From NCBI GenBank assembly GCA_963663965.2, contig CAXXFK010000030.1:263771-327770 (forward strand): a stretch of 64,000 bases of DNA, given 5' to 3'. Shown in pieces: positions 1 to 64,000 of the stretch. This stretch comes from Sedimentisphaerales bacterium (lineage in GTDB: Bacteria; Planctomycetota; Phycisphaerae; Sedimentisphaerales; SM23-30). Numbering within the stretch: position 1 is the first letter of the stretch; each line of letters starts with the position of its first letter. A model generated the notes under the pieces. It saw only the letters and a program-made list of their open reading frames with translations, was not told the origin of the DNA and searched no databases. Made by a program: the position numbers and the translations under genes.

Positions 1-7
1 GTCTCCT

Positions 8-310
8 TTATTGAAGCATGGCTGCGGGCATATCAAATCCGATCTGCCGCATTTTGGCCGCCAGTGAATCGGAACAATCTGTGATCGACAGGCGTCTTTT
101 GTTTTTCTCGGCGGTTTTTCCGGCCGCAACCAGTATTTGTAAAGCGGTAATGTCGCAATCGGTCACATCAGCCAGATTGAGTTCGATTGCCGGTGAGGTA
201 TCGAGCGCTTCCAGTAAGGTATTCCGAAGCGAAACGGCATCGTAAATGGTGATGTCGCCATCGAGGATAAAAATGGTTCTATCTTTTATTTTTTCATTTC
301 GCAGGTTCAT
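8..310 (-). CDS. STAS domain protein (anti-sigma antagonist-like, chemotaxis-associated)
   Basis: 100 aa with STAS pattern LDGDITIY...LNLADVTDCDITALQILVA; follows the MCP-like gene. Confidence 0.85.
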   Translation of the reverse strand: MNLRNEKIKDRTIFILDGDITIYDAVSLRNTLLEALDTSPAIELNLADVTDCDITALQILVAAGKTAEKNKRRLSITDCSDSLAAKMRQIGFDMPAAMLQ

Positions 311-333
311 GATGGTATCCTTTTATGATCGTA

Positions 334-2157
334 TTAGAATAATTCGATATTGTCTCCAAGATCGTCCTCACTGCCTGAGGACAAGTCTGCCTGGGGCAGG
401 GTATCCGTAGAGAAACCGGCGCCGGTATCGGATGTGGCATTATTGGCGCCGGTCAGGCATAGGCGATGAATGATCCGTTCGTTTTCCATCGTGTAGCGCC
501 GGCCGATTTGTTCCAGTTCCGCCCGTTGACTTTCAGTAACCGAACCGGCATAATCCGCCAGCGGCGCGGCCAGTTCGTTCAGAACCAGGCTGTGTTCCCG
601 TAAACGCGCCTCCAGATCGGTTAAAAAAGCAAGCGAATCCCGGATGGGTTCAATGCGATCATTCAACTCCAGGATTGATTGTTGCAGTTGATCGAGCATG
701 ACGGAACTGTTATCGAACACCTGGTTAAATTCATTGAGATAACGGTCTAATAGCGTCTCTTGCGGCTCTTTGGCAACCTGATTGTTCGTCTCGGCGCTAT
801 TGACTTTCCTTAGAATTTTCTGGGTGTTATCCACAATATCTTTAAGTTGCCGGCTGATACTGTCCACCCAGGCGCCGGTATCGTTGGAAGTCTGATAAAC
901 TTCCTGCGCCAGTACTTCCTGGGTACGACCCTCCTGGCCCAGGTGGCCGGACAGGACAATGGCGTTCATCGACTTCAGGTCAAGTTCGATCCGGATCTCC
1001 CCGATCGCATCGGCCTGGCTATGTAATTTTTCAGATAATCCGCTTAATCGAGTTATGGACTGAATGATGTTATGACGAAGTTGGGAGGTTTTTCGTAACA
1101 AGCTGGAAAAATTCGCCAGCTTGGACTGGATTTGAGGATACACTTGCCGGTCACTCGTCGGATTTTCGGCCGGATTGTTATTTAGCTTAAGGATCGAACT
1201 GGCAATGTCAATCAGGGCATGATCCATTTCATCATAAACCCGCCGAAAGGTCTGGGCGGCCTGTTCGATCTGGGCGCCCTGCAAGGTCAGGATCAGATAA
1301 GTCATGCCCAGTTGCGATGACTCGTTTCCGGCGGTCGAATCGGTATATCCGATTCGAATTTCGTCCAGCGATTCTATGACATGTTCCAGTTGCTGGCGGG
1401 TAATATCGTGGAATTGAATACCCATGACAACATCGTTTATGTGACGAGTGACCTCGGCAAAGATATGGACGGCTTGCGTCATGGTCTGGTGTGAATGTTC
1501 GGATAGTGTGGCAATATCAATGAGTACCTGACGGATCTGCATATCGACTTCTTCCACCAGCGGCGCCAGGTAAGCCAACTCGCTACGCATGGTTTTGATC
1601 GTTGCCATCTGAAGTTGATGGCATGACTGAATATCCGTGTTGTAGGTGGCTGATATCTCTTTGATTCGATCGCTCAGCTTTGAGATCTCGTATGAAAAGT
1701 CAGTAAAGTCGGCGCGGGCCCAATCCAGATGAACGCTTTCCACCTGCATATTCAGGCCGATAATCCGTAACCGGCGTGTCATTTTACCCAACGTGCCCCT
1801 GGATTGCTCCAGACGATCCGTGATTTGTGCTGTCTGCTCCAGGATCGTCATGTCCTCGTGAGCGTCTTGCTGAGAGCGGTTCAATTCGACCAGTGCCTGT
1901 TCGACCAGTTCCAGGACCTTCCTGACTGGGTGGTCTTCCCGGGCTGGATCCATACCATCGGCGTTAATGAAGGTGTTTTCCCGGATCTTCCCGATGGCCA
2001 GCGAAAGATTTTGCAGCGATTCGCAGATCTGCATGAATCCCGGTTCAACCGTTTGGTTCGTCGCTTCAATGTGACGAGCCAGATCCGTTATCTGACTTAA
2101 TGCGTTATCGCTCAATACGCTCATTTCTCTCTGCTCTTCTGCTATTAATAAAGCCAT
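334..2157 (-). CDS. Soluble methyl-accepting chemotaxis-like protein
   Basis: Helical protein with no TM segment; IQFHDITRQQLEHV, MCP-like SMNAIVLSGHLGQEGR..VLAQEV, RYTMENER and C-terminal GDNIELF; start may be slightly downstream. Confidence 0.75.
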   Translation of the reverse strand: MALLIAEEQREMSVLSDNALSQITDLARHIEATNQTVEPGFMQICESLQNLSLAIGKIRENTFINADGMDPAREDHPVRKVLELVEQALVELNRSQQDAHEDMTILEQTAQITDRLEQSRGTLGKMTRRLRIIGLNMQVESVHLDWARADFTDFSYEISKLSDRIKEISATYNTDIQSCHQLQMATIKTMRSELAYLAPLVEEVDMQIRQVLIDIATLSEHSHQTMTQAVHIFAEVTRHINDVVMGIQFHDITRQQLEHVIESLDEIRIGYTDSTAGNESSQLGMTYLILTLQGAQIEQAAQTFRRVYDEMDHALIDIASSILKLNNNPAENPTSDRQVYPQIQSKLANFSSLLRKTSQLRHNIIQSITRLSGLSEKLHSQADAIGEIRIELDLKSMNAIVLSGHLGQEGRTQEVLAQEVYQTSNDTGAWVDSISRQLKDIVDNTQKILRKVNSAETNNQVAKEPQETLLDRYLNEFNQVFDNSSVMLDQLQQSILELNDRIEPIRDSLAFLTDLEARLREHSLVLNELAAPLADYAGSVTESQRAELEQIGRRYTMENERIIHRLCLTGANNATSDTGAGFSTDTLPQADLSSGSEDDLGDNIELF

Positions 2158-2520
2158 TTTCTCTTATGAGTAAAGTACGTTTAAAGATACAGGCGTTTGA
2201 ATACTTTTCCTCAATTCCCATTTCGACCGGAATACTATAAAACTTAGGCAAGTTATTATCGATGGACTTTATCCAGATAGGCCGTCCGATAAAAAAGGCC
2301 ATATTAGCCGATGAATTCCATTTTTTCCGCTGTTGTTTTACCAAGATGTCATAATGAGCAATGGGAAGTTTTTTTATGTGACCGATAATTGAAAGGTTAT
2401 CAAGAAAATCAGGTTGCCCGGACCGATTCTGACAGGTGCGAAAAACGGGAGTTTCGAATCAACGAGGTTTTTTATAACGGATTTGTTTAATATTTTTCCA
2501 AATGGTTATAAAGTCAAATA

Positions 2521-2547
2521 AAAAACGCGGTGTGGAACCGCGTTTTT
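2521..2547. terminator. Rho-independent terminator (potentially bidirectional)
   Basis: AAAAACGCGG-tgtggaa-CCGCGTTTTT hairpin about 50 bp downstream of the stop of the 1444-aa gene. Confidence 0.75.
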
Positions 2548-2597
2548 CAAAGATAAGTACTGTATTAAGGCGATTTAATGTTGGAATCAATAGCCGG

Positions 2598-5500
2598 TTA
2601 TGACATGTCAGCCAGCAGGGCAATTTCCTGTTGAGTCAATACCCGGTCATAAATCCGGACATCATCGATTTTGCCGCCGATGGCGCGTCCGCCGCCAATG
2701 CGATCACCCAAGGTCACTGGCAAATCAACATTCATCTGCATGGCGCCGTCTAAAGCCGTTTGTTGCGCGGAAGAGGGTTCCTGGCCATTGACATAAACAT
2801 GGACTTTACGGTCGCCCAGATCATCATAGGTCATCACCAGATGGTACCATTGGCCCGCCTGGGGGGTAATGGTGGTTTCGGTCAGTGCGTACGTTCCGCT
2901 GCCGTTGACAAAACCGGTAATATGACCCGATTGGGTTCCCCAGGTCTGAACACTCCAGAGATGACTGCTCAGATTTCGCTGGCCGGCGATATGAAATGAT
3001 TGAGTCAATGAAATAGCGTTGGCATTGAACCAGAACGCCACGGTAAAGGCCGGATAGGTAAGTCCGCTGCCTGCGCCGCAATTGGCCAGGTCGTTAATAC
3101 CGTCAAGCACCAGACCGCCGTTGCCGATTTTGTAATTGCCCAGGAGATGGCTGATCGCGGCCCCGTTTTCCAGCAGGGCGTCCCGGTTTCCAACGCTGTC
3201 ATTGCCATTCTCGTCAAATTTCCAATACGCGATGGGTTTGGGATTGGATGATTCAGATAACCAGCGCAGCGCCAGCTCACTGAAATCATAAAGATCGATA
3301 CGGGTATCGTAGAAGAAAATATTGCCGACTGATGGATTCAGATTGTTTTCCTGGACCAGCCACTCATCCGTTATCGAAGGTAAATCTCCGGCATCGATCT
3401 GTCCGCTGTCGTTCAGGTCGCCAGTCAGGCGGGCCGGTTGCGGCACAACGGCGAGAATGGATAACCCGCCGTTGCGGTTACTGACCAGCAGCCGGGAGTC
3501 CGCCTGGTTGATCCGGGTGCTTTCCGCCGGCAGTGCGGTGCGGGCATGGATGATGGGGTTGGCTGGATCGGTAATATCAAAGATCGTTACGCCTCCCTGG
3601 CTGTTGGCCAGGCAGAGCCGTTGATTAATTACCGCCAGACTGACCGCCCGCCCGGGCAGATCATATTGGCCGATCAAAGCGGGGGCGGCAGGGTTATTCA
3701 AACTGAATATGGCCAGTCCGCCAGTAGCCTGAGCCGCGTACAGGGTGTTGCCCGCAATGGCCAGACTATAGGCCGTATCGGCAGTGTCGACCTGGCTGAC
3801 TGGAGACAGGCTTTCAATCAGAACGGTCTGAATACCCATGCCGGCGCTGGCGAGATAGACATAGCCGTTATAGAGGGCAAGATCGAGAATCCGCGCGGGA
3901 CTGTGCCAGGAACTGATCAAGTCCGGATTGTCGTTATCGTTGGTCAAACGATAAAGTGTTCGCTCATCGGCGGCCAGCAAAGTGGCCGCGTTGGCGGCTA
4001 CCTGATCGATCTGGGTTCCACTGTCAAAATGACCTTTTAACACTGGATGGGCCGGATCCGCGATCGAAGCCACCCGCAGACCGTCCAGGCCGTTGGCAAT
4101 ATGAACCTTGTCGTCAACCACCGCGAATTCACTGGCCTGGCCCAGGGTATTGAGCATACTGATCTGACCGGGCCTCAATACTTCGCTTAAGTCAACCACC
4201 TGCAATCCTTCATCCCCTTCCGCGGTTAAAACACGTTCCAGACCGTTGACGGGTGTCAGGCCGGCGGGACTGGCATGAAACGTCCATGGATTACTGACTG
4301 CCGGAAGTTCCGGATTGGCCAGATCGACCAGGCAGACACCCAGTTTTTGCCGGGCCACTGCCAGCCGGTTCGTATCGACTGCCAGAAGATCGACTGCGCC
4401 ATCGGTGCCGGGAATGATCCTGACCGAGACGGGTTCGTCCGGGTTGGTGATATTGACCAGCTCAATACCGGCCGCGGTAGCCACACAGGCAAAATCACCC
4501 GATAACGCCATCGCCCGGCCGGTTCCTCCCTGCAGGCGGCACTGACCGGTCACGGTCAGTGTGCTTCCGTTGTATTGGCCGGTCATAAAATCGTCCAGAT
4601 AGTTGGTTACATAAACGGTATCGCCATTCACGGCCATTGCCCTGGGCAGTTCGGTGAGTCCGACCTGACCGGTCAGTTTTGGCGTCCAGGTAGATAACTC
4701 GACCATCTTCACGCCGGTTTCCTGACAGAGCAGCCAGGCGCGATCGCCGGTTATCGTTACTTTTGTTACCGGCTCCGTCGGGGTGTATTGCCGGTCCGGC
4801 TGAAGCGAGGAAACTGAGATGGCATATTGGATCAGGCCGCCAGAGCCGTCGGCGACACAAAGATGATCGCCATGCCAGGCAACGGACTGGGCATAGAAAT
4901 CAGTATTATATCCGGCGAGAGGTTCAATGGGTGTAAAGTTGGTCAGATCAATCAGCGCCACACCCCGCTTGCCCAGCGCGACCGCAGCACGATCACCTTG
5001 AATCGCAATATCCAGGATGGTATCATCCAGAGGCATTTGACGTAACAGAACCGGACCGGCGGGATCACCCATCTGCAGCCGGCATAGCATATGGCCCTGT
5101 CCAACCAGCACGTCTGATCCATATTGCGCCAGGCAGTTCGAGGCGCTGCCGATACCGCCCACGGCCCTCAGGGTGTAGGCGGCTTCGCCAATGGTCTGCG
5201 CCTGAAGATCTACATACGTAACCGGGGTATCCGGATCATCGCTGCCGACGGCCAGTCTGGCATAGGGGTAATCTCCGGCGCGTGTGGTGTTCAATTGAAC
5301 AGTTAAATTGCGCAGGGTATTTTCGGTTCCATCGGAAAGAGTGCCGCGGATACTGGAAAATGCCGCCTGACACAGGGTGCCATCGCTATGACTGGTGACC
5401 GCCAGGCCGATCAGGACGCTCGTACTCATACTGATGGATTCGGATCCCACCGGTGTCCAGCTGGAGCCGTTGGATGAATAATAAGCGCTGAAGGTGCTGC

Positions 5501-6932
5501 CCTGGCGGACCAGGCGAACCCACGTGGGGGCCGTGAGACTGCCGATCGTGGTACTGGTTGAGGCGCCTTCGGTCGAGACCCGCCGCTGGAATGAAACACC
5601 GTTACCCGGCGTGACGCACATGAAGGCGTGTTTGGCCTCATTGGAAGTGCCATTGCGGATCATGACCCCGGCTTTGGCCCAGGTATTGGTATTGGCGACT
5701 GAATTAACCTTTGCGATAATCTCGCCATCGCCATTCAGCGATTGATAGGCGTAATGGAACTCATCCTCTTCCCCCCAGATATCTTCCCCGGAACCTGAAA
5801 TGGTTATGGTGCCGTTGCCATAGGTTGTACTGCCGGCAGCGCCCACTTCACCAATATCACGGTTTGACCATGGGTTGGTTCTGGTTGGGATGGTTAAGGG
5901 CAGCGTCGGGGCGCCGATCAGCGAATAATGATCTTTATCCAGGCCGGTCAGATTCAGGGAGGTAATGGTCAGGTTTTTGTCGCCCAGATTCTGCAGGGCA
6001 ACGGTTGCCTGGCGGGTCTGGTTTTCGGGCACATCTTTAAACTGAATCATTTGAGGAGACACGGCAATATCTGAAAATGCCGGAGACAATGTGGTAAAAG
6101 TCTGGATATCATTCGCCCAGATATCTTTGGTGGAGGAGACGACCCGGAACCGATAATAATAAGTCGTTACCGGGGTCAGGCCGGTCAGGGTATGCGACAA
6201 AGTTCCTATTCCCTGAATACCCAACGATACCGCATGATCCCAGCCGGCGGGACTAGTGCCGCCCTGGTTGTCATTGCCCCAGTACAGATACACCAGCGGA
6301 TTTTCGCCATCGGTACCGGTAACCTGACCGTTGAGTACGGCGCTGGTTTCCGTCACAGTACCGGCCGGCAAATTAGAAATGCCCAGTCCGCTGGGAACAT
6401 ATTCGATCCGGACATTGAGAAACTTGCCATTGGCCGGGGTCTGTACCCAGGGCGTGCGGCCTTTGGTAATATTGAAAGTGGCCACATTCAGATTGTTGGA
6501 ATCGTTGCCATTGGAGCATTCCATCCAGAGTTTATAATTGCCATCCGGCAGGGTGGTCCCATCGGGCAAGCTGGTATTGTACATGGTGCAATCCCAGCTG
6601 ATGACATATTCCCGGTATCCGCTTTGCGTAGCGCCCGTCCGGTCAGTGCGGTCATCGGTTCTATAAGTGGGATTATTGGAATACCAGGTATAACAACTGC
6701 CATAACGGGTATTGGCCCAGAGCGCAACCTTGCCATTGCCGGTGCCGAGTGTGCAGACCCGATTGTTGCTGGTATCGGTCAACCAGACCGCCTGGACATA
6801 ACTGGTCCCGTAACGTCCTCCCGCATCCGTTGGCGTAAACCGAACGGTGAAGGTGTCGGCTTGAAGCGTCTGGCCGACAGTCACAGTCAATAGCAGGATA
6901 CCAAAAATGGTTCGGGCTGTTGCGTTATTCAT
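2598..6932 (-). CDS. Secreted multidomain protein: DUF2271-like N-terminus, FN3/Ig-like, ConA-like (DUF1349-like), LVIVD-repeat propellers, dockerin-like, LamG
   Basis: Signal peptide; YVQAVWLTD..TL..W..W..TGAT..WD..LPDGNYKLWME; LTGLTPVTTYYYR; GDGEIIAKV..WAKAGVMIR..WVRLVRQG; repeated GL.(I/V)VD.S.P..P; GDLNDSGQIDAGDL; AYWKFDE..GQWYHLVMTYD..GKIDDVRIYDRVLT. Confidence 0.75.
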   Translation of the reverse strand: MNNATARTIFGILLLTVTVGQTLQADTFTVRFTPTDAGGRYGTSYVQAVWLTDTSNNRVCTLGTGNGKVALWANTRYGSCYTWYSNNPTYRTDDRTDRTGATQSGYREYVISWDCTMYNTSLPDGTTLPDGNYKLWMECSNGNDSNNLNVATFNITKGRTPWVQTPANGKFLNVRIEYVPSGLGISNLPAGTVTETSAVLNGQVTGTDGENPLVYLYWGNDNQGGTSPAGWDHAVSLGIQGIGTLSHTLTGLTPVTTYYYRFRVVSSTKDIWANDIQTFTTLSPAFSDIAVSPQMIQFKDVPENQTRQATVALQNLGDKNLTITSLNLTGLDKDHYSLIGAPTLPLTIPTRTNPWSNRDIGEVGAAGSTTYGNGTITISGSGEDIWGEEDEFHYAYQSLNGDGEIIAKVNSVANTNTWAKAGVMIRNGTSNEAKHAFMCVTPGNGVSFQRRVSTEGASTSTTIGSLTAPTWVRLVRQGSTFSAYYSSNGSSWTPVGSESISMSTSVLIGLAVTSHSDGTLCQAAFSSIRGTLSDGTENTLRNLTVQLNTTRAGDYPYARLAVGSDDPDTPVTYVDLQAQTIGEAAYTLRAVGGIGSASNCLAQYGSDVLVGQGHMLCRLQMGDPAGPVLLRQMPLDDTILDIAIQGDRAAVALGKRGVALIDLTNFTPIEPLAGYNTDFYAQSVAWHGDHLCVADGSGGLIQYAISVSSLQPDRQYTPTEPVTKVTITGDRAWLLCQETGVKMVELSTWTPKLTGQVGLTELPRAMAVNGDTVYVTNYLDDFMTGQYNGSTLTVTGQCRLQGGTGRAMALSGDFACVATAAGIELVNITNPDEPVSVRIIPGTDGAVDLLAVDTNRLAVARQKLGVCLVDLANPELPAVSNPWTFHASPAGLTPVNGLERVLTAEGDEGLQVVDLSEVLRPGQISMLNTLGQASEFAVVDDKVHIANGLDGLRVASIADPAHPVLKGHFDSGTQIDQVAANAATLLAADERTLYRLTNDNDNPDLISSWHSPARILDLALYNGYVYLASAGMGIQTVLIESLSPVSQVDTADTAYSLAIAGNTLYAAQATGGLAIFSLNNPAAPALIGQYDLPGRAVSLAVINQRLCLANSQGGVTIFDITDPANPIIHARTALPAESTRINQADSRLLVSNRNGGLSILAVVPQPARLTGDLNDSGQIDAGDLPSITDEWLVQENNLNPSVGNIFFYDTRIDLYDFSELALRWLSESSNPKPIAYWKFDENGNDSVGNRDALLENGAAISHLLGNYKIGNGGLVLDGINDLANCGAGSGLTYPAFTVAFWFNANAISLTQSFHIAGQRNLSSHLWSVQTWGTQSGHITGFVNGSGTYALTETTITPQAGQWYHLVMTYDDLGDRKVHVYVNGQEPSSAQQTALDGAMQMNVDLPVTLGDRIGGGRAIGGKIDDVRIYDRVLTQQEIALLADMS

Positions 6933-6953
6933 GATACGGTTCCTTTATAATTG

Positions 6954-7436
6954 TTAATGGGACAGGGACTGGTTTTGATGGGTAAAGTAATGAACTCGGG
7001 AATGAATGCATTGCACAATCTGAGGCAATGCTTTTTTCAATTTAGACGACAACTCCAGGCCCAGATCGATTTGAGCCGGCTGAATACCGACGATCAGTAC
7101 GCGTGGGCGACGTTCCGGATCCAGCATTTGAATGGCCGCCGGTAAACCCAGGTCATGCAGGGAATGCCCATCTGGAACCAGCGCGTCGCCGCCGTCAAAA
7201 TAATAAACACTGCCGGGCGGGCCATCGGCACAAACCGCGTCAATGGCAATGATCTGAGCATAGTTTTCCAGAATATCCAGCGAGCCCAGCACGGACGTGC
7301 CGATCTCGTACAGATCGGTATCGACCGGCGGATCCTGCATCATCTTGCGAATGATGTGTACTCCCACGCCGTCATCCTGCATCAGCAGATTGCCCAGGCC
7401 GAGAATCGCTATTCTGGTTGGAGCTGGTTTATTCAT
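6954..7436 (-). CDS. Hydrogenase maturation protease (HyaD/HybD family)
   Basis: ILGLGNLLMQDDGVGVH, IDAV, HSLHD, GIQP motifs; start set to the ATG at 7436 (MNKP), 11 bp after the large-subunit stop. Confidence 0.93.
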   Translation of the reverse strand: MNKPAPTRIAILGLGNLLMQDDGVGVHIIRKMMQDPPVDTDLYEIGTSVLGSLDILENYAQIIAIDAVCADGPPGSVYYFDGGDALVPDGHSLHDLGLPAAIQMLDPERRPRVLIVGIQPAQIDLGLELSSKLKKALPQIVQCIHSRVHYFTHQNQSLSH

Positions 7437-7447
7437 AAACAAGTAAC

Positions 7448-8869
7448 TCAACGAATTCTGACAAGTTTGGCTTCCTGACCCGGCCGGATCACGTGTGTGG
7501 CGCAATCCAGGCAGGGATCGAATGAATGAATGATACGCATCACTTCGATCGGCATATCCGGATTTTCGATGGGCGTGCCCAGCAGGGCTTCTTCCAGCGG
7601 GCCGGGAACACCGCCGCTATCGCGGGGTGAACAGTTCCAGGTCGTTGGGGAGATCACCTGATAGGCGGCCAGTTTGCCATTTTCGATTTTCAACCAGTGG
7701 CCCAGCGCGCCGCGCGGCGCTTCGGTCAATCCGCTGGCTGTGGCGCTATCGGGCAGGACGGGTTCGTTATAAACAGCGCCGGCCGGGTCCAGCTGGTTAA
7801 CCCAGATTCGCAGCGCCTCGGCCACCAGTAATGCTTCATGGGCCCGGGCCAGATGCCGGTCCATAGTGGAAATGCCGTTTTGATAATCGCCCCGAACCCA
7901 CATGCGCGCCAGGGGTCCGACTTCGTAGGGCTTGCCAAGATAGCGGGGTGATTTGACCCAGGAATAAGCGTCCCGTTTGGGGCTTTGAGGCTGGGTATAA
8001 CTTTCCGAAGGATGGATCGGATTCGCATCCGCAAACCAGGAATAAGTCACCTGTTCGGTGATCTGGGCGGCATTGAAAGGTTGAACGTTTCTTGAACCAT
8101 TCGCGATACTCCCGGCCGGTATCAACCGCTGGCCCGGCGTTGATTCTTCAAATACGCCGTATGCCAGCAGGTTTTTGCATCCGGCTCCGATCGAGAAGTA
8201 ATCGCGATAGATCGTACCCAGTAACTCGACATCAGGAATATAAACATCCCGCACAAACGGGATCAATTCGTCCAGAAAACGATTGTACTCATCAATACGT
8301 TCCTGGCGTGGTGTACAGGTGAATCCGCCCGGAATAAAGGCGTTGGGATGCGGCGCCCGACCGCCAAAAATGGCCGTCATCTGATCGGCCTTGCGGCGCA
8401 TGGTGACCGCCTGAAGATAATGGCTGACCAGCCGGTCGGTCTGGGTCTTATCCAGACGGCGATCGATATCCCAGTCTGCCTGCCAGGGCGGCATGGCGGG
8501 ACCCGCGACATAATCAGGCACGGACAGCAGATAAAAGTGCAGAATATGCGACTCGACAAAATTGGCGCCGTTGACCAGGTTGCGCATCAAACGGGCATTG
8601 TTTGGAATATTGACGCCGAAGGCATTGTCCAGATTCAAAACCGACGCCATGCCATGCGCGACCGGGCAAACCCCGCAGATACGCTGGGTGATGTGCTGCG
8701 CGTCGCGCGGATCGCGGCCGATCAGCAGCTTCTCAAAGCCCCGGAACAGTCCCCCGGTCGCCTTGGCATCGACTACCTGCTGAACACCGTTAACGGTGTC
8801 GATTTCGATTTGGATATTAAGATGCCCTTCGATACGGGTAACGGGATCGAATGCCGCGGTAATTTTCAT
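7448..8869 (-). CDS. [NiFe]-hydrogenase large subunit (group 1, 1a-like)
   Basis: DPVTRIEGH, L1 QRICGVCPVAH, EAPRGALGHW, L2 SFDPCLDCATH and a cleavable C-terminal extension; no Sec codon. Confidence 0.96.
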   Translation of the reverse strand: MKITAAFDPVTRIEGHLNIQIEIDTVNGVQQVVDAKATGGLFRGFEKLLIGRDPRDAQHITQRICGVCPVAHGMASVLNLDNAFGVNIPNNARLMRNLVNGANFVESHILHFYLLSVPDYVAGPAMPPWQADWDIDRRLDKTQTDRLVSHYLQAVTMRRKADQMTAIFGGRAPHPNAFIPGGFTCTPRQERIDEYNRFLDELIPFVRDVYIPDVELLGTIYRDYFSIGAGCKNLLAYGVFEESTPGQRLIPAGSIANGSRNVQPFNAAQITEQVTYSWFADANPIHPSESYTQPQSPKRDAYSWVKSPRYLGKPYEVGPLARMWVRGDYQNGISTMDRHLARAHEALLVAEALRIWVNQLDPAGAVYNEPVLPDSATASGLTEAPRGALGHWLKIENGKLAAYQVISPTTWNCSPRDSGGVPGPLEEALLGTPIENPDMPIEVMRIIHSFDPCLDCATHVIRPGQEAKLVRIR

Positions 8870-8945
8870 GACTTTCTCCTGAAAGAAAGGATCTGGTTAA
8901 ATTCGAATGGTTTATTTTTATGCGGGGAACAAACTCGACAAATAC

Positions 8946-9917
8946 TTACAGTTCATAGAACGATCCGCCCGGGAAATCCGGCTCGACGCAGCCCAGGCAT
9001 AATCCGTTGCTATCGACGCACCAGTTGACTGCGCCGCCTTCGCCTTTGTTCCAGCGGCGGGTCGGGCAATCCGCGAAGGTGTTTGGGCCGCGACACCCCA
9101 GCGGTTCCAGACATAAACCATCCTGACCGAAAGTGGTGGCAAGACCAGTGCCTTGTTTGTTGGGATTGCGCGGACAGTGTTCGTGGATATTGCGAACATT
9201 GAGATTGTCATCCTTGTTGCCATAGATTTCCACTGGTCGCAGATAGGGGTCTAATTGCGGAATATTGCCCAGAATCAACTGGACGACCGCCCAGGCCACC
9301 CAATCGGGATGCGCCGGGCAGCCCGGAATATTGATGACCGGCTTATCTGGGTAGAGGGCATGGACCGCTTGATGGCAGGGGATGACGCCGGTTGGGTTGG
9401 TTTCTTTGGGATCGGGGCCGGACATGGGAATGCCGCCATAGCTGGCACAGGTGCCTACGCAGACCACCGCCGCGGCATCCTTGGCCAGATCCTTGATGGC
9501 GTCATGATAAGTGATTTCCTGTCCGTTAGCCGTGGCGATCAGGCAGGCTCGACCGTCAAATGCCATCGGAACGCCGCCTTCCAGCACCAGAACAAATCCA
9601 CCTTTACGGGCCGCTTCAAAGTTCATGGTCCAGGCGGTTTCACCGGCTGATGACATAACTACCGTATGATAGGCAAGATTGACATGCTGGATCAATACTT
9701 GATCCACTGTCAGGTGCCCAACCGGATCGACGTTGTCGAAAAGATTTAAAAATGAGATCGAGTCGCCCTGACAACCGCTGCCATGCAGCCAGATCAGGGT
9801 GGGGGCGCCGTCACTGGCCAGGGCCGCTTCCAATTGACGTACGGTGGCCTGGGTTAATCCCAGCGAAGCCGCCGCTGCTCCGCAAAACTGTAAAAATTGT
9901 CGCCTGGAGATCTGCAT
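8946..9917 (-). CDS. [NiFe]-hydrogenase small subunit, Tat-exported
   Basis: SRRQFL Tat signal; GCQGD, GTCASYGG, IPGCPAHP, IHEHCPR, CLEPLGCRGP, NWCVDSNGLCLGC; no C-terminal TM anchor. Confidence 0.95.
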   Translation of the reverse strand: MQISRRQFLQFCGAAAASLGLTQATVRQLEAALASDGAPTLIWLHGSGCQGDSISFLNLFDNVDPVGHLTVDQVLIQHVNLAYHTVVMSSAGETAWTMNFEAARKGGFVLVLEGGVPMAFDGRACLIATANGQEITYHDAIKDLAKDAAAVVCVGTCASYGGIPMSGPDPKETNPTGVIPCHQAVHALYPDKPVINIPGCPAHPDWVAWAVVQLILGNIPQLDPYLRPVEIYGNKDDNLNVRNIHEHCPRNPNKQGTGLATTFGQDGLCLEPLGCRGPNTFADCPTRRWNKGEGGAVNWCVDSNGLCLGCVEPDFPGGSFYEL

Positions 9918-10114
9918 AAGTGTTCCTTTACTGTTGATAGTTAGGGCGGTTATTCTCGGATCAGAATGGTAAGGGAAACAAACGGAAACAGGATTATGTA
10001 GGGTTAAAACTGAAACGTTCAGGAATACCTGTGATAATTTTTAATGGATCGGCTCAAAGGGTGGATGACATCATCAGTTGCGGTCCATCCTGATAAAAAT
10101 CTTTCAACCGGTTC

Positions 10115-11140
10115 TTACTCTTTAGATGTCAAGGTTCGGATTGGATTTATAACGGGAAAATGGCTGGAAGCAATCGATTCAAAGTCGGGAGTGATAAAAA
10201 ACGCTTCCACATCCTGGATTTGTTCGCAAAGCGCCAGGCCGTCGTTCGGTCCCATAACGAAAAAGGCGGTTGCCAGGGCGTCAGCGGATTCTGCGTCCGG
10301 CCCAATCACGGTAACTGAAATGCAGCCCTCCACTGGCCGGCCCGTTCTGGGATCGATAATATGGTGATAGCGTTTTCCATCGATCTCGACCATTTTCTCA
10401 TAATCACCTGAGGTGACAATGGCTTCGTTTGTGACGGCAACCGTGCCCAGCGGTTTGCCTCTGGCGTCACGGGGATTATTAATGCTGATCCGCCAGGGAT
10501 CGCAGCCATCAGGAGTGCTGGCCAGCAGGTCACCGCCGGCGTTGATCAGAAAATAATCAAAACCTTCCCTGCGAAGGGTTGCCGCCGCGGCATCGACGAT
10601 TGTGCCTTTGGCAATGCCACCCAGATCAATCCGCATGCCTTTTTCTTGCAGGTATGCCGTGTTTTCGGAATGGTTTAATTTAAGTTTTTTATAGTCAACC
10701 AAGGGCAGGGCCTGGTCGATTTGTTCATCGGTAGGGATTACCGGTAATACCGGTCGTAACTCGTAAAGTTTTCCAACGGCCGAGAAAGTAATGTCAAAGG
10801 CGCCGTGCGACATGTCCGCTATCTCTTGCGATTTTTGCAGGATCGACATCAATTCAGGCCCGATTTTAACCGGTGCGATACCCGCCTGACGATTCACCAG
10901 GCTGGTCTGGCTTTCCGGAACCCAGGAACTGATGGTTGAAATGCTTTTCTCCATGGTTGCCACGGCATGTTCCATTGCTGTATACGCGTTGGGTTGGCGA
11001 GATGCATCGCATTTGACTTTGATGGAAACATCCGTTCCCATCATACCGCCGTGGAATTCACAGACAATCAATTCCTGCGCAGTATCGTGCTGTGCATTAC
11101 ATCCCAGAAAAAAAATGAAAGGTACAATCAGATATCTCAT
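10115..11140 (-). CDS. apbE: FAD:protein FMN transferase (ApbE), lipoprotein
   Basis: MMGT, GAFDIT, DLGGIAKG, INAGGD, TSGDYE, HHIIDPRTG, ADALATA; lipobox FLGC after the ATG at 11140. Confidence 0.96.
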   Translation of the reverse strand: MRYLIVPFIFFLGCNAQHDTAQELIVCEFHGGMMGTDVSIKVKCDASRQPNAYTAMEHAVATMEKSISTISSWVPESQTSLVNRQAGIAPVKIGPELMSILQKSQEIADMSHGAFDITFSAVGKLYELRPVLPVIPTDEQIDQALPLVDYKKLKLNHSENTAYLQEKGMRIDLGGIAKGTIVDAAAATLRREGFDYFLINAGGDLLASTPDGCDPWRISINNPRDARGKPLGTVAVTNEAIVTSGDYEKMVEIDGKRYHHIIDPRTGRPVEGCISVTVIGPDAESADALATAFFVMGPNDGLALCEQIQDVEAFFITPDFESIASSHFPVINPIRTLTSKE

Positions 11141-11480
11141 GCGAGTTTTGCCTTTTTTCCGCATGATCCAAGTTTTCAGTTTTTCCTCATTCGCGTTTTG
11201 AACATGACCCAGATATGAGGTCACTGGATACATTTTACCTCATGGTTTGAATAATAACAAATGTAAAAAAATAAAATTTATATTGAATCACTAATAGATC
11301 ATAATAAAGTAGCGGGTGTATTGTTGTAAGATATTGCAATTCAAGACATTATATTTCTTAAGGCCTTCGCCGTTTTTATGGAATTCCAAATAATATTAAT
11401 ATATGTATATATTGTGGGGTGTTATTAGTAAGTATGTTTTCTTTTAACGAGAACCGACATGTTTGTGTTGTGACGACTTG

Positions 11481-11496
11481 TTCTCAATATTGAGAA
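11481..11496. promoter_or_regulatory. Perfect 16-bp palindrome, candidate operator
   Basis: TTCTCAATATTGAGAA in the AT-rich divergent spacer between apbE and tRNA-Gly. Confidence 0.35.
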
Positions 11497-11764
11497 TTTT
11501 ATTTCCCGGGAATAATTTACATTTATGGCACTATTTGAAATGGGTACTTCTTAGGCCTGCCATATTATGGTAAGGGCGATATTTTAATAACATCCTGCCT
11601 GAATAGCGGTTATGATTAGAAAATCCGACGGGAAAGACCCCAGGCAGGCTATCGGGTTCTGAATGTGAGGTTTCTATATTCACTAAACGGTTTTGTAACA
11701 TTTTTTCAAAAAAAGGATTGAAATATACCAAAAGGGGATTATCATAGTCAACCTGACATCCATT

Positions 11765-11836
11765 GCGGGTGTAGCTCAGTGGTAGAGCGTCACGTTGCCA
11801 ACGTGAATGTCGTGAGTTCGAGCCTCATCACCCGCT
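11765..11836 (+). tRNA. tRNA-Gly(GCC)
   Basis: Acceptor GCGGGTG/CACCCGC, D-arm GCTCAGTGGTAGAGC, anticodon arm TCACG-TTGCCAA-CGTGA, GTTCGAG T-loop; CCA not encoded. Confidence 0.96.
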
Positions 11837-12041
11837 TTTTTTGTTTATTGCGACAACGAGTTATCGGGCATGAAGTCCTGGCGTTGGTCGGAGTCGCGTC
11901 ATAACGAAGCCAGAAATGATTTCTTTTAAGGCCATAACTGTTTCGATGCGATGTAAATCGGATTTCAGCCTTTTTTTGTGCCGATGGTTTTAGCCTTCAG
12001 GAAACAGTACTTGATACGGTACCAATCTAGGAACTTAATGA

Positions 12042-13600
12042 ATGGCTAACTGAAGAGCTCCCAGATGATCAGAAAGAACTGGAAGCAGTAAGATCAGGAC
12101 GAGACTGAAAATCTGGAATGAAACCAAAATGCAGCTTGAGGTTAATTATCGAAGACAGCGGCGTCATGGAAGAAGAAAGGTCTCGATTGACCATACCGCG
12201 TGCGGAAATTGATAAACAGCTTGACGAGCAGTACCAGGAACTGCGGAATTCAGCGGTATTACCGGGTTTCCGGTAAGGGCCGAGCGCTCCGCGTCGACTG
12301 ATGGAAAAGCGTTTTGGTGAAGATGATCTCTGACCAGATCGAAGCTGCGTCTTTTGGCTAAAGGCTTTTGAGCAAATCGAAGAAGAGCAGGATTTTGAAA
12401 TACTGGGCGAGCCGCAACTTGAAACCTGGAAGACATTGAACTGCCGGCATGAGGGCGATTTCAAATTTGAGTATGAAATTGAAGTCAAACCGGAATTTGA
12501 ACTGCCCGCGAACTGGAAGGTATCGAGGTTGCCAAGCAGGTTGTCGATATTGACCGAAAAGCGGGTAACTGACGAAATCGTTGCAGATTTGCCGTCAACG
12601 CCACGGCAAGTCATGGAGGATGTTGACAAGACCGCTGAAAGAAAACGACATGGTGCTGACCGCAAAGCGTCACCCTGAAGGTTGAAGGGCGTTGAGGAAG
12701 AGCCGGAAGTTCGCTGGACGATGTATCCCATGCTGGGTCTGCCCCTGCGGGATTCGCCCTGATGGGCATCGAGTGGTCCGAGCTGGAAGAACAGGTCTGG
12801 TGGGCGTTAAGGTTGGCGATGTGGTCAAGACCTGTAAATCGACAGTGCCCTGACACTCATTCCACGTTGAAGATTACCGTGGGCAAGCAAGGCCGAGTTT
12901 TGACAATGGAAGTCAAGGCTGTCCGTCGTTTGAAACCGGCAGAACTGAATGACGATTTATTCGGTCAGAAGCTCGGGCGTTTCGAAACAGAGGCGGAGCT
13001 GCGTGAGCGTATCGAAGAAATGCTGGAAAGACAGGCTCTGATCAAGGAAGCCCGTCAGTCGAAATGGCCCAACAGATTCGCGATTATCTTGAACTCCAAG
13101 CATTGACTTTGAACTTCCAGCGAAGGCGTGGCGGCTCGTCATTGCAACCAGCGTGCTGGTCCTGACGGCAGCAGTATTATCAACTGGTGCAGCCGGGGCG
13201 TGCCGGTGGAGAAACATGTCGAAGAGAATATCGAAGAACATGCGGTTCCGTACTTCCATGCAGTGAAGCGAAAATCGGCTGCTCAACTGAAATCGAGCTT
13301 TCATTCATGGAAGCGGTCATGCGAGAAACTGGCAATTGATCAGTTTCCGAGAGGTGAAGTCAACGCTTTTATCGCCCAAATCGCTGGCATTCAGTTCAGG
13401 CGCGTCGTCCCGAAAAAATGCGTGTTCGAACTCTATGAGGATGGCCCATGAGCGGTCGCGATAAACGACCAGCTGGCCCGAGCAGAAATTCGTGACGAAA
13501 AGGCTGCTCGATAATGGCCGATGTCTGGAGATGTCCAAGGTGGTAGATAAGCCCCGATCGGAGGCTAACTGTTTGCTGGAGATACCGGCATAGTACCGGG
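12042..13600 (+). pseudogene. tig: Trigger factor, broken by many frameshifts (probably sequencing errors; 3' end approximate)
   Basis: Pieces read IPRAEIDKQLDEQYQELRNSAVLPGFR..APRRLMEKRFG, FKFEYEIEVKPEFELP, EVKAVRRLKPAELND; conventional position before clpP. Confidence 0.85.
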
Positions 13601-13868
13601 CTCCGATAACCCGGTAAGACCAGACGAAGAAATAAGATCCAGGTTCCTGACAATTTTACTTACCAATCGCAAGCCGCCTGAAAAAGTCCGATAAATGAGA
13701 TATAGGACAGGGGCTTAGACAGGCCGATAGAATGTACATGGACCAGGATTTTGGGGGTTGGGCCTGACAATCCCGACCTCTATGTCCTGCCCGACGCTTG
13801 AAACGGATGGCTAATCGGATTAAATGGCCAGAATGCCGTTATTAATAGCTGTAAAGGACTACCAATCA

Positions 13869-14531
13869 ATGATAATTCATCGTCCCGAAATGATCCGCCC
13901 GGACCAGATCCTGGCTCAGATGAGCGGTGGAATGAGCAATTATCAACGTACACGTGAGATGGGTCTCAACGAGATGCTGTTGGAAAACCGCTGCGTTTTC
14001 CTGGATATGCCGCTGGACCCTTCCTTATATCACCAGTCACGGCACAATATGCCTCGGTAATTGATTAAGTCGCTGCTTTATCTGGACAATCTCAAGCGTG
14101 GCAGCGATATCCACTTATACATCAACTGTCCCGGCGGCAGTGTCCAGGATACCATGGCGATTTATGATACCATGCAGTTCATCAACTCCGATGTCTGCAC
14201 CTATTGTATCGGCCATGCCGCCAGCGGCGGGGCGGTTATTCTCGCGGCCGGCACTAAAGGCAAACGTTTTGCCCTGCCCCATTCCAAAGTCATGCTCCAC
14301 CAACCCTGGGGCGGGGTGACCGGACAGGCTTCCGATATTGAAATCCAGGCGGAAGAAATTATTAAGACCCGTAAAATCATTAATGAAATTTTGTCCCATC
14401 ATACCGGCCAGCCGGTAGAAAAAATCGAGCAGGAAACCGAACGGGATCGCTATATGAGCGCTCAGGAAGCCCTGGCATATGGCCTGGTCGATGAAGTGTT
14501 GACGCTGGATGATAAAAAGGACAAAAAATAA
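13869..14531 (+). CDS. clpP: Clp protease proteolytic subunit (first copy), in-frame TAA at 14058-14060
   Basis: [27 protein letters not shown] (Ser), MLHQP (His), ERD (Asp); ORFs 13824-14060 and 14061-14531 are in the same frame. Confidence 0.9.
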
Positions 14532-14610
14532 CCGCTTGCCTGGAAATGAAGCAAGTTGTTGCGAACTTATAGACTATATCCATATTAATCAGATGAATTG
14601 TGAGGCAGTC

Positions 14611-15228
14611 ATGTCCAATCTTGTACCAATAGTAATCGAAACGACCGGCCGGGGTGAACGCGCCTATGATATCTATTCGCGGTTGCTGCGTGACCGGATT
14701 ATCTTTTTGGGCGGCCCTGTGACCGATGATGTGGCCAACCTGATCGTTGCCCAGATGCTCTTCCTCAGTAATGAAGACAGCAAAAGCGATATCCATTTTT
14801 ATATCAACTCACCGGGTGGCTCCGTCACGGCAGGTATGGCCATTTATGATACCATGCAGTTCCTGCGTTGCCATGTCAGCACCTACTGTGTCGGTCTTGC
14901 CGCCAGTATGGGTGCGGTCCTGATGCTGGCCGGTTCCGCGGGTAAACGCTTTATCCTGCCCAATTCCAGTGTGATGATCCATCAACCGCTGATTCGCGGC
15001 AGCATTACTGGGCCCGCCACCGATCTCAAGATCGAGGCCGAAGAAATGATCCGGGTTCGTAATAACCTGTATCGGATAATTTCCCAGCATACTGGGAAAG
15101 ACGTACCGACCGTAACTAAAGATTGTGACCGTAATTACTGGATGACAGCCCAGCAGACGGTCGAATACGGTATTGCCGATAAGATTCTCGAAAAAATGCC
15201 GGAATTTGCCAAGGATCAGGAAGCCTGA
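14611..15228 (+). CDS. clpP: Clp protease proteolytic subunit (second copy)
   Basis: [48 protein letters not shown]. Confidence 0.95.
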
Positions 15229-15408
15229 TAAAAAACCAGTTGCGACTCCCGGCCCTATCGACGATAATACAAGCTCAGACAGCGATCATGCCTGTCTGAG
15301 CTTTTTTCATTACGAATCCGCCAACCGGCCTCCCGATGCTGAGAGTATCCCAAACCCGATTGTCGGGGACATGGGGAGCCAATTAACTACAATCGAGCTG
15401 GCATTGTC

Positions 15409-16008
15409 ATGAAAACCAACCGAATCAAGCCGCTGTATGTTCTCTTGCTTCTGGCCTTTATTATGGGTTGTTCCTCTCCCAATTCGGAATTTATTCCACA
15501 GCAACCGGATCCTAATCAGATCCAGATTCAACAACTTACTGAGCAGTTGAATACCTGTCAGCGGGAAAACAGTCGGCTCAATGACCGGCTTGAAGCCTCG
15601 ACCATGGCCAATCATCCGCTGGATGAATGGGTTCATATCACCGATATCGCCTTTGGTCAATATACCCGGGGACTGGATGAAAACAAGGATGGCATCGATG
15701 AAGGGGTTCGGATTTATCTGGTGGTTCGTGACCAGGATGGCGATCGGATCAAGTTTTCCGGTTCATTGGATATTGAACTTTGGAACCTGGCTACAGATCC
15801 ACCGACCGCAATCTTGAAACGGTCCTTTGAGCCCGCCCAGTTGCGTCAACATTGGATGGGGGGGCTGCTGGCGGATCACTACCTCATTGACCTGCCCTGG
15901 GACAAAGAACCGACGGATGTCGATATCCTGACGGTCAAATGCCGGCTCCACGAATTTCTGACAGCCAAAACGCACGAGATTCAAAGGGCGATAGAAATCA
16001 ACCAGTAA
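15409..16008 (+). CDS. Hypothetical lipoprotein
   Basis: Lipobox IMGC, short coiled coil, then a beta-rich domain. Confidence 0.7.
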   Translation: MKTNRIKPLYVLLLLAFIMGCSSPNSEFIPQQPDPNQIQIQQLTEQLNTCQRENSRLNDRLEASTMANHPLDEWVHITDIAFGQYTRGLDENKDGIDEGVRIYLVVRDQDGDRIKFSGSLDIELWNLATDPPTAILKRSFEPAQLRQHWMGGLLADHYLIDLPWDKEPTDVDILTVKCRLHEFLTAKTHEIQRAIEINQ

Positions 16009-16050
16009 GCGGTTGTGATCTGCTTCGGGATAAAGACTGGATATAAACGA

Positions 16051-16962
16051 TCATTTTCCAATTGCCTGCCGGACAAAACCATTATTGGCTTCCAGTCGCT
16101 GTTTTGCCTGAACTTTATCCACCCCGGCCAACTCCATGACAATAGCCGTTTTAACATGGCCATCGGCCGCTTGCAGCAGTGTTGCCGCCTGGTCATAGTC
16201 CACTCCGGTAACCATCATCACCACCCGCTTGGATCGCTCCTCCAGTTTTCGCGAGGTCATCATCAGGTCTACCATCATATTGCCGTAAACTTTACCCAGC
16301 CGGGTCATGGCTGTGGTCGTGAGCATGTTCAAAATTAACTTGGTGGCCGTGCCGGCCTTCATCCGGGTGGAGCCCATCAGAATTTCCGGACCGACAACGG
16401 CACAGATCGCGACATCTACTTCGATCGTGACATTCTCGCGCGGATTGCAGGTGACATAAATGGTTTTCGCGCCAATTTCCCGCGCTTTGGCAATCGCGCC
16501 CAACACATAGGGGGTTCGAAAACTGGCTGCGATCCCGCAAACAATGTCATTCTTCGTTAGACCGCGAGACATCAATTCAGCGGCTCCGGTATCAACCTGG
16601 TCTTCCGAGCCTTCCTGGGCGCGGGTCAACGCCTTTTCGCCCCCGGCGATAATACCCTGGACCATCTGTGGATCGGTGCCAAAGGTGGGGGGGCATTCCG
16701 ACGCATCCAGCACGCCCAACCGGCCACTGGTGCCGGCTCCAATATAAAAAAGCCGACCGCCTTGCTTGAATGATTCGACCATCAAGTCGACTGCCTGGGT
16801 GATATAGGGAATCTGACCCTTGACCACCTCGGGGATCAGATGATCCTGCTGATTGATAATGTGCAGGATTTCTTCGGTACTCTTGTCATCAATATTTTCC
16901 GATGCCGGATTTCTGGCTTCGGTAACCAGATTCAGTAATTCATTATAGACTGGGTCATTCAT
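16051..16962 (-). CDS. murQ: N-acetylmuramic acid 6-phosphate etherase
   Basis: TEARNP, GAGTSGRLGVLDASECPPTFG, VGPE..GSTRMKAGTATK, GKVYGNMMVD. Confidence 0.96.
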   Translation of the reverse strand: MNDPVYNELLNLVTEARNPASENIDDKSTEEILHIINQQDHLIPEVVKGQIPYITQAVDLMVESFKQGGRLFYIGAGTSGRLGVLDASECPPTFGTDPQMVQGIIAGGEKALTRAQEGSEDQVDTGAAELMSRGLTKNDIVCGIAASFRTPYVLGAIAKAREIGAKTIYVTCNPRENVTIEVDVAICAVVGPEILMGSTRMKAGTATKLILNMLTTTAMTRLGKVYGNMMVDLMMTSRKLEERSKRVVMMVTGVDYDQAATLLQAADGHVKTAIVMELAGVDKVQAKQRLEANNGFVRQAIGK

Positions 16963-18474
16963 CTTTCGTTTCCTGTCTGTGCGTGGATGTTTTTCAATAG
17001 CCTGCTGCTCAGGATGCCAACAATCACAGTTGTTATACTGCCGGCCAGGGTATACAGCGGCCAGGCCAGTTCAACGGTCTGAATCAAAATAGTCATGGTG
17101 ATCAGCGCCACGAAAAATCCGATCATGGCATCCCGCTGGTTCGCTTTGCGGCAGGTTAGCCCCAACAGAAAAGTGCCCAGCAAACCGCCATAAGTATAAG
17201 AGGCGATCCCCAAAGCCATTTCAACGACGGTTCCCTTCATATCAATAAAACACGATGGCGGTGCTCATCAGCAGAACCGCCCAGACCAGCGTGGCGATAC
17301 GTGAGATTTTCAGCAATTGCGATTGAGTTTTATCCTTGCCAAACAGCGGTACGTAAATATCCAGTACGGTTGAACTGGACAGACTGGACAGGCTCCCGGC
17401 CAGGGTGCTCATGGCCGCGGCAAACAGCGCCGCGACGATCAAGCCGCTGATACCGGTGGGCATCACTTCGACTATAAATTGGGAAAGATACCATCCGCGC
17501 GCGTCAGGCCCAATTCTTCAAGCGTCTGGCCCCGGTAGTAGGTGTACAGCAGTAATCCAAGTCCCAGAAACAGCAGAAACTGGAACAGGACAAAAAACCC
17601 GGTCCAGGCAATCGCCTTCTGGCTGGCGCGTAAATTGCCGCAGGTGAGCACCCGCTGTACGATCAGCTGATCGGTGCCATGCGATGCCAGGCTGAAAACC
17701 GCGCCGCCAAAAACCGCGGTGAAAAAGGTGTAGGGTTGTTTGAAAAACTCCGCCACGGTCAGGTCGGTCCCCAGACGAAACCATTGGGCCTTACCTTCGC
17801 TCACCACCGCCAGGTCCATCACATCCTGAAACCCATGGGGCAGTTTGGACAGAATAATCGCGCCGGCCAGAATGGCCCCGCCGATATAAACCGACCATTG
17901 GATCATATCCACCCAGATCACCGACTTGATCCCGCCAAACGAGGTATAAAAAACTGTAATAATCCCGATGACAATAATCGACATCAGGTAAAATTGCTTG
18001 TCACTTAATTCGCTGAAAAAACCGCTGCCCTTGATAATAATCGCCAGCGGAATGGCCGTGGCGAACAATCGCACGCCATCGGCCAGCAACCGGGTCGCCA
18101 TAAAGGTCAGGCTTGCGACATGACGCATCCGCTGCCGAACCGGTGACCCAGGAACTGATAGGCGGTTTCAATCGAGCCGCGATAATAGGCCGGTATCAAT
18201 ATCAGCGCCACGGCGATCCGGCCGATGGCATATCCCAGCACAATCTGGATAAACGTCAGATTGCCCTGGTAGGAAATCCCCGGAATACTGATAAAGGTCA
18301 GGACGCTGGTTTCAGTAGCGACGATACTGAGTGTCACTGCCAGCCAGGGGATATGCCGGCCCCCCAGGAAGTAGTCGGTGGTGCTGGTCTGCTTGCGCCC
18401 GATCCAGAACCCCAGCGCCGTGGTCCGGCCATATAGGCGATTACAATAATGATATCGATCAGGGAGAATGTCAT
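16959..18474 (-). CDS. Sodium:solute symporter (SSS) family transporter, frameshifted
   Basis: Fragments DYFLGGR, SIVATETS.LTFISIPG, GGIKSVIWVD, HGTDQLIVQR, AAMSTL spread over several frames. Confidence 0.88.
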
Positions 18475-18477
18475 CGT

Positions 18478-19442
18478 TTATCCAATCTCCAGTGTCTTGA
18501 GTACGGTTAATGCTTCTGACGAAAAAATATAGCCATCCCGTGTTGCCGCGTCCACCATGGCCGCCACAGCCGGGGCATATTGCCGCGCGACGTATTCCAC
18601 GAATTTCCCCGTGGTTATCATGTTCTGTTTAAACGTACGGCAGGTCATCGAACCTTCCGCCAGCACCCCTCCGGCAACGCCAGCAAAAGCGGCTGTTTGG
18701 CTGTGTCCGGCAGATAGCCGGTTGCCTGATCGACTAGGGCAATCAGGGCGCGGGCCGCCGCTTCAATCACTGCCAGCGCATCCGGATCGCCTTCGGCCGC
18801 CAGTGTATCTACCCGTTGGGCACAGGAGGCGACATACCGTTGCGGACGATCAGCGGCATAAGTCCCGCTGATGAGTTCGCGAGGTGTGTGTGCATTCATA
18901 AAAATTGAGCAATGCCTGAGTGAGTTTTGAAAACCTGCTATTATGCTCAGCGTCGGTTAATGCGAAGCAAATGGCCCGTTTGCCGATATGAAAGCCGCTG
19001 CCTTTATCACCCAGCAGATAACCCCATCCGCCAATCTGACGATAAGAAGCCATCCGAATCTTTCACCAGGCCAACCGAACCGGTTCCGGAGGCCACCAGA
19101 ACACCGGATCGTTCTGCAAAAAATGAATCATACAGAATCTCCGCGTCGGTCATCACCCGAAACTGCTGGAATCCCAGTTCACTGATCACCGATTGGACCA
19201 TTTCCCGTTCGGCAATCCTGCCGGCTCCGGCAAAAGCAAAGGTCGCCCTGGTCGCTTCTGAGATGGATATATCCATCAACAGCTGTTCGGCCAGTGATTT
19301 TAACAGCGTTCGACACCCATCCGGCCCCAGCACACAGAGATTGCTGCTTCCCAGGCAGACCGTACGCGTCTTGCCGCTGTCAGAATCGAACAGCACGGCC
19401 GCTGTTTTTTGTGCCGCCACCATCTACGCCCAGGTAATACAA
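18478..19442 (-). CDS. BadF/BadG/BcrA/BcrD-family sugar kinase (GlcNAc/MurNAc kinase-like), frameshifted
   Basis: TTG start after AAGGAG reading YYLGVDGGGTK; VASGTGS and GGWGYLLGDKGSG in different frames. Confidence 0.8.
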
Positions 19443-19582
19443 GGAAACTCCTTAATTAACAATGTATCGTTGCCAGAAGCCAGAAATCCTATGTTACACC
19501 CGATTAACAAATAATGCTATGTAAAATTTTGTCTTCAGGTTGCATATTAGCTTTCAAATTCGAAGAATATAAAAGTAAATTT

Positions 19583-20786
19583 TCAAACGGAACTTGCCCC
19601 GGGAATAATCTTGCCTAAAATCGCGCCGTGTCGCGCGCCCGTGGCCGTGGGCGCGTTATTGGCGATCCCATTCATCGTCGCCCAGGCCAGCATGGCGAAA
19701 GAAACCGCCTCTTTCGCGTCGCTGTCGATCCCAAAATCGCCGGTCGTCATCCAGGCTGTTTCCGGCAGGCGCTCCCGCAGCATTTGGACCAGGGCCGGAT
19801 TGCGAGCGCCGCCCCCACAGAGGATGACCTGATCCGGAACTTCAGGCAGGAATTTACGATAAGCATCGCAAATCGTATGGGCGGTCAGCGCGGTGGCGGT
19901 GGCGATGATATCGTCCGGCTTTAATCCCATGCGTATGCCCTTGTCGTAAAACGGTTGGCTATAAGCCAGTCCAAACATTTCCCGACCGGTGGTTTTGGGT
20001 GGCGCCTGCCGGTAATATTGATGCTTTAAGCTATCTTTCAGCAATTGGTCACTGACCTGCCCGCGCCGCGCCATGGCGCCGTTTCGGTCAAACGTTTTTC
20101 TGCCCTGGGTTGCCAGTGTCACTACCGCATCCATAATCATATTGCCCGGCCCGCTGTCCGAACGCAAGTAAATCATCGATCGCGCCACCCGCCGGCAGGT
20201 AGGTCAGATTGGCAATTCCGCCAATATTCTGAACCGCCCGGCTATACCTGGGATGGCTGAACAGCAGATGGTCGGTAAATGGCACCAGGGGCGCGCCCTG
20301 ACCGCCACAGGCAATGTCACGCGGCCGCGTAATCCGCCACGGTGGTGATCCCGGTCATCTCGGCAATCACACACGGCTCGCCGATCCTGGAGGGTTGACC
20401 GGATGGAGTCCGTTCCAAATTTCCGGCCCGATGGAATATGATAGATGGTCTGGCCATGCGATCCGATCAGGTCAATCGAATTCAAGGTAATCGTATGTTT
20501 TTTGCATATGTCGATGAGCGCCGTTGCGAAGAGCCGGCCCAGTAAAAAATTGTAATGACATATCGCAATCGACCGTTGCCGTCTCCGGATTGCATAGACC
20601 CCCAATAAGGCCCTGCGGATCGCGGCCGGATATCTGACCATGTCATAGGCAACCACCTGCCGTTGTTTCGCATCGATATCGACAATCGCCACATCGATGC
20701 CATCGGCGCTGGTGCCCGACATCAATCCGGCCACCCGCCATGACTTGCGCCTGGTAACTCGTTTGAACCGGTTTCGCTTTGGCCAT
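19583..20786 (-). CDS. anmK: Anhydro-N-acetylmuramic acid kinase, frameshifted
   Basis: [55 protein letters not shown]. Confidence 0.92.
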
Positions 20787-20966
20787 GTGTAATTCCTGTG
20801 CTAATGGGCGTTTATCGCATCTTAATCAGAATAACATACCTGTTCGGCAGCTGACCCAGTATAATAGGTATCAACGAACCATTCAATAAAACAACCGCAA
20901 TAATTCTGTCTCGAGTTCGTTACTGCCGTATTGGACACCCTGTAAAATAAGGAAGATAAGGTCATT

Positions 20967-22108
20967 ATGAATATTGCCGCTAAAATATTAATTGTGTGTT
21001 TTTCGATGAGCGTATTATTTCCCGGTGGAATGGTCGCGGCCGCCTCCGATCCCAACGAAATCGAAACTGTGGTATTGGACACTATCCAAAATGGGATTAT
21101 CCCCGGTGCGGTGGTCATCATCGGCAATCATGAACGGGTTCTGTATCATCGCGCCTTTGGCCATCGCAGTATCCAGCCGGAACAAACACCCATGACCACC
21201 GACGCGATCTTCGATGTCGCCTCGCTCTCCAAGGCGGTTTCGACCGCGCCATGTATTCAGCTGCTGATCGATCGGGGCCTACTTACCCTGGATACCAAAG
21301 TCAGCGCCATCATTCCGCCATTCGCCGCTGAAAATAAACAGGATGTCCGGATCGTGCATCTGCTCACCCACACCTCCGGCCTGCCCGCCTATACCGGCGC
21401 CGACGCCTTGAAGAAAAAGTATGGTTCACCCTGCAAGGATCAGGTGCTGGAACATATCTATGCCCTCAAACCCCAGGCAGGTCCCGGCGAAGCCTTTCGC
21501 TACAGTTGCCTCGGTTATATTGTTCTGGGTCGTATTGTTGAGCTGGTTTCCGGTCAACCCTTTGACGAATTTGCCCGTGACCATCTCTTTAAACCTTTGC
21601 GGATGACCGATACCGGTTATAATCCATCCGGCACGCTCCAAAACCGCCTGGTCCCCACGACGGTCGTCGACGGCCATTGCCTGCTCGGCCAGGTCCATGA
21701 CCCGCTGGCCGCCCTGATGGGTGGTGTCTCCGGTAATGCCGGTATCTTTTCCACAACTGCCGATCTGGCCCGCTACGCCACCATGCTGCTCAATCATGGC
21801 CGCGCAGGTGATCACCAGATCCTCAGCGAAACGGCCATGGCAGCCTTGACACAAACCAGAATATTCGGCCGGGCCTGCGGCTTCGATGTCTCCAGCGCCT
21901 ACGCCAATATCAAAGGCGCCCGCTTCAGCCCACAGGCCTTCTGCCACAGCGGCGCTACACCGGCACCTCCATCGTCATCGATCCCCAAAACGATCTCTAC
22001 CTGATCATCCTCACCAACCGGGTTCATCCCACCGACAAAGGCTCGGTCAAATCACTGCGAGTCCAATTGGCCGATATTGCCGTTGATTGTTTTAACAAAG
22101 TTTTTTAG
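20967..22108 (+). CDS. Secreted serine hydrolase, beta-lactamase/AmiE-like family; frameshift near 21950
   Basis: FDVASLSK (SxxK), LLTHTSGL, YSCLGY, VHDP..GNAGIFST; C-terminus YTGTSIVIDP..LTNRVHP continues in another frame to the TAG at 22108. Confidence 0.85.
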
Positions 22109-22290
22109 TAGTTCAGTATATACAATACACTTGCTTTTCTAGGGCACATAACCTGATTTTTAGAAATAGATTCTTGTAAGTCATTAGTGTAAATAAGGTT
22201 ACTTCTTGTTTTTTTGTTTTAATAAGGCGTATTGTATTAATTTTTGATTAAAAATATCAGTTGCTTAACATGATTCATTAAATAATTTTA

Positions 22291-22318
22291 TTGACATCGG
22301 TTTTCGGTTAAGGATAAT
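22291..22318 (+). promoter_or_regulatory. Candidate sigma70 promoter for the lipoprotein operon
   Basis: TTGACA-N16-GATAAT in an AT-rich spacer. Confidence 0.4.
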
Positions 22319-22521
22319 AATATATCAGTAAATTGGTTTTTTAGGGAATATGTATGTCTTTTAGCAAAGAATTTATCATGAGGCTTAATATTTAACTTAA
22401 CTATATTAAGTTAATGTATTTGGTGATTGAATGCAATTTATTGCCGAAGCTTTAATTTTGGCCTGGAATAATATGCATATCGAAGATGCTAGGGCCGTTC
22501 TTTTATAAGATGAGGTTTAAT

Positions 22522-23691
22522 ATGGATTTATTACGTAAATTATCGATAGTTATTGTATTGGCCTGTGCGGGATGTATGCAACAGAAAGTGATTGTGTGGG
22601 ATCCTGATAGTAGTGAGGCAATCACTCATTTTCAGAAGCCCGTTGTGAAAGAAACGGATAATAACTATGCTTTATGTGAGCTTTATCGAGCAGAGCTATT
22701 TTACAAAAATGGCGATAGACAGCATAGCGATACGCGTCTTAAAAACGCATTGAACGTAATGGATCAAATCGAATCCGATAAAAATGAGGCGGGTGCAGTC
22801 GCTCTGAATGAATACTTACGAACATATCGAGGTCAACCCTATGAGAGAGCAACGGCGTATTTTTATAGAGGATTATGCCAATTCCAGCTTGGCCGTTATG
22901 AGAGTGCCTTAGCCGCATTTCGGGCGTCGTTAGCTGAGGATGAAGAAACAAACAACGACGATCCAATTAAGAGAAAAGACTTTGTAATGTCTTACCTGAT
23001 GGCGGCGCTTTGCTTAAAGGCATTAGATGAGAATAATGAAGCTGAGGCGATGCTTGCTTCCGCACGTGAACTGTCACCGGAACATCCGCTCCTGAAACCT
23101 GAAATTTTTCAAAACAACACGATTGTTGTGGCGGGTGTGGGGGTGGGTCCCTGGATGAGACAAGGGGCTTTCTGGACCGTGCAATTTGAAGCGGGAAAAG
23201 TCCCTGATGGAAATTTCCGGGTTTTAGAGAATGACAAAGTTGTCGCTCCTTTACACGAAGTTACCGATCTTCTGATTCAGGCAGAGAGCCATAAAGCGGG
23301 AGGAGCTACTGGGGCGGCTGTGGCTAGAGGTGTGGCAAAAGAAGCGGTCAATATGGTCTTCTCAGTTTTACTTGGTGGTCAAGATGCTGGTATTCACGAA
23401 AATCGCGACCTCAGGTGCTGGACGGGTATTCCCCGTAAATTTTATATTGGTTCTTTCAATCTTAAGCCGGGATTGCATAATTTAACCTTTGACATTGTAA
23501 CCACAAAAGAAAAAGAGCAGGCTCAGGCAGGACGTTACCAGCAAACTTGGTTTGATATACCCATTGCTGATGGAGACCATCCAAACCTTGTTTACGTTCG
23601 GTTATTAACCAATGGTCAGAATTTTTATGATTTAGTTCCTGTCCCACTTCAAGATGCACTCGCAGCCAAAGCTGAGAACAATAAAAAGTAA
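22522..23691 (+). CDS. TPR-containing lipoprotein (COG3014-like)
   Basis: Lipobox CAGC; YRGQPYER..YFYRGL TPR-like helices; DLRCWTGIP..LKPGLH C-terminus. Confidence 0.7.
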   Translation: MDLLRKLSIVIVLACAGCMQQKVIVWDPDSSEAITHFQKPVVKETDNNYALCELYRAELFYKNGDRQHSDTRLKNALNVMDQIESDKNEAGAVALNEYLRTYRGQPYERATAYFYRGLCQFQLGRYESALAAFRASLAEDEETNNDDPIKRKDFVMSYLMAALCLKALDENNEAEAMLASARELSPEHPLLKPEIFQNNTIVVAGVGVGPWMRQGAFWTVQFEAGKVPDGNFRVLENDKVVAPLHEVTDLLIQAESHKAGGATGAAVARGVAKEAVNMVFSVLLGGQDAGIHENRDLRCWTGIPRKFYIGSFNLKPGLHNLTFDIVTTKEKEQAQAGRYQQTWFDIPIADGDHPNLVYVRLLTNGQNFYDLVPVPLQDALAAKAENNKK

Positions 23692-23706
23692 GTAGAGGTT
23701 AAACAA

Positions 23707-24219
23707 ATGAAATTACATCGTTATTATTTTTGTCGTCATTATTCAAAATTTTATGCGGTTGCCCTGACGGTTATGGTTCTACTGGCAGGTTGTGCAAAAC
23801 AGATACCATTTAAACCTAAATCAGCGGAGAGACCGGCGCCGGTTCATTGTTTTGACGCCGTTGGGCATATGCCCGGCACCAAGCCATTTATTTTCGGGGG
23901 AACCTGCTGTTGCACCCCCACGCCGGAACTGATGGAACAATATCATCGGGACGGTTTTCTGAAAGACATGAATTATGATCAATTGATCAAAGAGTATGAA
24001 GATCGGGGAATCCAATTTGAATCTATCAGTCACCATGATTGCAATAATTTATGCGAACATGGTCCCCATTTAGTCAAGGGCGGTAAGTGTATGGCTTCGC
24101 CGACTCCTGGAACAATAAACTATGAGGAAATTCGATTTGGTATTCGCTATATGAACACTAAAGCGGCGGAACAGTTGCAAAAGGCGAAAGAGAAAGCGGC
24201 CAAATCAAATAAGAAATGA
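23707..24219 (+). CDS. Cys/His-rich hypothetical lipoprotein
   Basis: Lipobox LAGC; GGTCCCTPTP and HHDCNNLCEHGPH..GGKCMASPTP. Confidence 0.75.
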   Translation: MKLHRYYFCRHYSKFYAVALTVMVLLAGCAKQIPFKPKSAERPAPVHCFDAVGHMPGTKPFIFGGTCCCTPTPELMEQYHRDGFLKDMNYDQLIKEYEDRGIQFESISHHDCNNLCEHGPHLVKGGKCMASPTPGTINYEEIRFGIRYMNTKAAEQLQKAKEKAAKSNKK

Positions 24220-27014
24220 AGTGTAACATGAAAATGCTCGTGTTCTTAATGTGCTTATTTTTTACCGGTATAACTTTTCAGGCTTATGGGGTTGGAGAAC
24301 TCGAGAGTCAGAATGCCATAAATGTGATGTTGGTTGCTTTGGAAGGCAATAAATCAGCATCTGGAGAAGCCACGGTTTCATTCGATAATTGGGAGTACTG
24401 GGAATCTGAAGCACCAGGTCTTGTAGATTATCTTATTAATGATCTTGGCTTCAATAAGATACAAAAGGAGACTGCGCCGGGTGCTGCATCTGTGATGACT
24501 ATCAATGCAGTAGCAGGTAAAGAAGGTGATTTCCCATTGGAACTTCTGGATGAACGGGCTAAAACATTTACAGCGGATACCGGTAGGGCTTCTTTAGTAA
24601 TCTTGTGGCAGCCAATGGCCGGTACGACCTGGGCGCTTCTGTACGGGATTGAAGATACCCCTCTTTCTGGTCATATACGGTCCGCTGAGAAACTGAATGA
24701 AGCAATCGCCTTATTACCTGCGGGAGGAGGTTTCCAATTAAGGACACCGCCTTGTCTTTTAAGCCATTCAGGTGTAATGAGTGGCGAAAAAATGAAACAA
24801 TCTCTGGTATCGGATTATCGAGAACGGCTTGTACATCTGCTTTCAGCGCTTCAATATAAGGCGGCTTCTCATCCTGCCAATCCGATCGCTGAATTAGGTG
24901 TGACATCACCTGGATCAGCAACTATACAGCTAACGTCGACGGCGCGCCAAAACATTGGACAGTCTGACGACGATCTACTCATTAGTATCAGAGGCCTGGG
25001 GACCGACAAATCGACCCCCGAGGTGTTAGTAATGGATCGGGTCATTCCGCACTTTGCAATCGTTGATCGGCGTAAAAATGTAGCATATGAATTAGATGGA
25101 AAAGGTGTGTTTCACACTACTCCTCTTGACGATTTTTTGAAGGGCGAACAGGATCCTGGTTTTTTTTCGCTTAAAGGCAGTGATATACGAGTGAGAGACA
25201 AGGCTGGTCAAGTTATAAAAATCAGGGAAATACCAGAACAAGATTGGCAACTTATTACAAATAATATTCGTGAACTTGCTTCAGTGCAAGATGGTAAGCA
25301 GAGCGACTATCGTTTTACTAAATTTCAAGGGGGGGATCTAGTATCTGATCATTGCGCAGATGCTGGACTTGATCTATTTCAATCGGCATTGGAGCGAAAT
25401 GGATATATACCTCAACGAGCTAAGGGATTTACTGCCTTTACCGACAATCCACGTTGGACAAACGGTCGACTTGTCGATTGGGTTACAGTAGACATCGTAG
25501 GAGGTGGACAAACTAATCCTGTCGAGGTGTCAAAACGATTTGATCGTGTTTCTGAACAATCGTTGAAATCTAGGATGGACCTTTACGAGGCAGTGCGTGT
25601 CCACAAACTACGCGGCGCAGAAGATTATGACATTAATAAGCATGGTATCGGTAGCAACACCCCTCGCGATTACCAGGGCACTATTATCCGGTTTCCAAAC
25701 GCAACTCAAGTAGATGCCATGAAGCCGAAATCTATACCTGAGTTTCGCAGGCAAGATCCTGTTTATGATGGAGGGCCAAAATTCTCACCTTGGGGGCCCG
25801 GGGATGGCCCGCCACCTCCGCCGGCAATGAATGTTAACATGGATCCCTTTCGAGATACGCGTAACCGATCATTGGAAATGACTACTCAAAATATGAAAAA
25901 TATGGGTAGTTTTCAGCAGCCCGGAGGGGTACTCTTTGCACCCGAAATTGAGATCGTTATCGGCAATAATGGTTTTACAAGTGAAATCGAGAAGCAGGTG
26001 ACGGATGCATTTGCTGGTAGTGATAAGGTTAGTACTCCTGTCACTATTGACGGCAAGGAAATGATGGCTGTCCGCATGCCTGGTTCCAGGAAGCTTTTTG
26101 AGATTCGGGTGGGTTACTTTTATTTCACACCCCGGCATTCTGATAACAGGGATTTGATTCTGACCTATTCTTCGGGTTTAGAATTTGATGTGGGGTTGGG
26201 TTGTGGCTGGTCTGTTGCTCCGTTCTATGTTAGTAGGAGGAGTGGACAGACAGAACTGGTCGATTTTCTTGGTTCTACGCGGTATCCTTATACCATCCCT
26301 GCTGCAGAAAGCCGTGATAGTGGGACGAACGAGTTTGTACTGAATAAAGTTTCTTCATTACTGCAGCCCACTCTGGTAGTGATGGGCCATGATGGGTACC
26401 AGGCAGAGTTTGCCGATGGCCGAACGATACTTTTTGATGCGAATGGGCTTATGCTGAAAGAAAGTATTGGGGAAAGAACACTCCGGAACTATGAGTATCA
26501 AAACGGAAGACTTATGAGTATGAAAAGTCAGGGCGGGTCTTTTCGAATAGAATATAGTGGGAAGAGTATTTTTATACGGTCGGATCGAGAAGATATTGAG
26601 TGTAACGTAAACGATGGTCGCCTGATGGCTTACCACGCATCAGATGCCAGGTTCTCCTTTGACTATGATCCGCATGGATGGTTGGCAAAGGGGGGCACGG
26701 ATGGCAGGTTCGTTTTCGAAAATATGTATGATAGGGAAGGGCAGCTCGTCTTTTGTAAGAATGCAGAAGGTCGCACCGAATATAGTTACGATCATTGGAG
26801 CGGAAAGCTGGTAGTACGGGCCGAGACGGGTAAAAGCGAGACTTATTTCTACGATAAAAATCAACGAGTGGTGGCTTACGGAAGTGATCCAAAAGAAATG
26901 GTGTTGCTCAACTATGATATTACCGGCCGTTTGATTCAGATGGCCCTGGGCGAACACCTGAACGCTGATGACCCTAAAGCGCGACCTCGCTTTCGCATAG
27001 TCGAAATGTTATGA
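24216..27014 (+). CDS. Secreted protein with C-terminal YD/Rhs-like repeats
   Basis: Signal peptide; unknown N-terminal region; Pro-rich linker; GLGCGWS then FDANGL, YEYQNGRL, YDPHGWL, YDREGQL, YDITGRL. Confidence 0.7.
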   Translation: MKCNMKMLVFLMCLFFTGITFQAYGVGELESQNAINVMLVALEGNKSASGEATVSFDNWEYWESEAPGLVDYLINDLGFNKIQKETAPGAASVMTINAVAGKEGDFPLELLDERAKTFTADTGRASLVILWQPMAGTTWALLYGIEDTPLSGHIRSAEKLNEAIALLPAGGGFQLRTPPCLLSHSGVMSGEKMKQSLVSDYRERLVHLLSALQYKAASHPANPIAELGVTSPGSATIQLTSTARQNIGQSDDDLLISIRGLGTDKSTPEVLVMDRVIPHFAIVDRRKNVAYELDGKGVFHTTPLDDFLKGEQDPGFFSLKGSDIRVRDKAGQVIKIREIPEQDWQLITNNIRELASVQDGKQSDYRFTKFQGGDLVSDHCADAGLDLFQSALERNGYIPQRAKGFTAFTDNPRWTNGRLVDWVTVDIVGGGQTNPVEVSKRFDRVSEQSLKSRMDLYEAVRVHKLRGAEDYDINKHGIGSNTPRDYQGTIIRFPNATQVDAMKPKSIPEFRRQDPVYDGGPKFSPWGPGDGPPPPPAMNVNMDPFRDTRNRSLEMTTQNMKNMGSFQQPGGVLFAPEIEIVIGNNGFTSEIEKQVTDAFAGSDKVSTPVTIDGKEMMAVRMPGSRKLFEIRVGYFYFTPRHSDNRDLILTYSSGLEFDVGLGCGWSVAPFYVSRRSGQTELVDFLGSTRYPYTIPAAESRDSGTNEFVLNKVSSLLQPTLVVMGHDGYQAEFADGRTILFDANGLMLKESIGERTLRNYEYQNGRLMSMKSQGGSFRIEYSGKSIFIRSDREDIECNVNDGRLMAYHASDARFSFDYDPHGWLAKGGTDGRFVFENMYDREGQLVFCKNAEGRTEYSYDHWSGKLVVRAETGKSETYFYDKNQRVVAYGSDPKEMVLLNYDITGRLIQMALGEHLNADDPKARPRFRIVEML

Positions 27015-27045
27015 AACCTTATTATAAGTAAGTAAAGGAAGTATT

Positions 27046-27657
27046 ATGCATTATCTGGTTAGATTGAGTCATGTATTTATGGGTGGCATTGTTGTGTTGT
27101 TGTTTCTGTGTGGTACAGGTTGTGTCGGGACGGTGAGCCGGGTTGATTTGGGTGATGAGCCGGTAAAAGATATCGAAGCAAGTGATGTAGACTTAAGGGC
27201 GATGGCGCGCGAAATGGCAACCGCCATTATTAAGATACCTGCAATTCGGGATACGGAAGGTGCAGTCAATCTGGCTTTTCCCACGATTAAAAACCGTACG
27301 ACAACGGTTGATTTTGATTCCGCTACTATCCAGAGCATGATTCGACAGGACTTGATTGCTCATTCCGAAGGCAAGTTGGCTTTTCTGGACCGTGAGGCCA
27401 GTGATTTGATCTTTGCGGAACGTGATGCGAAGCGATCGGGTCAATTGACTTCTCGTGAGAGACAAGATCTGCCCGGGGCTGACTTCTTTCTTGTCGGGTA
27501 CGCTTTTTCTCAACGAAAGGCCGACGGCAAACAGATGGTGGCGTATCATCGCTATTCTTTTCGCTTGCTTAACGCTGAAACGGGCGTCATTGTGTGGGAA
27601 AATGATTACGAATTTAAGAAGTACGGACGACCCGGGACCAGTTATCAGGGGCGCTAA
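27046..27657 (+). CDS. LpoB-like (CsgG/TolB-N superfamily) lipoprotein
   Basis: Lipobox GTGC; DLRAMAREM, IKNRT, GADFFLVG, FRLLNAETGVIVW. Confidence 0.75.
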   Translation: MHYLVRLSHVFMGGIVVLLFLCGTGCVGTVSRVDLGDEPVKDIEASDVDLRAMAREMATAIIKIPAIRDTEGAVNLAFPTIKNRTTTVDFDSATIQSMIRQDLIAHSEGKLAFLDREASDLIFAERDAKRSGQLTSRERQDLPGADFFLVGYAFSQRKADGKQMVAYHRYSFRLLNAETGVIVWENDYEFKKYGRPGTSYQGR

Positions 27658-27678
27658 TATAAATAAAGGAGTTCTATA

Positions 27679-28083
27679 ATGCGAAAAACGATCAGTATGT
27701 TTCTGGTAAGCATGATGTTTGTGGTGATGATAGGTTGTGTAGGGCCTACTGAAGGCGTTCGTACCAAAAACACTCCATTGGAACTACAAGAGAACCTGGT
27801 GTACATGGATCGATCATTGACTGTGCAAATTCCCTGTGAAGCGCTGGAAGCAAAAACCCTGGATAGCGGTCGTACGGAAATTTATGCACGATTTTATAAT
27901 AAGCGTAACCAGACGGCGGAATGTCAGATTCAGGTTAAGTTCAAAGATGATGCCGGCAGAATTGTGGATGATACCGGCTGGATGCCCTTTTTACTGTCTC
28001 GAAGAGAGGTAACGGAGTTTCGACATACATCTTTAACGCGTAATTCTGCCGATTTCGTTCTACTGCTACGCGAAGCACGCTGA
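27679..28083 (+). CDS. YcfL/DUF1425-like lipoprotein
   Basis: Lipobox MIGC; N.RNQ..CQIQVKFKDDAG..W..A.DFVLLLRE; adjacent to the lpoB-like gene. Confidence 0.7.
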   Translation: MRKTISMFLVSMMFVVMIGCVGPTEGVRTKNTPLELQENLVYMDRSLTVQIPCEALEAKTLDSGRTEIYARFYNKRNQTAECQIQVKFKDDAGRIVDDTGWMPFLLSRREVTEFRHTSLTRNSADFVLLLREAR

Positions 28084-28093
28084 GAGACTATAT

Positions 28094-29491
28094 ATGAAAT
28101 GGTTTAGTAAGATATTACCTGGTGGATTCAGACGCGAAGCTTGGATAGTTGTCTGGTTAATTCTCTGGATTGCCGGGTGTAATGAACATTATGGCAAGGT
28201 TCCTATGGAACAAGGACAGATGGATTCTGGGGCACCTCAGAATTTCGCTGATTTGCACACAATTAATGCGGTTAGTCGCTATGGGGGCACTGTTTTAACG
28301 GCCAAGGGAATGCCTCATGGTAGCTATGAAGCCTATCTGTGGGCCAAAAATATGGGGACATTGGTCGCCTATGAAACGTTTTTGCGCAGATACCCTGACG
28401 GGGGCCATGCGAAAGAGCTTCGTGAACGGATTCGCACTCAGTTTGTGCCAGAAGATGAACAGTGGCGGGAAGCATGGACGTTATATTCGCAAATGGAAGT
28501 AATTGGCGGTGCCATGGTTGATCCGGACGTTGGAGTAGTACTATTTGGCTATAAAAAAACAGGCAAACTTTCACCATTTATGTTTGAAGACTTGGTGACA
28601 GCCTTACAATGTGCATTGGTTGATGACGAGGTTGGGGTAACAATGAATCGGATATTCGATGCCCGGTTTCAACATGATGATACACCGGAAGACTATCCAT
28701 ATGTGACGTTCGAAACCTCAGTTGAATTCTATTCTGAAAAACTGCATAATACCCATCTTGCCTATACCCTGTTCGAAGCGGATAGAATGCTCAAAAGTCT
28801 GGGTGCTGGGTATGATATTTTCCTCAGGGAACCCATTCGCAGTAAAATTCCTGGTTTTAAAACGGAAGTGGAAATGGCGGCGGCCGAACCTCCCCAAAGC
28901 ATGAGTACCGGCAGCTCAAAATACGGTCGAGTGTGGATCGAGCTTACTAACGTGAAGGTTTTTACTACTGAGAACAGGAATGTGGCTGCGTTTAATGAAT
29001 TCGAGTTGGAAGTTCGAGCGGAGAGTAAGCACAAAGGGCCAATGCGTTTTGCTAAGCACATAAGAGAAAATTATGCCGCTTATTCAGAAGAATTTCCGAT
29101 ATTTGATGAAGTTGAACGTGCTGCCAGAATCGTTGCGATTTCAAGGTGGCTAGTAAAGGAACACCGTGAGATTGCACAACAACTGGTTGATAACGTGTAT
29201 AGTGGCGTCAATGTTTTTGTTCCGCAAGTTATTCCCGCGCGTTATGTAGAAACCCATCGAGAAGCTAATTATCGGGCCGGATTAATTGGTGGTGTGGTCT
29301 ATCCCAAGATTAATCAATATGAAAATTCGGAGATACCCGTTCTGGGCGAAGACCATCTTTCTGTTTTACCTGAGTTTGTACTTAAGCAGCGTCCGAATGA
29401 TAATGTTACTGCGTGGTATTTGGATCCTGGCGATAAAGACAAAGATATTGAGAAAAAGTGGATCGCCTGGAATGTGCGTGATAGTGGATAA
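28094..29491 (+). CDS. Hypothetical lipoprotein (DUF1598-like motifs)
   Basis: Lipobox IAGC; YETFLRRYPDG; FEDLVTAL, LFEADRMLKSLG, FAKHIRENY..PIF, IGGV. Confidence 0.55.
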   Translation: MKWFSKILPGGFRREAWIVVWLILWIAGCNEHYGKVPMEQGQMDSGAPQNFADLHTINAVSRYGGTVLTAKGMPHGSYEAYLWAKNMGTLVAYETFLRRYPDGGHAKELRERIRTQFVPEDEQWREAWTLYSQMEVIGGAMVDPDVGVVLFGYKKTGKLSPFMFEDLVTALQCALVDDEVGVTMNRIFDARFQHDDTPEDYPYVTFETSVEFYSEKLHNTHLAYTLFEADRMLKSLGAGYDIFLREPIRSKIPGFKTEVEMAAAEPPQSMSTGSSKYGRVWIELTNVKVFTTENRNVAAFNEFELEVRAESKHKGPMRFAKHIRENYAAYSEEFPIFDEVERAARIVAISRWLVKEHREIAQQLVDNVYSGVNVFVPQVIPARYVETHREANYRAGLIGGVVYPKINQYENSEIPVLGEDHLSVLPEFVLKQRPNDNVTAWYLDPGDKDKDIEKKWIAWNVRDSG

Positions 29492-29954
29492 ATAGCGAGA
29501 TAGCGTCTGGATACAGGCTGTATGATCAGCTGTTAAATATCACCGCTAAGAAGTGTGAATTTCTGAATACGGTACTTTTTTGATCTGCTGTTTTCTACTG
29601 GAGGCAGAAATTCGTTTTAGTTTTTCTCCTGCCAAAACATCTCTACGTTTCTTTGGGGCTCGTGAGCATAAACCTAGTTCTCAGGATTAGTTAAAGCGTA
29701 ATACTCGATATGTCCTTTTTATTCTCAAATGGATATTCTAAACTCTCTTTAATAGCTTCAAAGCGCTCCTTTCACAAACCAAAGTAGCTTTTTTATGCCA
29801 TTTTTCTATTTTAGATCGATTTCCCTGTTCTCAATTGTCAGTATCCATCTGCATCGATAATTACGTATTTGCATTCTGATCCCGAAGCTTTTACAATCGG
29901 AGCTGATTACAGAAACAATATAAATATCGATGCCATATCATAAAGGACTGGCTC

Positions 29955-31535
29955 ATGACTCAATGGCTGTTTACTTTGATTTGCGTTATTTTTTGTCTGT
30001 TAAATACTTCCTGCTCTCATCAGCAGTATGGCCAGACGTCGCCCAATCCTCCAATTCATCCGAATATCATCCTGATTATCACCGATGATCTGGGCTGGGG
30101 CGATGTCGGTTGTTATGGCGCCCAGGTAATTCCCACGCCTAATATCGACCGCCTGGCCGCCCAGGGCCGGCGCTTTACCAACGCCTACGCGCCCTCATCC
30201 ACCTGTACGCCCACCCGCTATTCGATTATGACCGGCGAATATGCCTGGCGTCGCCCGCCGCGCCAGACGAATATTCTCGACGGCGATGCCCCATTAGCGA
30301 TCGAACCCGGCCGGGTGACCCTGCCCGAAATGCTGCGTAAGGCCGGCTATACCACCGGTCTGGTGGGCAAATGGCACCTGGGCCTCGGCGATGGGAATAC
30401 CCCAGTCGATTTCAACGCTACCATCAGTCCCGGCCCCTTGGAAACCGGTTTCGATTCGGCTTATTTCATACCCGCCACGGTCGACCGGGTACCCTGTGTC
30501 TTTATCAAAGACCATCGCGTGGACAAACTCGAACCGACCGACCCGATCCAGATCAGTTACAGCGGTCCGATCGCCGATGAACCGGCCGGCCGCGACCACC
30601 CCGACCGACTCAAAGTCCCCGCCGACAATCAGCATGCCGATGTCATTATCAACGGCATCAGCCGGATCGGATATATGACCGGTGGCCGGCAAGCCTGCTG
30701 GACCGATGAAGATATTGCCGATACCATTACCGGCAAGGCGATTGAATTCATTGAAACCAACCAATCGAAACCGTTCTTTCTGATGTTCGGCACTCACGAT
30801 CCCCATGTCCCCCGCGCTCCCCATGCCCGTTTTCGCGGCAAAAGCGGCTGCGGTATCCGTGGCGACGCCGTGGTCGAAATCGACTGGTGTGTCGGCGAAA
30901 TCATGGCCGCGCTCGACCGGTTACACCTGACCGACGATACCCTGATCCTTTTCACCAGCGACAACGGTCCGGTCCTGTTCGATGGCTACTTCGATGGCGC
31001 CCTGGAAGATGTCGGCGCTCATCAGCCGGCCGGCTTGCTGCATGGCTGGAAATACCTGATCTATGAAGGCGGTACCCGCGTCCCGTTGATCGCCCGCTGG
31101 CCCCGGCAGATTCAACCGTCTGTGAGCGATCAAATGTTCAGCCTGGTTGACCTGCTGGCTACGGTCGCGGCCATCACCGAACAACCGTACGATTCAGCCG
31201 CCGCGCCCGACAGCCTGGATCTGTCGCCGGTCCTGCTGGGTCAGACCGAAAACAACCTGCGCGACAATGTGGTTCAACACGGTGTTTCCGCGTCCCTTTC
31301 CATCCGCAAAGACAACTGGAAATTCATCCCCGCCAATGCCGAGCGTCCCACTACCGGGATCGGTCGCGGCGCCAACCCCAAAGATCAGCGGTTCGTCGAA
31401 GCCAGAATCTATGAAGACCTGCTCTTTGACCTGACCACCGATCCATCTGAAACGACCAATGTCATTCAGGATCATCCCGAAAAAGCCGCCGAACTCAAGG
31501 CCCTGCTCGAAAAAATCAAACAAGGCAATCCATAA
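29955..31535 (+). CDS. Cys-type arylsulfatase (S1 family)
   Basis: DDLGWGD, CTPTR, GKWHLG, SDNG, YEGGTRVP; lipoprotein-like signal. Confidence 0.95.
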   Translation: MTQWLFTLICVIFCLLNTSCSHQQYGQTSPNPPIHPNIILIITDDLGWGDVGCYGAQVIPTPNIDRLAAQGRRFTNAYAPSSTCTPTRYSIMTGEYAWRRPPRQTNILDGDAPLAIEPGRVTLPEMLRKAGYTTGLVGKWHLGLGDGNTPVDFNATISPGPLETGFDSAYFIPATVDRVPCVFIKDHRVDKLEPTDPIQISYSGPIADEPAGRDHPDRLKVPADNQHADVIINGISRIGYMTGGRQACWTDEDIADTITGKAIEFIETNQSKPFFLMFGTHDPHVPRAPHARFRGKSGCGIRGDAVVEIDWCVGEIMAALDRLHLTDDTLILFTSDNGPVLFDGYFDGALEDVGAHQPAGLLHGWKYLIYEGGTRVPLIARWPRQIQPSVSDQMFSLVDLLATVAAITEQPYDSAAAPDSLDLSPVLLGQTENNLRDNVVQHGVSASLSIRKDNWKFIPANAERPTTGIGRGANPKDQRFVEARIYEDLLFDLTTDPSETTNVIQDHPEKAAELKALLEKIKQGNP

Positions 31536-31696
31536 AATGGTATAGTGACAGTTGACCTTATCAGGTCATTACCAGTACGTTTACTCTATTTATCCATGTT
31601 CGATCATTCTATTGATAATAGCCGGCCGCTGAAAACCTGGTGTCCGGGTACCAGACGACCGTAACCGAAGCAAAAACCGGCCCAATGGAGCAACCC

Positions 31697-33217
31697 ATGA
31701 AACGCAGAGAATTCCTCCAACAAATCGCTTTCACCGCTGGATCGGCATTCATGGCCGGCGCCCTTTACAGCCAGACCGGCACTGGCGTTGAACTAAAAAA
31801 CAACGCGATCGATCTCCGTCCGGGCAAGAACCGGCCCAATATTGTCTTTATTCTGGCCGACGATATGGGCTACGGCGATATTAAATACCTCAATCCCGAA
31901 TCAAAAATTCCAACCCCGAATATGGACCGGCTGGCTGCCGAAGGGATTTATTTTACCGACGCCCACACCCCGTCGGCCGTTTGTACCCCCACGCGTTATG
32001 GCGTGCTGACCGGCCGCTATTGCTGGCGCTCACGACTCAAAAAGGGTGTCCTCAACGGCTACAGCAAACGCCTGATCGAGCCGGGCCGGCTGACCGTGGC
32101 CTCCATGCTCAAAGAAAGCGGCTATCGAACCGGTTGTGTCGGGAAATGGCATCTGGGTCTGACCGACACTCAACCGGCTGACTTTAACTTGCCCCTGACC
32201 CCCGGCCCCAACGAGGTCGGCTTCGATTACTGGTTTGGTATCCCGGCCTCACTGGATATGCCGCCTTATTGTTTTATCGAAAATGGCGCTCCCACCGAAC
32301 CGGTCACCGCAACTGTCGCCGGTGAACCTTATCCGCGTTTCTATCGCTCGGGCGCGGCATCACCTGGTTTTGATGTCGACGATGTCATGCCGAAAATCAC
32401 CCAAAAAGCGTGCCATTTTATCGAGGATCATCAAGCCAGACACGCCGGCCAGCCCTTCTTTTTGTATTTCCCACTGACCGCTCCGCACACCCCCTGGCTG
32501 CCCCTGGAACAAAATTACCAGCGCAGTAAGGCGGGGGTTTATGGCGATTTTGTCACGCTGGTTGACTGGACCGTAGGTCAGGTTATGAAGACGATCGAAA
32601 AAAATGGGATCAAGGACAATACCCTGATTATCGTCACCAGCGATAATGGCTCCCACATCGCCCATATCGGCGAGCATAACAACGGGGTGTCCGATCCCGA
32701 CAAGTATAATTTCGGCCATGACGCCAACTATATCTATCGCGGCCAGAAATCGGATGTCTGGGATGGCGGTCATCACACTCCGTTTATTGCCCGCTGGCCG
32801 GACAGGATCAAATCCGGCACAAAATCCGACGAAACCATCTGCCTGGTTGACCTGACCGCGACCTGCGCGGCGCTGGTCGGTTATCAACTGCCCGACAATG
32901 CCGCGGAAGATAGCTACAATATCCTGCCGGCGCTGCTGGGTGAATCCCTTACAAACCCCATTCGTGAGGCAACCGTGCATCATTCCATCGAGGGTAAGTT
33001 TGCCATTCGTAAAGGCAAGTGGAAATTCCTGGATTGTGCCGGATCAGGCGGCTGGTCCACCGGCGGCGACAAGCTGCCCGGGCAATTATACGACATGGAA
33101 GCCGATCCCAGGGAGACCACCAATCTTTTCCAGAGTCCCGAGCATCAAGCCATCGTTACCGAACTCAAGACATTATTGGAAAAATACAAGTCACAAGGAT
33201 ACAGCCGGCCGATGTAG
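31697..33217 (+). CDS. Cys-type arylsulfatase, Tat-exported
   Basis: MKRREFL; DDMGYGD, CTPTR, GKWHLG, SDNG. Confidence 0.95.
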   Translation: MKRREFLQQIAFTAGSAFMAGALYSQTGTGVELKNNAIDLRPGKNRPNIVFILADDMGYGDIKYLNPESKIPTPNMDRLAAEGIYFTDAHTPSAVCTPTRYGVLTGRYCWRSRLKKGVLNGYSKRLIEPGRLTVASMLKESGYRTGCVGKWHLGLTDTQPADFNLPLTPGPNEVGFDYWFGIPASLDMPPYCFIENGAPTEPVTATVAGEPYPRFYRSGAASPGFDVDDVMPKITQKACHFIEDHQARHAGQPFFLYFPLTAPHTPWLPLEQNYQRSKAGVYGDFVTLVDWTVGQVMKTIEKNGIKDNTLIIVTSDNGSHIAHIGEHNNGVSDPDKYNFGHDANYIYRGQKSDVWDGGHHTPFIARWPDRIKSGTKSDETICLVDLTATCAALVGYQLPDNAAEDSYNILPALLGESLTNPIREATVHHSIEGKFAIRKGKWKFLDCAGSGGWSTGGDKLPGQLYDMEADPRETTNLFQSPEHQAIVTELKTLLEKYKSQGYSRPM

Positions 33218-33230
33218 CGAACCGGATAGT

Positions 33231-33761
33231 TTATAAGCTGTCCAGATAGCCAGCCATATCAAATGGCTCAATTGCGGATTGATGCGACAGATACAAGGGA
33301 TGGTGCGGGTGTCCCGCTTTGCTGATTGCCCCGATGGTGATCCAGCTGACTCCAATCTTATCCAGAGTTTTAACAATATCCCGCAAAGCGCCGGGAAGAT
33401 AGCTCCGCTTGCGAATCAGTGTCCCCCAGGCCGCCCATACATCCACCTGATCATAATCCGACAGATAGCCGGCTATGTAACTCAGGTTCTTTTGGTGTAG
33501 TGTCATGTCCATATCCGGATGAAGACCGTTCGGATCGGTCGACCTTTGCGGGTATACATTCAGCATCAGCCAGCCATCGTAGCCGTGAATCTGGGAAAAT
33601 CGCCTGACATTGGTCAGTGTCCGGTCCAGGTTATCCGGCTCAGCGGTGCTTGGATTGATCCCGATACAGACCAGCGGCCGACGGCCCGATTCGCCCAGAA
33701 TATACCGGGCCGAGTTGTCGGCGTTCTTCTCGTATAACCAGTTATAGAACAGATTACTCAT
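33231..33761 (-). CDS. DUF1643 domain protein
   Basis: RYIL, IGINPSTA..DRT, NVYPQRSTDP, WAAWG, HPHHPLY. Confidence 0.85.
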   Translation of the reverse strand: MSNLFYNWLYEKNADNSARYILGESGRRPLVCIGINPSTAEPDNLDRTLTNVRRFSQIHGYDGWLMLNVYPQRSTDPNGLHPDMDMTLHQKNLSYIAGYLSDYDQVDVWAAWGTLIRKRSYLPGALRDIVKTLDKIGVSWITIGAISKAGHPHHPLYLSHQSAIEPFDMAGYLDSL

Positions 33762-33985
33762 TCATTCGTATCAAGTTAGCAGTCAAGTCATTTATCTTAC
33801 TTTCATCCTATCAGATTCTCTTGCTTTGGTAAATATATTTGTACGCAATAACGGTTCATTGACCGCTAATAAATGCACATCATCCACTTTTTGATTGCCC
33901 ATAATCGACTTGTACCGGCATCGATTATCAGCTATAAAAGGGGAGTTCATAGTCATAGGATACCCGTGAATTGGAGATAAAAGCT

Positions 33986-35617
33986 ATGTTGCCAAAAGTC
34001 CGCCCCCCATGGGCATTTCTATTGTTTGTGCTTTTACTGGTACAGATCGGTTCGGCGATTACCCCTTACCAGTCCAAAGTCTGGTCGCCGGAAGATCCAC
34101 CCGGTTTCTATCGCAATCCCATCATCTACGCCGACTATTCCGATCCGGATGTGGTACGTGTCGGTCAGGATTACTATATGACCGCCTCCAGTTTCGCCTG
34201 CATACCCGGCCTGCCCATCCTCCATTCCACCGATCTGGTGAACTGGACCCTGATCGGCCATGCGCTAGGTAGATATCCCAAAGATGATTTTAATACCCCT
34301 CAGCATGGCAAAGGGGTCTGGGCGCCCAGTATCCGCTATCACAACCACATGTTTTATATCTACTGGGGCGATCCGGATACCGGCATTTACATGGTCCGCT
34401 CCCGTCATCCCGAAGGCCCCTGGGAAGAGCCCATCCTGGTCCTGAGCGGACAGGGCCTGATTGATGCCTCACCCTTATGGGATGACGATGGCAAGGCCTA
34501 TCTTGTCCATGCCTGGGCCGCCAGCCGCGCCGGGATCAAAAGCGTCTTAACGGTACATCCCATGAGACCGGATGGCGCCTATGTCAGTCCGGAGGGTAAG
34601 CATGTGTTCGATGGCAATGACGCTCACCCAACCACTGAAGGGCCGAAATTCTATAAAAGAAACGGCTATTATTATATCCTGGCCCCGGCCGGCGGTGTCA
34701 AAACCGGCTGGCAGCTGGCCCTGCGCTCCAGAGATATATACGGCCCGTATGAAACCCAGGTCACCCTGGAACAGGGCGACACATCCATCAACGGCCCGCA
34801 TCAGGGCGGCTGGGTTGATACCCCTTCCGGCCAGTCCTGGTTCCTGCATTTTCAGGATGTGGCGGCTTACGGACGCATCATTCACCTGCAGCCGGTTACC
34901 TGGCAGGATGACTGGCCGTTCATGGGCCGGCGTAATGAGACTACTGGCAAATGGGAACCGGTTCTGAACTACCAAAAACCACAATGCCCGGCCCATAGCC
35001 CCATCGCCAATCCGGCCGAATCCGATGAATTCGACAGCGGCGAACTCGGCTTGCAATGGCAGTGGCAGGCCAATCCCAAACTGACCTGGTGCGTGCTGTT
35101 ACGCGATACCGATTACCTGCGGCTATACTCCGACAAACTGCCCCCGGATACCACCACACTCTGGCACGCCGGCAATCTCCTGCTGCAGAAATTCCCCGCG
35201 CCTGAATTTACCGCCACGACCAGAGTCCGCTTCACCCCGCTGGAACACGGCACCCGAACGGGCCTGGTCGTGATGGGCAAAGATTATGCCTGCCTGTCAT
35301 TCACCGAAGCGGAAAAAGGCTTTACCCTGTCCCAGATCACCTGCCCCAAAGCGGATAAAGGGGGTCAGGAAGAGGTCAATGAGCAAGTAGCTCTGAAAGA
35401 AAATACCATCTATTTACGAGTTGCAGTAAAAGCCCCCAGTGCCATCTGCCAGTTCAGCTACAGCCTGGATGGCAAGTCATTTCTCCCGCTGGGAAAAACC
35501 TTCAAAGCCAGTCCGGGCATGTGGATCGGCGCCAAAGTGGGTTTGTTCTGTATCAAAGAACAGGATGTTCGTTTCGGCGGTTATGCCGACTTTGACTGGT
35601 TCCACATCGATAAATAG
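33986..35617 (+). CDS. Glycoside hydrolase family 43 (xylosidase/arabinosidase-like) with C-terminal beta-sandwich
   Basis: YSDPDVVRVG, WAPSIRYH, LIDAS..WDDDG, TEGPKFYK, PHQGG. Confidence 0.93.
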   Translation: MLPKVRPPWAFLLFVLLLVQIGSAITPYQSKVWSPEDPPGFYRNPIIYADYSDPDVVRVGQDYYMTASSFACIPGLPILHSTDLVNWTLIGHALGRYPKDDFNTPQHGKGVWAPSIRYHNHMFYIYWGDPDTGIYMVRSRHPEGPWEEPILVLSGQGLIDASPLWDDDGKAYLVHAWAASRAGIKSVLTVHPMRPDGAYVSPEGKHVFDGNDAHPTTEGPKFYKRNGYYYILAPAGGVKTGWQLALRSRDIYGPYETQVTLEQGDTSINGPHQGGWVDTPSGQSWFLHFQDVAAYGRIIHLQPVTWQDDWPFMGRRNETTGKWEPVLNYQKPQCPAHSPIANPAESDEFDSGELGLQWQWQANPKLTWCVLLRDTDYLRLYSDKLPPDTTTLWHAGNLLLQKFPAPEFTATTRVRFTPLEHGTRTGLVVMGKDYACLSFTEAEKGFTLSQITCPKADKGGQEEVNEQVALKENTIYLRVAVKAPSAICQFSYSLDGKSFLPLGKTFKASPGMWIGAKVGLFCIKEQDVRFGGYADFDWFHIDK

Positions 35618-35628
35618 AGGGAACGGTT

Positions 35629-36828
35629 ATGCAGCAAGACAGGCTCGCTTTTAATTTATCCATCATCCTGTTTACGATAATCCTGTCAGTATCCGGTAAT
35701 TGGATTTTGGCAGCCGGATTAACTCCCGGCCTCCACGCTGATGTTGAGTATTGCCGGGCGGCTGGAGAGAGCCTGAGGCTGGATGCTTATGTCCCGGCTG
35801 GTGAAGGACCTCATCCAGTGGCCATACTGGTACACGGAGGTGGTTGGATTGGCGGCGACAAGCAGGATATGAACTTGTTCTATGACTCGCTTTCTCAGGC
35901 CGGTTTCACCTGGTTTTCTATCAACTACCGCCTGGCGCCGGCCCATCGCTGGCCGGCCTGTCTGGATGATGTCCGGACCGCGATCCGCTGGGTGAAAGAC
36001 CATGCTCCGGATTATCAGGGCGATCCGGAACGTATCGCCTTGCTCGGCTATTCCGCCGGCGGCCATCTGGCCTGTATGGCAGCCATCCAGGAACCGGTTC
36101 AGGCTGTCGTCGGCTGCGCGCCTCCCATCGATCATCTATCCGACTCCATCCGGCGCGGCGGTCTGAGTGAATGCATGCAGCAATTACTCAACCGGCCCAC
36201 GGCCATCGATAAACAGAACCGCGAGCTCTTACAATCGATCTCTCCGATCAATCAGATCTCTTCAAATCTGCCTCCCTTTCTGCTGGTGCATGGCGCCGCG
36301 GACCAGAGTGTCTCCTATTCACAATCCACCCGGTTGCGCGAAAAACTGTTGAAGCATAATGTTCCCTGTCAACTGATCACGATCGAAGGCGCACCCCATC
36401 GTATTACCGAATGGGTAAAATACGATCCCGATTATCAACAGCAAATCATTACCTGGCTCGTTAAAACCCTCGGCAACAAAACGGCGACGGCACAGATAAC
36501 CGTCAGCCCGGATGGCTCCGGCGATTTCACCACGGTCCGGGCCGCTATTGACTCGATCCCTTCCAATAATGCCTGTCGAACAGTGATTCATATTAAACCC
36601 GGAACCTATCAGGAAATCATCATCGTTCCGAGAATGAAACGCTATATCACATTCCAAGGCCAGAACGCCGAAACTACGATCTTAACCAATCATTTATATG
36701 CGAGCATGAAAGATGATCAGGGTAAGGAACTGGGCACCTTCCGCACGCCAACAGTCACCATTGAAGCGGATGATTTTTCCGCGGAAAAGATCACCTTCGA
36801 AAATACCCTGCTGGATAAACTCAAATAG
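35629..36828 (+). CDS. Alpha/beta-hydrolase esterase fused to a truncated pectinesterase (CE8) domain
   Basis: HGGGW, GYSAGG, HGAADQSV; then VSPDGSGDFTTV..IKPGTYQE..ITFENT, ending before the CE8 catalytic region. Confidence 0.8.
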   Translation: MQQDRLAFNLSIILFTIILSVSGNWILAAGLTPGLHADVEYCRAAGESLRLDAYVPAGEGPHPVAILVHGGGWIGGDKQDMNLFYDSLSQAGFTWFSINYRLAPAHRWPACLDDVRTAIRWVKDHAPDYQGDPERIALLGYSAGGHLACMAAIQEPVQAVVGCAPPIDHLSDSIRRGGLSECMQQLLNRPTAIDKQNRELLQSISPINQISSNLPPFLLVHGAADQSVSYSQSTRLREKLLKHNVPCQLITIEGAPHRITEWVKYDPDYQQQIITWLVKTLGNKTATAQITVSPDGSGDFTTVRAAIDSIPSNNACRTVIHIKPGTYQEIIIVPRMKRYITFQGQNAETTILTNHLYASMKDDQGKELGTFRTPTVTIEADDFSAEKITFENTLLDKLK

Positions 36829-36846
36829 GGCCTTTTAAAGACACCC

Positions 36847-38295
36847 TTAATAATCATCCCCTTTATAACTGGCAACACATGAGTCTCGCCAGGCACTTAA
36901 GGTTGCTTTCATGGCTGTCACCATCTCCGGTTTTTTATCCGCGATATTACTGCTTTCACCAGGATCGTTAATCAGATCATACAGCTCAAAGGTTTTACCA
37001 GCATCGAAACTGACAATCTTATATCGATTATCCGTCAAACTGACCGCCTTGCGAAGTTCAAACCCAATGGGAGAGGGTCTTTGAGTGCTTTCTCCCATGA
37101 TCAAGGGTAACAGGCTGACACCGTCAATCGGTTTAGTCTGGCCGTCTGCCTGAACACCCAGAACATCCATCGTAGTGGGAAAATAATCGCAAGTACTGCA
37201 GGGATAATCGCTGTTGATGACACCCTTTTTTATTACCTTCGGCCATTCCAGCAGCCCAGGCACCCGGACCCCGCCTTCGTAAAGCGAGCCTTTTCGTCCC
37301 CGGAACGGCCCGGATATCCCTTGCTGCCGCTCACCGGGCTGTTGCGCGGTTCCGCCCCCTTTACCCGCCGGCCCGTTATCGCTGCAAAACCAGAGCATCG
37401 TCTGATCGGCAATACCGGCCGCGCGTAATGCCTGACGCAACCGGCCGATCTGCTCATCCATGGCGGTGATACAGCCAAAATAATGTTGTTGATTATCATC
37501 GCAATCGGCATATAAGGCTTTGTACTCCGGTCCCGCGATTGTCGGTGAATGCGGGGTATGAAACCAGATCACCGCGAAAAAGGGATTCTCTTGCGAGGCC
37601 GCATTTTTTATAAAAGGAAGCGCATGATCCATGATCACCCGTGAATCATCTCCCCGTAATTCAGGCGACTCCCAGGGCACCGGGCTTTCCGGTCCCGTCC
37701 AGTACCGGGTGCCGTAGAATTCCATCGTATCCTCTTCATACATCGGATTCCAGGTGGGCACTTTGGCTTCGGTTGAAAAGCAGGTATCGAACCCATTCTC
37801 CCAGGGTGGGGAATAATCATCACTATTGCCCGGCTTCCCGCGATTCGAGTCTTTGATTTTCGTTGTCAAACTTCCCAGGTGCCATTTCCCAAAGTGGCCG
37901 GTCACATACCCTCTGACTTTCAACACCTCAGCCAGGGTTACTTCTTCCTTTTTCATTTTGCCCACGTTGGCAAAGAAGATCCCATAACGCTGAGGATTCC
38001 GCCCGGTCAACGCGCTGCCCCGGGTCGGAGAACAGACCGCGGACCCCGCGTAGAACCGGTCCAGCCGCAAACTGTGCCCGGCCATCTCATCCAGATGCGG
38101 GGTTTTGATATGCGGATGGTCATGAAAGCCCACATCACCCCAGCCCAGATCATCACACATGCAAAGAATGATATTGGGCCGGGCAGTTTTTTTATCAGGG
38201 GAGGCGTTCTGGCCCAGGCTGGTATTCCAGGTCAGTAGCCCTCCCAGACCCCAGGCCGTTGACTTCAAAAACACACGTCTGCTGATTGGTTTCAT
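36847..38295 (-). CDS. Cys-type sulfatase, Tat-exported
   Basis: ISRRVFL; DDLGWGD, CSPTR, GKWHLG, SDNG, YEGGVRVP. Confidence 0.95.
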   Translation of the reverse strand: MKPISRRVFLKSTAWGLGGLLTWNTSLGQNASPDKKTARPNIILCMCDDLGWGDVGFHDHPHIKTPHLDEMAGHSLRLDRFYAGSAVCSPTRGSALTGRNPQRYGIFFANVGKMKKEEVTLAEVLKVRGYVTGHFGKWHLGSLTTKIKDSNRGKPGNSDDYSPPWENGFDTCFSTEAKVPTWNPMYEEDTMEFYGTRYWTGPESPVPWESPELRGDDSRVIMDHALPFIKNAASQENPFFAVIWFHTPHSPTIAGPEYKALYADCDDNQQHYFGCITAMDEQIGRLRQALRAAGIADQTMLWFCSDNGPAGKGGGTAQQPGERQQGISGPFRGRKGSLYEGGVRVPGLLEWPKVIKKGVINSDYPCSTCDYFPTTMDVLGVQADGQTKPIDGVSLLPLIMGESTQRPSPIGFELRKAVSLTDNRYKIVSFDAGKTFELYDLINDPGESSNIADKKPEMVTAMKATLSAWRDSCVASYKGDDY

Positions 38296-38341
38296 TGCTC
38301 ATCTCTTATGATTGAATTTAGATAGAAAATCGGCCGTCAAA

Positions 38342-41129
38342 TTAACGATCGACCAGCCAGTTATTAATCATAGTCATCAGATCGGGCAGGTTTACATCAT
38401 TGCTGAAGTCCAGATCCGCCCCTTGGCAGTTTTGTTTCAAAAAACAATTGGTCGTCAACCACTGAGTGGATAATGACAGGATATCGTTCAGATCGATTCG
38501 CCCGTTACACGAGATATCGCCGGCGGGAACCACCAGGTACCACATGGTTTTGAGCGCCGGATAAATTTCCAGCGTGGTTATCCCGTTTTCTTCACGAACC
38601 GGAACCACTTGCCCGATTGTGCCGTCCGGATTGAGGGCATAACAGATCCGGTTCGTAACCGGTAATTGGATAACCGCCGCGATCGGTTCGATCTGTACCG
38701 GTTCACGACCCCAGTTGTTACCTACGGTGGTCCGGTCCGATGAAAAAATCATTCCCTTATTTTCACACCGGCCGCAGGCGGTAATCAATATCTTATTACT
38801 TTGCGATAATGGCGCCGGGCTATTATCTTCCGGATACGACACCACAGACACCGCGCAATAAGCCGGTTCTGTAACTACGACTTTGGATCCACTGGCATCG
38901 GCAAATTTATCCTGATGCCCGACATACACCCAGGCATTGTCCGACACCGCGCAATAGATCCCTTTGCCATCCGGATCAATCTGCCAGTCAAGGGCGGTAT
39001 GAGCCGTATTGTCATTTACAACCGTCGATCCGGATTCATCCAGGGTAAGGGCATAACGCTGCTCAAGCAGGTCCGGCCGCGTCACACCACCCAGCTCGGC
39101 CATTACTCCCAACAGATTGCTGTCGTATCGCATATGCAGTTGCGTCAGCGTTGTTAAAGGATGGTCCTGACTGGTTAAGCCAATATAATGATATGTGTCT
39201 CCGACCGGCGTTATACCCTGATTCAGGAAAATAGCCGTTCCCGTTGGCATAAATCCCCATTTGGCCGGCGTATGGATCAGATCGAAAAAACCACTGAAAT
39301 AGTTACTGTCCCATTCATCACCGGAATTAACATACGTAAACAGCCAGATCCCATCCCAGTCCTGTGCCGCGCCATAAGAAGCGATCATCGGCACACAGGC
39401 CACCTGAGAATCCAGCGGCGCCGGGTGATTATATTCACTGACCGTAAACGGCTTACCCGGCGATTGATCGCCCCGGCCCAGCCGCTTGGCAGACAGGCCA
39501 AACAAAGTGGCCTCTTCCATATAATCGGTCATGGGCTTCTGCTCGATATACCAGTCAACCGGATCCCAGGGCTTGTTGGGAAACCGGGGATGCTGCCAGT
39601 AGGCGTGGGCGTCGATATAATCCATATCCGATTGGGCCCATAATCCCAACGGACCAAACACAATCGTACCGGTGACCAATCCCTGGTAGCCCAGCTGGTT
39701 CTTGATAAAGTCCTTCATCTGGTCAAAATAGTTTTTTTTCCGTTTCCGCCAGAAACCGCATTCGATCAATCTGCCGCTGTTCGATCTCACGCTCCGCGAA
39801 AACCCGCACCGAGAAATCCTCCAACGTTTCATCTTCATTCAGACCGGTCTGCCCCCCGGTCCGCAACTGTACATTGGTCAGGTAAAATGGCGTCATATCC
39901 GGCCCGCCAAAGCTGATATTAATCCGGGCCGGCTCATCATCTTCCGTCGCTACAAACCCAAACGTGTAGGTCTTCCAGTCCGTAGTCAATTCGACGTTCC
40001 GGCTGAAGCCCAGGTTGCTCCAGGGCGAATGGTCCTGCATCACACCTACACCAATGCTGCGCGCTTGTTCGGCCACAGCATCAAAACTGAGGGTGTAATA
40101 CTGGTCGCGTTCCACCGCCAGCATCCGGTGCTTCACCTGTAAATGCCAGCTGGTATCATCCGCGATAACCGGCGCCAGCCGGGCTGACGGCCGGGATAAA
40201 TAGCTGCTCCAGACAAAATCCGCCTGACAGCCCTCATGCTGTTCGAGATACCAATACCCTTTGGCCGCAATCTGGGGATCGGTAAAATGATCTTCCAGAC
40301 TGGTCAGCACATCAGGCCCCAGGGGTTCTACCCCCTCGCTCCAGGCCGCCCGCAGGGTGTCCGTATCGGTATAGGTCTCGATGAGCCACAGGTTATAATA
40401 CCGCTGCAGCATATCCGCGTAATAGGCCGGCAACCCTCGCAGGTCTGCGTCGCCGCTCCACATGAAAAAGCTGTCCTCGTTGGTAATCTCGACAAAAGCC
40501 ACCACCGGATCGTTAACATAAGACCTGCCCCGATAAGGATTCGTATGCGTCATCAGTTCCGCGGCATAGACTCGCTGACCGTTGATCAGATGCGGATTAT
40601 ACAAACCGACAATCTTATCGAAACTCGTACCCGGATCGGGCAATCCAAGGTAATGGCTATGATTTCTGCCCACATGCAGATTCAAATTGACATAGATACC
40701 GTGGCGGGCAAATTGATCGATCAGGTAATCCAGGCGATCCACCGCTACGGGATAGATGGTTTTGCCATCGTTTGGATGCCAGATCCCGATCGGATACCAG
40801 GCCGTGTCCATGTGATGCAGACGCACCGAATTCACCCCGGCCCGGGCGATACGCTCCGCCATCGCCTCCGCCTGATCATGCGTTGGAAAGTTCGCTCCGA
40901 AACACAGATTAACCCCCCAAACCTTAAAACGACTGTTGTTCCGATAAAACCGGTCGCCATCGACCGTAATCCGATCCACACTCTCGCTGTATCCAATCGG
41001 CGCTCCAGTCTGACCGATCAACGAACGCGCCTGTTGCGAGCCGGGAATGACAAAAGGCGCCATCACACCATATCCAACCGAAATAATGCCGGTAAGCAGG
41101 ATCGGGGCCAGAATAGATCGCTTGAACAT
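38342..41129 (-). CDS. Clan GH-A (GH5-like) glycoside hydrolase with inserted CBM4/9-like domain and C-terminal dockerin-like domain; frameshift in an A8 run at 39732-39739
   Basis: WGVNL, GVNSVRLHHMD, EITNED, HAYWQHP, VSEYNHP; removing one A fuses the two ORFs (ETEKNYFD); GDISCNGRIDLND..QWL. Confidence 0.8.
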
Positions 41130-41309
41130 GTTTAGGAAGCCTTTGCTATAAGACGATGCCGAGAACTATGATACTCGATTATACCAGAACGGTCGGTTCC
41201 AAGCCATACCCATTTATGAAAATACCTCTGGATTAGATAATGTTGGCGACATCCCAATTAAGCTGTTATACGCAAATAGCTTATAGCCACAAAGTCTTGA
41301 CCGGTCGTT

Positions 41310-43478
41310 TTATTGGACGCCTTCTTTCCTGACAGTATCAACTTCCTTTTTAACTTCTTCAAGAATCTTCCACCAGTCCATATAGTGCGTTCGCGAAAAG
41401 AGTTGTGGACGATACTGTTGGGTTGCTGATCTGGCATAAGCGGTCCAATCATCAACGGCCTTTGTCAGATAACTGACAGCTTGTTTATGGGCGTCCTTGC
41501 GTGACGGATCTCGACGAAAAACAGCCATTGAAGCGGCGCCTCGGATTTTATTCGCGTAGTATTGACCCAGATATGCCATTGCCTCCATATCGCCAAGTAC
41601 TGAAAGCAGTTCTTTGGACTTGGGATTTGTTTTTGTGCGAATGTTAATTACCCCTTCGAGAGTTTGATCCGCAAAACGATCCAGATTATCAGCCACTTCC
41701 ATCGGAGTCATACCGCTAAACGGTTTATTGCCAATAACAGCATCGGCGTATTGCTGTACCGAAAGAATACCGGAACCTTGCAGCGGCGGGTAGCTGAAGA
41801 ACGATTTATCTATCGTCAGAAAACCCTGATCGCTGATACACCCTTCCGGAGAAAATTGAAGGTCGTTGACCCGGAAGAAGAACCGGTTTACCTGGGGCAC
41901 AATTTTTGAAGAGGCCGCCATGGTATCATACAGTAACGTTGCGTCAACCTTTGGAAACCGGTCTTTGAGCCTGGCCTCAAAAAAGTCGCGAGTCAGTGTC
42001 AGGTCATAAGCCAGTCGGCCGAACATCATAAACCGGTACCAGTGTTTATCCACTTCCAGCTGACCGGACAGGACCGGATCTTTCGCGACAAATTCTTTGC
42101 CCTGTACAAAACCATCCGGGCCCAGATAAAAACCGGCCTCGCTGCGCATCAGGTCACGGGGCAGGTTGGCCATGAACTCGCGAACATAGTCCGGATCGCC
42201 CCAGCGCAAGATAAACAGATCATCGTTACGCAGGTTGAGCCAGCAGGGGACTTTGTTTTTTTCCAGACTCCTCCGATATTCGAAGTCCATATAAGGCGAA
42301 GTGGTGGTGGAATGGACGCGGGCGCGGGCGTATTTCTGTCCGGTATTGAATGGCCCGGCGGTATAATCTTTAAAAGCCCCGACAATGCTATCCAGATCAG
42401 CCATCAATCGCCGGAATATAAACCGGATTTCCCGCCCGGGATGATCCCGATGATAATCCATAATACCCTGGCCATAGGTCTGCCAGAGCCACTCTTCACG
42501 GGTTTGGCAATCCCCGAAATGTTCACCGGCCGCGACGCCGATCCCGTCAATCTGAGGATAGGTCTTGAGAAATTCGGTAATGCAATAGCGCATATAGTCG
42601 ATAGTTTTTTGATTGTCGGGCTGGTCGGTAATGCCATATTTACCCTCCGCGCCAAAGGTATAAATATTCCAATGGAAGATATAAATTTCAATGCCAAGGT
42701 CTTTGGCATAGTCAAAGACACGCTGCCAGAAGGCGATTTTATCGTCGAGCGAAATTTTCTTGATTACCATCGTATTAGCCGGATCGAAGACATCGAGTTT
42801 ATCCCAGTGGCGATCGCCATGTTCATCCACCGGCTCCTTGAGCACCCGGACATCGTCATAATTGGCTTGGGGATATTTGGGCAGCCGGACCATACCGGGA
42901 TAAGGATGAGTCGTCCAGAGCGTCAGAACATTGTAACGGTTCCGCACCATGGTATCGATAAATGCTTTCCAGAAGTCCCATTCCCACATGACCGGAATGT
43001 TCTTGTGAGCGGATGTGCCGGTATCGTCGTAACTGGGCGCTCGGGCATCCAGCGGAATATTGAACTTGAGTCCGCGACGTAAAATATAGGGCTTACGCGC
43101 GATTTCACGAACCGCTTCGAGTTTACCGCCGCCAAGCCGAACCTGTTCGGCCAGTTCCAAACCGCCATACATCGCGCCGACAGAATCGCCATATATAATT
43201 CGATAACCTCGATCGCCTTCCTTCTGAATACGGAACGACTGCGGCCCCATGCCGGCCTCAAACCGTTCAAAGACAATATGCAGATCGGCCGGATCGTCAG
43301 ACGTGATGCGATACTTTGATTTCTCCAGAACCTCCGTCATATCGTTGACGGCAAAGGCCATCATGGCATCCTGCCGGTCATAATCAATTTTAACCGAAGC
43401 ATTTTGCGCCAGGCCCCGGGTTTGCGCGGCTATCGTCAATCCAGTCACACCAATTAACAGAATATTCCAGATACGCAT
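41310..43478 (-). CDS. Secreted uncharacterised glycoside-hydrolase-like protein
   Basis: Signal peptide; GH20/GH115-like N-terminus (GAMYGGLELAE..PYILRRG); WLNLRNDD..RWGDP; CAZyme context. Confidence 0.55.
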   Translation of the reverse strand: MRIWNILLIGVTGLTIAAQTRGLAQNASVKIDYDRQDAMMAFAVNDMTEVLEKSKYRITSDDPADLHIVFERFEAGMGPQSFRIQKEGDRGYRIIYGDSVGAMYGGLELAEQVRLGGGKLEAVREIARKPYILRRGLKFNIPLDARAPSYDDTGTSAHKNIPVMWEWDFWKAFIDTMVRNRYNVLTLWTTHPYPGMVRLPKYPQANYDDVRVLKEPVDEHGDRHWDKLDVFDPANTMVIKKISLDDKIAFWQRVFDYAKDLGIEIYIFHWNIYTFGAEGKYGITDQPDNQKTIDYMRYCITEFLKTYPQIDGIGVAAGEHFGDCQTREEWLWQTYGQGIMDYHRDHPGREIRFIFRRLMADLDSIVGAFKDYTAGPFNTGQKYARARVHSTTTSPYMDFEYRRSLEKNKVPCWLNLRNDDLFILRWGDPDYVREFMANLPRDLMRSEAGFYLGPDGFVQGKEFVAKDPVLSGQLEVDKHWYRFMMFGRLAYDLTLTRDFFEARLKDRFPKVDATLLYDTMAASSKIVPQVNRFFFRVNDLQFSPEGCISDQGFLTIDKSFFSYPPLQGSGILSVQQYADAVIGNKPFSGMTPMEVADNLDRFADQTLEGVINIRTKTNPKSKELLSVLGDMEAMAYLGQYYANKIRGAASMAVFRRDPSRKDAHKQAVSYLTKAVDDWTAYARSATQQYRPQLFSRTHYMDWWKILEEVKKEVDTVRKEGVQ

Positions 43479-43539
43479 AGTTTGGTCCTTTAAGTAGTCA
43501 GATAATTCTCTGGCTGACGTTGTCATTCTTGGCGGTTTT

Positions 43540-44850
43540 CTACTGCTTCAACTGTACCGTCGCGGTCCCTTCCGATCCTTTCAACTCAATTGTCGATTCA
43601 TCCTGCCCGGCGCTAACCCGGTACCGGCCATAGAACGCCCGGATTTCACAGCGGCCATTGGCATCCGCCTTGCCCTGCCACTTCGTCCACCACTGGTTAT
43701 AGATCAGATCGTGATAGGCCTGTAGCGCCGGGGTCTCGCTCCAGTCCCGCCGATAAAGGCTGGAAGCCGGAATCCAGTTCGCCCCTTCCCAGAACCCCCA
43801 CATCAACATCCCTTTTACGGCCGGATGGGCAAAACAGATGCGATAATAATCGACGATCAGACCCGCCTTTGAAATTTCTTCTTCCGGAGTCAGCGGTGCT
43901 TTCCCACGGCCGACATAATTCGAACGCTGGCCCGGCATATTAAACTCCGTCACCCGGATCGGCAGCCCGAAAACCGCCAGTTGATCCAGCGATTGCTGCA
44001 AAACCTCAGGATCGAAGGTCATGCCATGCAAATGCCCCTGCACACCGATCCCGCCAATCGGCACACCCTGATCCAGCAGTGTCCGGATCTGTTTGATATA
44101 ATCATCCAGCCGCCGGCCGGTCAGGATATCGTAATCGTTCAGAAACAGCACCGCCTCTGGATCTCCCTGCCGCACCCAGTCTGCCATCTGCCGGGTAATA
44201 TCCTTTCCCAGCCGCTGTTCGTAATAATTGGCATGAATCATCTCGTTGTTCAGGTCATATTCGACAAACCGGCCGCGATAACGCCGCCCGATATCCAGCC
44301 CGCGCGCCTTGAGCACCGCATGCAGATCTTCATCACTCAGCTCCTTGACCCAGCCCTGTACAAAATTGGGCACACCCCAGTAAATATTATGCCCGCGCAA
44401 TGGGATCTGGTTCTGGTCGCACCATTGCAGCATGGTATCCACCACCTCATAATTCACCTGCCCGCGCCGGGATTCCATCGAAGGCCATTTTAAGGCATTC
44501 TCTGTCACCGCGGCATTAAAGTTCGCCAGAAACGCCTCCTTATATCGGGCCGTATCGGGCCGCTTGTCTGCGTCCCGGCCAAAAAACGAGCTGGACAGCG
44601 CCGCACCAAACCAGAACTCATGCCGCAGCTGTTCCACGCGCACCTGGGCCCCCGGCTCGGTCTGAATAATCAACGTACCGCACCGCCGCTCCCGGATCGC
44701 CCCATCCAACTCCGCACGCCGCTCATTTCCCAATAGCGTCGGCAGCGTCGAAACATCCAATTTCTCTTCCCCGGCCACCGCCACCCGATCCAATACCCAG
44801 CTGCACGCCAATACTAAAACAAAAACGTATTTCATCATAGTCATGGCCAT
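43540..44850 (-). CDS. Glycoside hydrolase family 10
   Basis: TENALKW, LRGHNIYW, YDLNNEM, LFLNDY, GIGVQGH, VTEFN, WGFW. Confidence 0.92.
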   Translation of the reverse strand: MAMTMMKYVFVLVLACSWVLDRVAVAGEEKLDVSTLPTLLGNERRAELDGAIRERRCGTLIIQTEPGAQVRVEQLRHEFWFGAALSSSFFGRDADKRPDTARYKEAFLANFNAAVTENALKWPSMESRRGQVNYEVVDTMLQWCDQNQIPLRGHNIYWGVPNFVQGWVKELSDEDLHAVLKARGLDIGRRYRGRFVEYDLNNEMIHANYYEQRLGKDITRQMADWVRQGDPEAVLFLNDYDILTGRRLDDYIKQIRTLLDQGVPIGGIGVQGHLHGMTFDPEVLQQSLDQLAVFGLPIRVTEFNMPGQRSNYVGRGKAPLTPEEEISKAGLIVDYYRICFAHPAVKGMLMWGFWEGANWIPASSLYRRDWSETPALQAYHDLIYNQWWTKWQGKADANGRCEIRAFYGRYRVSAGQDESTIELKGSEGTATVQLKQ

Positions 44851-45001
44851 TAACTCCTTGTATAATATTGTCTTATCGCAAAAGTCGTTTATATCTGTTG
44901 ATTTTTAATGATTCCGTAACAAACTTATATCCCGCATACTGATAGATAAATCCCTGATTACATAATATCAGCTAATCTTTTTGCTTTGCTTAGCAAAAGC
45001 A

Positions 45002-45051
45002 AAACAAATCAGGGTTGGCAGGTGTATAACGTTACTAACCCTGATTTGTTT
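45002..45051. promoter_or_regulatory. 15-bp perfect inverted repeat in a divergent intergenic region
   Basis: AAACAAATCAGGGTT-N20-AACCCTGATTTGTTT between the divergent GH genes. Confidence 0.45.
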
Positions 45052-45180
45052 CAATCACCAGCGGTATTATTCCCGTTCCTCTCCATCTGAACAATGTTAT
45101 TTTACCCTTGCAATGAAATAATAAAAATAGTCGTATAATATCCAGGAAACAATCTTGTACCTTTCATAACCGAGGTAATT

Positions 45181-47202
45181 ATGAATCTGAAAACAGGTTT
45201 ACTGCTCTTGACCGTTATGTCACTATTGGTTTTCAGTTGCTATACTCAGGCGCAACAGGTCTATTCAATCGATAAGCATAACATGGTTTCTCCTCGAAGC
45301 ATTCCCCAACCGCATCCCGACCATCCGGGCAATGTCTATCTTGCCGGCGAGTCGGTTAAGATCGTATTCCCCAGGGATTTGCCCGATTCCGCCGCGGCAT
45401 GGCAATTAAGCGACGATCGCCGCCAGGTTCTGCGACAGGGAGACCTTACCGGCGATGAGCAAGCCTTGTCGGTTGGCACATTACCGGTGGGCTGGTACCG
45501 GGTCGATTTTCTGGATAAGGACGCCAAGGCGCTGACCCACAGTACGGCGGCGGTATTAGCCCGGTTGAAAGCGGCGACTCCGCCGGATTCTCCGATTTGT
45601 GTCGATTCGGCAACCGCCTGGTTTGCCCGCGACGATCGGTTAAATCAGGAATACCTGGCTTCACTTGCCGCGCTGGCAGGGGTAAACTGGGTGCGCGACC
45701 GGCTCAGTTGGAATGAAATCCAACCTGACCCCGGCAGTTTCACTGCGGCCCGGACGACTTACGATACTGCCGCGGAAATCCAGAGCCGCTGGGGGCTGAA
45801 GGTTTTGCAGACTTTTCACCGCACTCCCGATTGGGCCACCGACAAACAACTCGATCCTGAAGGCGCCGGCGGCCGGTTCCCTCGAGACCTGAGACACATA
45901 TATAATTTTTGTCGGGGTCTGGCAGGCCGTTTCCGCGGCCAGGTCGGGGCCTGGGAACCCTGGAACGAATCCAATGTCGCCTCGTTTGGCGGTCATACCA
46001 TCGACGAGATGTGTTCGTTTCAAAAAGCGGCTTATCTCGGTTTTAAGGCCGGAGATCCCGATCTGGTGGTTGGATGGAATGCCTATGCTTCCAGTCCGAC
46101 CCAGACCCACACCGATGGCCTGGCCTGTAACCAGACCTTGCCTTACTACGACACCTATAATATCCACACCTACGACTGGTCCCATTCCTACGACAAACTA
46201 TGGCCGCCGGCCCGCCAGGCCACCGGGGGTAAACCGTTATGGGTCACCGAAAGCGATCGGGGCATACACTATGTCGGCGAGGAGCCCTGGTGCGAACTTT
46301 CTCCCGAAAGCGAGATCCAGAAGGCTGAATTTATCGCCCAGGAATATGCCCAGGCCCTGTTTGCCGGCAGCAGTCGTCATTTTCATTTTATTCTTGGACA
46401 TTATCGCGAATCGCATAACCACGTCCAATTCGGTCTGTTGCGCATGGATAATACGCCCCGGCCGGCCTATGTGGCCCTGGCGGCGCTGGGCCGGTTGCTG
46501 GCCGGCGCTCAATGCATGGGACAGTTGGCCGTAGAGGATCCTGCTCATGTCTATGTCTTCCGCGCCAAACCCGACGGCAAGGAAGCCGATGTGATGGTTG
46601 CCTGGGCGGAAAAACAGGTCGATTGGGATCGACGCAGTCAAACCGCCGTTGCCTGGCCGTTGCCCGATTCGGTTACTGTGCGACAGGTTTACGATTACCT
46701 GGGTCGAGATCTCAACGGCAAGGTACCGGAATCGTTAAATGGCCAACCTCTTTTCCTGATCCTGGCAAAAGGGGACGCGGAAAAACTCAACCTGGAAAAA
46801 CCCCCAACGGTTCCGGCGGTAAAAAGCGACCCCCCTTCAGCTATCGTCATGCAGGCGCAGCTGCCGCAAAAATATATCAAGGCTTATGCCGAAAAAGAAT
46901 GGTCCCAGGGATATCTTTACCAGATGCCGGCCGACCGGGAACACGAGTTAACCCTCTGGGTTTATAATTTCAACGACGATCCGGTTACCGGGACAATCAC
47001 AACGAAAGAGCTGCCGGCCGGCTGGCAGGTGACGCCCGGTCAGTGGCGCGTCGAAGTCGCCGGCAACGGGCGAAAAAAAATCGTCGCCAGGTTATCGATG
47101 GGCAAAGACGATAAAACCACGCCCGGCGACTGGTTGAAATTCCACGGCAAATTTTCATCCGGCGAAAAATCAGCGCTGGCCTTGCTGATCCAGGCTCAAT
47201 AA
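45181..47202 (+). CDS. Secreted clan GH-A (GH39-like) glycoside hydrolase
   Basis: GVNWVRDRLSW, WEPWNES, NIHTY, LWVTES, FGLLR..TPRPAY. Confidence 0.7.
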   Translation: MNLKTGLLLLTVMSLLVFSCYTQAQQVYSIDKHNMVSPRSIPQPHPDHPGNVYLAGESVKIVFPRDLPDSAAAWQLSDDRRQVLRQGDLTGDEQALSVGTLPVGWYRVDFLDKDAKALTHSTAAVLARLKAATPPDSPICVDSATAWFARDDRLNQEYLASLAALAGVNWVRDRLSWNEIQPDPGSFTAARTTYDTAAEIQSRWGLKVLQTFHRTPDWATDKQLDPEGAGGRFPRDLRHIYNFCRGLAGRFRGQVGAWEPWNESNVASFGGHTIDEMCSFQKAAYLGFKAGDPDLVVGWNAYASSPTQTHTDGLACNQTLPYYDTYNIHTYDWSHSYDKLWPPARQATGGKPLWVTESDRGIHYVGEEPWCELSPESEIQKAEFIAQEYAQALFAGSSRHFHFILGHYRESHNHVQFGLLRMDNTPRPAYVALAALGRLLAGAQCMGQLAVEDPAHVYVFRAKPDGKEADVMVAWAEKQVDWDRRSQTAVAWPLPDSVTVRQVYDYLGRDLNGKVPESLNGQPLFLILAKGDAEKLNLEKPPTVPAVKSDPPSAIVMQAQLPQKYIKAYAEKEWSQGYLYQMPADREHELTLWVYNFNDDPVTGTITTKELPAGWQVTPGQWRVEVAGNGRKKIVARLSMGKDDKTTPGDWLKFHGKFSSGEKSALALLIQAQ

Positions 47203-47317
47203 AAACCCTTATTCTAATCCATCCGCCTGTTCACATTGAGAATTCCTTGAATAGTACCATCGTGCTTTATTTCAGGAATGATATCTACCAGCCGTATTAT
47301 CTACTTGCCGCCAGATT

Positions 47318-47406
47318 ACTCTAATCCAGCCCCCGGCAACGCCTGTTTTTCTCGGTGTCCTTCGGTGTTCTCTGTAGTAATTATCTTCTTATCTAACCAC
47401 CGGTTC
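47318..47406 (+). repeat. Dispersed non-coding repeat, copy 1
   Basis: CTAATCCAGCCCCCGGCAACGCCTGTTTTTCTCGGTGTCCT...ATCTAACCACCGGTT shared with 49107-49215 and 56327-56443. Confidence 0.85.
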
Positions 47407-47519
47407 GTTTTATAAAACTATAAGATATTTATTGATTACGCAGACCTTCCATCCTTCCTATCTTTCCAAGTAATTTTGATTTTTCAAAGAATTATGCCTG
47501 TATTCCCTATTCACCACAC

Positions 47520-47548
47520 TTGCAAAAATATAACATATGAATTATAAT
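47520..47548 (+). promoter_or_regulatory. Candidate sigma70 promoter
   Basis: TTGCAA-N17-TATAAT, 70 bp upstream of the 47619 ATG. Confidence 0.55.
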
Positions 47549-47618
47549 GGGCGATGTTATAATGGAAATCGTAACGAACTGATCCTCACTTTTCCGTTTC
47601 TCACATGAGGTTAACAAG

Positions 47619-48692
47619 ATGAAAAAAGGACTGTTTTCCCGGTCATGGCCCTATTGGGTCATTTTATTTTCTGTCCTGCTATCAAGTCTTTCCTGGTCCC
47701 AGTGTCCCCAGGGCGATCTGAACGGAGACTGCCGGGTTGATCTGGATGATTTTTCCCTGCTTTCATCACAGTGGCTGCTCAGTTACGATCAAAATGATTT
47801 TGTGCTGTTATGCTCACAATGGCAGTCCCCCCCTCAAGATCCCGATGGTCTCGAATTCGTCACCATCCCCGCCGGCTCCTTCCAGATGGGCGATCCCTTC
47901 AATGAAGGTGGCACCGATGAACGCCCGGTCCACACCGTCACGCTCAGTTCCTTCCAGATGAGCAAGCACGAGATCACCAACGCGCAGTTTGCCCAGTTCC
48001 TTAACGCCGCCAGGGCACAGAACAAGCTTAAGGTGGTTAACGGCGTCATTTACGCCATCACCGACAGTTCCAACAGTCAGCCATGGTGCGATACCTCCAC
48101 CTCCAGCAGTTACAGTCAGACCGTCATCAGCGGCGGCGGTTATAGCGTCAAAACCCGCGACGGCCGCTCCCAGGTGAACGATCCGGTGGTCTGTGTCAGT
48201 TGGTATGGCGCCAAGGCCTTCTGCGATTTCTACGGCTATAAACTCCCTACCGAGGCCCAGTGGGAATACGCCGCCCGCGGCGGGCTTTCCGGCCAGCGAT
48301 TCCCGTGGGGCACTAACATTAACCATTCCTATGCTAATTATCGTGCCAATGGGAGTGCCTATACCTACGACACCAGTCCCTATACCACCTATACCTATCA
48401 CCCCACTTACAACACCGGAACTTATCCCTATACATCACCGGTGGGCAGTTTCGCCGCCAATGGCTATGGCCTCTATGACATGTCCGGCAATGTCTGGGAA
48501 TGGTGTTCCGACTGGTACGGCGCATATTCATCCGCGAGTCAGAGCAATCCATCTGGGCCTACCACTGGCAGCAACCGCGTGCTCAGCGGCGGCAGTTGGA
48601 CCAGCGTTGCCGGCATCTGCCGCGTTGCCGGCCGCGAATGGTACATCCCCGGCAACCGCAACTACTGCGTCGGGTTTCGGGTGTGCCGGTAG
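47619..48692 (+). CDS. Secreted dockerin-like + FGE-sulfatase/SUMF1 (CLec-fold) protein, paralog 1; putative DGR target
   Basis: GDLNGDCRVDLDDF..QWL; FQMG..ERPVHTV, EITNAQF, LPTEAQWEYAARGG, NGYGLYDMSGNVWEW, GFR. Confidence 0.9.
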   Translation: MKKGLFSRSWPYWVILFSVLLSSLSWSQCPQGDLNGDCRVDLDDFSLLSSQWLLSYDQNDFVLLCSQWQSPPQDPDGLEFVTIPAGSFQMGDPFNEGGTDERPVHTVTLSSFQMSKHEITNAQFAQFLNAARAQNKLKVVNGVIYAITDSSNSQPWCDTSTSSSYSQTVISGGGYSVKTRDGRSQVNDPVVCVSWYGAKAFCDFYGYKLPTEAQWEYAARGGLSGQRFPWGTNINHSYANYRANGSAYTYDTSPYTTYTYHPTYNTGTYPYTSPVGSFAANGYGLYDMSGNVWEWCSDWYGAYSSASQSNPSGPTTGSNRVLSGGSWTSVAGICRVAGREWYIPGNRNYCVGFRVCR

Positions 48693-48749
48693 TTTTTCCC
48701 CCTGGACTTGATTACCCTTTGCTCTTTTGCACTTTTATCCTTTTGGGTT

Positions 48750-48768
48750 GCAGGGGCGTAGCCCCTGC
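48750..48768 (+). other. GC-rich 8-bp hairpin with GTA loop (DGR-type cis hairpin candidate)
   Basis: GCAGGGGC-GTA-GCCCCTGC 57 bp after the stop, preceded by a pyrimidine tract and not followed by a U-tract. Confidence 0.6.
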
Positions 48769-49106
48769 CGGATAGAAAAATGAAAACCAGTGAATTGAAA
48801 ACAAAAAAATTACTATGAATGACTTGAAGATCATGAAGAAAAGAAATAAACTGCCACAGGCTGATTACCCTTCAAGCACTTCATACTACTATGCATTTCA
48901 GGTCAACTTGGGTATCATTTGTAAATATACAAAATTGAAAGTAAACTTTCGTACTTTTATAACCATCTAAATCAGCTTTAGCCAGGTTTTTCATTAAGAA
49001 TTCGAATTTTTTGTCATGAACGGCAGTATTTCCGAACATGTCATTTATTCGTTCGCGCCAAAGTTCCCGACGCGGGCTGGTCAACACATTGGCTAAGCCG
49101 GGCGTT

Positions 49107-49215
49107 GTTTTCCCGGTTCAAGCCACTCGCTCTCAAACGCTAATCCAGCCACGGGCAACGCCTTTTTTTCTCGGTGTCCTCTGCGGTCATTGTCTTCTGA
49201 TCTAACCACCGGTTC
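49107..49215 (+). repeat. Dispersed non-coding repeat, copy 2
   Basis: GTTTTCCCGGTTCAAGCCACTCGCTCTCAAAC..TAATCCAGCC..CTCGGTGTCCTC..ATCTAACCACCGGTTC. Confidence 0.85.
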
Positions 49216-49652
49216 AAATCCATCGATATCGGATAGTTATGCAATTCACGATTGATAATGCCCGCTTGGCCGTAAAAATAATCTTTTAAAAGTTTTTTGT
49301 CCATTGATCTTTAAAAAAAAAACAAATTAGTAATTCCCCGCTTTCCATCAATCCCACCCGACCAACGGTTAGTATTATCAAACTTTAAGAAACATATTGA
49401 TCGCCCAGACTGTCTATCCTTCCTATCTTTCCAATTTTTTCTTTTCTCCCCCAAAATATACCTTTATATCGTAATTACCCTGCTTGAATGTCGTGTTCGT
49501 AAAGAATATGATTACAATAGTTGCATTTAAATATTTGGGTGGTTTGCTGGCAATAAGTTTTGCTTTCGGTTCTAATAGATTAATTTGATTAAGAATACAA
49601 CCATTTTCCAGTATTCGGATAAATCAGTTGCTTACGTAGTAAGGAGCAGGTC

Positions 49653-51795
49653 ATGAAGCAGATGTCGACTATTTTGCTGTTGGGATTATTTTGTTTTTCC
49701 AGTGCTATCGGGGAATGGTGTCCTCGAGCAGACCTGACCGGTAATTGCAAAGTGGATATGGAGGATTATGACATCATTGCCGCCGGTTGGCTCGACCTCT
49801 ACGACACAGAAGCCCTGGCCAGACTGGCCGAACAATGGCTGGAAGAAGGGGAACCGGCATTTATAACTGCCTGGGACACCAGCCTGGCAGACGGTACGAC
49901 CGTGACCCTGGCGCTGGCCGGTGAAGTCAACGCGACCATCGACTGGGGTGACGGTACAGTAGAAGATGTCACTACTCCAGGTCCGCATGTACACGATTAT
50001 GGTATTGATGGGATTTATCCGGTTGCGGTTACTGGACAAGTGACGGCATACGACAGCGGTTATAATGGCAGTGGAGATCCTTATATCGACGAAGCAAAAC
50101 TGATCCGCGTCGATTGTTGGGGAGATTTGGGTTTTACCAGTATGAGAGATGCGTTTTATAATTGCTCCAATCTCGTTTCAGTCCCAATTACATCAGTAGG
50201 AATTGAAGCTGTTACTGATATGAGTGAGATGTTCTATGAGGCGTCCAATTTTAATGGAGATATTAGCAACTGGGACACCTCCAGCGTGAGGAACATGAGT
50301 GGGATGTTCGACCGTGCGTCCTCCTTCAATCAAAACATTGACGACTGGGACACTTCCAAGTGTCACTAACATGACTGAGATGTTCTATGATGCGTCCTCC
50401 TTCAACCAGGGCATTGGTGACTGGGATACCTCCAGCGTGAGGAACATGAGCAGGATGTTTGGTCGTGCGTCTTCCTTCAACCAGGACATTGGTGACTGGG
50501 ACACCTCCAGCGTGACTAACATGAGTGGGATGTTCTTTTTGGCGTCCGCCTTCAACCAGGACATTGGTGACTGGGACACCTCCGGTGTAACTAAAATGAG
50601 TGAGATGTTCTATGATGCGTCCTCCTTCAACCAGATCATTGGTGACTGGGATACCTCCAACGTGAGTAACATGAGCATGATGTTCTATGGTGCGTCCTCA
50701 TTCAACCAGTCCATCAGTAACTGGGACACCTCCAGTGTAACTAACATGAGCTGGATGTTCTATGAGGCGTCCAATTTCAATGGGGATATTAGCGGATGGG
50801 ATACTTCCAGAGTGAGTAATATGACCGGGATGTTCTATCGTGCGTCCTCCTTCAACCAGGACATCGGTGACTGGGACACCTCCCGCGTGACTAACATGAG
50901 TGCAATGTTCTCTTTTGCGTCTTCCTTCAACCAGCCTATTGGTGACTGGAACACCTCTGGCGTGACTGATATGAGCTGGATGTTCAGTCGTGCGTCCTCC
51001 TTCGACCAACCCATCGGTAGCTGGGACACTTCCAACGTAACTAACATGAGTGAGATGTTCTATGAGGCATCCAATTTCAATGGGGATATTAACGGCTGGA
51101 ATACTGCCAGTGTGACTAACATGAGAAGAATGTTCGGAGGGGCGTCCTCCTTCAACCAGAACATTGGCGACTGGGACACCTCCAGTGTGACTAACATGAA
51201 CTTGATGTTCAATGATGCGTTCTCGTTCAACCAGGACATCGGTGACTGGAACACCTCCAGTGTGACTAACATGAGCTGGATGTTCTTTAAGGCGTCCAAT
51301 TTCAATGGGGATATTTGCGACTGGGATACTTCTAATGTTACTGACATGGGTTCAATGTTCGGATGTGCGTCCTCCTTCAACCAGAACATTGGTGACTGGG
51401 ATACCTCCAGTGTGACTGATATGGGCTATATGTTTGATCGTGCGTCCTCCTTCAACCAGGACATCGGTGACTGGGACACCTCCAGAGTAACTAACATGAG
51501 CTGGATGTTCAATAAGGCGTCCAATTTCAATGGGGATATTAGCGGCTGGACTACTTCCAGTGTGACTAATATGACCGGGATGTTCTATGGTGCGTCCTCC
51601 TTCAACCAGCCCATCGGCAATTGGATTACCTCCAGCGTTACCTACATGGGGAGGATGTTTTACAACGCGTCATCGTTTAACCAGAACCTGTCTGGATGGT
51701 GCGTGGAGCAGATTCCTTCAAAACCTGACTATTTCGATACCGGCGCCGACAATTGGACACTACTACAGCCCATCTGGGGAGCGAGCTGCCCTTAA
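49653..51795 (+). CDS. Dockerin-like + DUF285/BspA-type repeat surface protein, paralog 1; frameshift near 50359
   Basis: [23 protein letters not shown]; 20 repeats of [25 protein letters not shown]; one extra A (TCCAAGTGTC) splits the ORF. Confidence 0.88.
50211..51710 (+). repeat. Coding tandem repeat, 75-bp unit, 20 copies
   Basis: 25-aa unit counted 20 times across the two ORF pieces. Confidence 0.9.
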
Positions 51796-52197
51796 CCTAT
51801 CCCGGATAAATTCCTATGAAGACTAATCCTTAAACCCCGGTAGCAGTTGGAACACCACCAATGTATAATGTTCGTTTTCGAACGGGATTTACGCCATCCT
51901 GTTCAACATAGACTTCAGTCAAGAATTCTAGGAGGGGGTATCGATTTGGATTTTCATTACTTAAGTCTTTCCGCGCCTTTGCGTTCAATGACTGTTAGAA
52001 CAGATGAGTCATCTCCATAAATAAACAACTCAATCTCTCATTTTTTTATCAAATTAATAAATTTTTCAAATATTGCCCCCATCCCTCAGTTTTTTACTGG
52101 TTATTACTTCATCATCAAGACTAGAATATAAAAGCAGTGTGCAACAGTTATAAGCTTGAACTTTCCCATCTAACCGATGTTGTGGAAGGTGGCGTGT

Positions 52198-53271
52198 ATG
52201 TGCAGAAACAAGGTTAGCCTGCCTGGTTTTTTTGCGGTCGTCTTATGTATCAGTCTATTGGCTGCTTCAGCCGTTTCCCAGTGTCCCCCAGGTGATCTTA
52301 ATAACGATTGCCGGATCGATCTGAATGATTTCTCGATCCTTTCATCACAATGGCTGCTCAGTTACGATCAAAATGATTTTGTGCTGTTATGCTCTCACTG
52401 GCAGTCAGAGTCTCAGGGCCCGGCCGGTATCGAATTTGTCACCATTCCCACCGGCTCGTTTCAGATGGGCGATAGTATTGGCGACGGCTACAATGATGAA
52501 AGACCGGTTCATACCGTTACGCTGGACACCTTCCAGATGAGTAAACATGAGATTACCAACGCTCAGTATGTCCAGTTCCTCAACGCCGCCCAGACCCAGG
52601 GCAAACTCAAGGATGTTAATGGTATAATCTACCCCAGTACCGACACTTCCAACAGCGAGTCCTGGTGCGATACCTCCACCAGCAGCAGTTACAGTCAGAT
52701 CGTCAGCAGTGGCGGCAGCTACAGCGTTAGATTACGTGATGGCCAGCCCCAGGACAACCACCCGGTTGTCCAAGTCAGTTGGTACGGGGCTAAGGCCTTC
52801 TGCGATTTCTATGGCTACGAATTACCCACCGAGGCCCAGTGGGAATACGCCGCTCGTGGCGGCCTGTCCGGCCAGCGTTTTCCGTGGGGCGCTGACATTA
52901 ACCATTCCTGCGCCAATTATCGTGCCAATGGCAGTGCGTATTCATACGACACCAGTCCCTATACCGAATACACATATCACCCCACCTGGAATACCGGCAC
53001 TTTTCCCTATACTGCCCCGGTAGGCAGTTTTTCCGCCAACGGCTACGGTTTATACGATATGGCTGGTAATGTCTATGAATGGTGCGCCGACTGGTATGGT
53101 TCCTATACCTCATCGGATCAGAGTAATCCAACTGGGCCCATCACAGGCAGCAACCGCGTGATCCGCAGCAGCTGTTGGAGCAACGTTGCCTACAGCTGTC
53201 GTGTTGCCTACCGCCAAAAGGGCGGCCCCGTCATTTGCACCCGCTTCCTCGGGTTTCGGGTGTGTAGGTAG
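52198..53271 (+). CDS. Secreted dockerin-like + FGE-sulfatase/SUMF1 (CLec-fold) protein, paralog 2; putative DGR target
   Basis: Colinear with and highly similar to 47619-48692; divergence is concentrated in the last ~40 codons. Confidence 0.9.
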   Translation: MCRNKVSLPGFFAVVLCISLLAASAVSQCPPGDLNNDCRIDLNDFSILSSQWLLSYDQNDFVLLCSHWQSESQGPAGIEFVTIPTGSFQMGDSIGDGYNDERPVHTVTLDTFQMSKHEITNAQYVQFLNAAQTQGKLKDVNGIIYPSTDTSNSESWCDTSTSSSYSQIVSSGGSYSVRLRDGQPQDNHPVVQVSWYGAKAFCDFYGYELPTEAQWEYAARGGLSGQRFPWGADINHSCANYRANGSAYSYDTSPYTEYTYHPTWNTGTFPYTAPVGSFSANGYGLYDMAGNVYEWCADWYGSYTSSDQSNPTGPITGSNRVIRSSCWSNVAYSCRVAYRQKGGPVICTRFLGFRVCR

Positions 53272-53584
53272 TCGCCTCTCCTAAACTTTGAATATTCTTT
53301 GCTCCTCTGCACCTCTGCGTGAACAGGCTGTTCTGTCTTAAACTACTTGCGTGCCTGCTTCCCCCCAGCGCCCCCTTCATCTCCTCCTTTCGGCATCCCG
53401 CTGTTCCTACCATCATAATCCGTCCCGGTTATTCTGATGAAAAGCCTCTATCAAGTAGTAATCCTTCAATCCAGCCACAGGCCTTCGTGCAGCGCCTTAG
53501 GCGCCCTTCGTGTAGCCGCAGGCGGCTTCGTGGTTTAAAAAGGCTGTTATATTCTTGATCGTAGCAACTAGTGCTCTGTAAAGA

Positions 53585-54284
53585 TTAAATATTCGGATAT
53601 AGTGATCTCAATTTACACCTGGCATCTTCCACTTTAAATTGCCAGTTAACGCCTCGTTGCTTTTCGTTGGAGTGGGTAGCCCATGCTTTCGTCTCTTTTT
53701 TCAGCCTATCCATGTCGGTCATTTTTCGATCCTTCAGACATTGCCGGGTCATCGCACTCAGTTCATTTTCGGCCACATTGAGCCAACTGCCATGCTTGGG
53801 CGTGTAATGAAATTCAATTTTTTCCACATACCGGCGCGCCTGCTCCGGAGGAAAAACCTCGTAAAAAGCTCCCTTGGTATGAGTATTCAAATTGTCGCAC
53901 ACCAGAAGCACTCGTTTCGCTTGGGCATAGCGGCCCTCCAGCAACTCTGCCATTTCAACGGCCCAGTCAACCTTTTTCCGTTGTGGACGAACGCTCACCC
54001 CACGCCAGCCGGATTTTGGTTCTGTGAACATGAATAGGCTGGCGGTTCCGGCACGTTCATATTCATAGTCCACTCGACGAGGATGATGCAAGGTCGCGGC
54101 CATCGGAGTGCGAGTTTCCTTGAGCAATTGCACCGGCTGTTCATCCATGCAGAGCGCCGGAAAATCCGGGTCATACGGCAGGGAATAGACATTCAGGACA
54201 TCTTCCATGCACGCGACAAATTCACTGTTTTGCGCCGGCGGTATCACCCAGTACTGTATCTTTCGGTTCGTTATTTCATTTTTT
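53585..54284 (-). pseudogene. IS630 transposase, DDE half
   Basis: CMDE, DYEYERAG, VCDNLNTH, TPKHGSWLNVAE. Confidence 0.9.
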
Positions 54285-55749
54285 GTAACCGTTCACACAT
54301 TCTGACAGATTAACGATGGATATTTTATGTTGCTCCAATGAGCAATAATCGATTCATGGATAAAATCAAGGACATTCTGACGCTGTTTTTTGCAGGTTGC
54401 TATTGTTGTCCAGATGCGTTCGCACCAGCGCATGCCTGCCTGGCCGCGCGTTCCTTGCGTGATCCGTCGGTCAATCACCACGGTGCGAATTTGGCGCTCC
54501 GTGCCATTATTGGTGGGTTCGACAGCCGGCTCCGTCAAAAATCGGAAGTAATCGGTTGCAGCATTGCCCTTAAATCGTTTGGCCAGTTTCTGGGCCAGTT
54601 TGTGATTCGGCGGCCTTCGCATTTGCTTCAAAAAGCCGGTTTTGAGGCGCGCCATCGAACGCAACCAGCCCGGTGGCGTCAAGGCGTCCCGCCGATGCAG
54701 GGTGTCAAACAGTTTTTTGAGCCATGCCAGCAATTTTGTTCCCCAGCGAGACAGTGCGGGCACGCTATGCTCGGCCAGAAAACGAACGTCTCGAATCAAG
54801 TGAGCCATGCAATACTGAACACGAACACCAAACAACCGGGCATACTTGCGATAGGCGCCCCAGTAATCGGCCCCAATGATCCCGGCAAAGGTTTTACCAA
54901 GCATGGTTTCCAGCACGCCGCTGCCGCGCGACGGATCAATCTTAAACAAACTGTAGGCGCCGGTATCAAAACACCAGGTCCAGTGCAGCTTGCCATTGTC
55001 ATGATGGCCTGTCTCATCGATATTGACCTGCGGTTCGTTCGGCAATCGGTCGGCCAGTTCATCATACGATCGGCCCAAGGCGCTCGATCCCTTCTGAACC
55101 GCCTTGCCAAGCATGCCGCGAGAAACCTCCAGCTTCATCACCTGCTGGAAAAAACCCTGAATGGTGCTATACGACATATGGCAGGCGCCTTTCAAATAGG
55201 ACACCAACGCCGTCAGGTCCGCACCCAGCAATCCCCCTTTACGAATCTCGTTCGGCAAGGGGGTGATCTGGACCTTTCCTGTCACAGGGTTTCGGTACTT
55301 TCTAGCTCGATGCTCAATCACCTGGTACATTTTCTCCGGCAATCCGATTTGTTGAATGACAAACCAGGCATCCAGAGGCTTAAGGCCCACGGCGTCTTTG
55401 TCTGCCAACTCGTATTCAAATGTGTGGTCAACTTCTTCAAACGGTTGACGCGAAAACTTTTTATGCCCATGCTGGCCACCCCGGTTGCGTTTTTTGCGAC
55501 TAGCCTTAGCGGAAGGCCTCTTGGGTTTGACAATATCACTTGAGGGCGGCTTGGACGAATTGCTCGAATCTTTCTTGAGCCGAGCAATTTCTTCTTTGAG
55601 CTGCCTTACTTCTTCGCGTAAGGAAGCGACCTCTTGGAGCAGCTGCGCTATAACAATATCTTTGTCATCCATAACTTATGGTATAACAGATGGTTGTGCA
55701 GGGCGCAATCTTTTTTCTTGTTATTTTTAAAAAAAGTGTGAATTGTTAC
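54285..55749 (-). mobile_element. IS66-family element (single ORF, ISBst12-like)
   Basis: TIRs GTAACCGTTCACAC / GTGTGAATTGTTAC; 8-bp TSD CATTTTTT at 54277-54284 and 55750-55757; 1465 bp. Confidence 0.93.
54293..55672 (-). CDS. IS66-family transposase
   Basis: DSSNSSKPPSSD, GGQHGH, IDETG, DYWGAY, QYCMAHLIRD, PTNNGTERQIR. Confidence 0.93.
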   Translation of the reverse strand: MDDKDIVIAQLLQEVASLREEVRQLKEEIARLKKDSSNSSKPPSSDIVKPKRPSAKASRKKRNRGGQHGHKKFSRQPFEEVDHTFEYELADKDAVGLKPLDAWFVIQQIGLPEKMYQVIEHRARKYRNPVTGKVQITPLPNEIRKGGLLGADLTALVSYLKGACHMSYSTIQGFFQQVMKLEVSRGMLGKAVQKGSSALGRSYDELADRLPNEPQVNIDETGHHDNGKLHWTWCFDTGAYSLFKIDPSRGSGVLETMLGKTFAGIIGADYWGAYRKYARLFGVRVQYCMAHLIRDVRFLAEHSVPALSRWGTKLLAWLKKLFDTLHRRDALTPPGWLRSMARLKTGFLKQMRRPPNHKLAQKLAKRFKGNAATDYFRFLTEPAVEPTNNGTERQIRTVVIDRRITQGTRGQAGMRWCERIWTTIATCKKQRQNVLDFIHESIIAHWSNIKYPSLICQNV

Positions 55750-56184
55750 CATTTTTTTAAGCGTCGTGGCAACGGTGGTGTGACTGATGGATTCTACGAT
55801 TCCCAATTCCACCGCTTTGTCGGCGATCAAACGCAACGACCAGTTACTGTAACCTTCCGGCGGATCGCTCAGCCTCAGGGCAATGATCTTTGCCTCCTGC
55901 TCGCCATCCAGCAGCTTGGCGCGAGGCGGCGTGTCACGCTGCTTACCGTTCAATGTGATGTCAAACCCTCTTTCTACCAGCGATTTACGAACTTTGGTTA
56001 CGGTCCTGAGACGACACAAAAAAGCGTCGGCAATTTGATTGCAGGACCAGTTGGGACCGTCCGCATCCGCCTTAAGCAAGATTTGAGCCCGTTTGACTTT
56101 TTGCGAGGTGCCCTTGAGTTTTGTAACAACTTCAAGCAGCTCTTTCCGTTCTGCGTCAGTGAGACGAACGATGTACTTTTTCAT
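55750..56184 (-). pseudogene. IS630 transposase, N-terminal HTH half
   Basis: MKKYIVRLTDAER, RAQILLKAD, PPEGYSNWSLRL, ISHTTV..LKK, cut at the IS66 junction. Confidence 0.9.
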
Positions 56185-56326
56185 AACAAACTCCATAAAT
56201 ATTCGGTTTATGGAGTTATTATCGGACATGCTATATAAGAATATTTAGTTTTTACAGAGCACTAGCTTAAGTCATTGTCAATCTCCAGATCATGCCGGGC
56301 AAACTCTATCCGGTCTGATCATCGCG

Positions 56327-56443
56327 GTTTTCCCGGTTCAAGCCACTCGCTCTCAAACTCTAATCCAGCCCCCGGCAACGCCTGTTTTTCTCGGTGTCCT
56401 CGGTGACCTCTGTGGTGTTTATCTTCTTATCTAACCACCGGTT
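56327..56443 (+). repeat. Dispersed non-coding repeat, copy 3
   Basis: Same module as copies 1 and 2; overlaps the stop of the 56431 ORF. Confidence 0.85.
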
Positions 56444-56775
56444 TCAATCAGCCCCGGGATAAAATGAACACCCAAATCATTCGGTTTCCCGGTCGATAAA
56501 TACCAGTTCTCCGGAATGGTGTCATTATCCACAGCCAGGGTCCATTCCAATTGTTTGTCACGATAACACATCAATTCATAGCGATCCGTCGTTCCGTCCG
56601 CATCGCATTGCGCCCGCAGGCATAACCTCATATCTTTGTGTACCAGATAAAAATCCTTCAGACAAGGATCTGATATGACATCTCTAGTTACCCTCTGGCG
56701 ATAGATTAATAAACCAATTGTCAGCGCAATCAGAATGCCGGTCGTAATGATTATGATGCCTGTCTTTGTTTTCAT
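56431..56775 (-). CDS. Hypothetical single-pass membrane protein, possibly truncated
   Basis: MKTKTGIIIITTG TM segment; its stop codon lies inside the repeat. Confidence 0.5.
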   Translation of the reverse strand: MKTKTGIIIITTGILIALTIGLLIYRQRVTRDVISDPCLKDFYLVHKDMRLCLRAQCDADGTTDRYELMCYRDKQLEWTLAVDNDTIPENWYLSTGKPNDLGVHFIPGLIETGG

Positions 56776-57031
56776 GGCGCACCCTTTCATCTCATCATAC
56801 CTGCTATTGAAATTCCAACTCCACTAACACACCTCTTGCGAAACTCATATTATCACTATGCATTTCAACAATACAGGATACTTTAATCAATATCCCCATC
56901 AAGCCTCCGGCTCTTATTAACGTTTATTCATCCCGATTAATCGGGATTCGTAGTTCACTTTCCGGCTGTATCTTCTTCACGGCTTAGCGGCTTCGTGTGA
57001 GATATTTTTATCTATCCGATGTAAAATCCCC

Positions 57032-58390
57032 TCACGGACACGACCCCCAGATTGGCTTGGGCAAATTCCAGTTATAGGCCTCTTCAGCGAACAATTCCGG
57101 CTCGGCGGTGATCTGCTCAACACACCAGCCGGATAGATCCTGGTTGAAATGTTCAGCCGATTCGAACATGCCGCTCATGTCTGTGACACTGGCGGTATTC
57201 CAGCTGCTAATATCCTGATTAAAATCAGCATCCTTGAACATCTCCGCCATATTCACTACCCTGGCAGTATTCCAACGGCCGATGTCCTGGTTAAACGATC
57301 GGTTCCCTTCAAACATCGAATGCATATTCGTAACCCTGGCAGTATCCCAGTTGCCGATATCCCGGTTGAAGGATGAGGCCCCCATGAACAGGCAGCTCAT
57401 ATCCGTTACCCCGGCAGTGTCCCAGTTACCGATATCCTGGTTAAAAGAGCCGGCCGATTCAAACATCCAGCTCATATCGGTGACCTGCGCGGTATTCCAG
57501 CGGCCGATATCCTGATTGAAATCGGACGCTTCGCTGAACATGGCCTCCATCGTGGTGACCTGCGCGGTATTCCAGTTGCCGATATCCTGGTTAAAATACC
57601 CATTCCAGGAAAACATACCGCTCATATCGGTTACCTTCGCGGTGTCCCAACTGCCAATGTCCTGGTTAAAACGCGCGCGCCGGAACATATTGCTCATATT
57701 GGTCACCTGCGAAACGTTCCAGTGACTGATATCCTGATTGAATAACGTAAACGCGAACATTTCGCTCATATCCGATACCGCTTCCAGCCCGCGCGTCGTG
57801 GTCGGAACCGATACCAGATTCCAGCAATTATAAAACGCGCCATGCAGACTGGTAAAACCAACCCGGCCCCAGTTATTCACCTTCACCAGCTTGGCTTCCT
57901 CGTAATTGGGTGTTCCGCTGCCATTGTCCAGGCTGTTATATCCGGTAACTTTACCCGTTACGGCAACCACGTAGATACCCTCGATCCCGTAATCATGGCT
58001 GTGCGGGCCGGGAGTGGTCACCCGTTCCGGTTCGCTGTCGTCACCCCAGTCGATCATTGCGTCAACTTCACCGGCCAGCGCCAGCGTCACCGTGGCGCCC
58101 GCTTTCATGCGGGTGTCCCAGGTCGTGATAAACGCGTCATTGGCGACCATCCATTGATCCGCCAGCAGCGCCAGATCCAGCTCGTTAACAACGGCCGGAG
58201 TCACCAGGTCCGCCCCGGCACAATTCTGGTTGGACAGATCGCATTCCTGCATCCACCACTGGGCGATAACCGCCAGATCATCAAAATCGATAAAACAGTC
58301 CCCGGTCAGATCCCCTTGCGGGCACTGGGCCAGGCAAATTCCAGATAAACACAAAACCACAGACACTACCATCATCGCTAATGTTCTCAT
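57032..58390 (-). CDS. Dockerin-like + DUF285/BspA-type repeat surface protein, paralog 2
   Basis: CPQGDLTGDCFIDFDD; FITTWDT, IDWGD; 9 repeats; C-terminal [16 protein letters not shown] as in paralog 1. Confidence 0.88.
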   Translation of the reverse strand: MRTLAMMVVSVVLCLSGICLAQCPQGDLTGDCFIDFDDLAVIAQWWMQECDLSNQNCAGADLVTPAVVNELDLALLADQWMVANDAFITTWDTRMKAGATVTLALAGEVDAMIDWGDDSEPERVTTPGPHSHDYGIEGIYVVAVTGKVTGYNSLDNGSGTPNYEEAKLVKVNNWGRVGFTSLHGAFYNCWNLVSVPTTTRGLEAVSDMSEMFAFTLFNQDISHWNVSQVTNMSNMFRRARFNQDIGSWDTAKVTDMSGMFSWNGYFNQDIGNWNTAQVTTMEAMFSEASDFNQDIGRWNTAQVTDMSWMFESAGSFNQDIGNWDTAGVTDMSCLFMGASSFNRDIGNWDTARVTNMHSMFEGNRSFNQDIGRWNTARVVNMAEMFKDADFNQDISSWNTASVTDMSGMFESAEHFNQDLSGWCVEQITAEPELFAEEAYNWNLPKPIWGSCP

Positions 58391-58726
58391 GTTGCTACCT
58401 CTAAATGAAACTATTTTATTCGAACAAACACCATCAAAGATGCACACTATCAAGCTTCAAAGTCTGCATAATTCCCGTTCGATCAGGTTGATACAAAAAA
58501 AGTTGTTTCCCGTACAGGAGTGCCGCCTGTCTTTCCCGATAATCCACGTATCCTTTTTCATGACTCTTTCCTTATCAGCCACATAAACCGGTTCAATTTC
58601 ATAATATATAGTTTTTATTATACCATTGGTTAACAATGAGTCAACATTGAATCAAGAATTGATAGGGAGGCCCAGAATGTATGGATGGCATGCATTGTTT
58701 ACTTAATTAAATAAATATAATAATGT

Positions 58727-58755
58727 TTGACATCGATAAAAATAAGTCATATAAT
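58727..58755 (+). promoter_or_regulatory. Consensus sigma70 promoter
   Basis: TTGACA-N17-TATAAT, 30 bp left of the IS end. Confidence 0.6.
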
Positions 58756-58785
58756 CGGATGCCATCGGGATAATCCCACTATTTA

Positions 58786-60613
58786 GAGCCTGTCCGCAAT
58801 TCTTGGATTTTGTGAGCCGCGGTTTTGGGAGGACTGATTTTGAATCGTATCATCAGTAGATGACGGCTGGTGTCCAGGTTATTTTCGTTCAGCGGGTGAT
58901 TTTCCGATTTCTGCGCATAGTAGCCCCATAAACAGGGCAAGCCGGGGTGGTTTTAAGCCACTTTTTGTCGTTCTTTTTCCCGTTCTTCCTCTTGAGCCAG
59001 CTTAATTCTGGCCAATACCCAGAGGTTGTGCGATAAAATGCTCAGGCCCATATGGACTTGGCGGTGATCAAAGCCTTTTTGTTTCATGGGCGCCCCGCAA
59101 AAACCATGGCTCAGGATGCTGATTCGGGCTTCGGTCTGACTGCGGCGAGTCTGAGCCTGCCGGAACGGCTCTTCCTGAAGCCTTTCCTTCAGCAAGGCCG
59201 GGCTGAGCGGACAAACCGCATTAAAAATATCGTGACTTTCCATGTATTGGCGATTCCCGGCGCTGTCGAAGCCCCGATCGCCGGCCAACAGCTTGACTTG
59301 ATTACCAAGCTTCTCTTCCATACGCCGGTGGCTGGCTTTAAGCATTTTTTCATCGCTGGGACCTTGCTGACGAAATAACTTCCAGTCCATGATTAAGCCA
59401 TTGGATTGTTCGGCCAGATAAAGTTGGTTGCCAAATTCCGTCTCCGCGCCGGCCTTGCGGCGCACGATCACATGGATATCCGGCTCGTAAAGGCTCAAGA
59501 TCTTGTCTGGATTGGCAACCTTGCGTTCGCCGATCATGCGTTCGTGAGCCTGCCTGACCACGGCGGCCAACTGACAGGTCACGCCGGTAATCTGTTTGAC
59601 GATTTGCCGGACGGAACCGAGAGCGATATCGGCCTTTTTCCAGTGGTTTTCCAGGTTTTTCAGATGATTTTCCGCATGATTCAAGACCCGCCGGATCAGT
59701 TTTTTCATCTTTCGCAAAACCGCTTTACGCAGTTTTTTCGCGCCCTTTTTGCGGTTAACATAGGTCATCTCCATGCAGAGCTTATTCATGTTTGAAATAA
59801 ACTTAGCCGGCTCGCAAGGCATGCGACACAGGATCCCGGCTTTACGAATACGGGCCGTCGCCTTCATCAAGGTACGGGTCGCATCTCTAAACAGCAGCCA
59901 GTCGATCGGATAATGAATGTGGGCGCCAATGCAGGTACAGTCAAAATAAGCCTGACTGAAATCCAGGGGGGCCTCCAAAACAACCGAACCCTGGGCCACT
60001 TGAAAAAACAGTTCTTCCGCCTGAGCGATTAACTGAGGCGAAAGCGCGTTTTCCAACTCGTTGATTCTGGTTTTGCCGGGGATCCGAGGCAGATCAAAGC
60101 GGTTAATGCCGCAAAACCACTGATACAGTTCGCTATGAGACAAGGCCACGGCAAATTTACGCAACGACAAACCCAGCCGCTTACGCAGGATCGACATCCG
60201 TAACGCCCAAACGGCCTGGGCACGAATATTCATGCGATCCGTATGGGTTAATTTAACCGGCGTGTCAGTGCCAAAGTGCTCGATGGCCATTTCAGCGTAA
60301 GCTTTGTCGAGAAAATACTGGAGAAACAACTGCTCCAGATCGCTGTGGCGGATGATCTGGTCCATGGCCAGCAACTGCTGGCGTTCCTGGCGATACTCCA
60401 GACAGCCAAATTCTTCCGGAATACCTTTGTCAAACAACTGCTGAACGGGTAAAATCTCTGGCATAGGTGTGTTCCCTTTTTTAAGGAAAAATGATTCGCA
60501 AAACATTTTATAACACACCTATTTTACGGTTTTGACCCAAAATAGCACGCTATAACTCCGACTCTTTTACATAATCTTCTGAAATCTATAGGGTTAAAGC
60601 TACGGACAGGCTC
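58786..60613 (-). mobile_element. IS5/ISNCY-like insertion sequence
   Basis: TIRs GAGCCTGTCCG / CGGACAGGCTC; TATTTA duplicated at 58780-58785 and 60614-60619; 1828 bp. Confidence 0.88.
58953..60464 (-). CDS. DDE transposase (IS5/ISNCY-like)
   Basis: DCT..HIHYPIDWLL, DKILSLYEP..RKAG..EFG, GDRGF, RSQTEARI. Confidence 0.88.
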   Translation of the reverse strand: MPEILPVQQLFDKGIPEEFGCLEYRQERQQLLAMDQIIRHSDLEQLFLQYFLDKAYAEMAIEHFGTDTPVKLTHTDRMNIRAQAVWALRMSILRKRLGLSLRKFAVALSHSELYQWFCGINRFDLPRIPGKTRINELENALSPQLIAQAEELFFQVAQGSVVLEAPLDFSQAYFDCTCIGAHIHYPIDWLLFRDATRTLMKATARIRKAGILCRMPCEPAKFISNMNKLCMEMTYVNRKKGAKKLRKAVLRKMKKLIRRVLNHAENHLKNLENHWKKADIALGSVRQIVKQITGVTCQLAAVVRQAHERMIGERKVANPDKILSLYEPDIHVIVRRKAGAETEFGNQLYLAEQSNGLIMDWKLFRQQGPSDEKMLKASHRRMEEKLGNQVKLLAGDRGFDSAGNRQYMESHDIFNAVCPLSPALLKERLQEEPFRQAQTRRSQTEARISILSHGFCGAPMKQKGFDHRQVHMGLSILSHNLWVLARIKLAQEEEREKERQKVA

Positions 60614-61126
60614 TATTTACCAGACTGTATTTTGAAATATTGAAATGCTCTTTGAAATCTCAATAGCAGTACAAAGCTCAATAGTCAGAGTGGGTGTAAA
60701 TTTACCATACAAAGCCATTATCTTTGTGTATGGGCATACCAGATAAACAAAAGAAGACGATGTTGCCAAACGAACCCAATGATAAAAATAATTACTATAA
60801 CCTCATCAATAACAGTAGGATAACGAAATTTCACCCAGCTTGCCTACTTGCTTCTTTAATCCACGCCTCCCCGAGGCGCAACTGCCGGGATTTCGCACCG
60901 GAGGCGAAAGATAGATCATCCATGAGCGCAGCGAATACCAACCCAATCCAATACAAAACGAACCCAATCGTCAAAAAATGAATCATAAGATAAAAATAAG
61001 AATAGACTTACAACCAAATTTGAAACCCAACCCAAACAAAGCCAATGATCCCGATAGCCCCAACTGACTAACCGGATAAAAGCCTGATGAAATGGATGAT
61101 GGGTATAAACAAACCCAATCAGAATA

Positions 61127-62701
61127 TCAATACCTACCGGCCTGCCCCGACCCATCCTGTTTAAATTTTTCGGTCATGATCAGGTCGAACAGATCACACT
61201 CTTTCTGATAAAGGTGACTGCCCGCCTGAATCGTATCGCCAAATTCCAGATGGGAATCAGATGCCTGATTATAATTGGGCCATTGCGGCAACCCGGTCCC
61301 ATTGGGATTACCGTTTCGAGCAAAGTTAATCCAGTATTGCTGTATCTGATCGGACAGTTTGCGGTCAGTCGCCGTGGGCTTGATCATTCCGGTATATGCA
61401 AATACATAAGGTATTTCAATACCATGAGTTGCGCCTAAATCCGGTTTACCGGACAGTTCCGGCACCCTGGTAAAATGGTACAGATAAACATCCGATTCCA
61501 GGTTAGCCGCCGCCCGCAGCCATGACCGCGTAGGCGAAGTAAAGGTAGCCAGGGTCGTTACTTTATTGAAAGTCTGTTTGGGCGTTCCGGCATATTCGGG
61601 CGGAAAGACACCTAAAACGCTGTCCGCAAAGTTGTTAAACACAGACCGCACGATCATGCGATAAGCCAGTGGTCCCGGCACCGGTATCGCGCTGGTAAAC
61701 AAAGTCGCTTCATCGGCATTAGTACCGGCAATGATCGGAACATGATTAAACCGGCCTTCCTTCATCAGCTTCATAGGGATTTCGGGCACAATTTTGCCAT
61801 CCACCACCGGACCGAACTTATGGCCCTTTTGCAGAATACCCACTTTAGTCTCAATTGCTCGTAACAACTGTTCCTGCGTACAGTTCCGTGCCTGATCCAG
61901 TGTTTGAACTCCCAACCGGTCAAATATCATCTGGCCTTCCGAGCAGGCCTGTTGCAGGGATGAACTTACCCCGATGGGAACCCCGCTTTGTTGAATAACC
62001 CGTTGGAATAATCCCTTAGCCTTTGGACACACCAGCAGAATCCCGCAATTAAACGCCCCGGCCGATTCGCCAAAGATCGTTACGTTATCCGGATCACCTC
62101 CAAATAGCGCGATATTCCGCTGCACCCATTGCAATGCCGCAATGATATCCAGAATGCCATAGTTACCCGATAACCCATCCGATGATTCCGCGGATAGCGC
62201 TTCATGGGCCAGGTAACCAAAAATCCCCAGCCGATACTGGATCGATACCAGCACCACCCCATTATCGGCAAATTGGCTGCCATTATAAAACCGTTGGGAA
62301 GCCCCGCCAATTGTATTGCCGCCGCCGTGGATCCAGACCATCACCGGCCTTTTCTCTTTGGCATCCGTTGCGGCCGACCAGACATTTAACGACAGGCAAT
62401 CTTCACTCTGTGGTCCATTAACCGGGATAATGCCCATTTTGGGCTGTGGGCACACCGGACCAAACGCATCGCAAACACGAACCTTTTCCCAGGGTTGTAC
62501 TACCTGAGGTGGTCGCCAGCGTAACTCGCCAGTTGGCGGCGCGGCAAAGGGGATTCCCAGCCAGGTCCGAACACCATCGGAATCAGCAGCAATCCCGGAT
62601 ATGGGCCCACTGTCCAGCTTGATGATCTCAGGCAGGCCGGCGCCTTGAAGTGTCGTCGTTACCATAATTAATACGATGATTTGAGTCAGAATTGAGCGCA
62701 T
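61127..62701 (-). CDS. Secreted type-B carboxylesterase
   Basis: LGIPFAAPP, SEDCLSLNVW, WIHGGG, FGESAG, HGIEIPYVF. Confidence 0.93.
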   Translation of the reverse strand: MRSILTQIIVLIMVTTTLQGAGLPEIIKLDSGPISGIAADSDGVRTWLGIPFAAPPTGELRWRPPQVVQPWEKVRVCDAFGPVCPQPKMGIIPVNGPQSEDCLSLNVWSAATDAKEKRPVMVWIHGGGNTIGGASQRFYNGSQFADNGVVLVSIQYRLGIFGYLAHEALSAESSDGLSGNYGILDIIAALQWVQRNIALFGGDPDNVTIFGESAGAFNCGILLVCPKAKGLFQRVIQQSGVPIGVSSSLQQACSEGQMIFDRLGVQTLDQARNCTQEQLLRAIETKVGILQKGHKFGPVVDGKIVPEIPMKLMKEGRFNHVPIIAGTNADEATLFTSAIPVPGPLAYRMIVRSVFNNFADSVLGVFPPEYAGTPKQTFNKVTTLATFTSPTRSWLRAAANLESDVYLYHFTRVPELSGKPDLGATHGIEIPYVFAYTGMIKPTATDRKLSDQIQQYWINFARNGNPNGTGLPQWPNYNQASDSHLEFGDTIQAGSHLYQKECDLFDLIMTEKFKQDGSGQAGRY

Positions 62702-62850
62702 CGGTATTCTCCTATATAAAAACAACTCAATAGTATATACCGACAGGGTCGCCCGTAATTACTGCCAAACTGCCAAATATTCCAGGGAACTCAATCCCCA
62801 AAAACTCGATACGGCAGGAAAATGATAGGCATTTTAGTGATCCGGAGCTG

Positions 62851-63279
62851 TCAGGAAGTTTTTTTTCTGGAAGTTCCGCCAGATTTCTGTCCGACCAGAT
62901 CCACCAGGGTCGTTTTGCGGAATACTTTGCGGGTCTGATCCTGGGCGCTGGCATAACACCTGACGGTTTCATTAATGGTCGTTTTGGCGGCGTTACAGGG
63001 AAACTGGCCGGCTTCCACGGATAAACCACCTTCTACCGCCTCGAAGATATCGTAAAGATTGATCCGATTAGCCGGTCTGGCCAGTGAAAAACCGCCCTGG
63101 GGACCACGAATGGCATCCAGAATTCCATTACGAACCAGATGCTGGAGAACCTTTTGCAGATATTCAACCGGAATTTTGTATTTTGCCGCTATTTCCCGGG
63201 CAGCAATAGACTTGGGATGCTTTTTATAAATATATTCCAATGCGGATATCGCATAACCGATACTTCGGGTTAATTTCAT
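62851..63279 (-). CDS. Rrf2-family transcriptional regulator
   Basis: IAAKYKIPVEYLQKVL, RGPQGGFSLARP..INLYDIFEAVEG; lacks the IscR three-Cys set. Confidence 0.92.
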   Translation of the reverse strand: MKLTRSIGYAISALEYIYKKHPKSIAAREIAAKYKIPVEYLQKVLQHLVRNGILDAIRGPQGGFSLARPANRINLYDIFEAVEGGLSVEAGQFPCNAAKTTINETVRCYASAQDQTRKVFRKTTLVDLVGQKSGGTSRKKTS

Positions 63280-63329
63280 TGATAGACTCCAAAATCAGCT
63301 AAATCTGGCTACTATGATTTCGATAGAAC

Positions 63330-63656
63330 TTAAAAACTGTTGGGATCGTTACCCGTATTAAACTGATCCATATTTCCGCCGGTATCCATACCCGGTTCGG
63401 AAACAGGCATTGAACCGACGTTGGCAGAAGGAACTGAGACCTCTTCTGTGATACGGTCCTCAGCAATAGAGACTGCTTTGCCTTCACTGACGATCCGTTT
63501 GGCCAGCTGGTCGTCAGGGATATTCAAAGGGCGAACGGCAATACCATCATACTTGGTATCAAACTTCTCCATAGTTTCGACATTATTCTTACGGCAACCA
63601 CATAAAGCCAAAGACAGTGCTAATAGACATAAAGTGATATGACAAAAAGTTTTCAT
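63330..63656 (-). CDS. Hypothetical lipoprotein
   Basis: Lipobox LCGC. Confidence 0.6.
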   Translation of the reverse strand: MKTFCHITLCLLALSLALCGCRKNNVETMEKFDTKYDGIAVRPLNIPDDQLAKRIVSEGKAVSIAEDRITEEVSVPSANVGSMPVSEPGMDTGGNMDQFNTGNDPNSF

Positions 63657-63808
63657 GGCGAAAATTCCTGATACAAGCGGCATGATTTTATCAATATGAA
63701 GAAAATATAATTATAACCCAGGTTGTCTAAAAAAACACGCTTTTTTTGTCCCGGTTTGATAATCTTCGGCCTAATGAACAGTAATTGACTAGAATTAAGA
63801 GAGTTATG

Positions 63809-64000
63809 TTACATCAGGGATGCCAGTGGCTTGACCAGAGACACAATATCATCAGCGCTGTAAGAGTGATCAAGATCAAATTGGACATAGCACCCATGAG
63901 GATGGTCGCTGGCCAGGATTAACAATTGTTCGTGGGCACGCTTGAAACCATTCACCTGTGGTTCATGGCCCATGATGAATAGTATTATGTCCCAGCGGAG
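63809..64000 (-). CDS. 3' end of a gene entering from the window edge (metallophosphoesterase-like C-terminus, tentative)
   Basis: Open frame ..FIMGHEPQVNG..LILASDHPHG..LASLM* translated by hand. Confidence 0.45.
   Translation of the reverse strand, partial: LRWDIILFIMGHEPQVNGFKRAHEQLLILASDHPHGCYVQFDLDHSYSADDIVSLVKPLASLM

Follow-up and report, generated by a model that had tools for sequence, protein, structure and literature searches.

The window analysed here, a 64,000-nt stretch from a Sedimentisphaerales bacterium, contains five co-oriented minus-strand genes in the order apbE, hydrogenase small subunit, hydrogenase large subunit, maturation protease and a gene for a 1444-aa secreted protein. 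The apbE gene (10115..11140) encodes a lipoprotein FAD:protein FMN transferase (PF02424, 282 bits) of the hydrogenase-linked ApbE paralog clade; its lipoprotein start is MRYLIVPFIFFLGC, and the ORF caller extends the frame to 11233. Pfam and NCBIfam models identify the [NiFe]-hydrogenase genes for the small subunit (8946..9917; NiFe_hyd_SSU_C, with a Tat signal) and the group-1a-like large subunit (7448..8869; NiFeSe_Hases), and the HycI maturation protease gene (6954..7436) is matched above cut-off by PF01750 and TIGR00072. The last gene (2598..6932) specifies, according to domain scans, a Sec-exported multidomain protein with a predicted flavinylation head on a repeat stalk. The intergenic gaps are 197, 76, 11 and 21 nt in that order, and the unit ends in an intrinsic terminator-like hairpin on the same strand (2519..2549), with a 13-pair stem, a T tail and a fold z of -3.96 (as stable in 0/200 shuffles). 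These coordinates and the hairpin bear out the five-gene unit described in an earlier note, including the 21-nt gap between protease and big gene and the closing terminator. An H2-sensing connection with the MCP-like and STAS genes downstream was rejected, since the terminator lies between and neither gene was seen beside related loci. Recent horizontal arrival as an island finds no support in the GC content (0.50-0.57 inside, about 0.50 outside).

The small subunit carries the Tat signal SRRQFL, a proximal motif C49-Q-G-D52 in which Asp replaces the second Cys, a four-Cys medial site and a His-ligated distal site. Its hydropathy shows no hydrophobic tail (the highest Kyte-Doolittle mean over 19 residues is 1.32), and among its 108 closest homologs CQGD is kept in all and such a tail occurs in none. 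The large subunit has the L1 motif RICGVC, the L2 motif DPCLDC and a short C-terminal extension; L2 reads Cys in an open frame, not the selenocysteine of [NiFeSe] HysAB. The L1/L2 CxxC motifs, the Tat signal and the three-cluster small subunit with a four-Cys medial site are those of group 1a, while the small-subunit membrane tail and in-unit cytochrome gene of membrane-bound group 1 enzymes are both missing. Nearest solved structures and NCBIfam scores indicate a group-1a-like clade marked by CQGD in the small subunit and DPCLDC in the large; a single-chain prediction for the small subunit came out poor (pLDDT 56.7) and was set aside.

For both subunits the best solved matches are HysAB of Desulfovibrio vulgaris and Desulfomicrobium baculatum (PDB 2WPN, 5JSH, 1CC1, 4KL8). 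Group 1a [NiFeSe] HysAB and the clade enzyme share Tat export, a soluble dimer, the four-Cys medial site and a unit without cytochrome b, but the clade enzyme has Cys instead of selenocysteine and CQGD instead of CTGC, and it scores below the NCBIfam HysA and HysB cut-offs. The two also differ in their partners: Desulfovibrio HysAB passes electrons to cytochrome c3, whereas downstream of the clade enzyme lies a protein with a flavinylation motif. In the ORF list and Pfam scan of the hydrogenase cluster there is no cytochrome b, HybA/B or multihaem ORF, and no PepSY or DUF4198 gene. The ORF scan and hydropathy therefore agree with the earlier note on the missing cytochrome genes and the anchorless small subunit, though soluble group 1a enzymes ordinarily lack cytochrome b, and the genome encodes multihaem cytochromes elsewhere.

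The big protein begins with a signal peptide (aa 1-25, minus strand, read from sequence), followed by a DUF2271-like head of 156 residues (aa 25-180; 6393..6860, minus strand). Behind the head come, all on the minus strand, an FN3-like domain and an Ig-like domain of choice-of-anchor D/ASH type with a DUF1349 ConA-like insert (5178..6392; Pfam/NCBIfam), an LVIVD-repeat region (3438..5165; PF08309, 64.7 bits) that probably forms two beta-propellers, and a dockerin-like segment with a LamG domain (2601..3425; domain scans). This module list stands in part: LVIVD and LamG pass their cut-offs in a whole-protein scan and DUF1349 does so as a fragment (35.7 vs 32.4), while the dockerin-like call (16 bits vs 22.9) and the FN3/Ig matches are sub-threshold. 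No CxxCH haem motif occurs in the big protein. T99-G-A-T102 (6627..6638, minus strand) does lie where it had been reported, with T102 as the predicted site of FMN attachment; no other [ST]GA[ST] occurs in the protein, and with 0.38 such words expected from composition a single motif alone is weak evidence.

The assignment of the head to DUF2271 held as a family relationship and failed as a formal match. PF10029 scores 19.2 bits (E 0.001) on aa 25-180 against a gathering cut-off of 27.3, with 18.2 bits in a second scan, and DUF2271 is not detected when the whole protein is scanned with Pfam. However, hhalign aligns the head with an above-cut-off DUF2271 at 99.6% over 138 columns with TGAT in register, and PF10029 matches 27 of 30 relatives, 17 of them above cut-off; hydrogenase-linked relatives that pass include P0005 (27.7), L051 (37.0) and L271 (39.3). 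The nearest ESM Atlas clusters are DUF2271 (0.83-0.85), which serves as a lead only. The head is modelled as a beta-sandwich (pLDDT 75.9) with no Foldseek match at E<=0.001 and a best VIA Z of 6.8, fold searches returning common beta-sandwiches only; it has no plasmid match. These comparisons describe a divergent DUF2271-like domain, tied to the family through its relatives and not a formal Pfam member. At the T102 column, Thr is found in 91% of 150 phmmer homologs and the full [ST]GA[ST] in 103; the close heads P0003 and P0006 read TAAT, and P0015 reads TSAT. DUF2271 flavinylation at [S/T]GA[S/T] has been shown for another protein (PMC8238504).

The linkage of hydrogenase and head is conserved. 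Searches by hydrogenase reached 12 other genomes, namely 8/8 close-clade loci in a 251-genome sample of the order, three from a GTDB scan and one from a second phylum, and in all 12 the gene next to the clade hydrogenase encodes the head with its motif (TGAT in 11, SGAT in one), so that the predicted acceptor Thr is kept throughout. A reverse scan found the head behind hydrogenase genes at 15/15 metagenome loci; these were seeded with the RTGAT motif and test adjacency alone, not the motif. In controls, a DUF2271 gene occurs at 1/76 other hydrogenase loci, 0/5 next-tier loci and 0/20 other planctomycete hydrogenase loci, and a hydrogenase at 0/20 other DUF2271 loci. Among the 12 genomes of the order that have the head (10 of which had supplied the search alignment), three lack a hydrogenase beside it, two of these being DUF386 fusions.

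The 21 head-linked large subunits form a single clade (SH-aLRT 98) in a quick tree that left out G919 and split or truncated large subunits. The linked loci are kin and not independent: the clade stands for a single origin, to which L055 adds a separate association. One origin is what would be expected had a secreted repeat protein landed once behind the hydrogenase and been inherited uncoupled, and dockerin-like ORFs, of which a home-made HMM finds about 250 in the source genome, are common neighbours there. Such hitch-hiking is nevertheless highly improbable. The gap before the head gene is mostly -14 to +48 nt, frequently a 4-nt overlap, and these tight or overlapping junctions persist across three families and the second phylum though all flanking genes change. 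Where the protease has been lost, the junction has re-formed and the head gene is joined directly to the large subunit. The L055 association and the single copy of the head per genome (order genomes) also argue for a functional tie.

ApbE is linked more loosely. The full five-gene order recurs in one genome of the second phylum, which upholds the proposed hydrogenase-apbE-DUF2271 neighbourhood, but apbE lies beside the hydrogenase operon in only 2/12 other clade genomes, a minority state; an intact apbE directly upstream is missing in the other 10, one of them at a contig end. In G318, no overlap was found between two contig ends, so apbE-hydS adjacency there is unproven. Judged from gene order, hydrogenase and head make up the constant unit, and apbE adjacency is optional. 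The source genome has three ApbE copies and each of the 12 other clade genomes at least one. ApbE of this locus is 48-54% identical to other linked copies and 27-37% to other paralogs (clade SH-aLRT 99), and linked genes adjoin hydS or the head gene or follow hypA-hypB. By pairwise BLAST the G919 ApbE is closer to linked ApbE (42%, 257 bits) than to the housekeeping form (38%, 183 bits), a modest margin. The head combines a conserved [S/T]GA[S/T] in an exported domain with an ApbE gene in the genome, as is expected of an ApbE substrate, and since [ST]GA[ST] is absent from the clade hydrogenase subunits, it is the only evident one.

The remainder of the big protein varies. Between relatives the LVIVD, ConA-like, dockerin-like and LamG modules are lost or swapped, which indicates a stalk or sorting part and not the core; the adhesin- or glycan-binding scaffold of the earlier note is thus present as modules but is not what the clade conserves. 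Related hydrogenases carry in the same slot Ni_hydr_CYTB, a c554-type tetrahaem, multihaem proteins or mono-haem heads on Ig/BACON/PKD stalks, and at many related loci no partner gene is present. At seven loci of one lineage the slot holds an FGE-sulfatase-like domain with no obvious cofactor, 6/7 on an Ig-type stalk, and beside the nearest sister enzyme stands an LVIVD protein without a head. The FGE-like and headless proteins suit a rather unlikely alternative, in which the big protein only tethers or positions the hydrogenase, electrons pass to cytochromes in trans, as from Desulfovibrio HysAB to cytochrome c3, and any FMN has a side task. The FN3-like domain, which equals the head in conservation (38-54% identity) and is found in 10/12 compared, and the multihaem genes elsewhere in the source genome fit it too. 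On the other hand, no module but the head, with its Thr, is retained at all clade loci, the system is accompanied by an ApbE clade of its own, and of five genomes only that of the headless sister also lacks an ApbE match (its completeness is not given).

On balance, it is somewhat more likely than not that a covalent FMN on T102, borne on a variable repeat stalk, is the electron partner of the hydrogenase. Sequence and family matches show a group-1a-like [NiFe]-hydrogenase that undergoes maturation in the cytoplasm and leaves it through Tat as a soluble dimer. The big protein is very likely exported by Sec and given FMN at T102 by the lipoprotein ApbE. This flavin would then probably exchange electrons, in either direction, with the distal cluster of the small subunit, in the job done for related enzymes by cytochrome b or c; net charge (mean -10 for the small subunit, +1 for the head) is uninformative. 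That the Ig/propeller/LamG stalk spaces the flavin from its anchor, in the periplasm or at the cell surface, is plausible, if short of probable, the outlet being a partner encoded elsewhere (multihaem cytochromes, Rnf/Nqr FMN subunits) or an external acceptor. No onward wire is evident for a single FMN at a stalk tip.

Covalent FMN sites usually have potentials positive of H2/H+, and H2 oxidation is therefore the more likely direction; the four-Cys medial cluster leaves H2 evolution possible. It is very unlikely that the system runs in reverse, with the stalk binding a reduced surface or partner cell, FMN gathering electrons and the hydrogenase making H2 as in MIC. A soluble, anchorless Tat enzyme with a medial site like that of bidirectional group 1a enzymes and an adhesin-like stalk would suit that use, which has a precedent in the extracellular MIC hydrogenase of methanogens (PMC12667266). 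However, there is no sign that the enzyme crosses the outer membrane, and FeFe enzymes in the source genome are other candidates for H2 evolution. Covalent FMN potentials are, moreover, probably too positive for feeding H2 production.

The proximal Asp, present in 108/108 clade members, bears on a further reading. It may occupy the same position as the proximal-cluster Asp of group 1h. In the group 1h enzyme, O2 insensitivity rests on an Asp-ligated proximal cluster (PMC11023054), and the flavin here might by extension belong to a protective or reactivating relay that buffers electrons, keeping the exported enzyme reduced or discharging O2 and other oxidants, with no link to energy metabolism. 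Such a role is improbable: Asp also occupies this position in two head-less enzymes outside the clade (L062, L102), and a buffer needs no stalk of up to 1600 residues.

Several known systems resemble parts of the FMN-partner arrangement favoured here. The ApbE/DUF2271 PepSY-like clusters (Meheust et al., 2021; PMC8238504) likewise combine ApbE with a DUF2271-type domain bearing [S/T]GA[S/T], but the clade unit has no PepSY or DUF4198, its domain tips a repeat protein of 440-1660 aa, and the redox enzyme linked with it is a hydrogenase. Supplementary tables apart, that paper's main text contains no word beginning 'hydrogenase'. Flavin/cytochrome swaps are known in other enzymes, for example Listeria FrdA versus Shewanella FccA, where a flavinylated domain takes the place of the cytochrome of related enzymes (PMC8238504), as it would in the clade. 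The known swaps concern reductases and an alcohol oxidase that use FMN_bind domains (PMC8238504), whereas the clade would use DUF2271 on a separate long-stalk protein with a hydrogenase. The MIC hydrogenase FohAB of Methanococcus maripaludis is likewise a soluble [NiFe] enzyme secreted through Tat, and a glycan-mediated anchor at the surface has been proposed for it (PMC12667266, PMC6181927, PMC11452385). FohAB is archaeal, however, and its proposed anchor is the small-subunit C-terminus, which is short in the clade enzyme; the likeness is one of description, and 'flavin' does not appear in the searched passages of PMC12667266. No description of a hydrogenase with a flavinylation-motif stalk protein was found in the literature searched, in which Phycisphaerae-specific hydrogenase work was less covered.

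Taken at the level of sequence, a distinct lineage of exported hydrogenases in sediment bacteria, with a predicted flavin-bearing stalk in the cytochrome slot, points to a route for H2-derived electrons outside the cytoplasm. Many environmental group 1 hydrogenases without a cytochrome gene have no assigned electron partner; for a clade comprising at least 108 protein clusters, this locus supplies a specific, testable candidate. It likewise provides a defined candidate enzyme for DUF2271, a family mostly without an assigned redox partner. If correct, the reading would add H2 metabolism to the reductases, Rnf/Nqr and iron uptake that ApbE flavinylation serves. A rather unlikely extension is a surface arm whose FMN tip links H2 turnover with minerals, humic matter or partner cells, as one case of a general design in which long repeat stalks with exchangeable heads (flavinylated DUF2271, mono-haem choice-of-anchor V, FGE-like) serve exported group-1a-like hydrogenases. 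The hydrogenase would then be connected through a flavin added after translation instead of a cytochrome, quinone or ferredoxin. If it is indeed surface-located, the stalk would give fermentative Phycisphaerae from sediments and digesters an H2-linked path to external electron exchange. The dockerin-like/LamG tail of the stalk is common to many other secreted proteins of the source genome.

The five genes lie co-oriented on the minus strand of the window, at the positions that the earlier note had assigned to them: apbE (11140-10115), the hydrogenase small subunit (9917-8946), the large subunit (8869-7448), the protease (7436-6954) and the gene for the 1444-aa big protein (6932-2598), separated in this order by 197, 76, 11 and 21 nt. 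The short gap before the big gene and the closing terminator were likewise as described, the latter being a terminator-like hairpin of 13 pairs with a T tail at 2549-2519 (fold z -3.96), and Pfam and NCBIfam confirm all four enzyme genes. In agreement with the same note, inspection of the open reading frames of the unit found no cytochrome gene, and the small subunit lacks a membrane tail; nor does the big protein contain any CxxCH. MCP-like and STAS genes (window 8-2157) lie beyond the terminator on the downstream side, and a tRNA-Gly (window 11765-11836) lies upstream of apbE past an AT-rich spacer.

The big protein carries a single [ST]GA[ST] motif, T99-G-A-T102, located in its head domain (residues 25-180) as had been claimed; since 0.38 such motifs are expected by chance, its presence alone proves little. 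The proposed DUF2271 identity of the head was upheld in part, as the match to PF10029 (19.2 bits) falls below the cut-off of 27.3, but 27 of 30 scanned head relatives match the family, 17 of them above the cut-off, and so bridge the weak score of the window head to DUF2271. A profile of 26 heads aligns with an above-cut-off DUF2271 domain at 99.6% probability with the motif in register, and the closest ESM Atlas clusters are also DUF2271, with scores that amount to no more than a lead. The head is classed here as DUF2271-like. A phmmer search with the head gave 156 matches; among the 150 listed, 91% have Thr in the column of T102 and 103 show the full motif, while variants such as TSAT and TAAT retain the final Thr. 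In the AlphaFold model the head folds as a beta-sandwich, and its motif sits in a loop predicted with low confidence; fold searches matched just common beta-sandwich proteins. According to Meheust et al. (PMC8238504), a DUF2271 protein is flavinylated at an [S/T]GA[S/T] motif and a Thr-to-Ala change abolishes flavinylation.

For both hydrogenase subunits the nearest solved structures are the [NiFeSe] enzymes of Desulfovibrio and Desulfomicrobium, from which the window enzyme differs in its L2 motif (DPCLDC, with Cys) and in the proximal motif of its small subunit (CQGD instead of CTGC). CQGD is present in all 108 small-subunit homologs at E<=1e-90 and a four-Cys medial pattern in 107, and none of the 108 has a hydrophobic tail; where a source is named, it is Phycisphaerae, Anaerohalosphaeraceae, Planctomycetota or, once, Sumerlaeota. 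Among the loci of the clade (group-1a-like enzymes with CQGD and DPCLDC) that carry a title is a Sedimentisphaerales genome, and a Phycisphaerae planctomycete akin to Sedimentisphaerales is therefore the most likely host. Cluster ligation in groups 1a and 1h is described in PMC11023054, and the MIC hydrogenase comparison draws on PMC12667266, PMC6181927 and PMC11452385.

This hydrogenase clade and a DUF2271-like head on a variable stalk form a real conserved module that spans two phyla. Among 251 genomes of the order, 62 have a small-subunit match at 1e-40, and eight besides the window genome (G000), from three families, form a distinct group with 57-70% identity; in all eight, a head-bearing gene with TGAT directly follows the protease or large subunit, and in the five next-tier loci that position (the slot) has no head gene. 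When the best 80 of 558 loci of a GTDB scan were taken, at least four had CQGD, one of them counted before, and the head was present in 4/4; of the remaining 76, some of them truncated at contig ends, one (L055) has a DUF2271 gene. Two of 75 genomes from the phylum of locus L065, which is titled candidate division BRC1, also matched, and one of these, G919, has apbE, small subunit (CQGD), large subunit (DPCLDC), protease and an 863-aa protein in the window's order, the last with a DUF2271 head above the cut-off (DGLSGAT) and LVIVD repeats. The hydrogenase-head linkage is therefore conserved in 12/12 other genomes (8 from the order, 3 from GTDB and G919), a count that leaves out the second copy of G373, which is broken (fragments of apbE and of the small subunit, the large subunit missing). 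Junctions of the head gene are tight, commonly with a 4-nt overlap. All 15 metagenome loci of the head, for which the motif served as seed and some of which are near-duplicates, lie downstream of hydrogenase genes; the large subunit is visible in 14, while one, at a contig edge, shows the protease alone.

Searched from the other side, the head occurs once each in 12 of the 251 order genomes, nine of which are the hydrogenase loci; of the other three, one directly follows apbE without a hydrogenase and two are fused to DUF386. Fusions of the head to DUF386 (YhcH/YjgK/YiaL) at L005:10365-11429 and L158:6693-7805 carry RTGAT and have no hydrogenase close by. A sample of 401 genomes across the phylum has the clade in G000 only, with no head at the 20 other hydrogenase places examined (of 23) and no hydrogenase at the 20 other DUF2271 places examined (of 42). 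A quick tree built from 90 large subunits groups the 21 head-linked rows in a single clade (SH-aLRT 98), whose sister is the BRC1 enzyme L065; L055 stands outside it as a separate association. Because the clade has one origin, the linkage counts show persistence and not independent events. In five clade loci (L040, L043, L052, L053, L143), the large subunit stops exactly at the L2 His without a C-terminal extension and is directly adjoined by the head gene, with no protease gene after it, which reads from sequence as a natural case of a group-1a-like enzyme maturing independently of a protease. Decayed copies include a frameshifted large subunit (L042:1644-2812, G427) and an apbE with small-subunit remnant (L044:11529-12435, G373).

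The place of apbE is less constant: hydrogenase and head stay together in the 12 other genomes, but just two of these have an intact apbE directly upstream, although each of the 12 encodes at least one ApbE. The window ApbE is 48-54% identical to three others, with which it forms a clade (SH-aLRT 99), and 27-37% identical to the rest; the clade genes adjoin the small subunit (G000, G423) or the head gene (G345), or follow hypA-hypB (G318). The G373 remnant shows 60% identity over 53 residues. Since [ST]GA[ST] is absent from the aligned clade subunits (18 small, 8 large), the head is the evident ApbE substrate. The genome of the head-less sister is the only one of five without an ApbE match, its completeness not being given. 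A fusion protein in which ApbE follows a large membrane domain (~840-880 aa) is encoded at G000:C15:293713-296358 and in several genomes of the same order.

Gene content, motifs and conservation are the observed part of the mechanism proposed here. FMN is very probably attached to T102 of the head; this flavin would, with reasonable likelihood, exchange electrons with the distal cluster of the small subunit, and the stalk may, more tentatively, determine its position, perhaps at the surface. Judged by flavin potentials, the reaction more probably runs towards H2 oxidation. Possible onward partners in G000 include two FMN_bind proteins (in clusters read from sequence as Nqr- and Rnf-like), several multihaem proteins and a split NrfH/NrfA-like locus; hypD, a second [NiFe] enzyme and FeFe enzymes are also encoded.

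The slot of the 76 other loci in the GTDB scan bears on this redox reading. A cytochrome b-like protein follows the large subunit or protease in 12 (PF01292 confirmed for three), seven have a tetrahaem c no more than 2.6 kb away (one confirmed as c554-type), and a multihaem c is next in two. In three more, the next gene encodes a head with a single CxxCH, carried by a stalk of BACON, PKD or other repeats (L056:11564-14248, L060:11928-12923, L075:11987-14770), an arrangement that mirrors the big protein of the window with haem replacing flavin. Two of these heads are choice-of-anchor V, which suggests that this domain carries c-type haem. On the other hand, seven loci (L090, L103, L104, L113, L114, L120, L055) have an FGE-sulfatase-like protein, a head-less LVIVD protein lies upstream of the sister hydrogenase, and many loci have no partner gene, all of which count against a purely redox reading. 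The main rival, that the big protein is a scaffold while cytochromes act in trans, is considered unlikely. The FGE-sulfatase-like genes belong to a hydrogenase lineage of Lentisphaerae/planctomycetes, where they are flanked by the large-subunit and protease genes, and their domains mostly occur with Ig/cadherin repeats.

Flavin/cytochrome swaps have been described for reductases and an alcohol oxidase (PMC8238504), and flavinylation in other contexts is covered in PMC12727194 and PMC11323493. Full-text searches of mostly open-access literature found no report that connects a [NiFe]-hydrogenase with ApbE or DUF2271, although the supplementary cluster tables of PMC8238504 may list such cases; the word 'hydrogen' is absent from the available text of bioRxiv 10.1101/2024.03.13.584918. 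The flavin-bearing reading joins known parts and a known principle on an enzyme class for which no description was found.

The stalk is the variable part of the module. Across 12 linked proteins of ~440 to 1660 aa, the head is always there, FN3-like domains are present in 10 and Ig in 11, and propellers, the ConA-like insert, dockerin-like and LamG modules occur in subsets. The dockerin-like/LamG tail is common to many secreted G000 proteins and resembles a general-purpose tag for sorting or anchoring; by a home-made HMM, the dockerin-like segment occurs in ~250 G000 ORFs. One of these is a secreted nine-haem cytochrome with a C-terminal segment resembling that of the big protein (G000:C7:147844-150027), a candidate onward partner. 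Type IX secretion tails on 6 of 30 scanned, more distant heads show that surface display of the domain has a parallel in other phyla. Other planctomycete DUF2271-like heads (L206:8293-14793, L207:6550-8808, L203:1509-3419, L204:5977-11268) have Ig/TIG/He_PIG stalks reaching ~2100 aa, with two lying within apbE clusters, and MGAT or LGAT is read in some such heads.

Follow-up and report, generated by a model that had tools for sequence, protein, structure and literature searches.

Two paralogous genes, A and B, in the 64,000-nucleotide stretch of DNA analysed here (the window) are most probably orphaned, formerly remote DGR targets, that is, frozen products of a machinery that has since been lost (probability about 0.7). 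Judged from the sequence, their tails are real DGR variable regions (VRs) on an FGE-type CLec domain, as the initial annotation had proposed: the differences between them are adenine-specific, their relatives are verified targets, and gene A carries a cis-acting flank. The proposed service in trans by a remote template (TR) and RT was not upheld, as the assembly contains no RT, avd or TR and has a fossil cassette instead, and the flank of B has decayed.

Architecture of genes A and B

The genes and their parts are as follows.

47619..48692, + strand: gene A, 357 aa; FGE-type CLec domain behind a probable signal peptide and a dockerin-like module
47700..47822 (approximate), + strand: dockerin-like module at the N-terminus of A; one EF-hand-type repeat, shortened second helix
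48567..48692, + strand: variable region A, written by a DGR; SGG in place of the RGG motif; NNC at 12 of 15 variable codons
52198..53271, + strand: gene B, paralogous to A and of the same architecture; 357 aa
53146..53271, + strand: variable region B, written by a DGR; RSS in place of the RGG motif; NNC at 11 of 15 variable codons

The two proteins are 73-75% identical, and each formed a single-member cluster in the cluster look-up. The start of B follows the protein collection (52198 vs 52177). The signal peptide of A was judged probable by eye from the sequence, and both proteins are likely to be secreted. The CLec domain of A matched PF03781 (E 9e-64, residues 79-356), and its predicted structure (pLDDT 93.7) adopts the FGE/TvpA fold, with two helices in the dockerin-like module; an earlier model, based on 7 sequences, reached a pLDDT of just 55 and was set aside. 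No conflict-system genes adjoin the targets within the window.

The dockerin-like anchor proposed in the initial annotation is a weak match, and its anchoring role is putative. As in a type I dockerin (PF00404), an EF-hand-like motif, GDLNGDCRVDLDDF, is followed by a helix; however, the Pfam match stayed below the cut-off (E 0.03 and 0.015, 15-16 bits vs 22.9) and covered the first repeat only, so that two repeats were not found, the second being shortened. A strict dockerin-like motif has 45 matches in the genome, whereas cohesin PF00963 has none at E<=0.01, a search that divergent partners would escape.

The best sequence and fold matches of A are FGEs, and its relatives are annotated as "formylglycine-generating enzyme family". 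That A and B are such enzymes, as these names imply, is nevertheless scarcely credible. We take the Cys-bearing stretch LCHDSYCNRYR of the matched FGE to be the catalytic copper site. Against 6MUJ and 2Q17, this stretch aligns with WTSVAGIC of A, which consists of variable codons; the FGE active-site cysteine pair is absent, and the sole conserved Cys of the family is the one in the scaffold. The near-invariant RGG motif is retained in 74 of 82 family tails and broken in both A and B. Changes also affect scaffold residues that 77-80 of the 82 relatives share. A ligand-binding role of the heads, in adhesion or substrate capture, seems probable.

Codon signature of the variable regions

A gapless alignment of the last 42 codons of A and B shows differences at 15 first, 13 second and 4 third positions; our recount thus reproduced the count of the initial annotation. 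The corresponding upstream differences (A codons 27-316) are 44, 32 and 111. Third positions thus differ in 4/42 codons of the tail and 111/290 upstream, and all 12 sliding 42-codon windows lying wholly upstream contain 12-22 such differences. As the third positions of the tails are far more alike than those upstream, the overwriting came after the split of A and B. Among amino-acid-changing codons, the third base is unchanged in 20/21 in the tail and 27/61 upstream (Fisher p=2.4e-5). The observation that most changed codons keep a third-position C was likewise confirmed, as 17/21 in the tail are NNC in both genes, compared with 14/61 upstream (Fisher p=3.9e-6). The contrast drawn earlier between tail and upstream stood for third-base retention, but not for synonymous change at identical residues (4/20 vs 78/218, p=0.22). 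At least six of the eight scored paralogues in this genome have 11-14 NNC codons out of 15. Residues unreachable from AAC account for 3.4% in the family and 4.7% in other FGE homologues (p=0.19); this control, in which the tail could be scored for 50 of 77 loci, itself contained VR-like tails.

Such a pattern might arise with no DGR at all, if a binding loop of ordinary paralogues were under diversifying selection and the codons were shaped by gene conversion or a bias towards a final C. The variable codons do coincide with the positions that the structure tolerates, and neither the amino-acid spectrum nor the synonymous change in the tail differs significantly from its control. Still, selection would not keep third bases within changed codons, older paralogue pairs lack the pattern, and the nearest relatives are verified targets; the non-coding DGR flank and the avd stub behind A largely refute this explanation, which we consider very improbable.

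Adenine specificity and controls

Adenine specificity was tested with a non-cognate proxy template from a genome of the same family (G013). The A/B differences fell on 24/38 adenine sites and 8/85 other sites (p=1e-9); with first and second positions alone, the counts were 24/36 and 4/46. The best proxy templates left 15 non-A mismatches to A and 18 to B. As a positive control, two verified G013 targets differed at 29/27/87 first, second and third positions upstream and 15/12/0 in the tail. The same comparison gave closely similar values for A and B (37/27/91 and 15/13/4), whereas older paralogue pairs (21/20/23 and 17/18/26) did not display the DGR pattern.

Eight non-A differences separate A and B; for five VR pairs of RT-bearing genomes that are in register, the numbers are 0, 1, 1, 1 and 4. 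Of 12 TR-VR pairs, the baseline leaves out the G013 pair C78 a (7 mismatches), which a 3-base deletion puts out of register. Despite an intact RT, 4 and 2 non-A differences occur in G017, and Wu et al. (PMC5758913) record up to 11 in one DGR target. Because non-A differences occur beside intact RTs, the eight between A and B are no proof of inactivity.

Targets in related genomes

G013, a Phycisphaerae genome, harbors an intact avd-RT-template cassette, with an avd that matched NF033474 above the cut-off, and gene A shares 63-66% identity with the targets of this cassette. Its remote dockerin-like and CLec targets have 0-1 non-A mismatches to the TR, and a remote target of this type is also present in G017. 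Adjacent as well as remote DGR targets have been verified among relatives from the same protein family, and the nearest relatives of A and B are verified targets. Among 185,579 species genomes, the scaffold pattern was found in G013 only, and it had no match in metagenome contigs. A protein scan of those contigs resulted in 79 loci, the best with 48-49% identity and none with a closer template. Among the 8000 candidates scored, 420 matched at E<=1e-60, and hundreds of Phycisphaerae proteins with the annotation "formylglycine-generating enzyme" become candidate DGR-derived binding proteins.

Homing flanks of A and B

Downstream of the variable regions, the following features were found.

48693..48749, + strand: homing (IMH-like) flank of gene A; target-type CTGGA at 48702, pyrimidine-rich tract
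48750..48768, + strand: hairpin of gene A; perfect 8-bp GC-rich stem, GTA loop
48780..48818, + strand: avd-start stub behind gene A; MKTSELK... vs MKNEELK... of G017 Avd, stop after 12 codons
53272..53312, + strand: decayed homing flank of gene B, still aligning with the flank of A

The flank of A is the best genome-wide match of a profile built from eight verified VR flanks (E 1.4e-7), and it is 76% identical over 131 nt to the target-avd junction of G017 (E 5e-18). The hairpin core occurs once in the genome, and an identical core is found in the hairpin of the G017 cassette. The hairpin claim is based on the perfect stem and this homology; the folding energy of the whole flank is not unusual (z -1.07). 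The avd remnant amounts to about seven codons. Behind B, no CTGGA, GC-rich hairpin or avd stub was found, so that an IMH with a downstream GC-rich hairpin is present at A and missing at B. Another paralogue of this genome, on contig C13, retains a hairpin flank. The kinship of A is mosaic: its flank is nearest to G017, and its scaffold is nearest to the G013 and G165 templates.

DGR machinery in the assembly

The assembly has 7.24 Mb in 42 contigs and is 94.6% complete, with about 5% of the genome missing. The initial annotation had noted no template or RT in view, which holds beyond the window for the whole assembly. None of the nine RT matches is DGR-class; three representatives pass the group II intron cut-off, five are near-copies by score, and one is retron-like. 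The G013 RT as a query returned matches of 24-26% only, and an Avd query returned none at E<=10 in the assembly. The genome-wide search for a template differing from A and B almost only at A sites, suggested along with the initial annotation, likewise found none in the assembly.

No FGE or partner-gene match lies within 3 kb of any contig end, and the cassette position syntenic with the relatives is assembled and empty. This position, on contig C1 and some 200 kb away from both of its ends, holds a fossil cassette without avd and RT. A template-3'-flank profile has its only match there, directly behind an FGE gene (E 1.5e-6; score 25-28 vs a shuffle maximum of 15), and the match is followed by the partner gene that follows the RT in G013 and G017. 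The fossil looks as though everything between the flank of the target and that of the template had been cleanly deleted. With 26 non-A mismatches to A and 30 to B, its tail was ruled out as their template. Its scaffold type differs from that of A and B and groups with the G017 target in the tree; consequently, the fossil shows DGR loss in this genome, not loss of the cassette that wrote A and B. Taken together, the machinery loss appears to be real rather than an assembly gap.

Present DGR activity on A and B is unlikely; room for it is left by the missing 5% of the genome and by reads that are too shallow. In one run, which may be the source sample, two contigs at depth of about 3 span both VRs without a difference, an agreement that carries no information on variation. 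If A, and perhaps B, were still diversified in trans, the cassette would have to reside in the unassembled part, an unbinned replicon or a subset of the population. The well-preserved flank of A, with its CTGGA, hairpin and avd stub, would suit this, as would the remote service of the same protein family in G013 and G017. DGR cassettes also break assemblies, as in G013, where contig C80 terminates in a VR flank, and RT+ and RT- strains can coexist (PMC10907252). However, 7.24 Mb without RT, avd or TR, the assembled but empty syntenic position, contig ends free of FGE and partner genes, the decayed flank of B and the changes at conserved scaffold residues make continued diversification improbable.

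IS elements are abundant around A and B. Slightly less probable still is that A and B arrived already diversified, by horizontal transfer or duplication, and never retrohomed here, or that two related DGRs wrote them. The IS-rich region and the mosaic kinship of the flank and scaffold of A are compatible with arrival, and eight non-A differences would suit two templates. Against arrival stand the third-position contrast, which places the overwriting after the A/B split, and the NNC-rich paralogues, C13 hairpin flank and fossil cassette of this genome, from which it follows that DGRs worked in its ancestry.

Proposed history of A and B

Under the preferred reading, orphaned targets, A and B would once have been remote targets of a chromosomal avd-RT-TR DGR of the kind found in related Phycisphaerae. 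Duplication of a secreted dockerin-like and CLec gene would have carried the homing flank along, in A as far as the first avd codons. Adenine-mutagenised cDNA, derived from a single template or from a pair of closely similar ones, would then have rewritten each tail, keeping the scaffold and third positions alike and scrambling the AAC codons of the ligand-binding surface. With later loss of the machinery from the genome, both variants would have been left frozen and drifting, B losing its homing signals and A retaining them. The order of duplication, overwriting and loss is the one that we infer. One genome would thereby offer a readable DGR life history of target dispersal, machinery loss and graded flank decay.

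A broader scenario, which we offer tentatively and rate as rather doubtful, is that Phycisphaerae DGRs mint secreted binding proteins with a dockerin-like tag. The spreading module, which would begin with the CLec gene, include the hairpin and end within the first avd codons, would be copied around the chromosome and rewritten in trans. The cassette would then delete itself when the flanks of target and template recombined, leaving a fixed repertoire. If so, gene A would stay primed as a landing site, open to reactivation by an incoming related DGR, and the tag would attach the repertoire to a cohesin-free surface scaffold.

Comparison with known systems

Among the closest described systems is that of TvpA of Treponema denticola (PDB 2Y3C), with a 3'-terminal VR of NNC codons on an FGE-type CLec domain, as in A and B; gene A matched it in sequence (E 3e-20) and fold (E 1.5e-15). 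Among the related genomes, the intact DGRs of G013 (C80), G017 (C15) and G015 (C13) have remote dockerin-like and CLec targets as here, with the same target family as A and B in G013 and the same flank and hairpin as A in G017. Unlike this genome, they still possess avd, RT and TR, and at non-A sites most of their VRs agree completely or almost completely with the TR. DGRs in Sedimentisphaerales are already on record through Sedimentisphaera cyanobacteriorum, with a DGR RT and an adjacent FGE gene (PMC10907252 supplement).

Chromosomal DGRs with remote FGE/CLec targets share the dispersed paralogous targets with a homing flank; Wu et al. 2018 (PMC5758913) give 73 non-adjacent targets for 45/372 DGRs, and Vallota-Eastman (PMC7517822) gives 76 remote targets in cyanobacterial DGRs. 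In contrast to those systems, here the assembly lacks TR, RT and avd, the flank includes an avd stub, and the N-terminus is a signal peptide with a dockerin-like repeat instead of a lipoprotein or kinase. Surveys that depend on an RT next to its target miss genes of this kind, according to PMC8144416. Dore et al. 2024 (PMC10907252) described degraded loci, in Thiohalocapsa PB-PSB1 and among clade 5 DGRs, that lost RT or TR and kept CLec targets, as here. Other intact DGRs remain in PB-PSB1, where the loss is tied to transposons, whereas none remains in this assembly; A and B also look secreted and, unlike those loci, have no conflict-system genes next to them within the window. Remote targets, like decayed DGRs, have thus been described before and the mechanism is known; A and B extend this picture and do not change it.

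Codon signature of genes A and B

Genes A and B, the two paralogous dockerin-like + CLec (FGE-type) genes of the window, were taken by the initial annotation as targets of a DGR, a retroelement whose avd, RT and template write the variable regions (VRs) of target genes at template adenines. The features considered are listed in window positions.

47619-48692: gene A, 357 aa; FGE-sulfatase domain extends to the C-terminus; tail 48567-48692
48702: CTGGA in the A flank
48750-48768: perfect 8-bp hairpin with GTA loop; its core is found once in the genome
48780: ATG of an avd-like stub, MKTSELK vs MKNEELK in the Avd of G017
49653-51795 (+): DUF285 repeat gene with the same dockerin-like N-terminal tag, between A and B; split by a frameshift near 50350
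52198-53271: gene B, 357 aa, paralogue of A; FGE-sulfatase domain extends to the C-terminus; start taken from the protein collection; tail 53146-53271
53585-56229 and 58953-60518: IS cluster
57032-58453 (-): second DUF285 repeat gene with this tag

The last 42 codons of A and B aligned without gaps, reproducing the hand count of 15, 13 and 4 differences at first, second and third codon positions, vs 44, 32 and 111 over 290 codons upstream. The reported third-position-C pattern was also borne out: the third base was unchanged in 20 of the 21 amino-acid-changing tail codons vs 27 of 61 upstream (p=2.4e-5), and NNC occurred in both genes in 17/21 vs 14/61. At third positions the tails are about 0.2 times as distant as the upstream parts (95% range 0.05-0.52), so the last overwriting took place well after the duplication and probably not recently.

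Comparison with an intact DGR

The same-family genome G013 carries on contig C80 an avd (NF033474 above cut-off), an RT, an AAC-rich template within the 3' tail of the RT gene, and a target gene. Two further targets on other contigs have the layout of A and B (signal peptide, dockerin-like repeat, CLec), and all three are 63-66% identical to A. Of the 38 adenines of the G013 template they mismatch 19, 19 and 28, and of its 85 other sites 0, 0 and 1. With the G013 template as proxy, the differences between A and B fall on 24/38 adenine sites and 8/85 others (p=1e-9); it is not cognate, with 15 non-A mismatches to A and 18 to B. Two G013 targets served as a positive control: by codon position they differed at 29/27/87 sites before the tail and 15/12/0 within it, close to the 37/27/91 and 15/13/4 of A and B on matching spans. 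Among 13 pairs compared, several were intermediate, and the signature was absent from two pairs with an older paralogue at 41 kb of contig C30 (21/20/23 and 17/18/26). In the domain tree, with the tail left out, the C18 paralogue and the G013 targets were nearest to A and B, and no starred branch united them.

Judged from these sequences, the tails of A and B are variable regions written by a DGR, as initially proposed. A non-DGR origin, with which synonymous change among identical residues alone would be compatible (tail 4/20 vs upstream 78/218; not significantly lower, p=0.22), is very improbable.

In this clade, the 3' tail of the RT ORF contains the template in a different frame (loci L059, L169, L170, L172). 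Two G013 targets with unlike N-termini (L059:6527-6652 and L057:5791-5916) share identical VRs and ~130 identical flank bases, with different upstream sequence; gene conversion, a recent duplication or collapse in the assembly could account for this. Another G013 locus (L176:10326-12739, G013:C169) holds a tandem pair of targets together with a template and the template's 3' flank; the 16 kb examined contained neither avd nor RT, and this template apparently relies on an RT located elsewhere.

Homing elements

Known homing signals comprise an IMH and a downstream stem-loop (PMC8632793). A profile of 8 verified target flanks had its sole strong genomic match in the A flank (E 1.4e-7), with a weak second at C13, and the 151-base end of A matched the target-avd junction of G017, another intact DGR genome, at 76% (E 5e-18). 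At the same place in relatives, by eye, CTGGA stands in 11/12 VR flanks and CTGCA in 8/9 templates; the other pair is CAGGA/CAGCA. An avd-like stub (MSQELKIIL) also follows two non-adjacent G013 targets. The B flank is alignable to the A flank; the CTGGA, hairpin and stub are all absent from it.

Search for the machinery

The assembly comprises 7.24 Mb in 42 contigs and is 94.6% complete; the window lies at the end of contig C30. Named homologues belong to Phycisphaerae or Sedimentisphaerales, where the host would also be placed. It yielded nine RT matches: three representatives above the group II intron cut-off, five near-copies by score, and one retron-like match below its cut-offs. The G013 RT as query found nothing beyond 24-26% matches, a profile of five family DGR RTs, with stops read through, found no additional RT, and the Avd search gave 0 matches at E<=10. 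The initial annotation had A and B served in trans by a remote template and RT, with an adenine-differing template beside a DGR RT and avd; an adenine-tolerant ungapped scan of both strands found no template, and this part of the proposal is not supported, with no DGR RT, avd or template found in the assembly. DGR RTs were found in 4/24 other family genomes and Avd above cut-off in 9/201 genomes of the order, so the element is patchy.

Genome G008 (94% complete) has a tandem pair of dockerin-like + CLec genes whose tails and flanks are VR-like (L219, G008:C167); no DGR RT at E<=1e-40 and no Avd above cut-off was found in it, and it is a possible second orphan case.

Probable cassette loss and possible decay

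Three further loci of the assembly bear on this history.

C1:207000-213454 (L025): fossil DGR cassette with FGE target, template 3' flank, partner gene and second, frameshifted target; avd and RT missing
C13:202511-203654: paralogue with hairpin flank kept and two stops near the start; groups with G013 targets
C18:27185-29484: paralogue split just before the tail by an IS630-like element

A profile of five template 3' flanks had one genomic match, on C1, directly 3' of the FGE gene stop (E 1.5e-6). Minus its first 20 bases, this flank scored higher against template flanks (25 and 28; shuffle maximum 15) than against target flanks (8 and 13). The FGE gene shares 69% identity with the target of the G017 cassette, and behind the flank comes a homologue of the 1100-1250-aa gene 3' of the RT in G013 and G017. 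The order target, template flank, partner is syntenic with G017 C15 and G013 C80, ~200 kb from either contig end. The avd and RT would have been deleted by recombination between two homing repeats, which fits the junction (target-type CTGGA, then template-type sequence). The C1 scaffold shows 26 and 30 non-A differences from A and B, so this cassette is not established as their writer. With three different templates present in G013, the loss here may have involved more than one cassette.

NNC occupied 11-14 of 15 variable codons in six of eight paralogue tails (A 12, B 11), and 6 and 4 in the other two. The RGG motif was broken in three of the eight; it was kept in 74 of the 82 family tails that were scorable among 121 proteins. 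At 8 of the sites separating A from B, none of the seven templates in register has an A; in genomes with an RT, five VR pairs in register gave counts of 0, 1, 1, 1 and 4. Non-A mismatches also occur beside the intact RT of G017 (4 and 2), and a single target had as many as 11 according to Wu et al. (PMC5758913), so decay of A, B and the paralogues as targets is suggested, not proven. Such differences would also fit two writing elements, or the tails might have been inherited ready-made; the overwriting after duplication argues against inheritance, and we hold this account improbable. Continued service by an unassembled cassette would suit the incomplete assembly; the signs of decay and the deleted C1 cassette make it unlikely. 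We favor two genuine DGR-written tails that are orphaned (probability about 0.7).

Fold, role and surroundings

The structure model from 105 sequences (pLDDT 93.7) matched FGE-fold proteins, among them TvpA, a DGR target of Treponema. In the alignment to the matched FGE, its cysteine loop falls opposite the variable codons, so enzyme activity of A and B appears unlikely. Family-wide, template-N positions exceed 3 bits of entropy and R, G, W, C and GFR hardly vary, as expected of a variable binding surface. The N-terminus is signal peptide-like (by eye). Of the initial dockerin label, a dockerin-like repeat stood; its score was below the Pfam cut-off, and no cohesin was found in the genome. Its strict motif occurs 45 times in the genome. 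A and B are most likely secreted binding proteins for adhesion or substrate capture, tethered by the shared tag to a putative partner.

The IS cluster contains what we take, from its motifs, to be an IS630-like element split by a second transposase gene; a further transposase has an identical copy on C42.

Comparison with known systems

Literature searches, with most subscription journals outside their scope, found nothing on DGRs with Phycisphaerae or with dockerin. The PMC8144416 supplements, in all but two files, gave no match for either Phycisphaerae or dockerin; for Limihaloglobus, dockerin fusions are on record with no mention of DGRs (PMC11557425). A DGR RT of Sedimentisphaera next to an FGE gene appears in the supplement of PMC10907252. 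The details worth keeping are the dockerin-like-tagged targets, the avd stubs behind dispersed targets and the cleanly deleted cassette. Remote targets are established, with 73 for 45 of 372 DGRs (PMC5758913), and 76 in cyanobacteria, where paralogues show graded template homology (PMC7517822; also PMC8867640); RT-anchored surveys overlook them (PMC8144416). In Thiohalocapsa, loci are known from which the RT or the template has gone (PMC10907252).
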